Positions 1 to 50,952 of a DNA stretch of 50,952 bases are shown piece after piece. Location: assembly GCA_016927395.1 (NCBI GenBank), contig JAFGMU010000010.1:1-50952 (forward strand), in the 5' to 3' direction. The notes beneath the pieces were generated by a model that did not search any database, was not told where the DNA came from, and saw only the letters and a list, made by a program, of their open reading frames with translations. Position 1 is the stretch's first letter; the number at the start of each line of letters is the position of its first letter. The stretch comes from Alphaproteobacteria bacterium (lineage in GTDB: Bacteria > Pseudomonadota > Alphaproteobacteria > Rs-D84). A program made the position numbers and the translations under genes.

Positions 1-86
1 AGCCAAAGCAGTCCCAAAAGAAAACGGTCAATTCTTTTATTCATTTGTTTATAATTGTACCATATTTATGATAAACTAGAAAGCAA

Positions 87-749
87 ATGATTGACTTGGA
101 TACCTTTTTTATAGAAATAAAAGAATGTTTGGCACTGGATTGTCCACCAGATAAAGATACTGCAGATCTTGTTCGCATAGCCGAAGCTGTTGTTAATCAA
201 AATATTTCTTTTGTATCGGTTTTGCCAGAATCAACAGAGGTTTTATGGACCTGGTTGGAAAAGACACCAACGAAAATAATGTCACGATTTTATTGGAACC
301 AAATAAATGATGTTTCAAAATTATCAGAACAGGTAAGTCATATATTTAAAAAGGGTGCATCTGGTGCACAAATTTTTGTTCCATATAAAATGTTATCTAA
401 TTTTGTTTCGGAACTGGAACCAATACGTGACGATTTGTTTTTTAATAAAATTTTGTCGGTATGTTTGAATGTTGATGAAATTAATGCGTTGGATTGGGAA
501 GATGTTTTTTATCAGGTAAAGAAAATAAAATCAGATGTTTTGTTTTTGGATTTTCATAATGATATAAAATCAAAAAATGACTTTGTCGGACGCATTTATG
601 GATTCCTGGAAAACTTTGATTATGAATTTGATGGTGATTTGCACTTATCGCTGGGAAATGATTATGAAAAAATAGAACAAATTTGGCGACTGGTGCAAAA
701 AATCAGACCAGAAATTTCCCCCAGAATAAAATTTTTCTTGAATATATAA
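87..749 (+). CDS. hypothetical protein (220 aa)
   Basis: Intact ORF with an extended -10-like TGATAAACT at 69-77 and a hairpin plus T-run after the stop. No family recognised by eye. Confidence 0.5.
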   Translation: MIDLDTFFIEIKECLALDCPPDKDTADLVRIAEAVVNQNISFVSVLPESTEVLWTWLEKTPTKIMSRFYWNQINDVSKLSEQVSHIFKKGASGAQIFVPYKMLSNFVSELEPIRDDLFFNKILSVCLNVDEINALDWEDVFYQVKKIKSDVLFLDFHNDIKSKNDFVGRIYGFLENFDYEFDGDLHLSLGNDYEKIEQIWRLVQKIRPEISPRIKFFLNI

Positions 750-763
750 AAAATGCCGTATGT

Positions 764-790
764 CGCTTATATGTGCATATAGAGCGTTTT
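764..790 (+). terminator. putative intrinsic terminator
   Basis: Imperfect hairpin CGCTTATAT / ATATAgAGCG followed by TTTT, between convergent genes. Confidence 0.4.
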
Positions 791-791
791 A

Positions 792-1442
792 TTAATTCGA
801 TAAAATTATATATTTTGGTGCAACTGTGTTTGCTTTATTTTTTTTCTGATAACGTGTTTTTATTATATCTACATCAGTTGATTTTATTTTTAAACTGGTG
901 TTTTTTAATTGATTTAAAACCCAATCATAATACTCATGATGATCTGTACCAATTATAATACTACCATTATTTTCCAACTTTGAAGATAACATATTCAAAA
1001 AGTCTGAATTCAACAGACGACGTTTTTCATGTCTGGCTTTGGGCCATGGGTCAGGGTGCAAGACATAAATTTGGGAAAGTTTAAATGGTAAAAATTCAGC
1101 AGAATCATTTTTAAGAATTATTCGAACATCATCTGGCCAGATATATATGTTTTTATATTCAGGTTTTATTGCCTTGGTCGATTCGTCCCAAATTGATGAC
1201 AGTAATGATGATACCCCATTCATAAATGGTTCTGCGCCAATTATAATTTTATCTGGATATTGTAATGCCAGTTCGCGAAGATGTTCGCCATTTCCAAAAC
1301 CAATTTCCAAAATAAAATCACCGGCTTTTTTAATATTTTTTGGTAAAATTACCGGTAAAACGTTATCAACCAGCCACTGTTGATGGTTTGATATTTTCTT
1401 GCCATGCCGGCGCCCAAAAGTTCTTATTTCTTGTATTTCCAT
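792..1442 (-). CDS. trmB: tRNA (guanine-N7)-methyltransferase
   Basis: 216 aa. SAM-binding ILEIGFGNGEHL and the HPDPWPKARHEKRRL block characteristic of TrmB. Confidence 0.9.
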   Translation of the reverse strand: MEIQEIRTFGRRHGKKISNHQQWLVDNVLPVILPKNIKKAGDFILEIGFGNGEHLRELALQYPDKIIIGAEPFMNGVSSLLSSIWDESTKAIKPEYKNIYIWPDDVRIILKNDSAEFLPFKLSQIYVLHPDPWPKARHEKRRLLNSDFLNMLSSKLENNGSIIIGTDHHEYYDWVLNQLKNTSLKIKSTDVDIIKTRYQKKNKANTVAPKYIILSN

Positions 1443-1488
1443 AGATTTAGTATAAAATTATTAGGTTTATAAAACAAGGTTAATTAAA

Positions 1489-3078
1489 ATGAGACAAGGA
1501 TTATCAGCGGATTTGATTAAACGGATTTTGGGTGCGTCGCCAAAGTGGACGATTATGCAGTTGGAAGAAAAGTTTCCACCACGCAATTTAGCAGATGGTG
1601 CAATGGTTACCCGATTTGCCCCCAGTCCAACAGGCTTTATGCATATTGGTGGTTTATACCAAATGTTGATAAACTATAAACTGGCAAATCAATCAAACGG
1701 TGTTTTTATGCTGCGTATCGAAGATACAGATACCAAACGTGAAGTCACGGGTGCGGTTGAATTAATTTTGGATACAGCCGTTAAATTTGGTCTGATGCCA
1801 AATGAGGGTGTTTCAGAAACCGGTAATTATGGGCCGTATTTGCAATCACAACGAAAAGATATTTATCATTCTGTCGTTGCAGAATTATTGGCGGGTGGGG
1901 CGGCATACCCTTGCTTTTTAACATCAGATGAGATGGAAGAAATTCGTGAAAATCAAAAATTGGCTGGTCTGCCGACCGGAATTTACGGCGAATGGGCGCG
2001 CAATAGAAATTTGGGCGAAGAAGAAATAATTAAACATTTAAACAATGGTGAAATTCCAAGCATTCGTCTTTATTCAACTGGCAATCCTGATCAAAAAATA
2101 TTCTGTAAAGATGGTGCGCGTGGTAGTATTGCTTTTCCTGAAAACAACGAAGATATTGTTTTAATAAAATCAAATGATGGATTGCCAACATATCATTTTG
2201 CACATCTGGTTGATGATCATTTTATGCGAACAACAAATGTAATACGTGGCGAAGAATGGTTGCCAAGTTTACCGCTGCATTTTCAATTATTCCGTATGAT
2301 GGGATGGGCGCCACCTGTTTATGTTCATACATCAACATTGGACAAGATTGATGCAGAAACCGGCAAGCAAAGAAAACTATCCAAGCGTCACGACCCCGAG
2401 GCATCAGTTGCAAATTTCTTAGAATATGGTTGGCCAACAGATGCAGTTTTGGAATATTTGCTGAATATTGCATCCAGTGGGTACGAAGAAGAAAAAACAA
2501 AAAATCCAAATACCAATCTTTGGAATTATCCAATAAAAATTAAAAAGATTCCAATGTCAGGTGCATTGTTTGATATGAAGAAACTTGAATGGTGGTCACG
2601 CGAATTTATTGGTGCAATGTCCATTGATGATTTGACAGGGAAGATTATTGGATGGGCGAAAGAATACAGCCCAGAATGGAAAAAAATAATACATAGTCAT
2701 GAAGATTATTTGAAATCAATTTTATCAATTGAACGTGATAATCCAAAGCGTATAAGAAAAGATTTTGTTACATGGAAACAAACTTTGGAAGAAGTTTTAT
2801 ATTTCTTTGATGAATTGTTTATATCAAATACAGATTTTGATTTTAATAAATCTGCACTAATTGCATTTATTTCCGGTTTTGACATATCAGATGGTAAAGA
2901 TATTTGGTGGAATAAAATTGTTGAAATTGCAAACGGGCTGGGGCTAAAAAATGGTGATGTTGCCATGAACCTGCGCGTTGCGGTGACTGGTCGTACCAAT
3001 ACACCAGATCTGTATTCTATCATGCAGGTAATGGGACATGACAGAGTGGTAAATAGATTGCAGAAAGCTATTGGTTAA
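1489..3078 (+). CDS. gltX: glutamate--tRNA ligase
   Basis: 529 aa. Class I motifs FMHIGG (HIGH) and KLSKR (KMSKS), plus the RIEDTDTKRE block. About 40 aa of N-terminal extension (EEKFPPRNLADGAMVTRFAPSPTG). Confidence 0.9.
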   Translation: MRQGLSADLIKRILGASPKWTIMQLEEKFPPRNLADGAMVTRFAPSPTGFMHIGGLYQMLINYKLANQSNGVFMLRIEDTDTKREVTGAVELILDTAVKFGLMPNEGVSETGNYGPYLQSQRKDIYHSVVAELLAGGAAYPCFLTSDEMEEIRENQKLAGLPTGIYGEWARNRNLGEEEIIKHLNNGEIPSIRLYSTGNPDQKIFCKDGARGSIAFPENNEDIVLIKSNDGLPTYHFAHLVDDHFMRTTNVIRGEEWLPSLPLHFQLFRMMGWAPPVYVHTSTLDKIDAETGKQRKLSKRHDPEASVANFLEYGWPTDAVLEYLLNIASSGYEEEKTKNPNTNLWNYPIKIKKIPMSGALFDMKKLEWWSREFIGAMSIDDLTGKIIGWAKEYSPEWKKIIHSHEDYLKSILSIERDNPKRIRKDFVTWKQTLEEVLYFFDELFISNTDFDFNKSALIAFISGFDISDGKDIWWNKIVEIANGLGLKNGDVAMNLRVAVTGRTNTPDLYSIMQVMGHDRVVNRLQKAIG

Positions 3079-3116
3079 AATATTAATTTATATATTAATA
3101 AATTATAGAGGAAAAA

Positions 3117-3869
3117 ATGGTAAAAAATAAAAAAGTAATCAGGGCCAAATTAAAGGCAGTAAAAAAAGATAAACGTGCATGGACATTGTTGCGCGTTTTA
3201 CAAGCAACCGGATTGTTTCGTTGGGAACGTCCCGCCACAAAGTCAGAAGAAACATTAAATATTCTGACACATGGTATTGGAATCGGATTGGCAATCGCAG
3301 GATTGACATTGTTGGTTGTATTTGCAGCGTTAAAGGGTGACCCATGGGCAATTGCATCATGTGCGATATTTGGTCTGACTATGTTCACATTATATTTTGG
3401 CAGCACAATGTGCCATGCGATGATTGGAAAAAAATCCGAAAGCTTTTTCGAAGTTTGGGACAGTGTTGCAATTTACGCACTGATTGCTGGAACATATACA
3501 CCTTTCTTGTTAGTTAATTTGCGTGGGGCAATTGGTTGGACAGTGTTTGGAATTTTATGGGCCATTGTTATTTTTGGTGCAATAATGAAAATACGCAGTC
3601 CAAAACGTCAACCAAAATGGATGGTCGCATTGTATTTGGTTATGGGCTGGACAGTGTTATTTATTTTACCAGCATTGTTCCGCAGCGTCCCATCAACAGG
3701 TTTATGGTTTATGTTAGCCGGTGGATTGTCATATTCAGTCGGTGTAATTTTCTATCTGTGGAGAAAGATGAAATTCAGTCATGCAATTTGGCATCTTTTT
3801 GTGATTGGTGGCAGTGTATGCTTTTTCTTTGCGGTACTGTTTGGCAGTATAATAGATTTTGCAGTTTAA
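3117..3869 (+). CDS. hemolysin III / PAQR family membrane protein
   Basis: 250 aa with seven hydrophobic segments. LTHGIG and HAIWHLFVIGG motifs typical of the family. Confidence 0.85.
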   Translation: MVKNKKVIRAKLKAVKKDKRAWTLLRVLQATGLFRWERPATKSEETLNILTHGIGIGLAIAGLTLLVVFAALKGDPWAIASCAIFGLTMFTLYFGSTMCHAMIGKKSESFFEVWDSVAIYALIAGTYTPFLLVNLRGAIGWTVFGILWAIVIFGAIMKIRSPKRQPKWMVALYLVMGWTVLFILPALFRSVPSTGLWFMLAGGLSYSVGVIFYLWRKMKFSHAIWHLFVIGGSVCFFFAVLFGSIIDFAV

Positions 3870-3897
3870 AAAAATGCCACTTTATGTGGCATTTTTA
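3868..3897 (+). terminator. intrinsic terminator
   Basis: Perfect stem AAATGCCAC / GTGGCATTT, loop TTTAT, T-run. Confidence 0.8.
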
Positions 3898-4071
3898 TAA
3901 TAAGTTGATTTTTTGTTAGTTTATAAGTATAATCCAAACATAATGATTAAGTTATTTGTAATCTTTACAACAACTACAACCCCTTTGGGGTTATAATTCT
4001 ATTGCGATTTTTCGCGCTTTACAATAAATCATAAATTTGAAATCATAGCTTAGAAATAAAAGGTTATTATT

Positions 4072-5805
4072 ATGTCTTATCCAATTGAAATAATTCGTCA
4101 CAGTCTGGCGCATGTTATGGCGGCAGCAATAAAGAAACTGTATGGGGATGTTAAATTTGCGGGTGGTCCAGCCATTGAAAATGGTTTTTATTACGACTTT
4201 GACACAGAACACAAATTTACCCCCGAAGATTTTGCAAAAATAGAAAAAGAAATGCGGGATTTGATAAAATCAAACGGTCGTTTTGAACAGAAAAATGTAT
4301 CATTAGACGAAGCAAAAAAAATATTTGCAGATCAGCCATACAAGATGGAATGGCTGAATGAATATGATGCTGCGGGCGAAGCACTGTCAATTTATAATTT
4401 TCGTGATTTTACTGATTTATGTCGTGGTCCACATGTTGAAAGTTCCAAGGATTTACCACGAGATAGCTTCAAAATTCGTACTGTTGCAGGCGCATACTGG
4501 AAGGGTGATTCCAGGAATAAAATGCTACAACGGGTGTATGTTGACGCATTTGCAACTGCAAAAGAGCTGGAAGAGTTCGAAAAAATGCAGGAAGAGGCCG
4601 CATCACGCGATAATAGAAAACTGGGTCGGGATATGGATTTGTTCCATTTTGAACCAGAATATGCACCTGGGGCTGTGTTCTGGCATGATAAAGGATATAA
4701 AATTTATCGTCGCTTGATTGATTATGTTCGTATGCGTCAAGAACGTGCAGGATATTTGGAAATATCAACACCATCAGTTATGGATAAAAGTTTGTGGGAA
4801 ACATCAGGTCACTGGGCAAAGTATGGTGAACATAATTATTCTGGTAAGACCCAGGATGGAAAGGTATTTTGCGTAAAGCCTATGTCTTGTCCGGGTGGTA
4901 TGTTGGTGTTCGGGCAGGGTATAAAATCATACAAAGATTTACCACTGTATTTGGCCGAGTTTGGTAAAGTTAACAGATACGAAGCAGCTGGTGGGTTATC
5001 CGGACTGATGCGTGTTCGTGAATTTACCCAAGACGATGCACATATTTTCTGCACAGAGGATCAATTGGAAGCTGAGGTTGTAAAAGTATTGCGTTTCATC
5101 AAAGATATTTATTCAAAATTTGGTTTTGATAAAATTTCAATGAAATTGGCAACCAGAAAGGAATCTGAATTTCGTATTGGTTCGGACGAAATTTGGGACA
5201 AGGCCGAAGGTGCACTTAAATCTGCTCTGGAAAAAAATGGAATTGAATTTGAAATTGCCGAAGGGGATGCTGCGTTTTATGGTCCAAAGATTGATAATTA
5301 TCTGAAAGATTCTATGGGACGTGTATGGCAGTGTGGAACAGTTCAATTGGATATGAATTTACCAGAACGTTTTGATTTATCATACATTGGCGAAGATGGT
5401 GAAAAACATCGTCCAATTATGTTACATCGTGCAATGTTGGGAAGTATTGAACGTTTTATGGGAATATTGCTGGAATCAACTGGTGGAAATTTGCCATTGT
5501 GGTTGTCTCCGGAACCGGTTGTGGTTACACCAATTTCTGAAAAGTTCAAAGAATATGCAAAAGAAGTAATTGAACAATTGCGCGATGCTGGTGTTTATGT
5601 TGGATCTGATTTACGCGATGAAAAAGTTAATTATAAAATTCGCGAATTGTCGCTGTCAAAAACACCAATAATTGCGGTTGTTGGCGAAAAAGAAATGGCG
5701 GATAAAACCGTTACATTGCGTCATTTGGGCAGCGAAAAACAAGAAACAATTAAACTGGATTTGTTTATAGACCAAATGAAACAAGCAATAAAAATGCCAG
5801 AATAA
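4072..5805 (+). CDS. thrS: threonine--tRNA ligase (lacks N-terminal TGS domain)
   Basis: 577 aa. Starts directly at the editing-domain motif RHSLAHVMAAA. Has CRGPHV, the class II core RVREFTQDDAHIF and a C-terminal anticodon-binding domain. Confidence 0.92.
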   Translation: MSYPIEIIRHSLAHVMAAAIKKLYGDVKFAGGPAIENGFYYDFDTEHKFTPEDFAKIEKEMRDLIKSNGRFEQKNVSLDEAKKIFADQPYKMEWLNEYDAAGEALSIYNFRDFTDLCRGPHVESSKDLPRDSFKIRTVAGAYWKGDSRNKMLQRVYVDAFATAKELEEFEKMQEEAASRDNRKLGRDMDLFHFEPEYAPGAVFWHDKGYKIYRRLIDYVRMRQERAGYLEISTPSVMDKSLWETSGHWAKYGEHNYSGKTQDGKVFCVKPMSCPGGMLVFGQGIKSYKDLPLYLAEFGKVNRYEAAGGLSGLMRVREFTQDDAHIFCTEDQLEAEVVKVLRFIKDIYSKFGFDKISMKLATRKESEFRIGSDEIWDKAEGALKSALEKNGIEFEIAEGDAAFYGPKIDNYLKDSMGRVWQCGTVQLDMNLPERFDLSYIGEDGEKHRPIMLHRAMLGSIERFMGILLESTGGNLPLWLSPEPVVVTPISEKFKEYAKEVIEQLRDAGVYVGSDLRDEKVNYKIRELSLSKTPIIAVVGEKEMADKTVTLRHLGSEKQETIKLDLFIDQMKQAIKMPE

Positions 5806-5819
5806 AAAAGGAATATAAA

Positions 5820-5957
5820 ATGAAAAAAATGAATGTTATATTGGCGGTTTGTGCTTTGTTGACTGTTGCTGCATGTTGCAGTTGCGAAACTGAACCAATG
5901 GTTGAAAAAAATCATAAATTGATTGTTCCACCAAATTTTGGAAATCAGCCAAAATAA
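5820..5957 (+). CDS. small putative lipoprotein (45 aa), below ORF-track cutoff
   Basis: ATG at 5820 preceded by AAGGA. MKKMNVILAVCALLTVAA-C signal/lipobox. Lies between the thrS stop and the terminator at 5961-5995. Confidence 0.5.
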   Translation: MKKMNVILAVCALLTVAACCSCETEPMVEKNHKLIVPPNFGNQPK

Positions 5958-5960
5958 TAT

Positions 5961-5995
5961 AAAAAGCATATCTTTTAGATATGCTTTTTATTTTG
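5961..5995 (+). terminator. intrinsic terminator
   Basis: Stem AAGCATATC / GATATGCTT, loop TTTTA, T-run. Confidence 0.8.
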
Positions 5996-6024
5996 GATAA
6001 ATCCTTTATTATGTGTTTTTTTTG

Positions 6025-6033
6025 TGTTATAAT
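6025..6033 (+). promoter_or_regulatory. extended -10 element TGTTATAAT
   Basis: TGnTATAAT match 27 bp upstream of the SPOR-protein start. Confidence 0.4.
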
Positions 6034-6059
6034 TAAGTGTACATAAATAGGGGAATGTT

Positions 6060-6806
6060 ATGAATAACGAAATGGATGAAAATTTGGATTTGTTGGATTT
6101 GGAAGATGATGCGGATTTGTCTGCTTTGCCTGAAACCAGTCCATTTTCAAACCCAAGGCCAAAAAAACCATGGCTTTTGATGGGTGTGGGATTGTTGGTA
6201 ATAATTCTCGCTACATACATAATAATTCGCACAGTCGGATCTGATTCTGATTCATCTGTGGAAGTTAATCTGGATACACCAGAAGTTACAACCAGTGAAT
6301 CTGCAACAGTTGTTCCACAAGATAAATTGGTTGTTTCACCAGTTCCAGCAGCTGCGCCAGCACCAGTACCAGTTCAGGTCCAGGCACCACAGCCAGCAGT
6401 TGAACCAGTTCGTCCAGCACCGGGTGTTCCTGTTCGTGAAGTAACAGATCGTAAACCTGTAACATTTAACCCAAATGCTGGAAGCACTGTTAAAAAGCCA
6501 GCACCATTGCCGGTTGCAAAAACACAACCAAAAACAGTAAAACAACCTGTTGCAGTTCCATCGGGCAGCTGGTATGTTCAATTTGGTTCTTACAGCACAC
6601 GTGCATTAGCAGAAAGTGCACAAAAGAAAATTTCAGCAAAACATGGTAGTTTGTTTTCTGATAAACAGTTTGTTATTTTGGCCGCTGTTTTACCAAATGG
6701 CACAACAACATATAGACTGCGTGTAGCGTTTGCTAATTCAGTTGACGCTAATGGATTCTGCCGTAATGCAAAATCTGATGGTTTGGATTGTTACGTTGCA
6801 AGATAA
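6060..6806 (+). CDS. SPOR domain-containing membrane protein
   Basis: 248 aa. Acidic N-terminus, one TM segment, Pro/Ala/Val-rich linker, and a C-terminal SPOR-like block SGSWYVQFGSYSTRALAE...YRLRVAF. Confidence 0.8.
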   Translation: MNNEMDENLDLLDLEDDADLSALPETSPFSNPRPKKPWLLMGVGLLVIILATYIIIRTVGSDSDSSVEVNLDTPEVTTSESATVVPQDKLVVSPVPAAAPAPVPVQVQAPQPAVEPVRPAPGVPVREVTDRKPVTFNPNAGSTVKKPAPLPVAKTQPKTVKQPVAVPSGSWYVQFGSYSTRALAESAQKKISAKHGSLFSDKQFVILAAVLPNGTTTYRLRVAFANSVDANGFCRNAKSDGLDCYVAR

Positions 6807-6830
6807 CAGATATTTTAAGGAGCAAATAAA

Positions 6831-7055
6831 ATGAGAGCAGGTTTTTGGGAAATACTTTTAATAGTAATATTGGTTTTGATTTTGTTCGGTCATGCCAAAA
6901 TACCAGATTTGATGAAAAATTTGGCAAACGGCATAAACGTATTCAAAAAAGAATTGAAAGGTTCTGATCAGAAAACAAAATCTGAAAAAAAGCCAGTCGA
7001 AAAAAAGAAAACAGTTTCAAATAAAAAAACTGTTAAAAAGACAGCTAAAAAATAA
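6831..7055 (+). CDS. tatA: twin-arginine translocase subunit TatA/E
   Basis: 74 aa. GFWEILLIVILVLILFGHAKIPDLMKNLANGINVFKKE N-terminus and a Lys-rich tail. Confidence 0.85.
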   Translation: MRAGFWEILLIVILVLILFGHAKIPDLMKNLANGINVFKKELKGSDQKTKSEKKPVEKKKTVSNKKTVKKTAKK

Positions 7056-7073
7056 TATAAAACCAAAAAATTT

Positions 7074-7096
7074 AAAAGCCGGTATATTCGGCTTTT
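7074..7096 (+). terminator. intrinsic terminator
   Basis: AAAAGCCGG-TATATT-CGGCTTTT hairpin after tatA. Confidence 0.7.
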
Positions 7097-7107
7097 GATT
7101 TATATAA

Positions 7108-7140
7108 ATAAAAACGGCTATTAAATATAGCCGTTTTTGT
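7108..7140. terminator. bidirectional intrinsic terminator
   Basis: AAAACGGCTAT / ATAGCCGTTTT stem flanked by A- and T-runs. Serves dksA on the minus strand. Confidence 0.75.
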
Positions 7141-7152
7141 TATTATATTTTT

Positions 7153-7584
7153 TTATGGATTACGACGTTCGGATTCATCTTTTTCTTCTATGGTCAGTGT
7201 AGCAAAAGGACTGGCCAGCATTCTGCTGATACCAATTTCTTCCCCAGAAATTATACTGTAACCGTATGTTCCGTTTTCCAATCTTTCCAATGCAATATCA
7301 ATCTTTTTTAACAGGTTATTATTGCGTTGGGACAATTTTAAATTCATAGCAATTTCTTGTTCAAAAGTAGAGTTGTCAGATTCGTCACCAACCCCAGCTA
7401 TTTCATTTTTTTCAGCCAATCTTACTGCGTTCAAAACAGAATCGGATCCTTGTTCTAATTCTTCTTTTTGCGCCATCAAAAGCTGGTAAAAATACGCCTT
7501 TTGTTCAGGGCACATATACTGTTCCGATTTCTTCGGAACATATTTTGGATCCAGTACAATATTTTTGTAGTTCTTTCCTACCAT
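7153..7584 (-). CDS. dksA: RNA polymerase-binding transcription factor DksA (zinc-finger cysteines absent)
   Basis: 143 aa. Coiled coil with acidic tip DESDNS. The C-terminal YGYSIISGEEIGISR...TLTIEEK aligns to the DksA CxxC...CxxC region, but all four Cys are replaced. Confidence 0.85.
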   Translation of the reverse strand: MVGKNYKNIVLDPKYVPKKSEQYMCPEQKAYFYQLLMAQKEELEQGSDSVLNAVRLAEKNEIAGVGDESDNSTFEQEIAMNLKLSQRNNNLLKKIDIALERLENGTYGYSIISGEEIGISRMLASPFATLTIEEKDESERRNP

Positions 7585-7585
7585 T

Positions 7586-7906
7586 TTAAGATCCTTTTAA
7601 TTCTTGAACCCATTCTTTGATAGTATGAACATCCATAACACCTGTGCGTGCTGCAACTAATTCACCGTTTTTAAATGCCAAAACGCTTGGAATGCTGCGG
7701 ATACCATACTTAGATGGTGTCATGCGATTTTTTTCATCTATTTCGAATTTTAAGAAATTAACATCATTAATTTGTTCAGATGCCGATTCGAACATAGGGC
7801 CAAACATTTGACATGGACCACACCATGAAGCCCAGAAATCAACCAGGCTTATACCGTTTTCAACATTACTAGAAAAACTTGCGTCATCTATATGCTTTAT
7901 TGCCAT
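7586..7906 (-). CDS. trxA: thioredoxin
   Basis: 106 aa from ATG 7906, with AAGGAG upstream. WCGPC active site. The longer ORF-track start (7993) adds a non-thioredoxin extension and overlaps sufS. Confidence 0.92.
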   Translation of the reverse strand: MAIKHIDDASFSSNVENGISLVDFWASWCGPCQMFGPMFESASEQINDVNFLKFEIDEKNRMTPSKYGIRSIPSVLAFKNGELVAARTGVMDVHTIKEWVQELKGS

Positions 7907-7979
7907 ACTTTTCTCCTTCTTATTGATATTATATAAAAGTGTATTATAATCATATTGAAAATCAAGAGAAAACAATAAA

Positions 7980-9113
7980 ATGAATAAAATCATATACTTA
8001 GACGCAGCCGCCAGCAGCTTAAAACCTGAATCTGTTATAAAAGTTCAACAAGACTTTTTACAGAACCATTATGCCAATGCCGGAAGGGGTATTTGTGCAC
8101 GAAGTATTTATGTTGATAAAACAATTGCCCAGTCCCGAAAAAAGGTTGCAGAATTTATAAAAACAAACCCAGAAAATATAGTTTTTACCAGTGGTACAAC
8201 AGATGGTATAAATAGAATCGTTAATATAATACGTGGATCTGATGGATTCGTCGGCAGACCAAAAGTTATGGTATCAGATTTAGATCATCATTCTGCCCGC
8301 ATGCCTTGGGAAGAGGCTGTAAATCGTGGGGAAATCCGTTTTTCATTGTGTCCGTTAGATTCCGAATTTAATATTGATTATTCAAAAATTGAAAAAACAG
8401 ATATTTTGGTAATCACTGCTATGTCCAATGTGTTGGGTGCACCACAAGATGTAAAAAAAATAATTGAACACGCACGTAAACTAAATAAAAATGTTATAAC
8501 AATCGCTGATGCTGCGCAGTATGTTGCAAATTTACCAATAGATGTGTCTGATTGGGATGCAGATTTTATTTGTTTTTCTGGGCATAAAATAGGAGCAGAC
8601 ACCGGTGTTGGAATAATGTATATAAAAGAACCAGCCCGTTGGTATCCTGATAAATTTGGTGGTGGCATGGTTGCAAAAATTTCTGGTAGTTTGGATAACA
8701 ATGACAGTAAGTGGACATTGGAAAGTGCACCAATGGTGTTTGAAGCTGGCACATTGCCAATCACACAAATAGTTGGTTTACCATTTGCAATTGATGAATT
8801 ACAAAAACACAACGATAAACAAAAACTGATAAAATATTTGCATACCGAACTTTCAAAAATAGAAAGAATAAAGATTTTAACAAAACCTGATTCGCATATT
8901 TTAACTTTTGTTGTAAATGATATGCATTGTATGGATTTTGGGACTTTGATGGGCGCAAATGGTGTTTGTTTACGTGTGGGTTCAATGTGTGCATCTTGGA
9001 TTCATAAAATATTGGGGTATAATGGAACGATTCGAATTTCTGTAGGCCAAAGGAATACAATGGAAGAAATGAAAGAAGTTGTTAAAATAATAAAAAAAAT
9101 ATTGGAAAAATAA
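7980..9113 (+). CDS. sufS: cysteine desulfurase (class V aminotransferase, SufS/Csd-like)
   Basis: 377 aa. PLP-lysine motif FSGHKIG and C-terminal catalytic Cys loop RVGSMCASW. Followed by sufT- and sufE-like genes. Confidence 0.85.
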   Translation: MNKIIYLDAAASSLKPESVIKVQQDFLQNHYANAGRGICARSIYVDKTIAQSRKKVAEFIKTNPENIVFTSGTTDGINRIVNIIRGSDGFVGRPKVMVSDLDHHSARMPWEEAVNRGEIRFSLCPLDSEFNIDYSKIEKTDILVITAMSNVLGAPQDVKKIIEHARKLNKNVITIADAAQYVANLPIDVSDWDADFICFSGHKIGADTGVGIMYIKEPARWYPDKFGGGMVAKISGSLDNNDSKWTLESAPMVFEAGTLPITQIVGLPFAIDELQKHNDKQKLIKYLHTELSKIERIKILTKPDSHILTFVVNDMHCMDFGTLMGANGVCLRVGSMCASWIHKILGYNGTIRISVGQRNTMEEMKEVVKIIKKILEK

Positions 9114-9430
9114 TGGCTTTTTCGCGTGAAGATATTATTGAATCATTAAAGTCCATATATGACCCAGAAATACCAGTAAATATCTGGGATTTGGGCCTGA
9201 TTTACGATATTGAAATATTAGAAAATGGTCATGTAAAAATAAAAATGACATTTACCAGTCCAACGTGTCCAATGATGGAAGAATTGTTGGATATGGTAAA
9301 AAATGCAGTTGAATCTTTTGCGGGTAATGGTAATGTTTTAATAGAGTTAGTTTGGGATCCACCATGGGACGTTTCAAAAATGTCAGAATTAGCAAGATTG
9401 GAATTGGATTTGACTGAACAAGGATGGTAG
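9113..9430 (+). CDS. sufT: SUF Fe-S assembly protein, DUF59/SufT-like
   Basis: 105 aa. DPEIPVNIWDLGLIYDI and TSPTCPM blocks. The ATG overlaps the sufS stop. Confidence 0.8.
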   Translation: MAFSREDIIESLKSIYDPEIPVNIWDLGLIYDIEILENGHVKIKMTFTSPTCPMMEELLDMVKNAVESFAGNGNVLIELVWDPPWDVSKMSELARLELDLTEQGW

Positions 9431-9798
9431 AGAGAATGAAATACTTCCAAATGAAAGATATTTTGTTATCCATATCAGATCCTGTTGAAAAATTGGAAAT
9501 GGTTATGGAATTTGGCAAAACTTTGGAACAAATGCCAGTAAATGCCGATTGTAAAGAAATGTCAGGTTGTATGTCTTTGGTAAAAATGTGCAAGTTTGGC
9601 GACAGGTTTTATGGTACAGCTGATTCTTCAATGGTGCGTGGAATTGTTGCAATTATTTTGGCAATGGTCCAAGACAAAACAGTCCAAGAAATAAAATCCA
9701 TGGATTTGCATGGTGAATTTGCCCAACTGGATATAAATTTGGGTGCCAGTCGTATGAATGGTGTTAATTCTATACTCGGCTTTTTTGAAAATTTATGA
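9424..9798 (+). CDS. sufE: SufE-like sulfur acceptor
   Basis: MSGCMSLVKM matches the SufE/CsdE Cys loop (GCxSxVW). Alternative start at ATG 9436. Confidence 0.75.
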   Translation: MVERMKYFQMKDILLSISDPVEKLEMVMEFGKTLEQMPVNADCKEMSGCMSLVKMCKFGDRFYGTADSSMVRGIVAIILAMVQDKTVQEIKSMDLHGEFAQLDINLGASRMNGVNSILGFFENL

Positions 9799-9834
9799 TA
9801 AACTGGAATACAGTTAAAACGGAAAATATTATCC

Positions 9835-10125
9835 ATGGATGACGAAAGCGAAAAAATGTTTAACTGGGGTTTGGGGTTGGCAATGTTTGTATTGATGTTG
9901 ACAGCTGTTCTTCAGGTTTGTTACAGGACGCAGAACAGGGTACGCGCGCAAATTCATAAACAAATTGTCACGACCCAACAAGATATAGCAATTGCTGATG
10001 CTAATTTTTCATCGTATGTGGGGAATGAAATTCTAAGAAATATAGTAATGACCGTTTATCCAAAGGCCGAAGTTATAACTTTTAACAAGTCTATTTCTAT
10101 AAAAGACTTGCCAAACGAAGAATAA
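9835..10125 (+). CDS. putative cell division protein FtsL-like
   Basis: 96 aa with a single TM (WGLGLAMFVLMLTAVLQV) followed by a helical region. Ends 2 bp before ftsI, the usual FtsL position. Called by position only. Confidence 0.5.
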   Translation: MDDESEKMFNWGLGLAMFVLMLTAVLQVCYRTQNRVRAQIHKQIVTTQQDIAIADANFSSYVGNEILRNIVMTVYPKAEVITFNKSISIKDLPNEE

Positions 10126-10127
10126 AC

Positions 10128-11753
10128 ATGTTTGAAGTTGGAAAAGATATTTTAAAAAATGGTTTCAAATCGGTTGGTACAGAAAGCACAAGTCGCAGCC
10201 GTATTAGAATTGTTTATTATATATTTGTAATAACATTTGCAATATTTATATTCAGAACTTTATGGATTGGTATCGAAGGCACAAACAGAACCAGGCTTGC
10301 CGGTGGTGACAGCACATGGAACATTTCGCGCGCGGATATAGTTGATAGAAATGGTGATATTCTGGCCAAAAATGTTATGTCTGGAAATATTGTTTTGCGT
10401 CCCACACAGGTCAAGGATAGAGATGCGGTTGCAATGCTTATTCATACTGTTTTACCATCTGAATATACGGTTTCTGATGCTTTGCGACTTATAAATTCTT
10501 CACGTTCTTTTATTTATTTGAAAAAGCTTGCAAACGATAATCAGTTAAATCAAATAACCAAGGCAAAACTGCCAGGATTGAATATCGAAAGTATACAAAA
10601 CAGGGTTTATCCAAAACAAAGATTATTTTCGCACATTGTTGGTTTCGTAGAACAGGGTGGAAATGGTGCGGATGGTGCAGAAAAGTTTTTTGATTCTTAT
10701 TTGCGTGAAAACAAAGATCCGCTACAACTATCTCTGGATTCCAGAATTCAATCCGTTTTTTATGACCAACTGTCTTTGGCTATGCAGAAATACCAAGCAA
10801 ATTCCGCAATGGGAATGTTGATAAATTCGCGTACTGGTGAAATTATTGCAATAGTATCAATGCCTGATTATGACCCAGAAAACAGAAATCTTGATCCTAC
10901 AAAAAACAGAATGTTTATGCCAATGCGCGGTGTTTTTGAAATGGGGTCAATTTTTAAAATATTTAATACTGCTATGGCATATGAAAATGGAATAGACCAC
11001 GAGTATTATATTGCTAAACCTTATAAAATTTTAGATAAGTTTGGTCGTACAGCAGCGAATATAAGTGATATAAGTAGTTTTAAACCACCTCGTCCAAATT
11101 TGTCTGTTGCTGAAATTATGCTGCATTCATGCAACGTAGGAAGTGCTCAAATAGCTCTGGATCTTCCAGAAGGTACACAGCCAGAGTTTTTCAAAAGAAT
11201 ACATATGGATGATGCTTTGAATTTGGAATTTGGTAGAACTGAAAAACCATTGTGGCCCGCAAAGTGGGGTCCTGTTGAAAAAGCAACAGTTGCATTCGGA
11301 CATGGTATAGCAGTTACACCAATGCATGTATTATTGGCTGTAAATTCTATGATAAACGGCGGAATATATATTTATCCAACATTACAGAAACGTGGTATTG
11401 GTGTTGTTCAAGGCGAACGTGTTATATCACCAGAAATATCATCCAGACTGCGCGATATAATGTTCAGAATTTCAGAAGAAACATCTGGTAAACAAGCGAA
11501 AATTCCAGGAATAGATATTGGTGGAAAAACAGCAACTGCTGAAAAAAGGGTGAATGGAAAAATAGATAAAAAGAAAAACTTAACAGCGTTTGTTGGTGCA
11601 TTTCCAATAGAAGCACCACAATACACAATATTGATTGTTTTAGATGAGCCCAAGGGTACACCAGAAACATTCGGACTGCGTACTGCCGCTTGGAATGCTG
11701 TGCCAACTGCTGGAAAAATATTGAACGATATATTACCGCTGCTGTTTAATTAG
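10128..11753 (+). CDS. ftsI: peptidoglycan D,D-transpeptidase FtsI (class B PBP)
   Basis: 541 aa. N-terminal TM anchor, then SIFK (SxxK), SCN (SxN), and GKTATAE where KTG is expected. Confidence 0.88.
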   Translation: MFEVGKDILKNGFKSVGTESTSRSRIRIVYYIFVITFAIFIFRTLWIGIEGTNRTRLAGGDSTWNISRADIVDRNGDILAKNVMSGNIVLRPTQVKDRDAVAMLIHTVLPSEYTVSDALRLINSSRSFIYLKKLANDNQLNQITKAKLPGLNIESIQNRVYPKQRLFSHIVGFVEQGGNGADGAEKFFDSYLRENKDPLQLSLDSRIQSVFYDQLSLAMQKYQANSAMGMLINSRTGEIIAIVSMPDYDPENRNLDPTKNRMFMPMRGVFEMGSIFKIFNTAMAYENGIDHEYYIAKPYKILDKFGRTAANISDISSFKPPRPNLSVAEIMLHSCNVGSAQIALDLPEGTQPEFFKRIHMDDALNLEFGRTEKPLWPAKWGPVEKATVAFGHGIAVTPMHVLLAVNSMINGGIYIYPTLQKRGIGVVQGERVISPEISSRLRDIMFRISEETSGKQAKIPGIDIGGKTATAEKRVNGKIDKKKNLTAFVGAFPIEAPQYTILIVLDEPKGTPETFGLRTAAWNAVPTAGKILNDILPLLFN

Positions 11754-11805
11754 CTTTTTATAAAATAAAAATATTGATATCAAATTTCTTAGATTTTTCT
11801 TTTTC

Positions 11806-11834
11806 TTGTTAAAGCACTTATTCTGTTATATAAT
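11806..11834 (+). promoter_or_regulatory. sigma70-type promoter TTGTTA-17-TATAAT
   Basis: Near-consensus hexamers with a 17-bp spacer, 28 bp upstream of recJ. Overlapped by the inverted repeat CTGTTAT-ATA-ATAACAG (11823-11839). Confidence 0.55.
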
Positions 11835-11861
11835 AACAGTGATAAGAATAAAGAGATTAGA

Positions 11862-13622
11862 GTGAGAAAGATAGTAGATAAATCCATGCTGGGAAGGGCA
11901 TGGGTTGTGGCGACGCAATCAGAAGAATACAACCCTGGCATAGATATAAAAGATGATTTTCTAATAGAAAAAATACTGGAATCACGTGGAATATCCGGTG
12001 CGGATAAAATTGAAAAGTTTTTAAACCCCAGCATAAAAGAATACATGCCAGATCCAAGTATTTTGATGGATATGGACAAAGCCGCACAAATAATTGCAGA
12101 TTGTGTTGCTGAAAATAAAAAAATTGCAGTTTATGGCGATTATGACGTTGATGGTATAACATCTACGGCTGTGTTTGTTAAATACCTCCGTGAATTGGGT
12201 ATGGATGTAATTTGGCATTTGCCAACACGCGAAGGCGAAGGTTATGGTCTGAATATCGAAGCTATTGATGCAATCGCACAACAGGGTGTTGATTTGATGA
12301 TAACTGTTGATTGCGGCATCAGCGGAATAGAAGAGGTTGCATACGCAAAAAAACTGGGTATGAAAGTTGTTGTGACCGACCATCATTCACCAGATTCTGT
12401 TTTACCGGATGCAGACGCAGTTGTAAACCCCAAGAGATTAGATGATACTTCTGGATTATCATATTTAGCAGGTGTTGGTGTTGCGTTTTTAACTTTGGTT
12501 GCATTAAATCGTGAACTGCGTAACAGAATAGATAAAGAAAAAATTGAAAATATAAATTTATTAGATTATCTGGATTTAGTTGCGCTGGGAACAATTTGCG
12601 ACACTATGCCACTTATTGAATTAAATCGTGCCTTTGTTTCAACAGGATTAAAAGTTTTATCGCGTAATAAAAATTTGGGATTAAAAGTTTTAATGGATGT
12701 GGCGGGGATAAAAAAACCATCTGTTTATGCGGCCGGGTTTGCGCTGGGGCCACGTTTGAATGCAGCTGGCAGATTGGATTCAGCTGCACCTGCATTGGAA
12801 TTATTGCTGACAGATAATGTTTTGATTGCAAATGATTTGGCAAACAAATTACATAAAATGAATCAGGAAAGAATCGATATTCAAAATTCAATTATGTTAA
12901 ACGCGGTTGATATGGCCCAAAAATGTTGTGAATCTGGAAAATGCAGCAGCTTGTTCGTATGTGGTGATAATTGGCATGGTGGAGTTATGGGAATTATTGC
13001 CGGCAGATTAAAGGATAAATACAATCTTCCTTCGTGTGTGGCAACCAGGGTCGATGGTGTAATAAACGGATCTGGTCGTTCAATACCCGGGGTTGATTTG
13101 GGGAAAATTATTCACGATGCATTGGCAGCAGGTGTAATTTCCGAAGGTGGTGGTCACGCAGCAGCAGCTGGCTTTACATTGCCTGCTGAAAAAGAAGTCG
13201 AGTTTTGCAGATTTTTAGAACAAGAAGTTTTAAAACAATTAAATGGTGAAGTTCCAACCACAGAAATAATAATTGATGCACAAATGGATTCTGGTGGGGC
13301 AAATATGGATTTGGTTCAAAAATTGGCAGCACTGGAACCGTTTGGGCAGGGTAACCCAGAACCTATGTTGGTTTTGCACGGTGCAACACTGGCATATGCT
13401 TCGACAATGGGTAATGGATCACATATTCGTGGAACTGTTAATACAAGCAGTGGTAAACAACTTTCATTTGTTGGATTTAATTTAGCTTCAACAAAAATTG
13501 GTGATTTTTTACTGGACGATACAAATACAAATACTAAAATAACAATGCTGGGAAAGCTGAAAGAAAATGATTATCAGGGCAGAGTATCCGCCCAGTTCAT
13601 ACTGGAAGATATGACTGTATAA
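11862..13622 (+). CDS. recJ: single-stranded-DNA-specific exonuclease RecJ
   Basis: 586 aa. DHH motifs DYDVDGITS, TVDCG and VTDHHSP, plus DHHA1 GGGHAAAAG. GTG start; alternative ATG at 11886. Confidence 0.9.
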   Translation: MRKIVDKSMLGRAWVVATQSEEYNPGIDIKDDFLIEKILESRGISGADKIEKFLNPSIKEYMPDPSILMDMDKAAQIIADCVAENKKIAVYGDYDVDGITSTAVFVKYLRELGMDVIWHLPTREGEGYGLNIEAIDAIAQQGVDLMITVDCGISGIEEVAYAKKLGMKVVVTDHHSPDSVLPDADAVVNPKRLDDTSGLSYLAGVGVAFLTLVALNRELRNRIDKEKIENINLLDYLDLVALGTICDTMPLIELNRAFVSTGLKVLSRNKNLGLKVLMDVAGIKKPSVYAAGFALGPRLNAAGRLDSAAPALELLLTDNVLIANDLANKLHKMNQERIDIQNSIMLNAVDMAQKCCESGKCSSLFVCGDNWHGGVMGIIAGRLKDKYNLPSCVATRVDGVINGSGRSIPGVDLGKIIHDALAAGVISEGGGHAAAAGFTLPAEKEVEFCRFLEQEVLKQLNGEVPTTEIIIDAQMDSGGANMDLVQKLAALEPFGQGNPEPMLVLHGATLAYASTMGNGSHIRGTVNTSSGKQLSFVGFNLASTKIGDFLLDDTNTNTKITMLGKLKENDYQGRVSAQFILEDMTV

Positions 13623-13638
13623 AAATACGGATTAAAAT

Positions 13639-14250
13639 ATGAAAAAATTATTATCATTGTTTTTAATTTTGGTTTCTTTACCGGCTTATTCGGCGGTGGA
13701 TTCTAATCAGGTTGAAAGGGCTGAAAAATATTTGAATTCCATAACAGGATTGTCCGGAAATTTTACACAGATTGCAAATGGCAAAAAAGATTCTGGTGAT
13801 TTTTCAATGCTTCGTCCCGGTCGCGTCAGGTTGGATTACAGCAGTTTACCAGTTCAATTAATTGCAGATGGCAAGGATTTGTATTTCTTTGATAAATCAC
13901 TGGATCAGATAACAACGGTTCCATTGACCAGTACACCAGCCGGCATTTTAATCAGAAAACATATTGATTTAAGAAATTCTGATATAACTGTTTCCGATAC
14001 CCAAACAGATGCAAAAACTTTTTCTTTGAAGATGCATTTGCGCAACAACGAAGGCGTTGGAAACATGACAGTTGTTTTTGATAATGATCCTGTTCGTTTG
14101 GATTCTTGGACTGTGGTTGATGCAACAGGCACAAAAACCCAGGTTGTATTCAATGGTTTAAAAACTAAAACAGATTTCGGAAAAAATTATTTCCAGATTC
14201 AACGTCATAAAACAGTTTCCGTTGCTGGTGGGGATTCTTATTATGATTAA
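13639..14250 (+). CDS. lolA: outer-membrane lipoprotein carrier protein LolA
   Basis: 203 aa. Signal peptide ...LPAYSA and LolA-like blocks SGNFTQ and RLDYSSLPVQLIADGKDLYFFDKSLDQ. Confidence 0.8.
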   Translation: MKKLLSLFLILVSLPAYSAVDSNQVERAEKYLNSITGLSGNFTQIANGKKDSGDFSMLRPGRVRLDYSSLPVQLIADGKDLYFFDKSLDQITTVPLTSTPAGILIRKHIDLRNSDITVSDTQTDAKTFSLKMHLRNNEGVGNMTVVFDNDPVRLDSWTVVDATGTKTQVVFNGLKTKTDFGKNYFQIQRHKTVSVAGGDSYYD

Positions 14251-14265
14251 TAATTGGAAAAATTA

Positions 14266-14583
14266 ATGTTTGGAATTAGTTGGGCTGAATTATTTGTAAT
14301 TGTTTTGGTTGCCATTCTGATAATACCATCAGAAAATTGGCCCGACGTTGCACGTTTTCTGGCAAAAGTTGTAAAATTTATTAGAAATTTGATTTGGAAA
14401 ATTTCCGATGCTTCCGAAAATATAAAAGAGCAAATTGAACTGGAAAAACCAATAAACGATTTAATAAAAAATACAACTGATGATGTTTTATCCAGTTTTT
14501 CTTCAATTCGTCCGGATGTAAAAAAATCAATATCAAAAACCATAAAAACAAAATCCAAACCAAAGGCAAAATCTAAAAAATGA
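14266..14583 (+). CDS. tatB: twin-arginine translocase subunit TatB
   Basis: 105 aa from ATG 14266. MFGISWAELFVIVLVAILII N-terminus. Overlaps the tatC start by 4 bp. Confidence 0.8.
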   Translation: MFGISWAELFVIVLVAILIIPSENWPDVARFLAKVVKFIRNLIWKISDASENIKEQIELEKPINDLIKNTTDDVLSSFSSIRPDVKKSISKTIKTKSKPKAKSKK

Positions 14584-15290
14584 AAATGACATTGCAGCAA
14601 CATTTTGCAGAACTGCGCAGACGTGTTTTGTGGACATTGTTGATTTTTGCAATTGCATTTGGGATTGGTTGGTTTGTTTCGCCATTTATTCAGGATTTTT
14701 TAACAGAACCACTGATGGCGGTTTGGCCAGATGGAAAAATGCTGTATACTGGTTTGGCAGATGGCGTTTTGATTCAGTTTTCACTGGCAACACTGTTGGC
14801 AATAATTGTTGCAATTCCAGTGGTATTATGGCACATCTGGGAATTTGTTGCCCCGGGTCTGCATAAAAACGAAAAGCAATTTATACTGCCGATTTTGATT
14901 TTATCCCCGATTTTATTTTTAATGGGTGCATCATTTGCTTTTTATATCTTATTCCCGTTTGTGTTCAAATTTTTTGTGACTTTGAATCAATCGGCACCAG
15001 TGCCCAGTGTATTAATGCCAGCAATGAAAGATTATTTGTCTTTTTCAATAGGTTTGTTAAAGATTTTTGGAATTGCATTTCAAATGCCACTGGTTATGGT
15101 TTTGTTGAATAGACTGGGGGTTTTATCCAGGGCTGCGGTTGTTAAATTCAGAAGATATGCAATAGTTTTTATTTTCGTTGTAGCAGCTATGTTGACACCA
15201 CCCGATATTATTTCACAAACTATTTTGGCAATACCTATGATTGCTTTGTTTGAAATCAGTATTATTTTTATGAAGAAAGATAATTCTTAA
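14580..15290 (+). CDS. tatC: twin-arginine translocase subunit TatC
   Basis: 236 aa with six TM segments. EFVAPGLHKNEK and TPPD motifs. Confidence 0.9.
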   Translation: MKMTLQQHFAELRRRVLWTLLIFAIAFGIGWFVSPFIQDFLTEPLMAVWPDGKMLYTGLADGVLIQFSLATLLAIIVAIPVVLWHIWEFVAPGLHKNEKQFILPILILSPILFLMGASFAFYILFPFVFKFFVTLNQSAPVPSVLMPAMKDYLSFSIGLLKIFGIAFQMPLVMVLLNRLGVLSRAAVVKFRRYAIVFIFVVAAMLTPPDIISQTILAIPMIALFEISIIFMKKDNS

Positions 15291-15324
15291 TACAACTACA
15301 ACAGTTTATTTGTTGATATTTTTA

Positions 15325-15333
15325 TGGTATAAT
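15325..15333 (+). promoter_or_regulatory. extended -10 element TGGTATAAT
   Basis: TGnTATAAT match 9 bp upstream of the GTG start at 15342. Confidence 0.4.
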
Positions 15334-15341
15334 CTGGTATC

Positions 15342-16664
15342 GTGAATAGATTCATAAAACTTTTATTTTGCTGTGTGATACTGGCACTGTCAGCATGTGA
15401 TTTGCAGCCAAAAATTGCATCAATTCCTGATTCTGTTGGTGAATTTATCTCTACACGTTATCCGGCTTTGTTGGCGGATCCTAAAACTCAACCAGAAATT
15501 TATAATTCAGCTGCAAGCGACTATGGTGTTTATGCTTCGCCAGAGTTGTATGGAAACGCTGACGTCGAAGATTATATTTTATACGCCAGTGTCGATGATT
15601 ACACTTTGAAGCCCCAGCAGACAAAAATATCTCAAAAATCTGTCGCCCAGCAAAAAATTACACCAGCTGTTCCAGATGATTACTTAAAAATACCTGTTTA
15701 CAGAAGTACACTTAATGAAACAAATGAAATCAGGGTTGCGTCCGGCGATACTGTTTATTCGCTGTCACACAAGCATTTAATGTCAGTTGATGAATTTGCA
15801 AAATTGAATAATTTATCCGCACCATATAAACTATCCATAGGTCAGAAATTAAAAGTTTCAAAACCAGAAGATTTAAGAAGTATGCCGGTTGTAGTCACAT
15901 CAAATAAAAATGAAAAATCACAACCACAAAAAATCGAACCTGTGGCAGTTACCAAAGTTGAACTGACCGAAATAAAAGTGGGGCCTGGTGATACGTTGTA
16001 TTCAATTTCCAGAAAATATTCTATACCAGTTAATGATTTGGCAGTTATGAATAAGCTTTCTGCGCCGTTTACATTGTCTTTGGGACAGAAATTAAAAGTT
16101 CCAAAATTAAAAGAATCGGTCCAGCCTGATGTTAAAACAGAACCAGCCAAGATTGCGATTGTTAAAAAATCAGGAAAATATGTTGGAAAACCAGAAACAA
16201 TTACAACAGTAAAAACAGCACCGTTTACAAAAACAAAAATATCATCAGATCCGTCTAAGGCATTACCAACAATTGCTTCGCGTTCGTCGTCAAAGTTCAG
16301 TTGGCCAGTCAGGGGTAATATTTTGTCCGACTTTGGAGCAAAGTCAAATGGGCTTTACAACGATGGTATTAATATCGGCGCAAGGAAAGGAACCAAAGTA
16401 GTTGCCGCTGAAAATGGAGTTGTTGCATACGCTGGTAATGAATTAAAAGGAATGGGTAATTTGGTTATTATTCAACACTCTGGTGGATGGATGACTGTTT
16501 ATGCTCACATGGATAACATGCTGGTCAGACGTGGTGCCAAGGTAAGGGTTGGTCAACAAATCGGATCTGTTGGTCAAACAGGCAAAGTTGATCGCCCACA
16601 GTTGCATTTTGAAATACGCAAAGGTACAAAGGCGTATGACCCGTCCAGACAGTTAAAAAGATAA
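15342..16664 (+). CDS. LysM-domain M23 metallopeptidase lipoprotein (NlpD-like)
   Basis: GTG start. Lipobox LALSAC, two LysM repeats (GDTVYSLS..., GDTLYSIS...) and a C-terminal M23 core GNLVIIQHSGGWMTVYAHM...RPQLHFEIRKG. Confidence 0.88.
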   Translation: MNRFIKLLFCCVILALSACDLQPKIASIPDSVGEFISTRYPALLADPKTQPEIYNSAASDYGVYASPELYGNADVEDYILYASVDDYTLKPQQTKISQKSVAQQKITPAVPDDYLKIPVYRSTLNETNEIRVASGDTVYSLSHKHLMSVDEFAKLNNLSAPYKLSIGQKLKVSKPEDLRSMPVVVTSNKNEKSQPQKIEPVAVTKVELTEIKVGPGDTLYSISRKYSIPVNDLAVMNKLSAPFTLSLGQKLKVPKLKESVQPDVKTEPAKIAIVKKSGKYVGKPETITTVKTAPFTKTKISSDPSKALPTIASRSSSKFSWPVRGNILSDFGAKSNGLYNDGINIGARKGTKVVAAENGVVAYAGNELKGMGNLVIIQHSGGWMTVYAHMDNMLVRRGAKVRVGQQIGSVGQTGKVDRPQLHFEIRKGTKAYDPSRQLKR

Positions 16665-16727
16665 TATTTTACCGCTAAAACTTATTTGATTTTTGCCAAA
16701 AATTAGCTCGAAATAAAAAGCCTATTT

Positions 16728-16736
16728 TGTTATAAT
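16728..16736 (+). promoter_or_regulatory. extended -10 element TGTTATAAT
   Basis: TGnTATAAT match about 50 bp upstream of ppdK. Confidence 0.4.
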
Positions 16737-16786
16737 CACTTGGTTGTTTTTCAACTTATCTGATAATAAAAAACGGAGAAAAAAAG

Positions 16787-19444
16787 ATGGCTAATAAATG
16801 GGTATATTCCTTTGGTGACGGAAAAGCCGAAGGTCGTGCAGATATGAAAAATTTGCTGGGTGGCAAAGGAGCAAATTTGGCTGAAATGAATCTAGTTGGG
16901 TTACCGGTGCCTGCGGGTTTTACGGTTACAACAGAAGTTTGTACTTACTATTACGATAATAATAAAAGTTATCCAAATGATTTGAAAAATCAGGTTGAAT
17001 CAGGAATTTCACATATCGAAACCGTTATGGGCCATAAATTTGGTGATGTTAAAAATCCATTATTGTTATCAGTTCGTTCTGGGGCCCGTGTTTCTATGCC
17101 TGGTATGATGAATACGGTTTTGAATTTGGGTCTGAACGATGAAACTGTAAAAGGTCTGGCCCAGTTTACTGGTGACGAACGTATGGCATATGATTCATAT
17201 CGTCGTTTTTTAATGATGTTCTCGGACGTTGTATTGGAAGCAGATATTGATTTGTTTGAACATACATTGGAACGCATGAAAGATGAAAAAGGTTATAAAT
17301 TTGATAATGAACTGACAGTTGATGATTTAAAACATCTTGTTATTCAGTTCAAAGAAATTGGTGAAAAACTTGGTAAGCCAGTCCCACAAGATCCATGGGA
17401 ACAATTATATGCCGGAATTGGTGCAGTGTTCGGATCTTGGATGACCAAGAAAGCTGTTACTTATCGTAAATTAAATAATATTCCAGGAAATTGGGGAACT
17501 GCTGTTAATGTCCAGGCTATGGTGTTTGGAAATTCTGGTGATGATTCTGCAACTGGTGTATGTTTTTCACGTGATCCAGCAACTGGCGAAAATAAATTCT
17601 ATGGCGAATATTTGATTAACGCCCAGGGCGAAGACGTTGTTGCAGGTATTCGTACGCCACAACCAATGGTAAAAGACAACAGTGGTCGTATATCTTTGGA
17701 AGAAGCAATGCCAGAAGTTTATGCAGAATTGTTTGCAGCTAGAAATAAACTGGAACAACATTACAAAGATATGCAGGATATGGAATTTACCATAGAACAT
17801 AAAAAACTGTGGATGTTACAAACCAGAAATGGAAAACGAACAGCAGCAGCAGCAGTTCGCATCGCAGTTGAAATGGTAGAAGAAGGTTTATTGACTCGTG
17901 AAGAAGCAATTATGCGTGTTGGTGCGGATCAATTAAATCATTTGTTACATCCAATGTTGGATCCAAAAGCACAAAAGAATGTTATTGCAACAGGATTACC
18001 AGCATCCCCAGGGGCGGCTGTTGGACGCGTTGTATTTTCAGCTGGGGATGCCGAAGATTGGAAAAAGAAGGGCGAAAAAGTAATGTTGGTTCGTATTGAA
18101 ACCAGCCCCGAAGATATTGCAGGTATGGATGCCGCCCAGGGTATTATTACTGCACGTGGTGGTATGACATCGCATGCAGCTGTGGTTGCGCGTGGTATGG
18201 GTCGTCCATGTGTATCTGGGTCTGCTGATATCAAGATTGACTATGTTACAAAAACGCTAAAAACAACATCTGGCGTCGTTATAAAAGAAGGTGACTGGGT
18301 TTCTATTGATGGTGCAAAGGGTGAAATTATTGAAGGTCAGGTTCCAACTGTATCGGTTGAAATGACAGGAAACTTTGGAAAGTTAATGGAATGGGTTGAT
18401 AAAATAAAATCGTTGGAAATTCGAGCAAATGCCGAAACTCCACGCGACGCAAAAACTGCACGTGGCTTTGGCGCCGAAGGTATAGGTTTGGCGCGTACGG
18501 AACATATGTTCTTTGACCCATCACGTATCCAAGATATGAGAGAGATGATATTGGCATCTGATGAAGCAGGGCGCAGAATTGCATTAGAAAAACTGTTACC
18601 ATATCAAAGACAAGACTTTGTTGATTTATTCAAAATCATGGATGGTTTACCAGTAACAATTCGTTTGATTGATCCACCACTGCATGAATTTTTGCCACAC
18701 ACAGATGCAGAAATCAAAGAATTGTCAGAACATACTGGAAAATCGATTGAGTTTATAAAAGAACGCAGCAATGCATTGCATGAACAAAATCCAATGTTGG
18801 GACATCGTGGTTGCAGATTGGCGATTACTTATCCGGAAATTGCTGAAATGCAAACACGTGCAATATTGGAGGCAGCACTTGAATGTAAAGATGCCGGTGT
18901 AAAAGTAATGCCAGAAATCGAAGTTCCATTGGTTGGTTCCAAAAAAGAATTGGATATTGTTAAATCTGTAATAGACAGCACAGCCGAACAGATATTTGCA
19001 GCAAAAGGTGCACGAATCAATTACAAGGTTGGTTCTATGATTGAATTACCACGGGCGGCATTGTTGGCTGATGAAATTGCAGAAATTTCAGAATTCTTTG
19101 GATTTGGCACAAATGATTTGACCCAGACAACATTGGGTATGTCACGAGATGATACTGGTGCAATTCTGGAAGAATATCGTGCACGTGGGGTTTATGTTGC
19201 TGATCCATTTGCTTCAATTGATACAGCCGGTGTTGGTAAATTGGTTAAGAATGCTGTTGAACTGGGACGCAAGGTCAAAGGACACGATATTCACGTTGGT
19301 GTTTGTGGTGAACATGGTGGTGATCCTGAATCAATTCAATTCTTTCATGATTGTGGTATGGACTTTGTATCATGCAGTCCGTTCCGTGTACCAATTGCAC
19401 GTTTGGCTGCTGCCCAGGCAGCGGTTAAAAATCCGCGTAAATAG
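16787..19444 (+). CDS. ppdK: pyruvate, phosphate dikinase
   Basis: 885 aa. Phosphohistidine loop GGMTSHAAVVARGMG. The C-terminal PEP-utilising barrel has FGFGTNDLTQ and CGEHGGDP. Confidence 0.95.
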   Translation: MANKWVYSFGDGKAEGRADMKNLLGGKGANLAEMNLVGLPVPAGFTVTTEVCTYYYDNNKSYPNDLKNQVESGISHIETVMGHKFGDVKNPLLLSVRSGARVSMPGMMNTVLNLGLNDETVKGLAQFTGDERMAYDSYRRFLMMFSDVVLEADIDLFEHTLERMKDEKGYKFDNELTVDDLKHLVIQFKEIGEKLGKPVPQDPWEQLYAGIGAVFGSWMTKKAVTYRKLNNIPGNWGTAVNVQAMVFGNSGDDSATGVCFSRDPATGENKFYGEYLINAQGEDVVAGIRTPQPMVKDNSGRISLEEAMPEVYAELFAARNKLEQHYKDMQDMEFTIEHKKLWMLQTRNGKRTAAAAVRIAVEMVEEGLLTREEAIMRVGADQLNHLLHPMLDPKAQKNVIATGLPASPGAAVGRVVFSAGDAEDWKKKGEKVMLVRIETSPEDIAGMDAAQGIITARGGMTSHAAVVARGMGRPCVSGSADIKIDYVTKTLKTTSGVVIKEGDWVSIDGAKGEIIEGQVPTVSVEMTGNFGKLMEWVDKIKSLEIRANAETPRDAKTARGFGAEGIGLARTEHMFFDPSRIQDMREMILASDEAGRRIALEKLLPYQRQDFVDLFKIMDGLPVTIRLIDPPLHEFLPHTDAEIKELSEHTGKSIEFIKERSNALHEQNPMLGHRGCRLAITYPEIAEMQTRAILEAALECKDAGVKVMPEIEVPLVGSKKELDIVKSVIDSTAEQIFAAKGARINYKVGSMIELPRAALLADEIAEISEFFGFGTNDLTQTTLGMSRDDTGAILEEYRARGVYVADPFASIDTAGVGKLVKNAVELGRKVKGHDIHVGVCGEHGGDPESIQFFHDCGMDFVSCSPFRVPIARLAAAQAAVKNPRK

Positions 19445-19452
19445 TATGTTAA

Positions 19453-19480
19453 TAAAAACGCCCCAAACGGGGCGTTTTTA
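19453..19480. terminator. bidirectional intrinsic terminator
   Basis: ACGCCCC-AAAC-GGGGCGT stem flanked by A- and T-runs, between convergent ppdK and the 19495-19956 gene. Confidence 0.85.
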
Positions 19481-19494
19481 TTATAAATTTTTCA

Positions 19495-19956
19495 TTATGC
19501 ATATTGTAATTCTAAACTTCTATTGGCAGCAATTACTGTATGCGAATTTTTTATTTTGTTAAAAGTATTTCTTGCGGAAATTAAAGCTCTATCAATATAC
19601 CCAAGATCAATCAATTTAAGACGAATTTCTTCATTGTTAATTTCTGCTGGGGTTGTTTTTTTTATTTTTTCAACAATTGGTGAATCAATTCTATCAAAGT
19701 CTCTCAATTGTTGTTCAAGTTGTATAAGTAATTCTTTTGAAACGTTTGCTTTTTCTAGTAATGAAACTTCTATTTGTGTACATGTTAATATTATCTCTTG
19801 TGATTTTTCAAAACTTTTTGCCAATAAAGAAGAAATGTTTTCTTGATCATGAAAATTTATACTTATACTGGGTTTTCCAAAATTATATGTTTGTTTAGTT
19901 CTAGTTGAATAATAAGCAGATAATTTTTTTCTTATCGACAAGATAATATTGTTCAT
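19495..19956 (-). CDS. orphan hypothetical protein (153 aa)
   Basis: ATG preceded by AAGGAGGAG. Helical, Lys/Glu/Ile-rich, with no signal peptide. Much more AT-rich than ppdK. No family recognised. Confidence 0.55.
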   Translation of the reverse strand: MNNIILSIRKKLSAYYSTRTKQTYNFGKPSISINFHDQENISSLLAKSFEKSQEIILTCTQIEVSLLEKANVSKELLIQLEQQLRDFDRIDSPIVEKIKKTTPAEINNEEIRLKLIDLGYIDRALISARNTFNKIKNSHTVIAANRSLELQYA

Positions 19957-20138
19957 ATGTTTCTCCTCCTTACATATTACGAAACTAATCCTAGGACCAT
20001 ATGCAAATTTTGCAACAACAGAAATATACTTTTACAACTTGACGATGTGATTTTTTTTGTTATGAAATAATTTTTTCATTTAATAGAACCCAAGTATTCT
20101 GAGATATTCAGCAGTTTTTAATAATGATTTTTTTGACA

Positions 20139-20182
20139 TGTATATACAAAAAAAAATAATAAAAAAAATCGTGTATATACAA
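20139..20182. repeat. two copies of TGTATATACAA (10-bp palindrome core) 33 bp apart
   Basis: Exact 11-mers at 20139-20149 and 20172-20182, in the intergenic region between two orphan genes. Confidence 0.8.
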
Positions 20183-20210
20183 CAAAACAAAATCAAATTT
20201 TTTTGTTTTT

Positions 20211-20618
20211 TTAATGATTAATTAGTGTTGATAATTCTTTTTGTAATATGATTTTTTTGCGCGAAAGAGTTGAGTATTCTTTTAAAAAAATTCTCAGTTT
20301 ATTACCATCTGTTTCTTTTGATAGTAATAAAATTTTTTCAATAGAATCATAATCTATGTTTTGGATCTCTTGATATAATATTAATAGTAAAGAATCAATT
20401 TTTTCTATGCCGACAGTTGTTTTGGAATTAACTTTTACTAAAATTGTGGAATTATAATTATTGTTTTCTTTTAAAACAATTTTTTGACTGTACAAAGGTA
20501 TTAATTCACGAATGTCCTGTATTAATTGCAGAGCGTTCATACATCTTAAAGTTTTTATTTCTGTTAAATCTGAAAAATCATAATTTTCGACTGTATCTCT
20601 GTATATATTGGTACCCAT
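20211..20618 (-). CDS. orphan hypothetical protein (135 aa)
   Basis: Start moved to ATG 20618 (GAGG 7 nt upstream). Extremely AT-rich. No recognisable domain. Confidence 0.5.
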   Translation of the reverse strand: MGTNIYRDTVENYDFSDLTEIKTLRCMNALQLIQDIRELIPLYSQKIVLKENNNYNSTILVKVNSKTTVGIEKIDSLLLILYQEIQNIDYDSIEKILLLSKETDGNKLRIFLKEYSTLSRKKIILQKELSTLINH

Positions 20619-20667
20619 TATATACCTCGTAATAAATATGAATATATTCATATTGTATCACTTTTGA

Positions 20668-20701
20668 TAAAAAAATAAAACCGTCACAAAAGGGCGGTTT
20701 A
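20668..20701 (-). terminator. intrinsic terminator downstream of tRNA-Lys
   Basis: On the minus strand: AAACCGCCC-TTTTGTG-ACGGTTT followed by TATTTTTTT. Confidence 0.7.
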
Positions 20702-20706
20702 ATTTC

Positions 20707-20782
20707 TGGTGGGCGCGTGGGGATTCGAACCCCAGACCCACTGATTAAGAGTCAGTTGCTCTACCAACTGAGCTACGCACCC
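20707..20782 (-). tRNA. tRNA-Lys (anticodon CTT), CCA encoded
   Basis: 76-nt cloverleaf read by hand. Acceptor GGGTGCG/CGCGCCC, D arm GCTC-AGTTGGTA-GAGC, anticodon arm ACTGA-CTCTTAA-TCAGT, T arm TGGGG-TTCGAAT-CCCCA. Confidence 0.93.
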
Positions 20783-20813
20783 GGGGTCACAATACGTCTA
20801 AAAAGACTTGCAG

Positions 20814-20841
20814 ATTATATATCTTTGTCTAATAAATGCAA
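20814..20841 (-). promoter_or_regulatory. sigma70-type promoter TTGCAT-16-TATAAT for tRNA-Lys
   Basis: Minus-strand hexamers at 20841-20836 and 20819-20814, about 30 nt upstream of the tRNA 5' end. Confidence 0.55.
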
Positions 20842-20879
20842 GTTTTTTATCTGTATTCCCCGGGTTATAAAAATTCATA

Positions 20880-21329
20880 CTAGCGTACATTTACCTTTCG
20901 TCGTTGATCTTTTGTGTTTATTGAATACATATTATTAGCTTGATTAGTCGCATTTTTTAATATCGTTTTTTCTTCTTTGGTCAACGGTCTTAGTAATCCG
21001 GATTTTTTTATATAACGCAGGGAAGATATCTCTACTGTATAATCTTCATCCGGAGAAAGTTTAGCGTTTAGTGTTTTTTTTGATTTTATAATATTTTCTT
21101 TTTCGATTCCTGTTAATTTTCTTATTTCTTCTATATCTTTTATAACAGAATCTACAATGCTGCTAGCTTCGGAAATTATCGGACTGGTAATGTAGCTTGC
21201 AAAGTTTTTTGATCTCGCTACATCCAGCTCATGTTTTAGTTTTGCTTTTAAAAACGATAAAACGGTTTCTAAGTCCCTTTTTGCAGAAATTTTGTTACTA
21301 GCTCTTTTAAGGCTGAAAATATGATACAT
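20880..21329 (-). CDS. orphan hypothetical protein (149 aa)
   Basis: Start moved to ATG 21329 (AAGGAG 6 nt upstream). Helical and Lys-rich. No recognisable domain. Confidence 0.55.
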   Translation of the reverse strand: MYHIFSLKRASNKISAKRDLETVLSFLKAKLKHELDVARSKNFASYITSPIISEASSIVDSVIKDIEEIRKLTGIEKENIIKSKKTLNAKLSPDEDYTVEISSLRYIKKSGLLRPLTKEEKTILKNATNQANNMYSINTKDQRRKVNVR

Positions 21330-21487
21330 TTTCGTCTCCTTTCTTGGGTTCAATTACTATGTAGGCACCAAAAGAACTTTTTCAAGAAGCCCAAAAAATC
21401 TAAAAGTTTTAATTTGTATATCTTTTTGAAATCACAAAAAAATATCTTTAAGAAAAAAATCCTATTTGCTAGCCTGTATATCCGGAG

Positions 21488-23056
21488 ATGAGAAAAGTAT
21501 TTATATTTTTAATTGCATCAATTATTAATATCGCCGCATTTGCACAAGAATCATTTTTGATTGGCGGTGATAATTTTGACGTTTTGAATGATTTAACAGT
21601 TTCTGAAGATTTTGCAATTTATTCAACGAATCTTAATATAAAAAATTCGATTTACCTTCAAAACCTTGGTGAAATTACCAGTAATGTATTTGTTTGTGAT
21701 GGTTGCAGGTTAAATGTTCAAAATAGCGGAATTATGTCCGGTGATATAAGTCTGGGCGAACATTCAGAATTGGTTCAAGTAATAAAAATGAACTCTGATA
21801 TAACACAGATGAATGTTATAAATTCTGACTATTCAATTTTAATACAAGGCGGCGAGTTGGTGAATCTTTCCGATGTTTTGCCAATTTCTGGGGGTACAAG
21901 TAAAATAGTTTTAGATAATACTGTTATTTTGATTGATAACGTAACATCCGATACAACAGTAAGAAATATAACACCAAGAAATGTTGAATTATTAGGAAAT
22001 GTAAAAATCAAATTAAATAATTCAAATGATTTAGATGGTGCTGTTTTATTATCAAATGTTTCTGGTGATGGGGCCGTTACAGTTGATGTTTATGGATTGG
22101 ATCCGCTTTATAATGCTATGGTTGAACGTCGTGACGGTGATATTTATCTTAAAATTTATCGAGAAACAGACTATCAGAAATTGCTGGGTGATTCGCGAGG
22201 AGAATTCATAAATAACTTACGAACCAGTTCGCCATATAATCCAACAATACGTGCAATTGACAGAGCAGGTAGTATTTCTGAAATTTATGGAATACTTGGA
22301 AAATCAGTCATATTAAATCCAATAAACTTGATGCACCCGATAAAATTATTTAATGAATTTGAAAATACAAAGTTTTCCGAAATAAAAAACCGAAGAAAAT
22401 CCGAAAGCGTGTCAGCAATAATAGAGCCTATTTATATATTCTCGAATGGTTTAAGTATGTATGCGGCAAAATCTACAATTATTAACACGACTAGAAATTT
22501 TCTTTTTTCTATATCTGGCTATGGTGGATATTTTAATGTGTCCGACGATATAAACGAATATTCTGGCAGTTTTTATGGTGGTGATATTCGTGTCAAGTAC
22601 GATAATAAATATATGTGGTTTGATAATAAATTTGGTTATACAAAGTCTAATTTTAACGCTGGAACAATACTGGAAGATAATACGGTAATAAATAATCCCC
22701 AAGGTAACATGATTTATGGTTTCTCAAACATTGGGGTAAAATTTAGATATGATGGATTTTATTTGTCACCGTATGTTGGATTTGGCAGTACCCAAGAATC
22801 CGTTGCCCATGAATACGATTCTTCTGTTTTTGGCGACATTGGATGTGTTTTTGGATTTAATGTTATGAATATGGGTTTGTTATACAGGTATTCTGCATTT
22901 ATTAATTCACAAACCGATAAGATAATAAGCGGTGGATTAAAAATGGAAGTTTGGTCAATAGATGATGCAGCCGGTGGAAGCTTGATTTATCAAGTAATAC
23001 AGGATGAAATTGGACTTTCAAACAAAATTTCATTTAATCTGAAATTCAGTTTTTAA
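21488..23056 (+). CDS. autotransporter-like outer-membrane protein
   Basis: 522 aa. Signal peptide ...NIAAFAQE. The Asn/Val/Ser/Gly-rich N-terminal half has beta-helix-like repeats (VQNSGIMSGDISLG). The C-terminal ~250 aa have alternating hydrophobicity and Gly/aromatic-rich strands, ending NLKFSF (terminal Phe). Confidence 0.65.
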   Translation: MRKVFIFLIASIINIAAFAQESFLIGGDNFDVLNDLTVSEDFAIYSTNLNIKNSIYLQNLGEITSNVFVCDGCRLNVQNSGIMSGDISLGEHSELVQVIKMNSDITQMNVINSDYSILIQGGELVNLSDVLPISGGTSKIVLDNTVILIDNVTSDTTVRNITPRNVELLGNVKIKLNNSNDLDGAVLLSNVSGDGAVTVDVYGLDPLYNAMVERRDGDIYLKIYRETDYQKLLGDSRGEFINNLRTSSPYNPTIRAIDRAGSISEIYGILGKSVILNPINLMHPIKLFNEFENTKFSEIKNRRKSESVSAIIEPIYIFSNGLSMYAAKSTIINTTRNFLFSISGYGGYFNVSDDINEYSGSFYGGDIRVKYDNKYMWFDNKFGYTKSNFNAGTILEDNTVINNPQGNMIYGFSNIGVKFRYDGFYLSPYVGFGSTQESVAHEYDSSVFGDIGCVFGFNVMNMGLLYRYSAFINSQTDKIISGGLKMEVWSIDDAAGGSLIYQVIQDEIGLSNKISFNLKFSF

Positions 23057-24335
23057 TTTTTCCACGAAGCGAAGATTTATTTGCAGCTGTGATTTCTATA
23101 TTAACCAGATTCGGAATTTTCCCAAAAGATGGTTTTTCAACAATACACTGCTGCATGTATGGTGTCCTAAACAGCAAGTGTTTTCCTGTTTTATCTGGAC
23201 CTTCGCACAGACATTCAAAAGTTTTTCCAATACAAGATTCATTAAATTCGCGCTGAATATCATTTAAGTATCCATCCAGCATTTTTAACCGTTCACGTTT
23301 TATATTATCTGGAATCTGGTCTTTCATTAATGCCGCTGCTGTATGGGGACGGGGTGAATATTTGAAAGAATAAGAATTTATGTATTTCACCTGGCGGGCA
23401 ATGTTCATTGTTTGTTCGAAATCCGAATCGGTTTCCCCTGGGAATCCAACAATAAAATCACTAGATATTTGAATATCTGGTCTGATAGCCCTTAATTTAT
23501 CTATAATATCTATATATAGATTCAGTGAATATGGTCGATTCATTCTTGTCAATACATTGATTGAACCACTTTGTATAGGCAAATTCAAGAAAGGTAGTAA
23601 TTTTGGCTGATTTCCGAACATTTTTATCAAATCATCGGTCATTTCTGTTGGGTAACTGGACGTAAATCTGATTCGTTTTACGGCATTTATCGCTGCTGTT
23701 TCGCGAATCAGGTCAGACAACATATAGTTTTCAAAGTGATAACCATTAACATTTTGCCCCAAAAAGCATATTTCAAATGCACCAGTGTCTGCTGCATGAT
23801 GTACATCGCGCATTACGTCGTCAAATGGACGTGATATTTCGCGTCCACGAGTGTATGGAACAATGCAATAAGTGCAACAGTGATTACAACCTTCTTGGAT
23901 TGGAATATATGAAACCAATGGCGATTCGACCATTTGTGGCATTTCATCAAATTTTTCTAATCCACCCAGATCGATATTTAGCAATTTGGAATCTGGATTT
24001 TCCAAAATTTCAGGCAATTTATGATAACTTTGTGGTCCCAGAACAAAATTAAGTTCAGGAATTCGCTTAAAAGCATCCGCGCCCGCTTCGCGGGCAACAC
24101 AACCAACAATTCCAAACAAGGCGTCAGGTTTTTTCGAATCGCGAATTCGTCCCAGTGCGCTGAAAACTTTGTTTGTTGCTTTTTCACGAACAGCACAAGT
24201 GTTCAGAATAATCAGATCAGCATCATTTGAATTATCAATTTGGGTCCAACCATTAACTTTTAACATATTGGAAATACGCTGCCCGTCATAAACGTTCATT
24301 TGGCAACCAAAAGTTTGTATAAAAAATTTTTTCAT
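23046..24335 (-). CDS. miaB: tRNA-i6A37 methylthiotransferase
   Basis: 429 aa. MTTase N-domain FGCQMN, radical SAM CNHCCTYC and a TRAM-like C-terminus. Confidence 0.93.
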   Translation of the reverse strand: MKKFFIQTFGCQMNVYDGQRISNMLKVNGWTQIDNSNDADLIILNTCAVREKATNKVFSALGRIRDSKKPDALFGIVGCVAREAGADAFKRIPELNFVLGPQSYHKLPEILENPDSKLLNIDLGGLEKFDEMPQMVESPLVSYIPIQEGCNHCCTYCIVPYTRGREISRPFDDVMRDVHHAADTGAFEICFLGQNVNGYHFENYMLSDLIRETAAINAVKRIRFTSSYPTEMTDDLIKMFGNQPKLLPFLNLPIQSGSINVLTRMNRPYSLNLYIDIIDKLRAIRPDIQISSDFIVGFPGETDSDFEQTMNIARQVKYINSYSFKYSPRPHTAAALMKDQIPDNIKRERLKMLDGYLNDIQREFNESCIGKTFECLCEGPDKTGKHLLFRTPYMQQCIVEKPSFGKIPNLVNIEITAANKSSLRGKIKN

Positions 24336-24409
24336 AATTTTAATAAACCTGATTTATTTTTAATAAATTGTTTAATTATATCATCATAGATATTTCATTC
24401 AATAATAAC

Positions 24410-24438
24410 TTGCCAATAAAAATATCTTTGTATACAAT
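24410..24438 (+). promoter_or_regulatory. sigma70-type promoter TTGCCA-17-TACAAT
   Basis: Hexamers at 24410-24415 and 24433-24438 with a 17-bp spacer, ~210 bp upstream of the next CDS. Confidence 0.55.
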
Positions 24439-24444
24439 TAAATT

Positions 24445-24625
24445 GTTAACGGGTGTTCCGTTAATGAGGCTTAGTAACCTCGCACATGTTATCGCAATTA
24501 TTTTTGTGATGAAAAATGCCTTCCGACTTTTTTGGTCGGGAGGGCGTCAGAATATATAAATATGACGCGCAATTCATGTGATTGTTACTAACCTCCCGAT
24601 CACCAGATTTTTCTGGTGATTTTTT
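24445..24625 (+). ncRNA. candidate ~180-nt structured RNA (cis-regulatory leader or sRNA), class unknown
   Basis: Bounded by the promoter above and the terminator at 24599-24625. Contains several hairpins (TTAACGG/CCGTTAA, CCGAC/GTCGG, GCGTCA/TGACGC), the helix TCGGGAGG(24536-43):CCTCCCGA(24592-99), and duplicated TA(G/C)TAACCTC boxes. Confidence 0.4.
24599..24625 (+). terminator. intrinsic terminator inside a 5' leader
   Basis: ATCACCAG-ATTTTT-CTGGTGAT followed by TTTTT. Ends 15 nt before the SD AAGGAGG (24640-24646). Confidence 0.75.
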
Positions 24626-24651
24626 CGTAATTTGAATCTAAGGAGGTCGTA

Positions 24652-25287
24652 ATGAAAAAAATTACAATATTTATTTCAATTTTCTTATTTATTTTTAACT
24701 CAGCATTAGGAGGATTAGCATGCCTAACCCCTATGGAAGGTTGTATGCATGATAGTGATTGTGGTGACGCTTGTGTTTGTTCATATAATAATCAATGTGT
24801 AGCCTTACAAAAAAGTTGTACTACTTATCTACCAATAGAAAATGGTGAAAGAAGAACTTGTACTGATTCACCACCTTGTTTAGACGATATTTGTACATAT
24901 GAAGAATGTAATTGTGATACAGGATATCATTCTGCTGGTTACTACCCAGAATGTTATTGTGAAGTTGACTGTACAGATTCAAATTGTAAAGATGGTGATT
25001 GGTTGTCGCATATGAATTATCCCGGTTATGAAGAAAAAATTAATAGACATTGCTCAGACGATATTTGTATAGAAACTAAATCCTATCGTTGTTATAAGGG
25101 GTATTTTGGAAATCCAACTAGTTTTATTAATGGTTGTGAAAAATGTTCAATAGCTACTGGAAATCCTGGTGCTACGTCAATGACAGGTTCAACATCTATA
25201 ACACAGTGCTATATTCCAACAGGATATAAAAGTTCAGATTATAGTGGAAGTTTTGAATATACTTCAAATTGCTATTATTCTTTATAA
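24652..25287 (+). CDS. secreted cysteine-rich protein with eukaryote-like Cys repeats
   Basis: 211 aa. Signal peptide, then about 23 Cys in patterned spacing. The C-terminal CYKGYFGNP...GCEKCSIATGNPGATSMTGSTSITQCYIPTGY resembles ephrin-receptor-like/furin-like repeats. Confidence 0.7.
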   Translation: MKKITIFISIFLFIFNSALGGLACLTPMEGCMHDSDCGDACVCSYNNQCVALQKSCTTYLPIENGERRTCTDSPPCLDDICTYEECNCDTGYHSAGYYPECYCEVDCTDSNCKDGDWLSHMNYPGYEEKINRHCSDDICIETKSYRCYKGYFGNPTSFINGCEKCSIATGNPGATSMTGSTSITQCYIPTGYKSSDYSGSFEYTSNCYYSL

Positions 25288-25292
25288 TAGTA

Positions 25293-25892
25293 TTAAGATT
25301 TATAATCTATATTTATTATATGAATTTTCTTATACATTCTTTGTTGGTAATCAAAGTTTTGAGGATTTGTTTTATAAGTAATATTGTCCGGTGAATAATC
25401 GCGCCAAGTTTCCAACATTTCCCATTTTGTGTCAATTACTTCATTTTTATTTATTTTTAATTTTTCAAGTTCATTAACTATGAATAAAAATGCAATATCA
25501 AAACAATCATGTGCAGGGTAGAAAATATCATTTTTTGTTCTTTCTGGAAAATTCCAACGAATTATATCAATTGGATCTGTTTGAACAATTTGTCCTTTTG
25601 TTCCAGATTCTTCAAATAATTCGGCGGTTGCAACACTTGCCAGATTCGGATTACCGTCCGCATGTCCACCAAATTGTTTATAAAATCCATGAATCTTGTG
25701 ATGCATTATCAAAGTCTTGGTAAAATTGGGGTTAACTACAAATGCGCTGGCAGTTATTGTAGGTTGTCCAGGGGTGCGATCAAAAATATTACCATTATAT
25801 TCAGATACAAATTTACGAAACTTTTCAATATCTGTACGTTCCAAATCATCAAAAGGAATATATTTATTCAAAAGAAAATCAACTGCATTCAT
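25293..25892 (-). CDS. NUDIX hydrolase
   Basis: 199 aa. Nudix box GGHADGNPNLASVATAELFEESG, in which the Arg of REUxEE is replaced. Confidence 0.8.
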   Translation of the reverse strand: MNAVDFLLNKYIPFDDLERTDIEKFRKFVSEYNGNIFDRTPGQPTITASAFVVNPNFTKTLIMHHKIHGFYKQFGGHADGNPNLASVATAELFEESGTKGQIVQTDPIDIIRWNFPERTKNDIFYPAHDCFDIAFLFIVNELEKLKINKNEVIDTKWEMLETWRDYSPDNITYKTNPQNFDYQQRMYKKIHIINIDYKS

Positions 25893-25903
25893 GATTTATC
25901 CTT

Positions 25904-26191
25904 TTATTTTGAAAAATTCTTTGGATCGAATTTTGTTTGTATTTTGTCGTGATTCCATAAATTTATTTGTTTTTTTGGTGGTTCAAAATCAAATTTTTCA
26001 ACCGTTGTAAAACCAGGCATAAAAAATTGTGGATTCAACCTGGTGTACAGTGGTTTATTATGAATTTTACCGTGTGTCTTTTTAGCCGCAAAAATACTTC
26101 CGAAAATAAGCATAATTATAAAAAGCGACAAGCTTGAAAGTGATTCTTCTGTTCCTGTATTTTGCAAAGATTGAATATCTTGTACCAGCAT
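25904..26191 (-). CDS. small membrane protein (95 aa)
   Basis: One TM segment (LSLFIIMLIFGSIFAA). Packed between gatB and the NUDIX gene in the same orientation. Confidence 0.45.
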   Translation of the reverse strand: MLVQDIQSLQNTGTEESLSSLSLFIIMLIFGSIFAAKKTHGKIHNKPLYTRLNPQFFMPGFTTVEKFDFEPPKKQINLWNHDKIQTKFDPKNFSK

Positions 26192-26195
26192 ACTT

Positions 26196-27713
26196 TTATC
26201 CCAGTTTTTCTTTCAGTATTTTATTAACAACTTCTGGATTTGCAGCGCCACCGGTTGCTTTCATGACTTGACCAACAAAGAATCCAATCAATCCAACTTT
26301 GCCGGATTTATATTGTTCAACCTGGGAAGCGTTTTTTGCAATTACATCATCAACAGCTGAAACAATTGCACCAGTATCAGACATTTGCTTTAATCCAAAT
26401 TTGTCAGCAATTTGTTTTGGTGATCCAGTTTCACCATCCAACATTTTAACAAATATATCCTTGGCCATTTTACCGTTGATTTCGTTTTCCGAAATCATAT
26501 CTACCAATTCTGCTAAATCTGATGGTGCAATTATTCGAATTGATTCATCACGTTGTATTGATTCGTCCAATACAAAATTTTCAGGATGAGCGAACAATTC
26601 TGAAATCATCCAATTTGCGATTGGTTTTGCACGCACTAATTTATCGCCGACCGCGGATTCGAACCAGTTTGAAATCTGTACGCTTTCTGTCAGACGTGCC
26701 GCGTCATATTCCGATAATCCCAGTTCTGACATATACCTTGCACGACGTACAGATGGCAGTTCTGGCAGGGTGGCACGTATGCGTTCAATCAAATCATCTT
26801 CGATAATCAATGGTAATAAATCTGGATCCGGGAAATAACGATAATCCAAAGCGTCTTCTTTACTGCGCATAACGGTTGTTGTACCAGAATCTTGGTTGTA
26901 ATGCATTGTATCCTGGGAAACAGTACCACCATTTTCAATTATTTCGATTTGGCGACGTGCTTCGTACTCGATCGCTGTTTTAATAAATTTGAATGAAACC
27001 ATATTTTTTGTTTCGGTTCTGGTTCCAAATTCGGCTGCACCAACGCGACGAACGGATACGTTTACGTCGGCACGCATTGAACCTTCTTCCATATTTGCGT
27101 TTGATACGCCCAGACTACGTGCGATTTCACGAATTTGACGCAGATATTTCTCGGCTTCATCGGGACTGGTTATATACGAATTATTTTCAGGATTTTTAGT
27201 ATCCAAAAAAGTAACAATTTCCAACAGTGCGACACCAGTTCTGTTATAATCGGCCATTGATTTGGTTGGATGTGCATCATGTTTTAATTTTCCAGCATCT
27301 TGTTCCAGATGTGCGCGTTCAATCAAAATCTTTTTTGGATTACCATCATCATCGGTTATTTCAACCCATCCACGACCAACAATTGGTGGTTCTTCTGCTG
27401 GTTGTGAAATCTGATAACCCTGGGGCAGGTCAGGATAGAAATATTGTTTTCTTGCAAATTTACTGCGTTTAGAAATTTCGGCATTCAATCCCAATCCCAT
27501 ACGAATCGCCTGTTCTACACAGTATTCATTTAAAACTGGTAACATTCCCGGCATTGCGGCATCAACAAAAGACGCCTGAGTATTTGCAGGAACCGATGGA
27601 TTATAATCAGCGGATGCCCCGCTGAACAATTTACTGTTGCTGGTAACTTCTATATGGGTTTCCAATCCAATAACTAATTCCCAATCACCTGTTTTACCTT
27701 TTATAGTGTACAT
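26196..27713 (-). CDS. gatB: Asp/Glu-tRNA amidotransferase subunit B
   Basis: 505 aa. VIGLETHIEV start of the GatB core and a C-terminal YqeY-like tail. Confidence 0.95.
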   Translation of the reverse strand: MYTIKGKTGDWELVIGLETHIEVTSNSKLFSGASADYNPSVPANTQASFVDAAMPGMLPVLNEYCVEQAIRMGLGLNAEISKRSKFARKQYFYPDLPQGYQISQPAEEPPIVGRGWVEITDDDGNPKKILIERAHLEQDAGKLKHDAHPTKSMADYNRTGVALLEIVTFLDTKNPENNSYITSPDEAEKYLRQIREIARSLGVSNANMEEGSMRADVNVSVRRVGAAEFGTRTETKNMVSFKFIKTAIEYEARRQIEIIENGGTVSQDTMHYNQDSGTTTVMRSKEDALDYRYFPDPDLLPLIIEDDLIERIRATLPELPSVRRARYMSELGLSEYDAARLTESVQISNWFESAVGDKLVRAKPIANWMISELFAHPENFVLDESIQRDESIRIIAPSDLAELVDMISENEINGKMAKDIFVKMLDGETGSPKQIADKFGLKQMSDTGAIVSAVDDVIAKNASQVEQYKSGKVGLIGFFVGQVMKATGGAANPEVVNKILKEKLG

Positions 27714-27725
27714 TTTTATTTTTCC

Positions 27726-27754
27726 TTGATTTTTTTAATCCTGTGCTTTATTAT
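27726..27754 (+). promoter_or_regulatory. sigma70-type promoter TTGATT-17-TATTAT for tRNA-Phe
   Basis: Hexamers at 27726-27731 and 27749-27754, 18 bp upstream of the tRNA 5' end. Confidence 0.5.
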
Positions 27755-27771
27755 CAAATCCGTCTCGTTTT

Positions 27772-27847
27772 GGCTGGGTAGCTCAGTTGGTAGAGCAAGG
27801 GACTGAAAATCCCTGTGTCGGCGGTTCGATTCCGTCCCCAGCCACCA
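27772..27847 (+). tRNA. tRNA-Phe (anticodon GAA), CCA encoded
   Basis: 76-nt cloverleaf read by hand. Acceptor GGCTGGG/CCCAGCC, anticodon arm AGGGA-CTGAAAA-TCCCT, T arm GGCGG-TTCGATT-CCGTC. Confidence 0.95.
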
Positions 27848-27856
27848 GATAATAAT

Positions 27857-27886
27857 AAAATATCCGCTTGCGGGTATTTTTTTATT
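27857..27886 (+). terminator. intrinsic terminator after tRNA-Phe
   Basis: ATATCCG-CTTG-CGGGTAT followed by TTTTTTT. Confidence 0.7.
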
Positions 27887-27994
27887 ATTAATGTTGTTTG
27901 TGCCGAAATGTAATTCCGGTTATATACAGGGATTTGAAGTCCGGGACTGAATCCGAGTATATGAGAACAAGCATAATCTTGTTCAAATAATTAT

Positions 27995-28071
27995 TGAGGA
28001 TACGCGCAGACTGCAAAGCGGTCAAGCGAACATCCCTTTGTCGGCGGTTCGAGCCCCAAACCCAGCCACCA
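27995..28071 (+). pseudogene. decayed tandem copy of tRNA-Phe
   Basis: 77 nt, collinear with tRNA-Phe. The D-arm region matches 10/16, GAA is kept at the anticodon position, and ATCCCT-TGTCGGCGGTTCGA and CCCAGCCACCA are conserved. The 5' acceptor, anticodon stem and T stem can no longer pair. Confidence 0.7.
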
Positions 28072-28082
28072 GACTTATTTTT

Positions 28083-28104
28083 AATCGCCGTATGGCGGTT
28101 TTTT
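28083..28104 (+). terminator. intrinsic terminator (plus-strand oriented)
   Basis: AATCGCC-GTAT-GGCGGTT followed by TTTT. The T-run abuts the gatA stop codon. Confidence 0.55.
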
Positions 28105-29569
28105 ATTTCCCCATAATTTCTGATGGTTTATTGTTCAGACCTGCGAATTCTTCGATATGTTTTGCCAATTGTAATACGCGCATGTCATCAAAAGCGCGGC
28201 CAACAACCTGCATCCCCAATGGTAATTTATTTTCTGCCAAACCGCATGGTACGCTGCATGCCGGTATTCCCGCCAGGTTCATTGCAACAGTGAATAAATC
28301 CAATGCATAATATTCCAAAGGCGATAAATCAGAATCCAAAGGCAGAGCGGTTCCGGCGCTGGATGGACATACAATTAAATCGCATTGTTCAAAAGCGCGA
28401 TTGAATGCATCAGCAATCAGTCTGCGAACGCGTGCCGCCTGCATAAAATAAACTTCATACGATTCGCTGGATAAAACAGCCGTTCCGACAACCATGCGAC
28501 GTTGAACTTCTTCGCCAAATCCGGCGGCGCGTGTTTTCTTATATGTATCAATTAAATCTTTGCCTTCGACCCGCAATCCGTAACGCATACCATCATATCG
28601 CGCCAGGTTAGATGATGCCTCGGCTGGGGCAATAATGTAGTAAGCAGCCAAAGCGTCCAAAATGTTTGGAATTGAAACAGTTATAATTTCCGCACCTGAT
28701 TTTTTCAAATCTTCAATCCGTTCATCAAATAATTTTTTCATGTCAGGTGATATTTCGACATCGTCAAATTCTTTGATAACACCAATTTTTAATTTGTTTA
28801 ATCCGATTTGTGTTAAGCGATCTTTTACATAAAATCCCGCATTTGCAGATGTTGAGTCTTTTTCATCATAACCTGCCATCGCAGATAATAATAATGCAGC
28901 ATCATCAACAGTGCGTGCAATCGGGCCTGGTGTATCCAGCGAACTTGCAAATGCAACACAACCCCAACGTGAACATAAACCGTATGTTGGTTTCATTCCA
29001 ACCAATCCAGTGATTGCCGCAGGGAAACGAATTGAACCACCTGTGTCTGTTCCGGTTCCACCAATGGCAAGTCCGCTTGCAACTGCGCTGGTGGTGCCGC
29101 CCGATGATCCGCCAGCTGTTAATTTATTTTCAATTTGATATGGACTGATGGGTGCACCAAAGAAACTGGTCTTGCTGAAAGTACCCATTGCAAATTCATC
29201 CAAATTTGTTTTTCCCAAAAGTACTGTTCCAGCATCAATAAATTTTTGTGATACTGTTGATTCATATTCGGGGGTAAAGTTTTCCAAAATGTGGCTGGCC
29301 GCAGTTGTGCGAATACCACGTGTGGCAAATAAATCTTTCATTCCGATTGGAATACCATCCAATGGCAGGGGATTTCCAGCCGCATATCTTTTATCAGATT
29401 CAGCTGCATCCGCCAGGGCACGTTCAGGTGTCAAAGTGATATAGCAGTTTAATTGGTCACCAAATTTTTCAATTCGGTCCAAGTATGCGCGTGTCAACTC
29501 GGTAGCAGTAATCTCACCAGATTTCAGTTTTTCTAAAGCTTCGGCAATTGTCAGGTCTGTCAGGTTCAT
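28103..29569 (-). CDS. gatA: Asp/Glu-tRNA amidotransferase subunit A
   Basis: Amidase signature with TAGGSSGGTTSAVASG. Start set to ATG 29569 (MNLTDLTIAEALE...), 1 nt after the gatC stop; ATG 29578 is also possible. Confidence 0.93.
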   Translation of the reverse strand: MNLTDLTIAEALEKLKSGEITATELTRAYLDRIEKFGDQLNCYITLTPERALADAAESDKRYAAGNPLPLDGIPIGMKDLFATRGIRTTAASHILENFTPEYESTVSQKFIDAGTVLLGKTNLDEFAMGTFSKTSFFGAPISPYQIENKLTAGGSSGGTTSAVASGLAIGGTGTDTGGSIRFPAAITGLVGMKPTYGLCSRWGCVAFASSLDTPGPIARTVDDAALLLSAMAGYDEKDSTSANAGFYVKDRLTQIGLNKLKIGVIKEFDDVEISPDMKKLFDERIEDLKKSGAEIITVSIPNILDALAAYYIIAPAEASSNLARYDGMRYGLRVEGKDLIDTYKKTRAAGFGEEVQRRMVVGTAVLSSESYEVYFMQAARVRRLIADAFNRAFEQCDLIVCPSSAGTALPLDSDLSPLEYYALDLFTVAMNLAGIPACSVPCGLAENKLPLGMQVVGRAFDDMRVLQLAKHIEEFAGLNNKPSEIMGK

Positions 29570-29570
29570 T

Positions 29571-29864
29571 TTATTCATCCATAACTTTTGGTACGGCAAA
29601 ATATCCAGCACGTTTTCCGGTTTCATCAGGTGCATTCTTTAATAATAAATCACGAATATTTTTATCGGTTACGACATCAGTACGGCGTAGCAGTGAATGC
29701 TGTACCGGTGACAGCATCGGTTCAACACCAGTTGTATCGATTTTTTGCAATTTATCCAACCATTCTATAACTGAATCAATTTTCATTTTTTCCAGTTTTT
29801 CATCTGAAATTTCAATTCTTATTAAATGGGCAAATTTCTGCAATTGTTGCTTGCTAAATGACAT
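29571..29864 (-). CDS. gatC: Asp/Glu-tRNA amidotransferase subunit C
   Basis: 97 aa from ATG 29864 (AGGA upstream). Typical GatC size and its position directly upstream of gatA. Confidence 0.88.
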   Translation of the reverse strand: MSFSKQQLQKFAHLIRIEISDEKLEKMKIDSVIEWLDKLQKIDTTGVEPMLSPVQHSLLRRTDVVTDKNIRDLLLKNAPDETGKRAGYFAVPKVMDE

Positions 29865-29900
29865 TGTTAATCCTATCATTAAAATTCAAAGGATTATACA

Positions 29901-30344
29901 ATGATTTTGCCAGATTTCAAGGATTTTCCAACAACGGGGCGTATATTGGGAATTGATTGGGGTGCACGGCGCGTTGGGTTGGCTGTGTCTGATCCCAGCC
30001 AGGAATTTGTTTTTGTCCGCCCACAATTGGAATACAAAAATGAACCAATTTTGGAAAAAATTGTGAAAATCGCAATAACAGAGCAATCAGTGGGTATAGT
30101 TATAGGACTACCAATTCGCAGTGATGGAACGGAATCAGAAACTACAAAAATGGTGCGTGGATTTGCAAATGAATTGTCAAAAAAAACGAATTTGCCAATA
30201 GTCTTTACTGATGAAAGTTTAACCAGTTTCGAAGCAAGTGAAAACTTGTCTGGTATTCGTAACAAAAAAAATGTATTGGATTCCGAAAGCGCCAAGGTAA
30301 TATTGGAAAATGCAATCGCAATAATTAAAAGAATAAGAAAATGA
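29901..30344 (+). CDS. ruvX: YqgF/RuvX-like putative pre-16S rRNA nuclease
   Basis: 147 aa. ILGIDWGARRVGLAVSD, VIGLPIRSDGTES and TDESLTS motifs. Confidence 0.88.
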   Translation: MILPDFKDFPTTGRILGIDWGARRVGLAVSDPSQEFVFVRPQLEYKNEPILEKIVKIAITEQSVGIVIGLPIRSDGTESETTKMVRGFANELSKKTNLPIVFTDESLTSFEASENLSGIRNKKNVLDSESAKVILENAIAIIKRIRK

Positions 30345-30964
30345 ATATAATTTATTTGCAAAATGATTTGTCAGATCAACAAGTCAAAGAATTATCAAAA
30401 TCACCAGACTTGGCGGTGGATACCGAATTGACCGGGCTGGATGTCAAAGGGGACCATTTGTGTTTGGTTCAATTACGTGCGCGTGATTCTGATGATTTTT
30501 ATCTGGTACAGATTCGTGATAATCAAGAATATCCAAATTTGGCAAAATTGCTATCAAATCCAAAAATTACAAAAATATTTCATTATGCGCGTATGGATAT
30601 GCTGATGATTTACAAACGTTTTGGGGTTTGGACAATGCCTGTTTTTTGCACAAAAATTGGAACATTATTGGCGCGTCCAAAAAAGGGCCACGCACTGCAC
30701 AATGTATTAAAAGAATTGTTCAAAGTTGAAATGGATGGGTCCGAAACTTGTTCAGATTGGACAAAAAAGTTAAGCAAGAATCAGCAAAAGTATGCTGCAA
30801 CCGATGTTATGTATTTGCACATGTTAAAAGATTATTTGGTTGATGCATTGCGTGATACAAATCGATTTGAATTGGCAAATAAATGTTTTGAATTTTTACC
30901 AACCCGCTGCGAAATTGATATGGATTGGGGCGAACGCGATATTTTTGGATACAATCCAAAGTAA
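30341..30964 (+). CDS. 3'-5' exonuclease, short RNase D-like (DEDD family)
   Basis: 207 aa. ExoI LAVDTELTGL, ExoII KIFHYARMDMLMI, ExoIII YAATDVMYLH. 4-bp overlap with ruvX. Confidence 0.8.
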   Translation: MNIIYLQNDLSDQQVKELSKSPDLAVDTELTGLDVKGDHLCLVQLRARDSDDFYLVQIRDNQEYPNLAKLLSNPKITKIFHYARMDMLMIYKRFGVWTMPVFCTKIGTLLARPKKGHALHNVLKELFKVEMDGSETCSDWTKKLSKNQQKYAATDVMYLHMLKDYLVDALRDTNRFELANKCFEFLPTRCEIDMDWGERDIFGYNPK

Positions 30965-30988
30965 AAAACCGCCGATTGGCGGTTTTTA
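30963..30988. terminator. bidirectional intrinsic terminator
   Basis: AAAAAACCGCC-GATT-GGCGGTTTTT between convergent genes. Confidence 0.85.
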
Positions 30989-30989
30989 G

Positions 30990-32033
30990 TTATTCGTCCT
31001 TTTTATCTGGGATTTCACCGTTGGCCGATAGTAATACTGCAATCCAACGAGTTGAATCAAACTGGGCGGTGATAATAAATGTCGCCACCAATAATGGCAC
31101 ACTGAAGAACATTCCAGCAACACCCCATAACATTCCCCAAAATACCAAGTTTATCAAGATTGCCAAAGTTGACAGGTTTAACGTCTTGCCGGTCAGTCTG
31201 GGTTCTATGATATTTCCCAAAAGTATTTGCAATCCAATCAATCCGACAGCAGTCAATATTGGTAAATTCATTGTATCGGCTGTTATCAATGAATACATTA
31301 TTGGTAATGTGCATGCGACAATAGAACCAAAGGTTGGAATATAATTCATTATAAATACAATAAATGCCCATATTCCTGCAAATTCCAATCCTAAATAGTG
31401 CAACCAGAAATATGATAATATACCAGTAGATGCAGAAATAAACGTTTTCATAAACATATATTTTTTCATATTTTCATCGATGCTGGTCAGAATATAACGT
31501 GTCTTTTTTGATTGTGTTTTGTTTGGAAACAGTGCACTGAATTTTTTACCAAAAGTGCTTTGTTCAATAAACATAAAGAATATATAAATTAAAATCATAC
31601 CGGTTGTTGTAACAATTCCAGCCGCCGAAGAACTGATATTTGTAATAATGTTTGACATGTTTGGCAAATTATCAGGGTTAAATGAAAATCCAAAAAATCC
31701 AGATAAATAATCACCTAATAAAATCAATTTTTCTTGAATTTCTGGCAAAGCAGCTATCAGTTCTGAAAACATAGGTCTGATTTGAGTTATAAATAAATAC
31801 GTCAATCCACCAAATGTTATTACTGCTAAAATTTTGGATACCCAATCAAAAATCTTGGATGGTATTTTTGATTTATTTTTTTCAATTATTTTAAATGGCA
31901 TTACTTTTCTGTAATATGCCGAAATCGCATTAACTAAATACCAAATAAAAGCAGCAACCAATATCGGTATAAAAATAGATCGTCCCAACCAAAGAATAAA
32001 AACAACACCTACAAATAAAATTAAACCGTTCAT
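30990..32033 (-). CDS. AI-2E (PerM/YhhT) family transporter
   Basis: 347 aa, multi-pass. NYIPTFGSIVA motif typical of the family. Confidence 0.75.
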   Translation of the reverse strand: MNGLILFVGVVFILWLGRSIFIPILVAAFIWYLVNAISAYYRKVMPFKIIEKNKSKIPSKIFDWVSKILAVITFGGLTYLFITQIRPMFSELIAALPEIQEKLILLGDYLSGFFGFSFNPDNLPNMSNIITNISSSAAGIVTTTGMILIYIFFMFIEQSTFGKKFSALFPNKTQSKKTRYILTSIDENMKKYMFMKTFISASTGILSYFWLHYLGLEFAGIWAFIVFIMNYIPTFGSIVACTLPIMYSLITADTMNLPILTAVGLIGLQILLGNIIEPRLTGKTLNLSTLAILINLVFWGMLWGVAGMFFSVPLLVATFIITAQFDSTRWIAVLLSANGEIPDKKDE

Positions 32034-32059
32034 ATTATCATCCTGTGTTAATTACAGTT

Positions 32060-32986
32060 CTATTTTTTTACATTATCGGTTATTTGGACTGTTTCATATT
32101 GCATTGATACATTTGATGTTTTTGGTGAAAACAACAAAAAACCTGTAAATGTAAGAATAATTGCAATATTCATAATCCAAACGAATGTTGAAAAAGTACC
32201 ACCAATTGATTTTTGAAACTTGTTCAAGCCTGTAGCCCATACCCACACCCCAAACACAAGTGCAAATAATATAGTCAGTGTGCTGGAATATGTATCAAAG
32301 AACAATCCAGATAAAATCGTAACTATTAGAAACACTATCATAGTGTTAATAGGTTTTGAAATAACCCAGTCTGTAAATCTGGAGTACCATTTTGTTTTAA
32401 TATCAATAGAACTTTTTGTTTTTTTATCTTCTGGTAACAGATAATTAGAAACCCAAAACATTGAAAACATAAAAGGCATAGATAAAATAATTTTCCATTT
32501 TGGTACACCCATTGAAACTGCGCGACGGAATATCACATAAATATTGGAAACCATCAAACCAATAATGTACAAATAAATCATAGATCCCAAAGTTGCGGTT
32601 AATAAGAAAAATAGCATTGAATAATTTTGTAACCAAATTGTATAGAATACCAAATCACGCGCGCTGCTGGCGATAAACAAAGTCATAATAATAAATATTG
32701 AAAAATAAATAATACTAAGACCATTATCAATTGCAATAAAACTACGTCTGTCCAAAATATCTTTTGGCAGTCGCTTAATTAACAAGGCAACGTTTATGAT
32801 AATTACGGAAAATATCAGAATTAAAAATGGTATTGATGACATAACCATATCTTTGTAAAAAATTTCGCGTGCTAATATATAAACAAAAGACACACCCAAA
32901 GCAGACAAAAATGATATTATTGCGAATCTGACAGGTTCTGAAAAAAGCCAGGATAACAGTTTTGATTTTGTTGTTTTTTGTACCAT
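32060..32986 (-). CDS. multi-pass membrane protein, unknown function (308 aa)
   Basis: About 8 hydrophobic segments. Sits in the operon between sufC and the AI-2E transporter. No family recognised. Confidence 0.5.
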   Translation of the reverse strand: MVQKTTKSKLLSWLFSEPVRFAIISFLSALGVSFVYILAREIFYKDMVMSSIPFLILIFSVIIINVALLIKRLPKDILDRRSFIAIDNGLSIIYFSIFIIMTLFIASSARDLVFYTIWLQNYSMLFFLLTATLGSMIYLYIIGLMVSNIYVIFRRAVSMGVPKWKIILSMPFMFSMFWVSNYLLPEDKKTKSSIDIKTKWYSRFTDWVISKPINTMIVFLIVTILSGLFFDTYSSTLTILFALVFGVWVWATGLNKFQKSIGGTFSTFVWIMNIAIILTFTGFLLFSPKTSNVSMQYETVQITDNVKK

Positions 32987-33013
32987 TTTATAATCCTTTC
33001 TTAATTGCTTTAA

Positions 33014-33691
33014 TTATAACATAATTTTGCCTGATGACAAATATGTTGTTTTTGATGGTGCAACCAGTTCAGTAAACTTTTCCTGATGACTGATAAATAG
33101 GAAAGTTGTCTGTTTCATTTCGTTTATAACACTTACTATCATTTCCTGGACGGATTTATCTGCACCAGAATCTGGTTCGTCCAAAATTGCCAACTTTGGC
33201 TTTGTCATTAATAATCGCATTAACATCAATCTTTTGCGTTCTCCGCCAGAAAATCCGACATTTATACTGCGGTTTAACCAAGTTTTTGGAATATCCAATC
33301 GTTCACGAATTTTTTCTAATTCTGTCAAAAATTCACCCATAGAAAGATCTTTGCCGGTTTGGAAATGTCTATGCGCAATTGCAGAATGTTTTAAAAAACT
33401 TATTACAGTTAATCCTGGAATTTCTGGGACATTTTGGGCACCCAGAAAAATTCCCATCAGCGCGCGTGTTGTTGCATTTTCATTAGTTACATCGCGACCA
33501 TCAAAAATTATTTTACCACTGTCAATTTTATATTCATTATTTCCAGCAATTGTCTGGACCAGTGTTGATTTACCACTGCCATTATGTCCAGCCAACAAAT
33601 GGCGTTCACCATTATCAATTGACATATTTATATCTTCTAATAATTTTTTTTCGCCCAGACTTACAGACAAATTTTTTATTTCTAATAACAT
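33014..33691 (-). CDS. sufC: Fe-S cluster assembly ATPase SufC
   Basis: 225 aa. Walker A GHNGSGKST, signature FSGGERKR, Walker B LAILDEPDSG, H-loop ISH. Confidence 0.92.
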   Translation of the reverse strand: MLLEIKNLSVSLGEKKLLEDINMSIDNGERHLLAGHNGSGKSTLVQTIAGNNEYKIDSGKIIFDGRDVTNENATTRALMGIFLGAQNVPEIPGLTVISFLKHSAIAHRHFQTGKDLSMGEFLTELEKIRERLDIPKTWLNRSINVGFSGGERKRLMLMRLLMTKPKLAILDEPDSGADKSVQEMIVSVINEMKQTTFLFISHQEKFTELVAPSKTTYLSSGKIML

Positions 33692-33694
33692 TTT

Positions 33695-35026
33695 TTACTC
33701 TTTTGATAATGCCATTTTAATCAATTGTTTACTTTCAACCAAAAATTCCATGGGTAGCCGTGAAATAATCGGATTTGCCAGACCACTGATTATCAGGGCG
33801 GTCGCTTCGTCTTCATCGATACCTGATTGTTCCAGATAAAGCAGGGTGGTCGGATCAATTGAACCGGTGGTCGCTTCGTGGCTTTGTTCATTTTCGCCGT
33901 TGCTGTGAATAATTCTGGGAATGGTATTTGCAATTGCATCGTTTCCGATAATTCTGCTGTCGCACTTGCAAGCGTTTTTACAACCAGTTCCAGAAAAAGA
34001 AACAAGACTGCGGAATGTTTGAACAGAATCTTCCAATGCGACGCCGTATGAAACAATGTTTGATTTAGAATTGTTTCCAAGATGAATCATTTTTGTACCA
34101 GTATCTGCCTGTTGTGCACCACGTGTAATTGTTAGGGAATAAAAATCACTGGATGAATTGTCCCCAGCCAGAATCGTTGAAGGATATTTCCATGTCATCG
34201 AAGATCCAATTTCAACCTGGGTCCAATCCAGGCGCGCGCCATTAAAACATTTTCCGCGTTTTGTTACAAAATTCAAAATTCCACCAATTTGGTTTTTATT
34301 TTTTTTATAATCACCCGCATACCAGTTTTGAACAGTTGCATATTTTACAATTGAATTATCCAATGCCACAACTTCGACCACGCCGCTATGCAACTGGTGA
34401 TTTGGACGGCGGGGGGCGCTGCAACCTTCTAGATACGATACTTCTGAGCCTTCTTCGGCGATGATAAGTGTTCTTTCAAATTGTCCAATTTTTGCAGTTT
34501 CGATACGGAAATAACTGGCTAAATCAATCGGGCACTTAGTATTTTTTGGAATATAAACAAATGTCCCATCGGAAAAAACAGCTGCATTCAGGGCTGCAAA
34601 AAAGTTATCGGTTGGTGGTACAACTGTACCTAAATATTTTTTTACTAAATCTGGATGTTTTTCAACTGCTTCGGAGAATGGTAAAAATATAATACCAAGT
34701 TTGGATAAATCTTCGGTATAAGATGTGTGGACCGAACGGCTATCTATTACAGTATCTGTTGCCATTCCCATCAAAGCTTTTTGTTCTGACTCTGGTAATC
34801 CCATTGTTTCATAAACAGATTTCAAATCAGAATTATCAACAGGTTGTGGATTATTATAATAGTTTAAAGAATCATAATCGATTGGTTGGTAATTTATTTC
34901 CGCCCAGTGAGGTTCAGTCATTTTTTTCCATGAATCAAAAGCAGCCAGACGCCAAGATGTCAACCAGTCAGGTTCATTTCGAAGGGCAGAAATTTCCCGA
35001 ATAAGATTCTGTGAAAGTTTTTGCAT
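33695..35026 (-). CDS. sufB: Fe-S cluster assembly scaffold SufB
   Basis: 443 aa. N-terminal EPDWLTSWRLAAFDSW block and C-terminal beta-helix blocks FYSLTITRGAQQADTGTKMIHLGNNSKSNIVSYGVA and HEATTGSIDPTTLLYL. Confidence 0.88.
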   Translation of the reverse strand: MQKLSQNLIREISALRNEPDWLTSWRLAAFDSWKKMTEPHWAEINYQPIDYDSLNYYNNPQPVDNSDLKSVYETMGLPESEQKALMGMATDTVIDSRSVHTSYTEDLSKLGIIFLPFSEAVEKHPDLVKKYLGTVVPPTDNFFAALNAAVFSDGTFVYIPKNTKCPIDLASYFRIETAKIGQFERTLIIAEEGSEVSYLEGCSAPRRPNHQLHSGVVEVVALDNSIVKYATVQNWYAGDYKKNKNQIGGILNFVTKRGKCFNGARLDWTQVEIGSSMTWKYPSTILAGDNSSSDFYSLTITRGAQQADTGTKMIHLGNNSKSNIVSYGVALEDSVQTFRSLVSFSGTGCKNACKCDSRIIGNDAIANTIPRIIHSNGENEQSHEATTGSIDPTTLLYLEQSGIDEDEATALIISGLANPIISRLPMEFLVESKQLIKMALSKE

Positions 35027-35029
35027 TTT

Positions 35030-35578
35030 TTATTCCGCGGCAGCTAGCTGTTTGGCCTGTCCGAAAAATGTCACAGATTGACCCAACAGACCATCAGTAA
35101 ATGTAGTTGATAAAATTCCATCAGGTTCAGTTGCAGTTAAATGACGTAAAAATCCATCAGCACGATTTATATAGTTATCAACACTGCGTGAAACCTCTGG
35201 ATCTAATTTAATGGCGCGACGCAATTTTTCAAGCGTAAATGGATTTTTTGCATATTCGTCCATAATTCCACCCAGTGCACGCCAAAGTGGATGTTCAGCA
35301 GTATTTCTGGGCATTATATCTATTTTTGCCATAATTGGGATAAGATTTTGCAGCAAATCTTGGTAAATCATTTCTGCGTTTTCGGTCACCACGTTTGTTG
35401 CATATTTACTTTTTAAAATTGCCTGCATTTTTATCATAAGCGTATATTGATGCGCCAATGTTTTTGTCAGATTTTTTATTTTTGTATTTAAACCCAAAAT
35501 CAAGAATAAAATCGTAATAACAGCTAAAACTATAAAACCAATAGAAATAGTATAAAACAATAACGTAAAATTATTCAT
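35030..35578 (-). CDS. membrane-anchored hypothetical protein (182 aa)
   Basis: N-terminal TM (LLFYTISIGFIVLAVITILFLILG) plus a helical soluble domain. First gene of the sufBC-containing operon. Confidence 0.5.
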   Translation of the reverse strand: MNNFTLLFYTISIGFIVLAVITILFLILGLNTKIKNLTKTLAHQYTLMIKMQAILKSKYATNVVTENAEMIYQDLLQNLIPIMAKIDIMPRNTAEHPLWRALGGIMDEYAKNPFTLEKLRRAIKLDPEVSRSVDNYINRADGFLRHLTATEPDGILSTTFTDGLLGQSVTFFGQAKQLAAAE

Positions 35579-35709
35579 AAATGGGCTCCTGGTGTTGATG
35601 CGGCCAGTATAACATTTTTTCTCGATTCGTGCGAATTTTTATAATGTGGTTGTTTTAATTATTTGTACATATGGTGCTGTTTTTAGGTCTTGCACAGATT
35701 CGGTCAACT

Positions 35710-35718
35710 TGTTATAAT
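35710..35718 (+). promoter_or_regulatory. extended -10 element TGTTATAAT
   Basis: TGnTATAAT match 42 bp upstream of ATG 35760. Confidence 0.45.
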
Positions 35719-35759
35719 ATGTCCATGATAATATGAAACTTTTAGTAAAGGAAGCCTTG

Positions 35760-36632
35760 ATGTTCCGTAAGATTTTTATAACAGCTATGTTTGCAACCAC
35801 AGCGGGATATTGCTTTGCGGCGCAAAACACTCCACAAATCGTAACGTCCGAGGTTATGTATAAACAACAGGACGTATCTGCGAATAATAATTCAGTGTAT
35901 AATCAAAAACCAGTTGTAGAAGTTCCAAGTTGGCCAATTGCAGGTTCTGATGCTGATGTTAATGTTTCATGTGATTCAGGAAATGCAGATTGCAGCAATA
36001 ATAAGAATTCAGATAATATAAAGATTGTTTCAAAAATTGGTTCCGATTTAGTAGTTGAAAATAACTTTAATATGCCAGTCGGCGATAATTCTTCAAATTG
36101 GTCAGGTGGTGCGGATATGTTGCATGGCACGCAGGTTCCAGCAGGTTTTGATGATGAATGCAATACACAGGCTGAAATGCCCTTAATGCATCGTGAAATG
36201 TTGGAAGATGATGGTGGCGAAGTTCTGGCAGTATCGCGCAGTTCACGTCAAAAATGCAGCGGTAATAAGTTATCCGCTGGTTCTGGGGTTATAAAAGAAA
36301 GCACCACAGAAACAAAATCCGAAGATATATCTGTTGATCAATCTGCTGATGCCGAAGCGCCCCAGGGCGTTCAGGACCAAGTTCGCAGTTGGGTTGTTGC
36401 CAGTGGTCAAAACTTGCGTGATGTCTTGCAAGATTGGTGCAACAAAGAAGGTTGGGATTTTGTTTGGGCGACTTCACGCGAATATCCAATAGAAGCAAGT
36501 GCTGTTTTCAAAGGACGTTTTGTAGACGTATCATCTGCATTGGTTCGTAACTTTGGACGCGCACACCCAATACCTTATGCTAAGTTTTATAAAGGAAACA
36601 GAGTGTTGGTTGTTTCAACAACAGAAGAATAA
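35760..36632 (+). CDS. secreted protein with C-terminal TcpQ/PilL-like domain
   Basis: 290 aa from ATG 35760 (AGGAAG upstream). Signal peptide MFRKIFITAMFATTAGYCFAAQ. C-terminal SWVVASGQNLRDVLQDWCNKEGWDFVW...AKFYKGNRVLVV matches the TcpQ/PilL domain pattern as I recall it. Confidence 0.6.
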   Translation: MFRKIFITAMFATTAGYCFAAQNTPQIVTSEVMYKQQDVSANNNSVYNQKPVVEVPSWPIAGSDADVNVSCDSGNADCSNNKNSDNIKIVSKIGSDLVVENNFNMPVGDNSSNWSGGADMLHGTQVPAGFDDECNTQAEMPLMHREMLEDDGGEVLAVSRSSRQKCSGNKLSAGSGVIKESTTETKSEDISVDQSADAEAPQGVQDQVRSWVVASGQNLRDVLQDWCNKEGWDFVWATSREYPIEASAVFKGRFVDVSSALVRNFGRAHPIPYAKFYKGNRVLVVSTTEE

Positions 36633-36663
36633 AAAATAAAAAGGGCCCAGGAGAGGATTAAAT

Positions 36664-38304
36664 ATGAAAATAACATCTAGAAATTTTGGACAAACTCTTC
36701 CCTTTGCGTTGTGCTTGGTCCCATTGTTGTTTGGATGCGCAGCAAAAGAATCAAAACAGGTAGCTGCCGAAGTAGATCAAAATTTTGTTAATGCTTATGA
36801 TGCATTTGAAATGGCAAAAAATCCACGTGCCAAGGTTACCAGTGGTGATACCGTTTCTATGTCCGAAGGTGTTTGGTTGGGTGATAAATCAACAGTTTTG
36901 GAACATAAAAATAATTTGCCATCAAAATTTGAAACAGATACAGGTGTTACAATATTATTGAATGAACCTGTAACTTTACAAGTTTTTGCTAACAATATAA
37001 ATTCTATAACGGGTATACCTGTAAAAATCGATAGTCAGATTAATTCCGAAAAACTAAAGAAAGCAATGAATGTTGCATATACTGGAAAATTGTCGGGTTT
37101 GTTGTCCCAGATTGCAACTGATTTGGATTTGTTGTGGTACTATGACAACAATTCAATTGTGTTTTATGAAACAGAAACCAAGACGTTTACTTTGTATGCG
37201 CTGGGAACAGATGTTTCATATCAATCATCAATAAGAACAGATGATGGAAACCAAGTTTCTTTGGAATCAACTATGAAGGAATGGGACGAAGTTGAAAAAA
37301 CAATTAATTCTATCATAGGTAATACAGACAATGCCAAATTTACAGTATCTCAAAGCTTGGGTACAATTACTGTTACGGCACCTCCATCTATTCAATCTCG
37401 TATACAAGATTATATTGCTAAGCAGAATAAACGTTTGTCACAATTGGTAACAATTGATGTCAAAGTATTGCAGGTTTCTATTGCTAATAACTCTGCTTTT
37501 GGTTTGAATTTGGCTGCGGCTATTAATTCTGCATCTGGTCTGAACATAGTTGCAAACCCAAAGAATAACTTGGCCACAACTGAAGCAAGTTCTATGAACA
37601 TTGCAGTATTGTCAAATGCGGTGTCTGGACTTACCGGTGCGACACACAGTGTTAATGGAACTGAAATAGCTGGTGCATACACAGCAGACCAAATTAAGAA
37701 TGGTGCAATGGCTGGTGTTGCTGGGAGTAATGCTTTAATCCAGGCTCTTGCAAAGCAGGGCAAAGTTTCTTTGGTAACAAATGTTGGTGTTACAACACGT
37801 AATAACCGTGTTGCACCAGTATCAAATACCAAGACCACAGGTTATATCAAACGTTTTGAATCGCGCAACTTTACAACTGTTGAATCCAGCACTGTTGACC
37901 AAGATGATTTGGAAACAGGATTTTCAATGCAATTGTTACCAAACGTTTTGGAAAATGGTAAGATATTACTGTTATTCAAAATGTCCGTTCGTGAATTACT
38001 GAAAATGTCCACCCAGACAATTGGGGAGGTAACTTTGCAATTGCCAGAGGTTGAAGAACGCAGCTTTATGCAGGAAGTAATCATGGAATCTGGTCAGATG
38101 TTGGTTGTATCTGGATTTGAAAAACAGACAAATAATGATACCAGATATGGTATCGGCGACCCAGATTTTATGGCGTTGTCTGGTTCCCGTGAAACAGAAA
38201 GCCAGCGTGATGTTTTGGTTGTAATCCTGACACCACAGGTATTGGTCAGTCCGATGGATGTTGAACGTAATATTCAACAGCATTGGGGCGCACCTTTGAA
38301 CTAG
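36664..38304 (+). CDS. lipoprotein secretin, PilN (type IVB pilus)/TcpC-like
   Basis: 546 aa. Lipobox LLFGC. The secretin core is GKVSLVTNVGVTTRNNRVAPV...GFSMQLLPNVLENGKILL...LPEVEERSFMQEVIMESGQMLVVSGF...VLVVILTPQVL. Confidence 0.8.
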   Translation: MKITSRNFGQTLPFALCLVPLLFGCAAKESKQVAAEVDQNFVNAYDAFEMAKNPRAKVTSGDTVSMSEGVWLGDKSTVLEHKNNLPSKFETDTGVTILLNEPVTLQVFANNINSITGIPVKIDSQINSEKLKKAMNVAYTGKLSGLLSQIATDLDLLWYYDNNSIVFYETETKTFTLYALGTDVSYQSSIRTDDGNQVSLESTMKEWDEVEKTINSIIGNTDNAKFTVSQSLGTITVTAPPSIQSRIQDYIAKQNKRLSQLVTIDVKVLQVSIANNSAFGLNLAAAINSASGLNIVANPKNNLATTEASSMNIAVLSNAVSGLTGATHSVNGTEIAGAYTADQIKNGAMAGVAGSNALIQALAKQGKVSLVTNVGVTTRNNRVAPVSNTKTTGYIKRFESRNFTTVESSTVDQDDLETGFSMQLLPNVLENGKILLLFKMSVRELLKMSTQTIGEVTLQLPEVEERSFMQEVIMESGQMLVVSGFEKQTNNDTRYGIGDPDFMALSGSRETESQRDVLVVILTPQVLVSPMDVERNIQQHWGAPLN

Positions 38305-38331
38305 AAATTCAGATACTTGTATCCAAGTAGG

Positions 38332-38366
38332 AAATGCGTCATTTTTATGTGGCGCATTTTTATTTT
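38332..38366 (+). terminator. intrinsic terminator after the secretin gene
   Basis: 10-bp stem AAATGCGTCA / TGGCGCATTT (one G-U) followed by a T-run. Lies inside the ORF-track 5' extension of the next gene. Confidence 0.8.
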
Positions 38367-38403
38367 ATTGTGCTATAGTTGGACAAATAAAAAAGGTTTT
38401 GTC

Positions 38404-39273
38404 ATGAATTATAATGAGTTGAGTATCCGATTCAATCTGGAAGATTTGAATGAATTTGCACCCAAATATTTTAAGGAAGTTAAAGATTCAAAAGAACCTG
38501 TCGAAATAAAAGTAGAATTTGTATTAAATAAAAATAATATAATCGAAGCAGTAATTCAGTATTACAAGAATAAATATCCAAATATTGATAGATCTGATAA
38601 TGTTTTTTGTACTGGTCAGAATTTATGCGGACTGGAGGTTATAATCGGTAAAAGTGTAAATATAGATGGAATAGAAGTACCAATTGGTTTCGAAAATGAA
38701 ACAGTTGAAAGTATTTTTAATGAAAAATTTAACGATCCAAAAAGTACAGGTATTTTTTCAATAAAAAGATTAAGAAACTGCGGAAAGCCCAAAGAAATAA
38801 ATATGAAAAATCAAACAGCAGATATGGATGAATATGGGGAATGTTGTGAAAAATATTATTATACTGTTGATAAAATAGAATCACTAAAGCAAGAAATACA
38901 ATTACTACAAAATCAACAACCAAAAAATGATATCTTTGGCTTTAAAAAGAGAAAAAATAATGAACAATTTAAAAAATTATTCCATGAAAAAGAAGGGTTA
39001 GAGCAAAAAAAGATTGAATTAGCAGTAGAAAAAGGCAGGGTATTTTTTAGCTTTGGTTTTGATCCAAGATTGATATTGGCATATGCATACAGATTAGCTG
39101 CTATGAAAAAAATCGAAATGATTTTGAAACAGTTTGATTTTTATAAAAAAGATGGAACACTTGAGAAATTTAAATTTGTACCAAACATAATGTTAAAGCC
39201 AGATAATAAAAGAAAGTTATCATCAATAATTGCTATTAGCAATAATGGCGAAAAAAGATCATATGGTGGTTAA
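38404..39273 (+). CDS. orphan hypothetical protein (289 aa)
   Basis: Start moved to ATG 38404, downstream of the terminator. No signal peptide. Lys/Glu/Asn-rich with a central coiled-coil-like stretch. No family recognised. Confidence 0.5.
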   Translation: MNYNELSIRFNLEDLNEFAPKYFKEVKDSKEPVEIKVEFVLNKNNIIEAVIQYYKNKYPNIDRSDNVFCTGQNLCGLEVIIGKSVNIDGIEVPIGFENETVESIFNEKFNDPKSTGIFSIKRLRNCGKPKEINMKNQTADMDEYGECCEKYYYTVDKIESLKQEIQLLQNQQPKNDIFGFKKRKNNEQFKKLFHEKEGLEQKKIELAVEKGRVFFSFGFDPRLILAYAYRLAAMKKIEMILKQFDFYKKDGTLEKFKFVPNIMLKPDNKRKLSSIIAISNNGEKRSYGG

Positions 39274-39292
39274 TAACTGGTATTATAAATAT

Positions 39293-39323
39293 AAAAAAAA
39301 TCGGGATATTTCCCGATTTTTTT
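39293..39323. terminator. bidirectional intrinsic terminator
   Basis: AAAAAATCGGGA-TATT-TCCCGATTTTTT between convergent genes. Confidence 0.85.
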
Positions 39324-39341
39324 ATAAGATTTTAAAAATCA

Positions 39342-39602
39342 TTAGGCTATTTTATTAACTTTTTTGACCAATCTGGAAACTTTGCGAGCTGCACGTTTCT
39401 TAGGCATGATTTTACCCGCTGATTTCATAATTTTTGATTCTGCATCACGCAATGCAGCAGCTGCAGCTGCTTTTACGTTGGATTCAACAGCTTTTACAAC
39501 TTTTTTAACAGATGTTTTAACCGAAGAACGACGTGCAGTATTAACAGCATTTTTCTTTGCTGTTACCAAAATTCTTTTTTTAGCTGACTTATGATTTGCC
39601 AC
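39342..39602 (-). CDS. rpsT: 30S ribosomal protein S20
   Basis: 86 aa. MANHKSAKKR N-terminus and a basic helical protein. Confidence 0.93.
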   Translation of the reverse strand: MANHKSAKKRILVTAKKNAVNTARRSSVKTSVKKVVKAVESNVKAAAAAALRDAESKIMKSAGKIMPKKRAARKVSRLVKKVNKIA

Positions 39603-39675
39603 TTTATTTTCCTTTTATTTACTTTGTCTGTATGGTATTTTATAGAAAACAAACATAAAATCAAGGGAAAATAAA

Positions 39676-40263
39676 ATGATATATGTATTAGGAATAATAG
39701 TTTCATATCTTTTGGGTAGCATACCATTTGGATTGTTAATTGCACGTGCAGCAGGCAAGGGTGATTTAAGAAAAGTTGGTAGTGGTAATATTGGTGCTAC
39801 AAATGTAATGCGCGTTGGCGGGTTAAAGCTTGCAGGCTTGGTTTGGTTGTTGGATATGGCTAAATCCATAGCTGCTGTTGTTTTGGGAATTATGTTGGTT
39901 GGTGAAACATTTGGTGCCTTGTGCGGATTTATATCGATTGTTGGACATTGTTATCCTGTATGGTTGGGATTCAAGGGTGGTAAAGGAAATTCATCAATGT
40001 TTGGTGTATTATTAGCTATAAGTCCTTTGTCATTTATAATATGTGGAGTTGAATGGTTGTTTGTTGCTTTTGCAACTGGGTATTCCTCGGCTGGTGCGGT
40101 TGTAGGATTTTTGATTTTACCATTTTTGGGATTTGCAATTAGTTTTAATATGGGTTTGGTTTTTCTTGCAATATCGATTCTTTGCCTGTGGCGCCATAAA
40201 GAAAATATAAAAAGATTAGTCAAAGGGACTGAATCCAAAATTGAATGGAAGTGGAAAAAATAA
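39676..40263 (+). CDS. plsY: glycerol-3-phosphate acyltransferase PlsY
   Basis: 195 aa. GSIPFGLLIA, GSGNIGATNVMR and FKGGKG motifs. Confidence 0.92.
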   Translation: MIYVLGIIVSYLLGSIPFGLLIARAAGKGDLRKVGSGNIGATNVMRVGGLKLAGLVWLLDMAKSIAAVVLGIMLVGETFGALCGFISIVGHCYPVWLGFKGGKGNSSMFGVLLAISPLSFIICGVEWLFVAFATGYSSAGAVVGFLILPFLGFAISFNMGLVFLAISILCLWRHKENIKRLVKGTESKIEWKWKK

Positions 40264-40290
40264 AAAATCGGCATTTAATGCCGATTTTAT
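40262..40290 (+). terminator. intrinsic terminator
   Basis: AAAATCGGCAT-TTA-ATGCCGATTTT. Confidence 0.8.
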
Positions 40291-40328
40291 TTATCAATTT
40301 ATTTTTACTTTATTAAAATCCTTATTTA

Positions 40329-40337
40329 TGATACAAT
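40329..40337 (+). promoter_or_regulatory. extended -10 element TGATACAAT
   Basis: The same 9-mer recurs at 43915-43923 and 44934-44942, each 22-28 bp upstream of a secreted-protein start. Confidence 0.45.
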
Positions 40338-40364
40338 ATACACATCACATATAGGGATTTGGAG

Positions 40365-41171
40365 ATGAAAAAATTACTGTCCTTTTTAGCAATCGTTTTA
40401 ATAAGTGCTTCCTCTTTTGGTGCTCAGACTGCAACTGATCGTCGTAGTATGGCGGTACAGTGGGGCAGTGCACCGCGTACGACAACGGTATCTAAAAATC
40501 AAATCAGGGCAACCACCACAACAGATGCTACAACTACTACAGCAGTGGCGACTGCAATTGAACAGCAAAAGCAAGCATGCATAAATAATAATATTGGTGC
40601 AGGAAATACTTTTGTTTGGGCATCAAAATACAGCAATACTTCTAATTACTCTTCTATGGTTGAAGATACAGAAGTTCCAGAAAACAATGTTTGTTTTGTT
40701 CGTGTTGACTTAAAATCTTCTGATTCCAGGGTAGATATTTCTGATATTGCGCCTGTTTATTATCCAATGGGCCAAAGCATTGTTTGTGGAAATTGGGCCG
40801 ATAGTGGAAAAATCAAAGATAGAATTTTGGATGCTAAAAAATCAGCCAGAACATGGGGCACAGTTGCAGGTGCAGTTGGTGGTGCGGGTGTCGGTGTTGG
40901 CGCTATGGAATTATTTGGTAACAAACTGATTGGTGGAAAAGTCGAAGGACAAAAAGACAAAAAACTTACCCAGGATGAAGTTTTGCGTTCACAATTGTTA
41001 GTTTTTAAACAAGACGACAAAAATGGATATGATAAATTAAAAATGGATCTGGAAGAATTGCAGGAAGAATGCGAAAGCGTTTGGTCTAATGTTAGTAAAA
41101 ATGAAAAACCAGAAGGTTGTAAGTCGATTGATTATATTAACATGCTGGCTATTATGTCCACAATTAAGTAA
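40365..41171 (+). CDS. secreted/membrane protein with glycine-zipper segment (268 aa)
   Basis: Signal peptide MKKLLSFLAIVLISASSFGAQ, Thr-rich tract, then the WGTVAGAVGGAGVGVGAMELFG glycine zipper and a charged C-terminal tail. Confidence 0.55.
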   Translation: MKKLLSFLAIVLISASSFGAQTATDRRSMAVQWGSAPRTTTVSKNQIRATTTTDATTTTAVATAIEQQKQACINNNIGAGNTFVWASKYSNTSNYSSMVEDTEVPENNVCFVRVDLKSSDSRVDISDIAPVYYPMGQSIVCGNWADSGKIKDRILDAKKSARTWGTVAGAVGGAGVGVGAMELFGNKLIGGKVEGQKDKKLTQDEVLRSQLLVFKQDDKNGYDKLKMDLEELQEECESVWSNVSKNEKPEGCKSIDYINMLAIMSTIK

Positions 41172-41192
41172 CTTTGATTTTGTTTTTTAATT

Positions 41193-41222
41193 TACGCACC
41201 CACATCAGGGTGCGTTTTTTTA
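41193..41222 (+). terminator. intrinsic terminator
   Basis: ACGCACCC-ACATCA-GGGTGCGT followed by TTTTTT. Confidence 0.85.
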
Positions 41223-41269
41223 TAACAATTTAGCTTTTAAGATTTTTATTAAAAGTTTATACTTATTAT

Positions 41270-42292
41270 ATGGAAGATTTATTTAATAAATTATTGGTTT
41301 TGCGTACACCAGGTATAGGTCCTGCAAAATATAATGAACTGATTCGAAAGTTTGGTGATATTTATTCAGTCGTTTCTTTTTTGTCGAATGATGAAAAAAT
41401 AAAAGATTTAGTTAATCGCGAATTAGAAATAGCGCAAAAGTTGGGAATAATTTATCTTTCAGATGATAATCCTTTGTATCCGGAAAATTTATGCAAAATA
41501 AAAAATCATCCACCTGTGTTAACAGTTCGTGGAAATGTATCTGTTTTTAATAAGTCTGCGGTAAGTATGGTTGGAACTCGTCACGCAACTGGTGCAGGAA
41601 TAAGATTTATGTCAGATTTGGCGGAATCATTTGCAAAAAATGAATATGTTGTTGTATCTGGAATGGCAATGGGAACAGATACAGCTGCACACAGGGGTTC
41701 ATTAAAAGTATCTGGCGATTCGCAAACAATTGCTGTACTAGCCGGTGGTGTTGATAATATTTGGCCACTAGAAAATGAATATTTATACAGTGAAATAATC
41801 GAACGTGGTGCAATAATCAGTGAAATGCCAATTGGAATGACACCAATGGCCAAAAATTTTATACAAAGAAATCACTGGATTGCAGGGTTGTCAGATAAAT
41901 TAATCCTGGGCGAAGCTGATTTGAAATCAGGAAGTATGACAACCGCTCGATTCGCAATTGAATATAATAGAGATGTCTGGGCAATTCCTTCGCATCCCCT
42001 GGATTCCAGGTCTGCTGGACCAAATAGTTTGATAAAAGAAGGTTTGGCAAATTTATGTTCCGGACCCCAAGATTTTTTTAATATGAATCAAAATATAACA
42101 AAAAATAAAAATAATTGTTCTGAAAAAGAAATTGAAAATGATCTGTTGGACAAATTAGGTGTTATTCCAGTATCAGAATCTGTATTGGCAGAACTTGTCA
42201 AAAAAAGTATTTCGGAAATTAAAAGTGATTTGGTGGTGTTAGAATTGCAAGGATTAGTAGCAAAACAAAATGGTGGTTATGTAAAATTATAA
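41270..42292 (+). CDS. dprA: DNA processing protein DprA (Smf)
   Basis: 340 aa. Rossmann-like core VGTRHATGAG, SGMAMGTDTAAHRG and GSMTTARFA motifs. Confidence 0.88.
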   Translation: MEDLFNKLLVLRTPGIGPAKYNELIRKFGDIYSVVSFLSNDEKIKDLVNRELEIAQKLGIIYLSDDNPLYPENLCKIKNHPPVLTVRGNVSVFNKSAVSMVGTRHATGAGIRFMSDLAESFAKNEYVVVSGMAMGTDTAAHRGSLKVSGDSQTIAVLAGGVDNIWPLENEYLYSEIIERGAIISEMPIGMTPMAKNFIQRNHWIAGLSDKLILGEADLKSGSMTTARFAIEYNRDVWAIPSHPLDSRSAGPNSLIKEGLANLCSGPQDFFNMNQNITKNKNNCSEKEIENDLLDKLGVIPVSESVLAELVKKSISEIKSDLVVLELQGLVAKQNGGYVKL

Positions 42293-42485
42293 ACATCAGT
42301 TTGTCAATACAGTGTCTATACAAGGTGCAGAAAACCGATAAAAAAACGAATCGGTGTCAAAAAATAAATGTTAAAAAAAGTGCAATAAAAAGTTGCAAAA
42401 CGAAAATTATCTTATAACTTAGCAGTCGTATCCAAACGATTGAGAAATCAATTAAAAAAACAAGAGTAGAGAATGTCACATAAAA

Positions 42486-42520
42486 ACTAAATTCTATGTG
42501 CAAAGTCAGTAGAATTTAGT
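42486..42520. repeat. perfect 11-bp inverted repeat ACTAAATTCTA-N13-TAGAATTTAGT
   Basis: Arms at 42486-42496 and 42510-42520, 72 bp upstream of the dnaA ATG. Confidence 0.85.
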
Positions 42521-42591
42521 GTTTATGTACAGGTGTTTTTTACATCTTGTGCGGTTCGGCGAACTCTTTTAGGGAAGGAAGGAGAAACGGC

Positions 42592-43872
42592 ATGGCGGCA
42601 ACAGCAAAGATACAGGTAGCTAATCTGGAATCTATAAAAATGGCAATAGCTGAAAAAATGGATTCCGTAGCTTTTAGCTCTTGGATTGTGCCGCTTAAAT
42701 TTGATGTATCTGCAAATACTCTTTCTCTTATTGCTCAAAATCAATTCTCGGCTGATTTTATCAAAAGTGTTTATTCAAATGTTTTGCAATCAGTTGCTGA
42801 TGATTTCAATTTATCATTATATATTGGTTCAGGTACATGTGTTCAAAAAATAACTACTTCTGCAAATGATAATAATGAAGCAAAAATTTTTGTTCCAGCA
42901 CAGTCTGTTACAACAAAACCTGCTGCTTTTGACAACTTTATAATGTCAGAAGAAAATACATTCGTTTTATCGGCTTGTAAAAAACTGGCGTTGGGTGGTG
43001 CATCTTTTTCACCTTTGTTTTTATATGGTCAGACAGGTTGTGGCAAAAGTTTGCTAGCCAGTTGTATAAGCGCGGAAAGCAAAGGTCGTACACTTATGAT
43101 GACCGGATCCCAGTTTGTATCAGAATTTGGTCGCGCAATGTCAGAACGTTCTGTTTTTGCATTCAAAGATTTTTGTCGCAACTGTGATACTTTTATTTTG
43201 GATGATGTTCATGTTTTATCTGGAAAGCATGCAACCACAGAAGAATTTTTGAATCTTCTGATGGATTTGCGCAGCACAAATAAAAATATAGTTTTAACTG
43301 CTAATGCGGCCCCAGGAAACTTGTCTGGATTTGATCGTCGTATTCAATCATTGTTTGCATCTGGTTTGGTTGCTGATATTTCAACACCAAACAAAAATGT
43401 TAAAAAAACAATGTTGCTGCGTAATGGTGTTGGATTAGATGTTGCAGAAATGTTGTCTGGCAGAATTTCTGGTGATGGTCATTTGATAAATGGTGTTGCA
43501 AAGAAAATTAAAACATATACAGAATTAATGAATGAAAAAGTAACATCCGATATCGCAGAAAAATTATTATCAGATACATTGCAAAAAAATAAAACACCAA
43601 TTTCAATGGTAAAATCCATGTGTGAAAAATTGGGCGTATCATACGATGCAATTTGTGGAACAGGTCGCAGTCGCACATTGGTTCGTGCACGTCAGATAAT
43701 GATGGTTGCACTGAAATCTGCAACAAAAATGTCTTTGTCAGAAATTGGTCGTGTTTGTGGCGATCGCGATCATGCGACTGTTTTGTACGCCGTGTCCCAA
43801 ATTGAAAAGGCACGTGGCAGTGATTTAATGCTGGCGGCTGAAATTGATCAGATGATCGAAGAATGCCGTTAA
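42592..43872 (+). CDS. dnaA: chromosomal replication initiator DnaA (highly divergent)
   Basis: 426 aa from ATG 42592 (AAGGAG 7 nt upstream). Walker A GQTGCGKS, Walker B ILDDVH, and a domain IV block RARQIMMVALKSATKMSLSEIGRVCGDRDHATVLYA. Confidence 0.85.
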   Translation: MAATAKIQVANLESIKMAIAEKMDSVAFSSWIVPLKFDVSANTLSLIAQNQFSADFIKSVYSNVLQSVADDFNLSLYIGSGTCVQKITTSANDNNEAKIFVPAQSVTTKPAAFDNFIMSEENTFVLSACKKLALGGASFSPLFLYGQTGCGKSLLASCISAESKGRTLMMTGSQFVSEFGRAMSERSVFAFKDFCRNCDTFILDDVHVLSGKHATTEEFLNLLMDLRSTNKNIVLTANAAPGNLSGFDRRIQSLFASGLVADISTPNKNVKKTMLLRNGVGLDVAEMLSGRISGDGHLINGVAKKIKTYTELMNEKVTSDIAEKLLSDTLQKNKTPISMVKSMCEKLGVSYDAICGTGRSRTLVRARQIMMVALKSATKMSLSEIGRVCGDRDHATVLYAVSQIEKARGSDLMLAAEIDQMIEECR

Positions 43873-43914
43873 TTAAAATTCAATCTTTATAACATTTTAT
43901 TCTATCTGAATTTG

Positions 43915-43923
43915 TGATACAAT
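43915..43923 (+). promoter_or_regulatory. extended -10 element TGATACAAT
   Basis: 22 bp upstream of ATG 43945. Confidence 0.45.
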
Positions 43924-43944
43924 TGCTAAGCAGGTAGGAGTATT

Positions 43945-44880
43945 ATGAAAAAATTATTAATTTTTTCTATTTTTTTATTAACTTTTTTCGTATCTGAATC
44001 GGTCAGGGCAGAATTTGTTCTGCAATTACCGTTGACACTGACAAAAGATTCACAAAATCAAAATGATGGTTACGTTTTAATAAATTATGGTAAGAAAATG
44101 GTTGTTTTTTGCGCAGAATACGAAAAACAGTTCTTATTAGATGCTGCCAAGAAAATGGGTGCAACAGCATATAATCTTAAAAACGGGGCTTTATTTCCAG
44201 TTTCAATTGATAAAAAAGCATTGTGTCGAAGGGCGGACGCTTCCAACACTGATGACAGTTATGCATTCCAAGATATAACAGAAACTTTTGTAACACCAAC
44301 TTCGTCTGAATACACAATAAGTTCGGAATATTTAATACCATTTGCTTCCACAAATTCTGATTTGGGTACCACCACAAATGATGTTGATATAACTTTTTCT
44401 TATTTTTATGGGTGTCCATCCAGCAGCAGCGGGGCTTCGGACAATTATTATTTAACTTCTACAGATAAATGTTCAAACAGTTGTCCATCTGGTGCAAAAC
44501 AAATTCCAATAAAAAATTCTGGGGTTTTATCCGGCAAGCTAAATTTGATGATTTTATGCGACGACTATGGCGCTTCGACTGGTGGTGGAACATCAAATGG
44601 AAACGGAAATAATGGTAATGGTGGTAATAATCATGGAAATGGTAACAATCACGGAAATGGACATGGAAAAGGAAAAAATAAAAACCATTCCCAAAGAAAA
44701 TCAGAATGTTTGGCCGCTGCGCCCAAGGGTACATTTTGGAATGAAATTGCCAAGCAATGTAATTGTATTTATAAAAATAAGCCATTTTGGAGTGAAAAGA
44801 AAAAACAATGTGCAGCAATTCCTGATGCTGGCAACACAACAAATACTGACATTTGGCCACCCAAGGGAAACAAAAAATAA
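43945..44880 (+). CDS. secreted Cys-motif protein with Gly/Asn/His-rich tract (311 aa)
   Basis: Signal peptide MKKLLIFSIFLLTFFVSESVRA. Low-complexity GGGTSNGNGNNGNGGNNHGNGNNHGNGHGKGKNKNH. C-terminal motif GTFWNEIAKQCNCIYKNKPFWSEKKKQC is shared with the next gene. Confidence 0.6.
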   Translation: MKKLLIFSIFLLTFFVSESVRAEFVLQLPLTLTKDSQNQNDGYVLINYGKKMVVFCAEYEKQFLLDAAKKMGATAYNLKNGALFPVSIDKKALCRRADASNTDDSYAFQDITETFVTPTSSEYTISSEYLIPFASTNSDLGTTTNDVDITFSYFYGCPSSSSGASDNYYLTSTDKCSNSCPSGAKQIPIKNSGVLSGKLNLMILCDDYGASTGGGTSNGNGNNGNGGNNHGNGNNHGNGHGKGKNKNHSQRKSECLAAAPKGTFWNEIAKQCNCIYKNKPFWSEKKKQCAAIPDAGNTTNTDIWPPKGNKK

Positions 44881-44933
44881 GATCAAAGATGGTTTGTTTG
44901 GATTATTTATCCCTTTCTATCAGGCTGATTTTA

Positions 44934-44942
44934 TGATACAAT
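44934..44942 (+). promoter_or_regulatory. extended -10 element TGATACAAT
   Basis: 24 bp upstream of ATG 44966. Confidence 0.45.
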
Positions 44943-44965
44943 TAACCCATCAATAGGGAGATTTT

Positions 44966-46222
44966 ATGATGAGAAAATTAGCAATTTTTTCTATAATGCT
45001 TTTAACTTTATTTGTAAATGAAAGCTATGCAGACACAAAAGATTTCGCAAAAGGTGTGGTTGTTGGTGTGGCGGTTTCTAATCCTCCTATGGTTGTTGGT
45101 GCCGTTGCTTTGGCTGCTCCAATAGTTGTTACGGGTGCAATGATGTATGGTGCGTATAGAGCTACAAGTATAGTTTTGACCGAATTATCTAAGGGTGGTG
45201 ATTGCTTGCGTGATCCTGCAACAGGAAAACCAACATGTTGTGCAACAATTTATGACGCCGCAAAAGATGGTGGCAGAACAGTTCAACCTGGTGGTCAAAT
45301 GTTTTGCGAGTTTCCAAATGTCAGAACATGTTTGCGTGGTGGAAATGATTATGCAAACCAAGGTGTAGTTGGAAAGGTTTATGATTTAACCCAGGGTGAC
45401 GCATGGGGTAATTGTCAAAAATCTTTGTGTGTTGGATATGCTGACCCGACCAATATTCCAAATGAAACAAAAATATTTTTGTATCCAATGGAAATAAAAA
45501 ACAGTGGTAAAGTATGTTGGGCATGGGAATGTCAACAGGGTTATATTCGCAATGGTGGTTCTTGCGTATTACAACAGCAGAAAACCCAAGAACAAAAAAA
45601 TTGTGAATCAGCAAGTGGAACAGTATGGAATGGAAAAAAATGCGAATGTTCTGATACTAAATTGATATGGAGTTCTGAAAAAAAACAGTGTGTAAAAAAG
45701 CCAGTTATTCCAACGGTTATTGTTCCTGAAAAAGTTTCAGATTGCGATGATCAATTTATGTATTGGTTAAATGAACAAAGTTTGAATTATCCTGATAATC
45801 AGACAATTCAAAATTTGATAAAACAAATCTTAGATTATTGTACAAATGATAAAAATCGTGAAAAGGTCAAATTTGATACAAATGTAATTCAGTTAAAGAT
45901 TTTAATTGAAAAATATAAAAAAGAAACTGATGAAAAAATAACAGATACTGAAAAAAATATTAAATCTGTGGCTGATAGAATTAATGGAGTTACAAAAGAT
46001 TTTAATAAAAGTGTTTGGAAAACAACCGAAGGTGAATTTAATAAAACACGTTTGCTTTCTGATTCAGTTGCAGGCGTGGTTTTGGGTACAGCCGGTGGAT
46101 TGATAACCAGCAGTGTTATTAAAAAGAACCAGACTGATAACGGATTTGATGATATCAGTTGTACAGTCGGTGGTCAGGTTGTATCTGGTTGGGGCGATGA
46201 ATTTACAGTCGGTATCAGATAA
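44966..46222 (+). CDS. secreted/membrane Cys-motif protein with glycine-zipper segments (418 aa)
   Basis: Signal peptide MRKLAIFSIMLLTLFVNESYA, paralogous to the upstream gene. Cys-rich middle with GTVWNGKKCECSDTKLIWSSEKKQC, then a coiled-coil region and the C-terminal SVAGVVLGTAGGLITSSVI glycine zipper. Confidence 0.6.
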   Translation: MMRKLAIFSIMLLTLFVNESYADTKDFAKGVVVGVAVSNPPMVVGAVALAAPIVVTGAMMYGAYRATSIVLTELSKGGDCLRDPATGKPTCCATIYDAAKDGGRTVQPGGQMFCEFPNVRTCLRGGNDYANQGVVGKVYDLTQGDAWGNCQKSLCVGYADPTNIPNETKIFLYPMEIKNSGKVCWAWECQQGYIRNGGSCVLQQQKTQEQKNCESASGTVWNGKKCECSDTKLIWSSEKKQCVKKPVIPTVIVPEKVSDCDDQFMYWLNEQSLNYPDNQTIQNLIKQILDYCTNDKNREKVKFDTNVIQLKILIEKYKKETDEKITDTEKNIKSVADRINGVTKDFNKSVWKTTEGEFNKTRLLSDSVAGVVLGTAGGLITSSVIKKNQTDNGFDDISCTVGGQVVSGWGDEFTVGIR

Positions 46223-46242
46223 TTTTATAACTACGGATAATT

Positions 46243-46270
46243 AAAAAAAACCGCCAATTGGCGGTTTTTT
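46243..46270. terminator. bidirectional intrinsic terminator
   Basis: AAAAAAAACCGCC-AATT-GGCGGTTTTTT between convergent genes. Confidence 0.85.
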
Positions 46271-48248
46271 ATACAAACAAATCTTTTACAAATTTGGCGT
46301 GTTCTGTTATGAAACGGAATCTGAATTCTGGTTTCTTACCCAATAATTCCGATACCAATATTTTTGTTTTTTCTGTGTCTTCGGTTCCTTCTTCGGTTTT
46401 TGATGGTAATTCAATTCTTATCAAACGGCGTGTCTTGGTTGACATTGTTGTTTCACGTAATTGATTCGGCATCATTTCACCAAGACCTTTGAATCGGGAA
46501 ATTTCAATCTTTTTATTTTTATATTTTGTGTTTTTCAGTTCTTCTAATTCTTCATCGGTATCAACATATATTGATTCAGTCCCATGGGTCAATTTGTACA
46601 AAGGGGGACAAGATAGATACAAATGTCCGCCATGAATTAACTGTGGCATATGTTGATAAAAAAATCCCATCAGCAATGATGCAATATGACTGCCATCAAC
46701 GTCCGCATCGGTCATGATAATTATTTTTTCATACCGCAATTTCGATTCGTCCCAATCTTTTACAGTACCAGCACCGATAATATCAATCAGTTCGTTAACT
46801 TCTTTGTTATCACGGAAACGTTCATCTGAATTTGATATAACGTTCAAAATTTTTCCACGCAGTGGCATTATGGCCTGGGTCATTCTGTCGCGTGCCTGTT
46901 TTGCAGTTCCGCCCGCCGACTCACCTTCGACAATGAATAATTCTGTACCAACAATTCCATGTTTTGAGCAATCGGCCAATTTAGCAGGCATACGCGCACG
47001 TTTAGTTGGTGTTTTACGTGCAATATCTTTTACTTGTTTTGTTTTTATACGTGCATTTGCCAAATTGATTACGAAATCTAAAAGTGCATTAGCAGTTTTT
47101 GGGTCGGATGCCAAAAATATTTCCCATGGATCGCGCAGAGCACTTTCTGTGAATCGGGCGATTTCTGGATTTGAAAGCTTTTCCTTGGTCTGGCCCAAAA
47201 ATTGTGGTGTTTTGTAAAACACAGAAACAATCGCTGCAGCCGAATCGAAAACATCATCACCAATTATATTTGATGCGAATTTATTATTTATCTTTTCACC
47301 ATAATTTTTAAGACCGCGTGTAATTGCAGATTTGAAACCCGATTCGTGTGTTCCACCATCAATCGTTGAAATAGTATTACAATAACTGGCAAAGAAACCA
47401 TCATCAGATGCGGCACCGTTTTCATCTGTTAGAAATGTTAATGCCCATTCAACGTGTCCAGAATCATCAGGAAAATCAACACTGCCACTGAATATTTTTT
47501 GAAAAATACGTGGTTTTGAATTTGTTTTTTCTTCTAAAAAGTCCGCAATACCATTTGGATAATAAAAAGTCATCTGTGATGAAATATTCATATCCTCGGT
47601 CAAAATTTCGGGATTGCATTTCCATTCAACTTTTACACCCTTTGACAAAAAAGCCTTGGCACGTGCCATACGATAAATTTTTAATGGCTTGAAAGTCGCG
47701 GCTGCACCAAAAATTTGATCGTCCAATGTAAAGCGGACACTTGTTCCATGATTCTTGGTGGGTTCGCCTTTTATAATTTGGCTGGTTGCTTTACCACGTG
47801 AAAATGTTTGTGTCCAAACATAACCATCGCGCGAAATTTTAACAATCATTTCAGATGACAATGCATTAACAACACTGCTGCCCACACCGTGCAAACCACC
47901 ACTGGTCTTATAAACATTATTATTAAATTTTCCACCAGAATGCAGAGATGTCAAAATAACTTCTAATGCGGATTTACCTGGATATTTTGGATGTTCATCA
48001 ACCGGAATTCCGCGACCGTCATCAGTTATTTCGATGGTTTTACTGTCTAATAATTCCACAGTAATTCTTTTTGCAAAACCAGCAACGGCTTCGTCAATGG
48101 AATTATCCAGAATTTCAATTGGTAAATGGTGCCAGGCTTTTTCGTCTGTGCCACCGATATACATGCCGGGACGCAAGCGAACTGGTTCCAAACCTTCCAG
48201 TACTTGTATATCCGACGCATCATAGGAGTGATTAATTTTTTCAGTCAT
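46269..48248 (-). CDS. parE: DNA topoisomerase IV subunit B (type IIA topoisomerase B subunit)
   Basis: 659 aa. GHKL ATPase (ILDNSIDEA, DDGRGIP, GGLHGVG) and Toprim (EGESAGG, DADVDGSHI). Called ParE rather than GyrB because of its length and the lack of the large C-terminal-half insertion of proteobacterial GyrB. Confidence 0.8.
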   Translation of the reverse strand: MTEKINHSYDASDIQVLEGLEPVRLRPGMYIGGTDEKAWHHLPIEILDNSIDEAVAGFAKRITVELLDSKTIEITDDGRGIPVDEHPKYPGKSALEVILTSLHSGGKFNNNVYKTSGGLHGVGSSVVNALSSEMIVKISRDGYVWTQTFSRGKATSQIIKGEPTKNHGTSVRFTLDDQIFGAAATFKPLKIYRMARAKAFLSKGVKVEWKCNPEILTEDMNISSQMTFYYPNGIADFLEEKTNSKPRIFQKIFSGSVDFPDDSGHVEWALTFLTDENGAASDDGFFASYCNTISTIDGGTHESGFKSAITRGLKNYGEKINNKFASNIIGDDVFDSAAAIVSVFYKTPQFLGQTKEKLSNPEIARFTESALRDPWEIFLASDPKTANALLDFVINLANARIKTKQVKDIARKTPTKRARMPAKLADCSKHGIVGTELFIVEGESAGGTAKQARDRMTQAIMPLRGKILNVISNSDERFRDNKEVNELIDIIGAGTVKDWDESKLRYEKIIIMTDADVDGSHIASLLMGFFYQHMPQLIHGGHLYLSCPPLYKLTHGTESIYVDTDEELEELKNTKYKNKKIEISRFKGLGEMMPNQLRETTMSTKTRRLIRIELPSKTEEGTEDTEKTKILVSELLGKKPEFRFRFITEHAKFVKDLFV

Positions 48249-48304
48249 AGCCCAATTATTAAAACATTATTTGGTTTCACGCAAGTTGGAAATTTATTTT
48301 ATGG

Positions 48305-48332
48305 TTGACAGAAAATAAAAATTGTCTAAAAT
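48305..48332 (+). promoter_or_regulatory. sigma70-type promoter TTGACA-16-TAAAAT
   Basis: Consensus -35 at 48305-48310 and -10 at 48327-48332, 23 bp upstream of ATG 48355. Confidence 0.5.
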
Positions 48333-48354
48333 ATTAAGTATTAAAAGGATAATT

Positions 48355-49002
48355 ATGCCAAAACCAGTAAACGGTATAGACTTTCATATGAAGACGATAA
48401 TAGTTTTGGACCCAACTGAAATTGTTTTCAGAAAATTTGAAAATACATTGAAAGAACAAAGTATGAAATATTTCGGTTTTTTAAAATCGAATACTTTGGC
48501 GACTTGTTATAAATTTGGAATATTTCAGGATTATCTGAAAGAAAATGTTTTGGAAATAACCGCTAATCATATTATAAATAATCCAAATTTATTGTCCGGT
48601 GCACAAAATGCTTTTGATTATTTTGCCAGTCTGGGTAAGAATATAGAAATATTTGCATATTCAGATATAAAAAATCCTGTGCTTTCAAAACGTCTTGTTG
48701 AACAATATTCAAAAATTCCAAGTATGGGTGTAATTGGCAGATATTTATTTCCAACAAAAATAGATAATATGTCAGACATTTTATCAGAAATAAGATTTGA
48801 GTTTTTACGTGCAAATGTTCTGTTTGTTACTTCTGATATCCATGGTGTCAGTGCAGCAAAGGAAGAGGGTATCACCCCGGTAATTGTCACTGACAGAATA
48901 AATGAACAGATGTTGGCCCGAAAATATCGTGCATTATGTGCCGAGAATTTAGAACTGTTTGCAAAACAGATTAAAAATGGTTATCTGGCAAATATGTATT
49001 AA
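48355..49002 (+). CDS. HAD-superfamily hydrolase-like protein
   Basis: 215 aa from ATG 48355 (AAGGA upstream). Motif I-like IIVLDPTE (DxT rather than DxD). C-terminal FVTSDIHGVSAAKEEGI resembles HAD motif IV. Confidence 0.5.
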   Translation: MPKPVNGIDFHMKTIIVLDPTEIVFRKFENTLKEQSMKYFGFLKSNTLATCYKFGIFQDYLKENVLEITANHIINNPNLLSGAQNAFDYFASLGKNIEIFAYSDIKNPVLSKRLVEQYSKIPSMGVIGRYLFPTKIDNMSDILSEIRFEFLRANVLFVTSDIHGVSAAKEEGITPVIVTDRINEQMLARKYRALCAENLELFAKQIKNGYLANMY

Positions 49003-49039
49003 AATCAAGGGGTGATAAAAAATCGCCCCTTGATTATTT
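49003..49039 (+). terminator. hairpin/terminator
   Basis: 10-bp perfect stem AATCAAGGGG / CCCCTTGATT with a weak T-run. Argues against the ORF-track dnaJ start at 49038. Confidence 0.55.
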
Positions 49040-49094
49040 GTACAAAAATATTATATATATCTGCAGTAGTAAAGACATTGCAGGGTTAAATATT

Positions 49095-50231
49095 ATGAAC
49101 AAAAATCCATACGAAGTTCTGGGCGTGGCCAAAGATGCCAGTGACGCTGAAATAAAAAAAGCATATCATAAATTGGTTATGAAGTATCATCCTGATAAAA
49201 ATTCAGGTGATAAAGCATCAGAAGAAAAATTCAAAGAAGTTAACAACGCGTTTGATATTCTACGCGATCCCCAAAAGCGCGCCGCATACGATCGTTTTGG
49301 TGATGCCGCATTTGCTGGGGGTAATGGTGCAAGCGCAGGTGCTGGTGGAAATCCATTTGGTAACGGTGCATTCCATTTTGATATGGGGGGCAGCGGCATG
49401 GGTGGCATGGAAGATATTATACGCGAAGCAATGCGCGGTTTTGGATTTGATGGTTTTGGTGGTGGTGCACAAGCGTCTGGAAATGCACGTGGTGGTCGTG
49501 ATTTATTGGACGAAGTTGTTATAGATTTACGTGATGCATATTTTGGTAAGACCCACACAGTTAAATTTTCCAGCAATGTTCAATGTGAAAAATGTCATGG
49601 ATTCGGAACAGATGATGGTAAACAAGCACCTGTTTGTGAACGTTGCCATGGTGCAGGCGCTGTTCATGCACAAAAAGGATTTTTTACAGTCGAAGTTCCA
49701 TGTCCTGAATGTAATGGTCTGGGCCATAAAATAAAAAAGAAATGTTCTGCATGTGATGGTATGGGAACAGTTCATAAGCAAAGAACTTTGGATGTTGAAA
49801 TTCCAGCCGGGGTCGAAGATGGAACCAGATTGCGTTTAGCTGGTCAAGGTGAAGCGGGTGCTTTGGGTTCAAAACCTGGTGATTTTTATTTGGATATTCA
49901 TGTTCGTCCGGATAAAAAATTTACACGTCTTGGCATTGATTTGTTAATAAAAGAAAATGTTCCATTTACAGTTTTGGCATTAGGCGGTGAAATAGAAATT
50001 GAAACAATTGATGATAAAAAATTATCTGTCAAAGTTCCAGCTGGTACCCAGGTTGGTGAAAAGCTGCGTGTTCGTGGGCATGGAATGCCGGTGCACAGAC
50101 GTAGTACGGACAGCTTTGGCGATTTATACATAGAAATCAAAATGCAGGTTCCAACAAAGTTAAGTGAAAAACAGAAAAAGGCACTGCAAGAATTTGCAGA
50201 CGCAAAACCAGATAAGAAAAGCTGGTTCTAA
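49095..50231 (+). CDS. dnaJ: molecular chaperone DnaJ
   Basis: 378 aa from ATG 49095 (MNKNPYEVLGV). J-domain HPD, G/F-rich linker and four CxxCxGxG zinc-finger repeats. Confidence 0.93.
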   Translation: MNKNPYEVLGVAKDASDAEIKKAYHKLVMKYHPDKNSGDKASEEKFKEVNNAFDILRDPQKRAAYDRFGDAAFAGGNGASAGAGGNPFGNGAFHFDMGGSGMGGMEDIIREAMRGFGFDGFGGGAQASGNARGGRDLLDEVVIDLRDAYFGKTHTVKFSSNVQCEKCHGFGTDDGKQAPVCERCHGAGAVHAQKGFFTVEVPCPECNGLGHKIKKKCSACDGMGTVHKQRTLDVEIPAGVEDGTRLRLAGQGEAGALGSKPGDFYLDIHVRPDKKFTRLGIDLLIKENVPFTVLALGGEIEIETIDDKKLSVKVPAGTQVGEKLRVRGHGMPVHRRSTDSFGDLYIEIKMQVPTKLSEKQKKALQEFADAKPDKKSWF

Positions 50232-50259
50232 AAAAATCCGCCATTTGGCGGATTTTTTA
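50231..50259. terminator. bidirectional intrinsic terminator
   Basis: AAAAAATCCGCC-ATTT-GGCGGATTTTTT between convergent dnaJ and pgsA. Confidence 0.85.
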
Positions 50260-50275
50260 TTTTATTGTCGGAATA

Positions 50276-50875
50276 TTATTTTATCTTTTTAATTTTTTCG
50301 ATAAATGTTTTTGTGTATTCGGTTGCTGACCACAAACTTGCAACCAATGACATCCATAACAGTGCAATACCAATAAAAGGTAAATAGTAAATGATGTACA
50401 TCAATACGCGGCTGGTCATATCAGGTGTCAGTATCGATCCCAATGAAAACATTAACAAGAATGTTCCAATTGCTTTCATCTGAAGAGCAGTTTTAATTTT
50501 ACCCATTGAAAATCTGGCTTTGGGTACGGGCATTTCAATTTTCTGTGTCCCCAAAAATTCACGCAGGCCGCTGATGTACAATTCACGTGCAACCATCAAT
50601 ATAACCGGAATCATAATAAACCAAACTGGCATCATTATAGCCAAAAGAATTAAAGTGTTCACAACCAAGAATTTATCGCCGATATGATCTAAAACACCAC
50701 CGATTTTGCTGGTTACTTTATATTTTCTGGCCAACCATCCATCAAACCAATCTGACAAAGCGCCAAAAAAGAATAATAAAAATGATAACCAATACATTTG
50801 AAACATCAATGTTGGAATAATTGCAAAAGCTGCAACTATTCGAAATATTGTTAATGAATTTACAAATTTTTTCAT
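50276..50875 (-). CDS. pgsA: CDP-diacylglycerol--glycerol-3-phosphate 3-phosphatidyltransferase
   Basis: 199 aa. CDP-alcohol phosphatidyltransferase motif DWFDGWLARKYKVTSKIGGVLDHIGDK. Multi-pass membrane protein. Confidence 0.88.
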   Translation of the reverse strand: MKKFVNSLTIFRIVAAFAIIPTLMFQMYWLSFLLFFFGALSDWFDGWLARKYKVTSKIGGVLDHIGDKFLVVNTLILLAIMMPVWFIMIPVILMVARELYISGLREFLGTQKIEMPVPKARFSMGKIKTALQMKAIGTFLLMFSLGSILTPDMTSRVLMYIIYYLPFIGIALLWMSLVASLWSATEYTKTFIEKIKKIK

Positions 50876-50952
50876 TTTAGAATCTCCTTAAGATTTCATA
50901 GCCTTAATTATATCCCTTATTTATGGAAATATGAATATATTTTTTCTGCAGC

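Follow-up and report, generated by a model that had tools for sequence, protein, structure and literature searches.

The window analysed here is a stretch of 50,952 nucleotides, positions 1 to 50,952 of contig JAFGMU010000010.1 (assembly GCA_016927395.1), from an alphaproteobacterium of the Rs-D84 lineage. The locus of interest has as its neighbours miaB, a gene for a Cys-rich secreted protein, a 199-aa ORF, gatB and tRNA genes. Directly upstream of the Cys-rich gene lie a promoter, a structured RNA and an intrinsic terminator (Table 1). A Pfam domain search with the 211-aa product was negative, and the gap between the RNA and its gene is too short for a separate promoter.

The promoter named in the first-pass annotation is present, and its distance from the RNA is fixed among 97 copies of the RNA family described below. 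With the first base of the RNA model as reference, TANNNT starts at -12 and TTG at -35/-36, each in 73/97 homologues, and promoter conservation among the 97 copies is confined to the region upstream of the RNA. From the position of the promoter, the 5' end of the RNA is predicted to be G24445. The RNA was assigned to the plus strand since its frequent G-U pairs fit this strand only; against the family model (R1) the plus strand of the unit scores 222 bits and the minus strand merely 24.5 bits. An internal promoter, either TATATT in the P5 loop or TTGTTA, was rejected because an inserted P5 hairpin destroys the motif in some members and the spacing is not conserved.

Table 1. Features of the leader RNA locus, with positions counted from the first nucleotide of the window.
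Feature	Position	Strand	Sequence or parts	Remarks
Sigma-70-type promoter	24410-24438	+	-35 TTGCCA (24410-24415), 17-nt spacer, -10 TACAAT (24433-24438)	10 of 12 consensus matches
Whole RNA unit, 181 nt	24445-24625	+		Predicted start to end of U tract
P1, 5'-terminal hairpin	24445-24465	+	GUUAACGG / CCGUUAAU, loop GUGUU	MFE fold; covariation helix 1
Hairpin A, 5' domain	24466-24481	+	a = GAGG (24466-24469), a' = CCUC (24478-24481)	Loop with box b
Box b	24471-24478	+	UUAGUAAC	In hairpin A loop; pairs with b'
Box c	24483-24488	+	CACAUG	Pairs with c' in hairpin D loop
P3a	24489-24512	+		Variable-length hairpin; MFE fold; covariation helix 7
A-rich linker after P3a	24511-24517	+	GAAAAAU	Conserved; G67 and A68 nearly invariant
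X5'	24519-24528	+	CCUUCCGACU	Upstream partner of antiX; anti-SD-like; putative 'anti-antiterminator' strand
antiX	24534-24543	+	GGUCGGGAGG	SD-like strand common to X5' and X3' pairings
P5 hairpin	24544-24568	+	Conserved A/U-rich loop, family consensus GAAUAUAUUGAAUAAG	Covariation helix 9; aligns to sRNA-Xcc1 hairpin 1
Hairpin D	24569-24585	+	d = GCAAUU (24569-24574), loop = c' CAUGU(G) (24575-24580), d' = GAUUGU (24580-24585)	
Box b'	24584-24591	+	GUUACUAA	Partner of b; single-stranded linker in sRNA-Xcc1-like fold
X3'	24592-24601	+	CCUCCCGAUC	Downstream partner of antiX; putative antiterminator
Intrinsic terminator	24598-24625	+	GAUCACCAGA / UCUGGUGAUU, loop UUUU, then U tract (TTTTTT)	10-bp stem 24598-24621; covariation helix 10
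SD, start codon and ORF	24640-25287	+	SD AAGGAGGU (24640-24647), ATG 24652	211-aa signal-peptide, Cys-rich protein

The terminator that had been recognised before the Shine-Dalgarno sequence (SD) is a canonical one, a G+C-rich hairpin with the U tract directly after it. The minimum free energy (MFE) of the RNA is -78.2 kcal/mol, compared with -40.6 +/- 4.1 kcal/mol in 200 shuffled sequences (z = -9.1), none of which folded as well (0/200), and the MFE fold contains all three of the hairpins proposed earlier, here at 24445-24465, 24519-24543 and 24544-24568. From its 5' end the molecule consists of P1, a 5' domain in which hairpin A (bearing box b) precedes box c, P3a, and finally a 3' domain like that of the small RNA sRNA-Xcc1. 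Within this 3' domain an outer stem encloses P5, hairpin D, whose loop carries c', and the linker b'. Boxes b and c pair with b' and c' of their own molecule, each copy carrying private box sequences.

A family of diverged copies in gut Alphaproteobacteria

Homologues were sought by a pattern scan over 185,579 species genomes. Matches outside the lineage (Pseudohongiella, Sneathiella, Polyangiaceae, Planctomycetia, Trichormus, Bordetella) fail the family model and were taken as chance; intermediate forms do occur in other Alphaproteobacteria. Within the order (gut Alphaproteobacteria, Candidatus Enterousia / Rs-D84) the family is found in 118 of 151 sampled genomes, with four copies in the source genome and up to 39-44 per genome of about 1 Mb. 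Candidatus Enterousia and its relatives have genomes of less than 1 Mb (PMC12306168). An SD and an ORF follow 78 of 98 copies, the median distance from the RNA end to the start codon being 25 nt. About 20% of copies have no nearby ORF and one relative carries five tandem copies with no ORFs between them, so the unit is able to exist without a gene to regulate. The genes behind the copies mostly encode signal-peptide, Cys-rich proteins; Cro/C1-type helix-turn-helix (HTH) proteins and a glycosyltransferase also occur. In a same-genus relative of the source organism the cassette stands at another locus.

MAFFT with RNAalifold placed the c strand wrongly in an alignment of 18 sequences, and the resulting structure was a mixture; a covariance model derived from the window copy and the same-genus homologue took its place. 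In the family alignment 93.3% of cells are paired, against 68.5% in shuffles and 35-47% when the partners are slid. Double changes occur in 57 of 61 pairs, and the covariation score is 0.593 compared with 0.06-0.09 in controls. The helices that the first-pass annotation had drawn from a single sequence are conserved and covary in relatives, and the features go far beyond what chance would give.

This pattern bears on whether the units are simply a mobile repeat, a MITE-like promoter/terminator cassette whose abundance reflects spread and not RNA function. Up to 44 copies in a genome of about 1 Mb, tandem arrays and the shifted locus in the same-genus relative would all suit such an element. 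Set against it, the copies within a genome are highly diverged with every helix kept by compensatory changes, they keep a fixed place with respect to the promoter and to the SD behind them, and no terminal inverted repeats were seen; we find a mobile repeat barely credible as the explanation.

Among the individual helices, P1 (helix 1) shows double changes in 8/8 pairs, with 96.7% of cells paired. The b:b' helix (helix 3) is present in every copy with 7-8 bp and 40 distinct pair types, all seven of its pairs showing double changes. The c:c' pairing spans 6-8 bp in all copies, with 80 pair types among 98 sequences; double changes occur at all pairs of this box c pairing (helices 5-6), in which 98.6% of cells are paired. 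Hairpin D keeps 5-6 bp in 95 of 98 copies, including a compensatory change from A-U to U-A in 11 sequences, and aligns to hairpin 2 of sRNA-Xcc1. Conserved unpaired stretches are GAAAAA, the P5 loop consensus, GCRCAAUUC and AUUGUU, and an RCC (ACC or GCC, columns 510-512) stands right after the outer stem in about 94% of copies. The repeated box TA(G/C)TAACCTC reported in the window copy is present at both places, but not as a direct repeat with a separate role: its two occurrences are the two strands of the b:b' helix. In the window copy b and b' are near-palindromic by chance and each is followed by CCUC; elsewhere the strands differ and stay complementary.

Two competing folds over the terminator

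An alternative pairing of antiX, upstream with X5' or downstream with X3', had been proposed from the window sequence, and both options covary in relatives. The antiX:X5' helix (helix 8) has double changes in 9/10 pairs and a mean of 8.5 contiguous bp. The antiX:X3' outer stem is 90% paired with double changes in 8/10 pairs, and it averages 9.8 contiguous bp, reaching at least 9 bp in 93 of 98 copies. The CCUC of X3' is alternatively able to pair with strand a (GAGG) of hairpin A.

The last four nucleotides of X3' (GAUC, 24598-24601) lie inside the terminator stem, and in the family the antiX:X3' helix and the terminator share alignment columns 505-509. Loss of the four shared nucleotides weakens the median terminator hairpin, whose energy is -10.6 kcal/mol when intact, to -3.2 kcal/mol, and leaves 89 of 93 copies weaker than -5 kcal/mol. 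The terminator of the window copy falls from -14.1 kcal/mol intact to -7.9 kcal/mol without these nucleotides; since a 6-bp hairpin would still precede the U tract, antitermination in this copy may be only partial. Complementarity of ACCUCC (24591-24596) to GGAGGU of the SD (24642-24647), noted earlier, was confirmed from the sequence.

The two mutually exclusive folds appear to switch the downstream genes, and we think it moderately probable that the family is a multi-copy, cis-acting leader RNA that gates the gene behind it by the choice between them. Transcription would start from the conserved promoter at about 24445. In the predicted OFF fold antiX would pair with X5', leaving X3' free so that the full terminator forms; transcription would end at about 24621-24625 and yield the 181-nt RNA. 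In the predicted ON fold antiX:X3' would form the sRNA-Xcc1-type outer stem and remove the bottom four nucleotides of the terminator stem. ACCUCC would then be hidden and the SD free, and RNA polymerase would read into the Cys-rich gene. The first-pass annotation had seen in its exclusive helices, leader terminator and anti-SD a transcriptional/translational switch, and the covariation in about 100 homologues upholds the core of that reading.

Nested free energies and the order of synthesis both suggest that OFF is the default. The fold with antiX paired upstream is lower by about 10 kcal/mol at full length in 92 of 93 copies, and by about 7 kcal/mol in 90 of 93 copies as long as the terminator still lacks its 3' arm; the true balance of the two folds is uncertain because nested energies ignore possible loop-strand (pseudoknot) pairings. 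If OFF is the default, some factor must favour the ON fold. It could be a protein, a ligand, RNase P processing as in phage c4, or the terminated product itself.

The strong preference for one fold in nearly all copies could also mean that the RNA is a constitutive structured leader with a single native fold, which stabilises or insulates the mRNA or holds read-through at a constant level; the other pairings would then be a mere folding intermediate. A P1 hairpin at the first transcribed base is typical of RNA-stabilising elements, and no trigger for a switch was found. This explanation leaves the covariation of X3' with antiX unaccounted for; X3' covaries although it is unpaired in the favoured fold, so the antiX:X3' pairing must be selected. 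The overlap with the terminator is conserved as well, and three mutually complementary strands kept in about 100 diverged copies are otherwise hard to explain. We regard a constitutive leader as very unlikely and retain the terminator switch. That selection acts on the RNA is also suggested by a comparison of the window copy with its same-genus relative, in which the leader is 79% identical and the downstream protein aligns only over the C-terminal ~110 of its 211 residues with 35% identity.

Relation to sRNA-Xcc1 and phage c4

At gathering thresholds an Rfam scan of the window returned two tRNAs only. The family is absent from Rfam 15, and no published description of it was found. The 3' half of the RNA, however, aligns to positions 1-87 of the sRNA-Xcc1 model (RF02221) with 35.8 bits (E 9.7e-5 over 401 nt), below the 53-bit gathering threshold, and other copies from the relatives tested score 33-42.7 bits, all likewise below it. 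The earlier assignment to an unknown class thus holds for Rfam at threshold and has to be amended for the 3' half, a diverged sRNA-Xcc1 relative. An isrK match of 15.7 bits covers the terminator hairpin only, on the minus (wrong) strand, and together with a psRNA6 match at E <= 10 was taken as chance. Neither c4 (RF01695) nor any Rfam riboswitch matched at E <= 10, and no hammerhead or other known ribozyme core was recognised.

sRNA-Xcc1 was reported as an 88-nt RNA (PMC2996969). It is known from Xanthomonas integron cassettes, where it lies upstream of symE, and also from Xylella genomic islands and APSE phages; C4, IsrK and sRNA-Xcc1 occur side by side in one Xylella genome (PMC12189769). 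What the present family shares with it is an outer stem (about 10 bp) around two hairpins, the first with an A/U-rich loop (GAAUA...AAUAAG) and the second with a variable one, a single-stranded linker, and the RCC after the stem. In both, a protein gene follows immediately on the same strand (bioRxiv 10.1101/2025.06.18.660453, 10.1101/2020.03.17.996009), and both form tandem arrays, sRNA-Xcc1 in Xylella (PMC12189769) and this family in one relative. At true sRNA-Xcc1 loci we also found a hairpin upstream of the RNA, with a loop and a 3' flank that are able to pair with the linker and the second-hairpin loop; these upstream boxes were seen in the present analysis and are no part of the Rfam model. 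Pairing with the own upstream region came to -26.7 kcal/mol compared with -20.7 kcal/mol for other loci, which at n=13 is suggestive only, and in several loci (L181, L183, L185, L187, L189, L190) boxes were also present at the SD of the downstream gene. Since true sRNA-Xcc1 loci carry the same upstream partner boxes, the family is judged to be related, at a distance, to the phage c4 / sRNA-Xcc1 class, remodelled into what appears to be a terminator switch in cis.

The differences are equally clear. The SD-flanking boxes of several true sRNA-Xcc1 loci are missing from the family, its upstream boxes are fused into one transcript of about 180 nt, and it possesses two further parts, the competing strand X5' and a canonical intrinsic terminator that has nucleotides in common with the outer stem. 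Its outer stem is SD/anti-SD-like (GGAGG/CCUCC), and it has expanded to dozens of chromosomal copies before secreted-protein genes.

The upstream boxes a1/b1 of c4, an RNA to which IsrK is related, have been described as the c4-a1b1 motif (Weinberg et al. 2010, PMC2864571). Like c4 of phages P1 and P7, the family is a short structured RNA upstream of the gene it would control, on the same strand and from the same promoter, with two exposed recognition elements complementary to boxes upstream in the same transcript. Citron and Schuster (1990, cited in PMC8201110) reportedly found that the c4 recognition sequences differ between P1 and P7 and are matched by compensatory changes. Phage c4 RNA is excised by RNase P, which recognises an RCC-type end after a stem. 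Unlike c4, the family has no a2/b2-type boxes at the ribosome-binding site and the locus is not a phage immunity region, although some members do precede Cro/C1-type HTH genes. Control here appears to act on the intrinsic terminator, not on translation of the downstream ORF.

With attenuators and riboswitch platforms the RNA has in common three competing strands (X5', antiX, X3'), the last overlapping a terminator directly upstream of the SD. It differs from them in having no leader peptide, tRNA-binding element, known protein-binding motif or known aptamer; its sensing part would be a c4/sRNA-Xcc1-like domain with a cis decoy. By descent the unit would come from a c4 / sRNA-Xcc1-type antisense cassette whose 'decoy' boxes became fused to the RNA and whose target shifted from the ribosome-binding site to the terminator.

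Specificity of the boxes and candidate signals

The guide elements of a copy pair with their own 5' domain at -15.5 kcal/mol and with those of other copies at -6.5 kcal/mol, and the own domain ranks in the top 5% for 100% of copies. Pairing with the 150 nt downstream of the own copy is no better than with those of other copies (-8.66 against -8.58 kcal/mol), and box matches of at least 6 nt near the ribosome-binding site occur in 7-8 of 97 copies, compared with 6.5% in non-own controls. On these two results c4-like targeting of the downstream gene was rejected. A search for trans targets in the source genome found none besides the RNA's own 5' domain. In one genome 39 distinct b/c codes occur in 40 copies, and cross-talk among those 40 copies is limited to 5 of 1560 pairs, two of them from a recent duplicate.

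These results weigh on a reading in which the RNA is a stand-alone, trans-acting antisense sRNA of c4 / sRNA-Xcc1 type, and the gene behind it is expressed only by leak-through. The product would be the 181-nt RNA or a 3' domain of about 90 nt, with c' and b' pairing to other RNAs such as nascent transcripts of the own locus. Each copy does have its own promoter and a strong terminator, five tandem copies stand without ORFs, the 3' half is built like the 88-nt sRNA-Xcc1 (PMC2996969; tandem in Xylella, PMC12189769), the loop and linker of true sRNA-Xcc1 match boxes flanking the SD of the next gene, and the RCC found after the outer stem in about 94% of copies resembles an RNase P-type end. The matching boxes are nevertheless missing from the copy's own downstream leader, no other target is seen in the source genome, copies within one genome hardly ever match each other, and neither Hfq nor ProQ was found in the source genome (92% complete). 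Moreover, the SD and ORF attached to 78 of 98 copies come too soon after the RNA for a promoter to fit in between, so read-through must matter. We judge the antisense reading unlikely and continue to prefer the cis-acting switch. Because every unit has its own promoter and terminator and the five tandem copies have no ORFs, an independent sRNA of about 180 nt, which the first-pass annotation had offered as its alternative, could still be a second role.

What might set the switch was considered from the cellular factors encoded in the source genome. RNase P RNA is encoded; no NusG paralogue and no GGDEF domain were found, and the lack of the latter makes c-di-GMP unlikely as a signal. A metabolite riboswitch, in which the conserved junctions and the P5 loop form a ligand pocket and binding stabilises one fold, would match the conserved core with variable helices, the conserved unpaired nucleotides and the competition of terminator and antiterminator, an architecture typical of transcriptional riboswitches; high copy numbers per genome are known for some classes. 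We consider it quite unlikely. The regulated genes are a heterogeneous set without a metabolic theme and so point to no ligand, its closest kin, sRNA-Xcc1 and c4, act by pairing with RNA, and both the missing GGDEF domain, as regards c-di-GMP, and the lack of any Rfam riboswitch match at E <= 10 speak against it. Nothing in the data points to a metabolite ligand.

A more speculative form of the cis-acting switch, to which we give little weight, is that it is self-addressed: the terminated RNA, or a processed sRNA-Xcc1-like 3' domain, would meet the growing transcripts of its own locus, compete there with the pairing in cis and so reverse the choice made at the terminator. The private b/c code of each copy would limit this action to the own locus. 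If true, each secreted-protein gene would have an independent, short-term-heritable ON/OFF feedback. In a genome with almost no protein regulators, cells could in that case come to differ in their surface and secreted proteomes by means of RNA alone.

Genomes of less than 1 Mb here give up to 44 units of about 180 nt to one RNA design, placed before fast-evolving genes for secreted and surface proteins, so it is probably by this RNA that the organism mainly controls the genes of its interface with the gut. The family indicates that a phage or integron antisense cassette (c4 / sRNA-Xcc1) may be rebuilt into a chromosomal cis-acting attenuator, and with it come about a hundred orthogonal variants of a single switch design, all of them natural. 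For sRNA-Xcc1, an RNA still listed without a known function, the boxes seen upstream and at the ribosome-binding site of true loci suggest a concrete c4-like mechanism.

Site and covariation of the leader RNA

The intergenic region is flanked by miaB (minus strand, start 24335) and a plus-strand ORF (24652-25287) encoding a 211-aa Cys-rich protein with a signal peptide. The RNA segment folds at -78.2 kcal/mol compared with -40.6 +/- 4.1 in 200 dinucleotide-preserving shuffles (z = -9.1), none of which was as stable. All the hairpins and complementarities named by the first-pass annotation within 24410-24651 were found, and the promoter and the terminator close before the SD are both present. 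The sole correction needed concerns TA(G/C)TAACCTC, described as a repeated box, which is two strands of a single helix with CCUC after each.

Features of the leader locus and further leader copies in the same genome
Feature	Position	Strand	Basis or context
Promoter TTGCCA-17-TACAAT	24410-24438	+	sequence scan
RNA segment, 181 nt	24445-24625	+	folding
Intrinsic terminator, 10-bp stem and U tract	stem 24598-24621	+	sequence scan
SD AAGGAGGU	only 15 nt beyond U tract	+	Cys-rich ORF
Further leader copy	C3:22284-22473	-	window's genome, R1 search
Further leader copy	C22:24640-24830	-	window's genome, R1 search
Further leader copy	C31 ~11025-11208	-	window's genome, R1 search

The helices are kept in relatives. 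Although the model-guided alignment (105 matches, 103 distinct) was fitted to the long-range fold under test, and its figures lean that way, the margin is very large: 93.3% of cells are paired, vs 68.5% in column shuffles and 35-47% when partners are shifted by 1-3 columns, double changes occur in 57 of 61 pairs (1451 cells), and the covariation score is 0.593 vs 0.06-0.09 in the control. A column-independent, per-sequence test gave longer contiguous pairing with a copy's own partner than with that of another copy for the 5'-terminal hairpin P1 (8.3 vs 4.4 bp), for box b with the linker b' (7.3 vs 4.3) and for box c with box c' (6.8 vs 3.6). The RNA is read from the plus strand, because G-U pairs are frequent in that fold and the opposite strand scores only 24.5 bits with R1, the covariance model of the family. 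That the leader is a real RNA feature is strongly supported.

On the far side of miaB (23046-24335, minus strand), a convergent 522-aa ORF (21488-23056, plus strand) shares 11 nt (23046-23056) with it at their 3' ends; its product ends in ...NLKFSF, as in outer-membrane beta-barrel proteins, and has no Pfam match.

Copy number and downstream genes

Searching 40 relatives with blastn returned one full-length homologue, a same-genus copy at 79% identity; the matches in several genera were partial, some of them in many copies. R1 was built from the window copy and this homologue on their minimum-free-energy structure. Within the order it matched 118 of the 151 genomes sampled, and within the window's own family 111 of 121. 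The matching lineage, Candidatus Enterousia and other gut MAGs, is the reduced-genome order Rs-D84 (PMC12306168). Three genomes of ~1 Mb carry 14, 39 and 44 copies, and the window's genome (779 kb, 92% complete) carries four. Single copies with the same parts occur in five other alphaproteobacterial families (42-55 bits). One to three good copies each were also found on contigs binned as Bacteroidota (L119, L123, L159, 'Bacteroides fragilis ... cleanbin'; L175, 'Muribaculaceae'), scoring 92-107 bits on L119 and L175; these are probably mis-binned Enterousia contigs.

The promoter register is kept among 97 family copies, at a fixed distance from the RNA: 73 have TANNNT at -12, and 73 have TTG at -35/-36. 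Among 98 distinct copies, 78 are followed by an SD no more than 60 nt away together with an ORF of 40 aa or longer, the median distance from RNA end to start codon being 25 nt. These genes depend on read-through, because terminator and SD are too close together for a promoter to fit. At least 58 of the 78 ORFs have a signal-peptide-like N-terminus, and the ORFs have a median of 7.2% cysteine. Small Cro/C1-type HTH proteins (Pfam HTH_3 or HTH_19) follow a minority of the copies, two of which are in the window's genome, and a glycosyltransferase follows one. The three further copies in the window's genome are a diverged subtype with a CUAUUC/GUAG hairpin D, an additional hairpin within the loop of the P5 hairpin and a weak X5' strand; their cargo is one glycosyltransferase-like gene and a pair of small Cro/C1-type HTH genes rather than Cys-rich genes.

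Judged by sequence identity, conservation is far stronger in the leader than in its downstream gene: RNA identity to the same-genus copy is 79%, whereas the proteins can be aligned (35% identity) over no more than the C-terminal ~110 of the window protein's 211 residues. The cassette of that relative occupies another locus, with a membrane-protein gene on one side and thrS on the other. The two Cys-rich proteins (L009:847-1479 in the second species of the genus) both end in ...CYYSL and their N-terminal halves are unalignable; the cargo is fast-evolving behind a conserved leader.

Five tandem copies with ~240 nt spacing occur at L143:3936-5063 (minus strand; contig CALXPB010000002.1). Each unit has its promoter and terminator, ORFs are absent between them and an HTH-like gene lies behind the last. 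Their flanks are near-identical, and boxes b and c are combinatorially shuffled from copy to copy. The 71-aa protein behind the last copy resembles the small HTH proteins behind other copies and has no Pfam match.

Two pairing sets and the terminator

The first-pass annotation had claimed mutually exclusive helices, and these are borne out. The strand antiX (GGUCGGGAGG, 24534-24543) is complementary to the upstream strand X5' (24519-24528; mean 8.5 contiguous bp across the family) and to the downstream strand X3' (24592-24601; mean 9.8 bp, with 93 of 98 copies reaching 9 bp or more). All three strands co-vary among copies, with double changes in 8 of 10 antiX:X3' pairs by column counts. The antiX:X3' fold also contains hairpin A (GAGG/CCUC), whose loop carries box b, and hairpin D (GCAAUU/GAUUGU), whose loop carries box c'. 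Eleven sequences show a compensatory change from A-U to U-A in hairpin D, and others replace its stem completely, for instance with CUAUA/UAUAG.

Four alignment columns are common to X3' and the 5' arm of the terminator. With these nucleotides withheld, the median stability of the terminator hairpin falls from -10.6 (9 bp) to -3.2 kcal/mol (5 bp), and 89 of 93 copies are left with a hairpin weaker than -5 kcal/mol; the window copy, the strongest terminator, goes from -14.1 to -7.9 kcal/mol. The full-terminator fold is favoured by ~10 kcal/mol, or by ~7 kcal/mol before the terminator 3' arm exists, but these nested energies ignore loop-strand pairings, and boxes b and c', in loops of 7-8 nt, could pair with hairpins A and D intact; the true balance between the folds may therefore differ.

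The switch architecture proposed in the first-pass annotation stands as regards its conserved parts, the two pairing sets, the terminator overlap and the linkage to a downstream gene. The leader most likely acts in cis as a terminator/antiterminator; the OFF/ON action itself is inferred. Transcription would start at 24445, X5':antiX would form first and the terminator would act (OFF). A shift to antiX:X3' would cripple the terminator (ON) and would also hide ACCUCC, which is otherwise able to base-pair with the SD GGAGGU. Neither Hfq nor ProQ nor GGDEF, considered as candidate helpers of the switch, was found in the window's genome (92% complete), which has a single NusG and an RNase P RNA.

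Relation to sRNA-Xcc1 and c4

The leader RNA had been placed in no known class, and the Rfam scan indeed yielded no family at threshold for it. That view holds in part: in a permissive scan its 3' half aligned with the whole of sRNA-Xcc1 (RF02221), scoring 35.8 bits (threshold 53), other copies scored 33-42.7 bits, and the Rfam model aligns to exactly the antiX:X3' fold. True sRNA-Xcc1 loci, above threshold in 24 of 151 sampled Pseudomonadota, carry ~100 nt upstream a GGGG-loop-CCCC hairpin absent from the Rfam model and then a short box (L180-L193), the same arrangement as hairpin A and box c of the leader family. The upstream loop is complementary to the sRNA linker and the box to the loop of the second hairpin. 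At six loci (L181, L183, L185, L187, L189, L190) both boxes recur on either side of the downstream gene's SD (n=13 loci; statistics only suggestive).

The antisense RNA c4 of phages P1/P7 reportedly has a1/b1 boxes upstream of it, while its target boxes, a2/b2, sit at the ribosome-binding site. This design matches the upstream and SD-flanking boxes of several true sRNA-Xcc1 loci, which suggests, by analogy, that sRNA-Xcc1 acts by a c4-like mechanism. Within the c4/sRNA-Xcc1 kind of RNA, the leader family is an uncatalogued variant that has expanded massively. Its new parts are X5', a canonical terminator that overlaps the outer stem (antiX:X3'), and the nearly invariant SD/anti-SD-like character of that stem (GGAGG/CCUCC). 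Together they would turn an antisense device acting on translation into a cis switch that works on transcription and probably on translation too. An RCC after the outer stem, in ~94% of leader copies and in the sRNA-Xcc1 consensus, would fit c4-like processing by RNase P without proving it.

Duplex energies of Enterousia leader boxes were alike for their own downstream region and those of other copies (-8.66 vs -8.58 kcal/mol), and close to the SD, matches to the boxes 6 nt or longer were no more frequent than in non-own controls; both results rule out a ribosome-binding-site target for these boxes. The leader guide pairs with its own 5' domain at -15.5 kcal/mol vs -6.5 for other copies. The window's genome has no second site with the b..c arrangement of the window copy, and 40 copies in one genome carry 39 distinct codes, with 5 of 1560 pairs cross-compatible. 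Box pairing is thus intramolecular, since there is no ribosome-binding-site partner and no other site in the genome, and the codes are nearly all private.

Citron & Schuster 1990 is cited for c4 antisense RNA in PMC8201110, and PMC2864571 lists a c4-a1b1 motif. sRNA-Xcc1 has been described in integron cassettes, where it precedes symE (bioRxiv 10.1101/2025.06.18.660453), in APSE phages, ahead of an ORF6N gene (bioRxiv 10.1101/2020.03.17.996009), and in Xylella as a five-fold tandem array, also adjoining C4 and IsrK (PMC12189769). At L180-L193 a terminator-like hairpin and U run come after the upstream hairpin and box. Hairpin P3a of the leader (24489-24517 and homologues) is always followed by GAAAAA, which on the opposite strand reads as a hairpin after a U run; its equivalent at true sRNA-Xcc1 loci has a U run after it on the sense strand.
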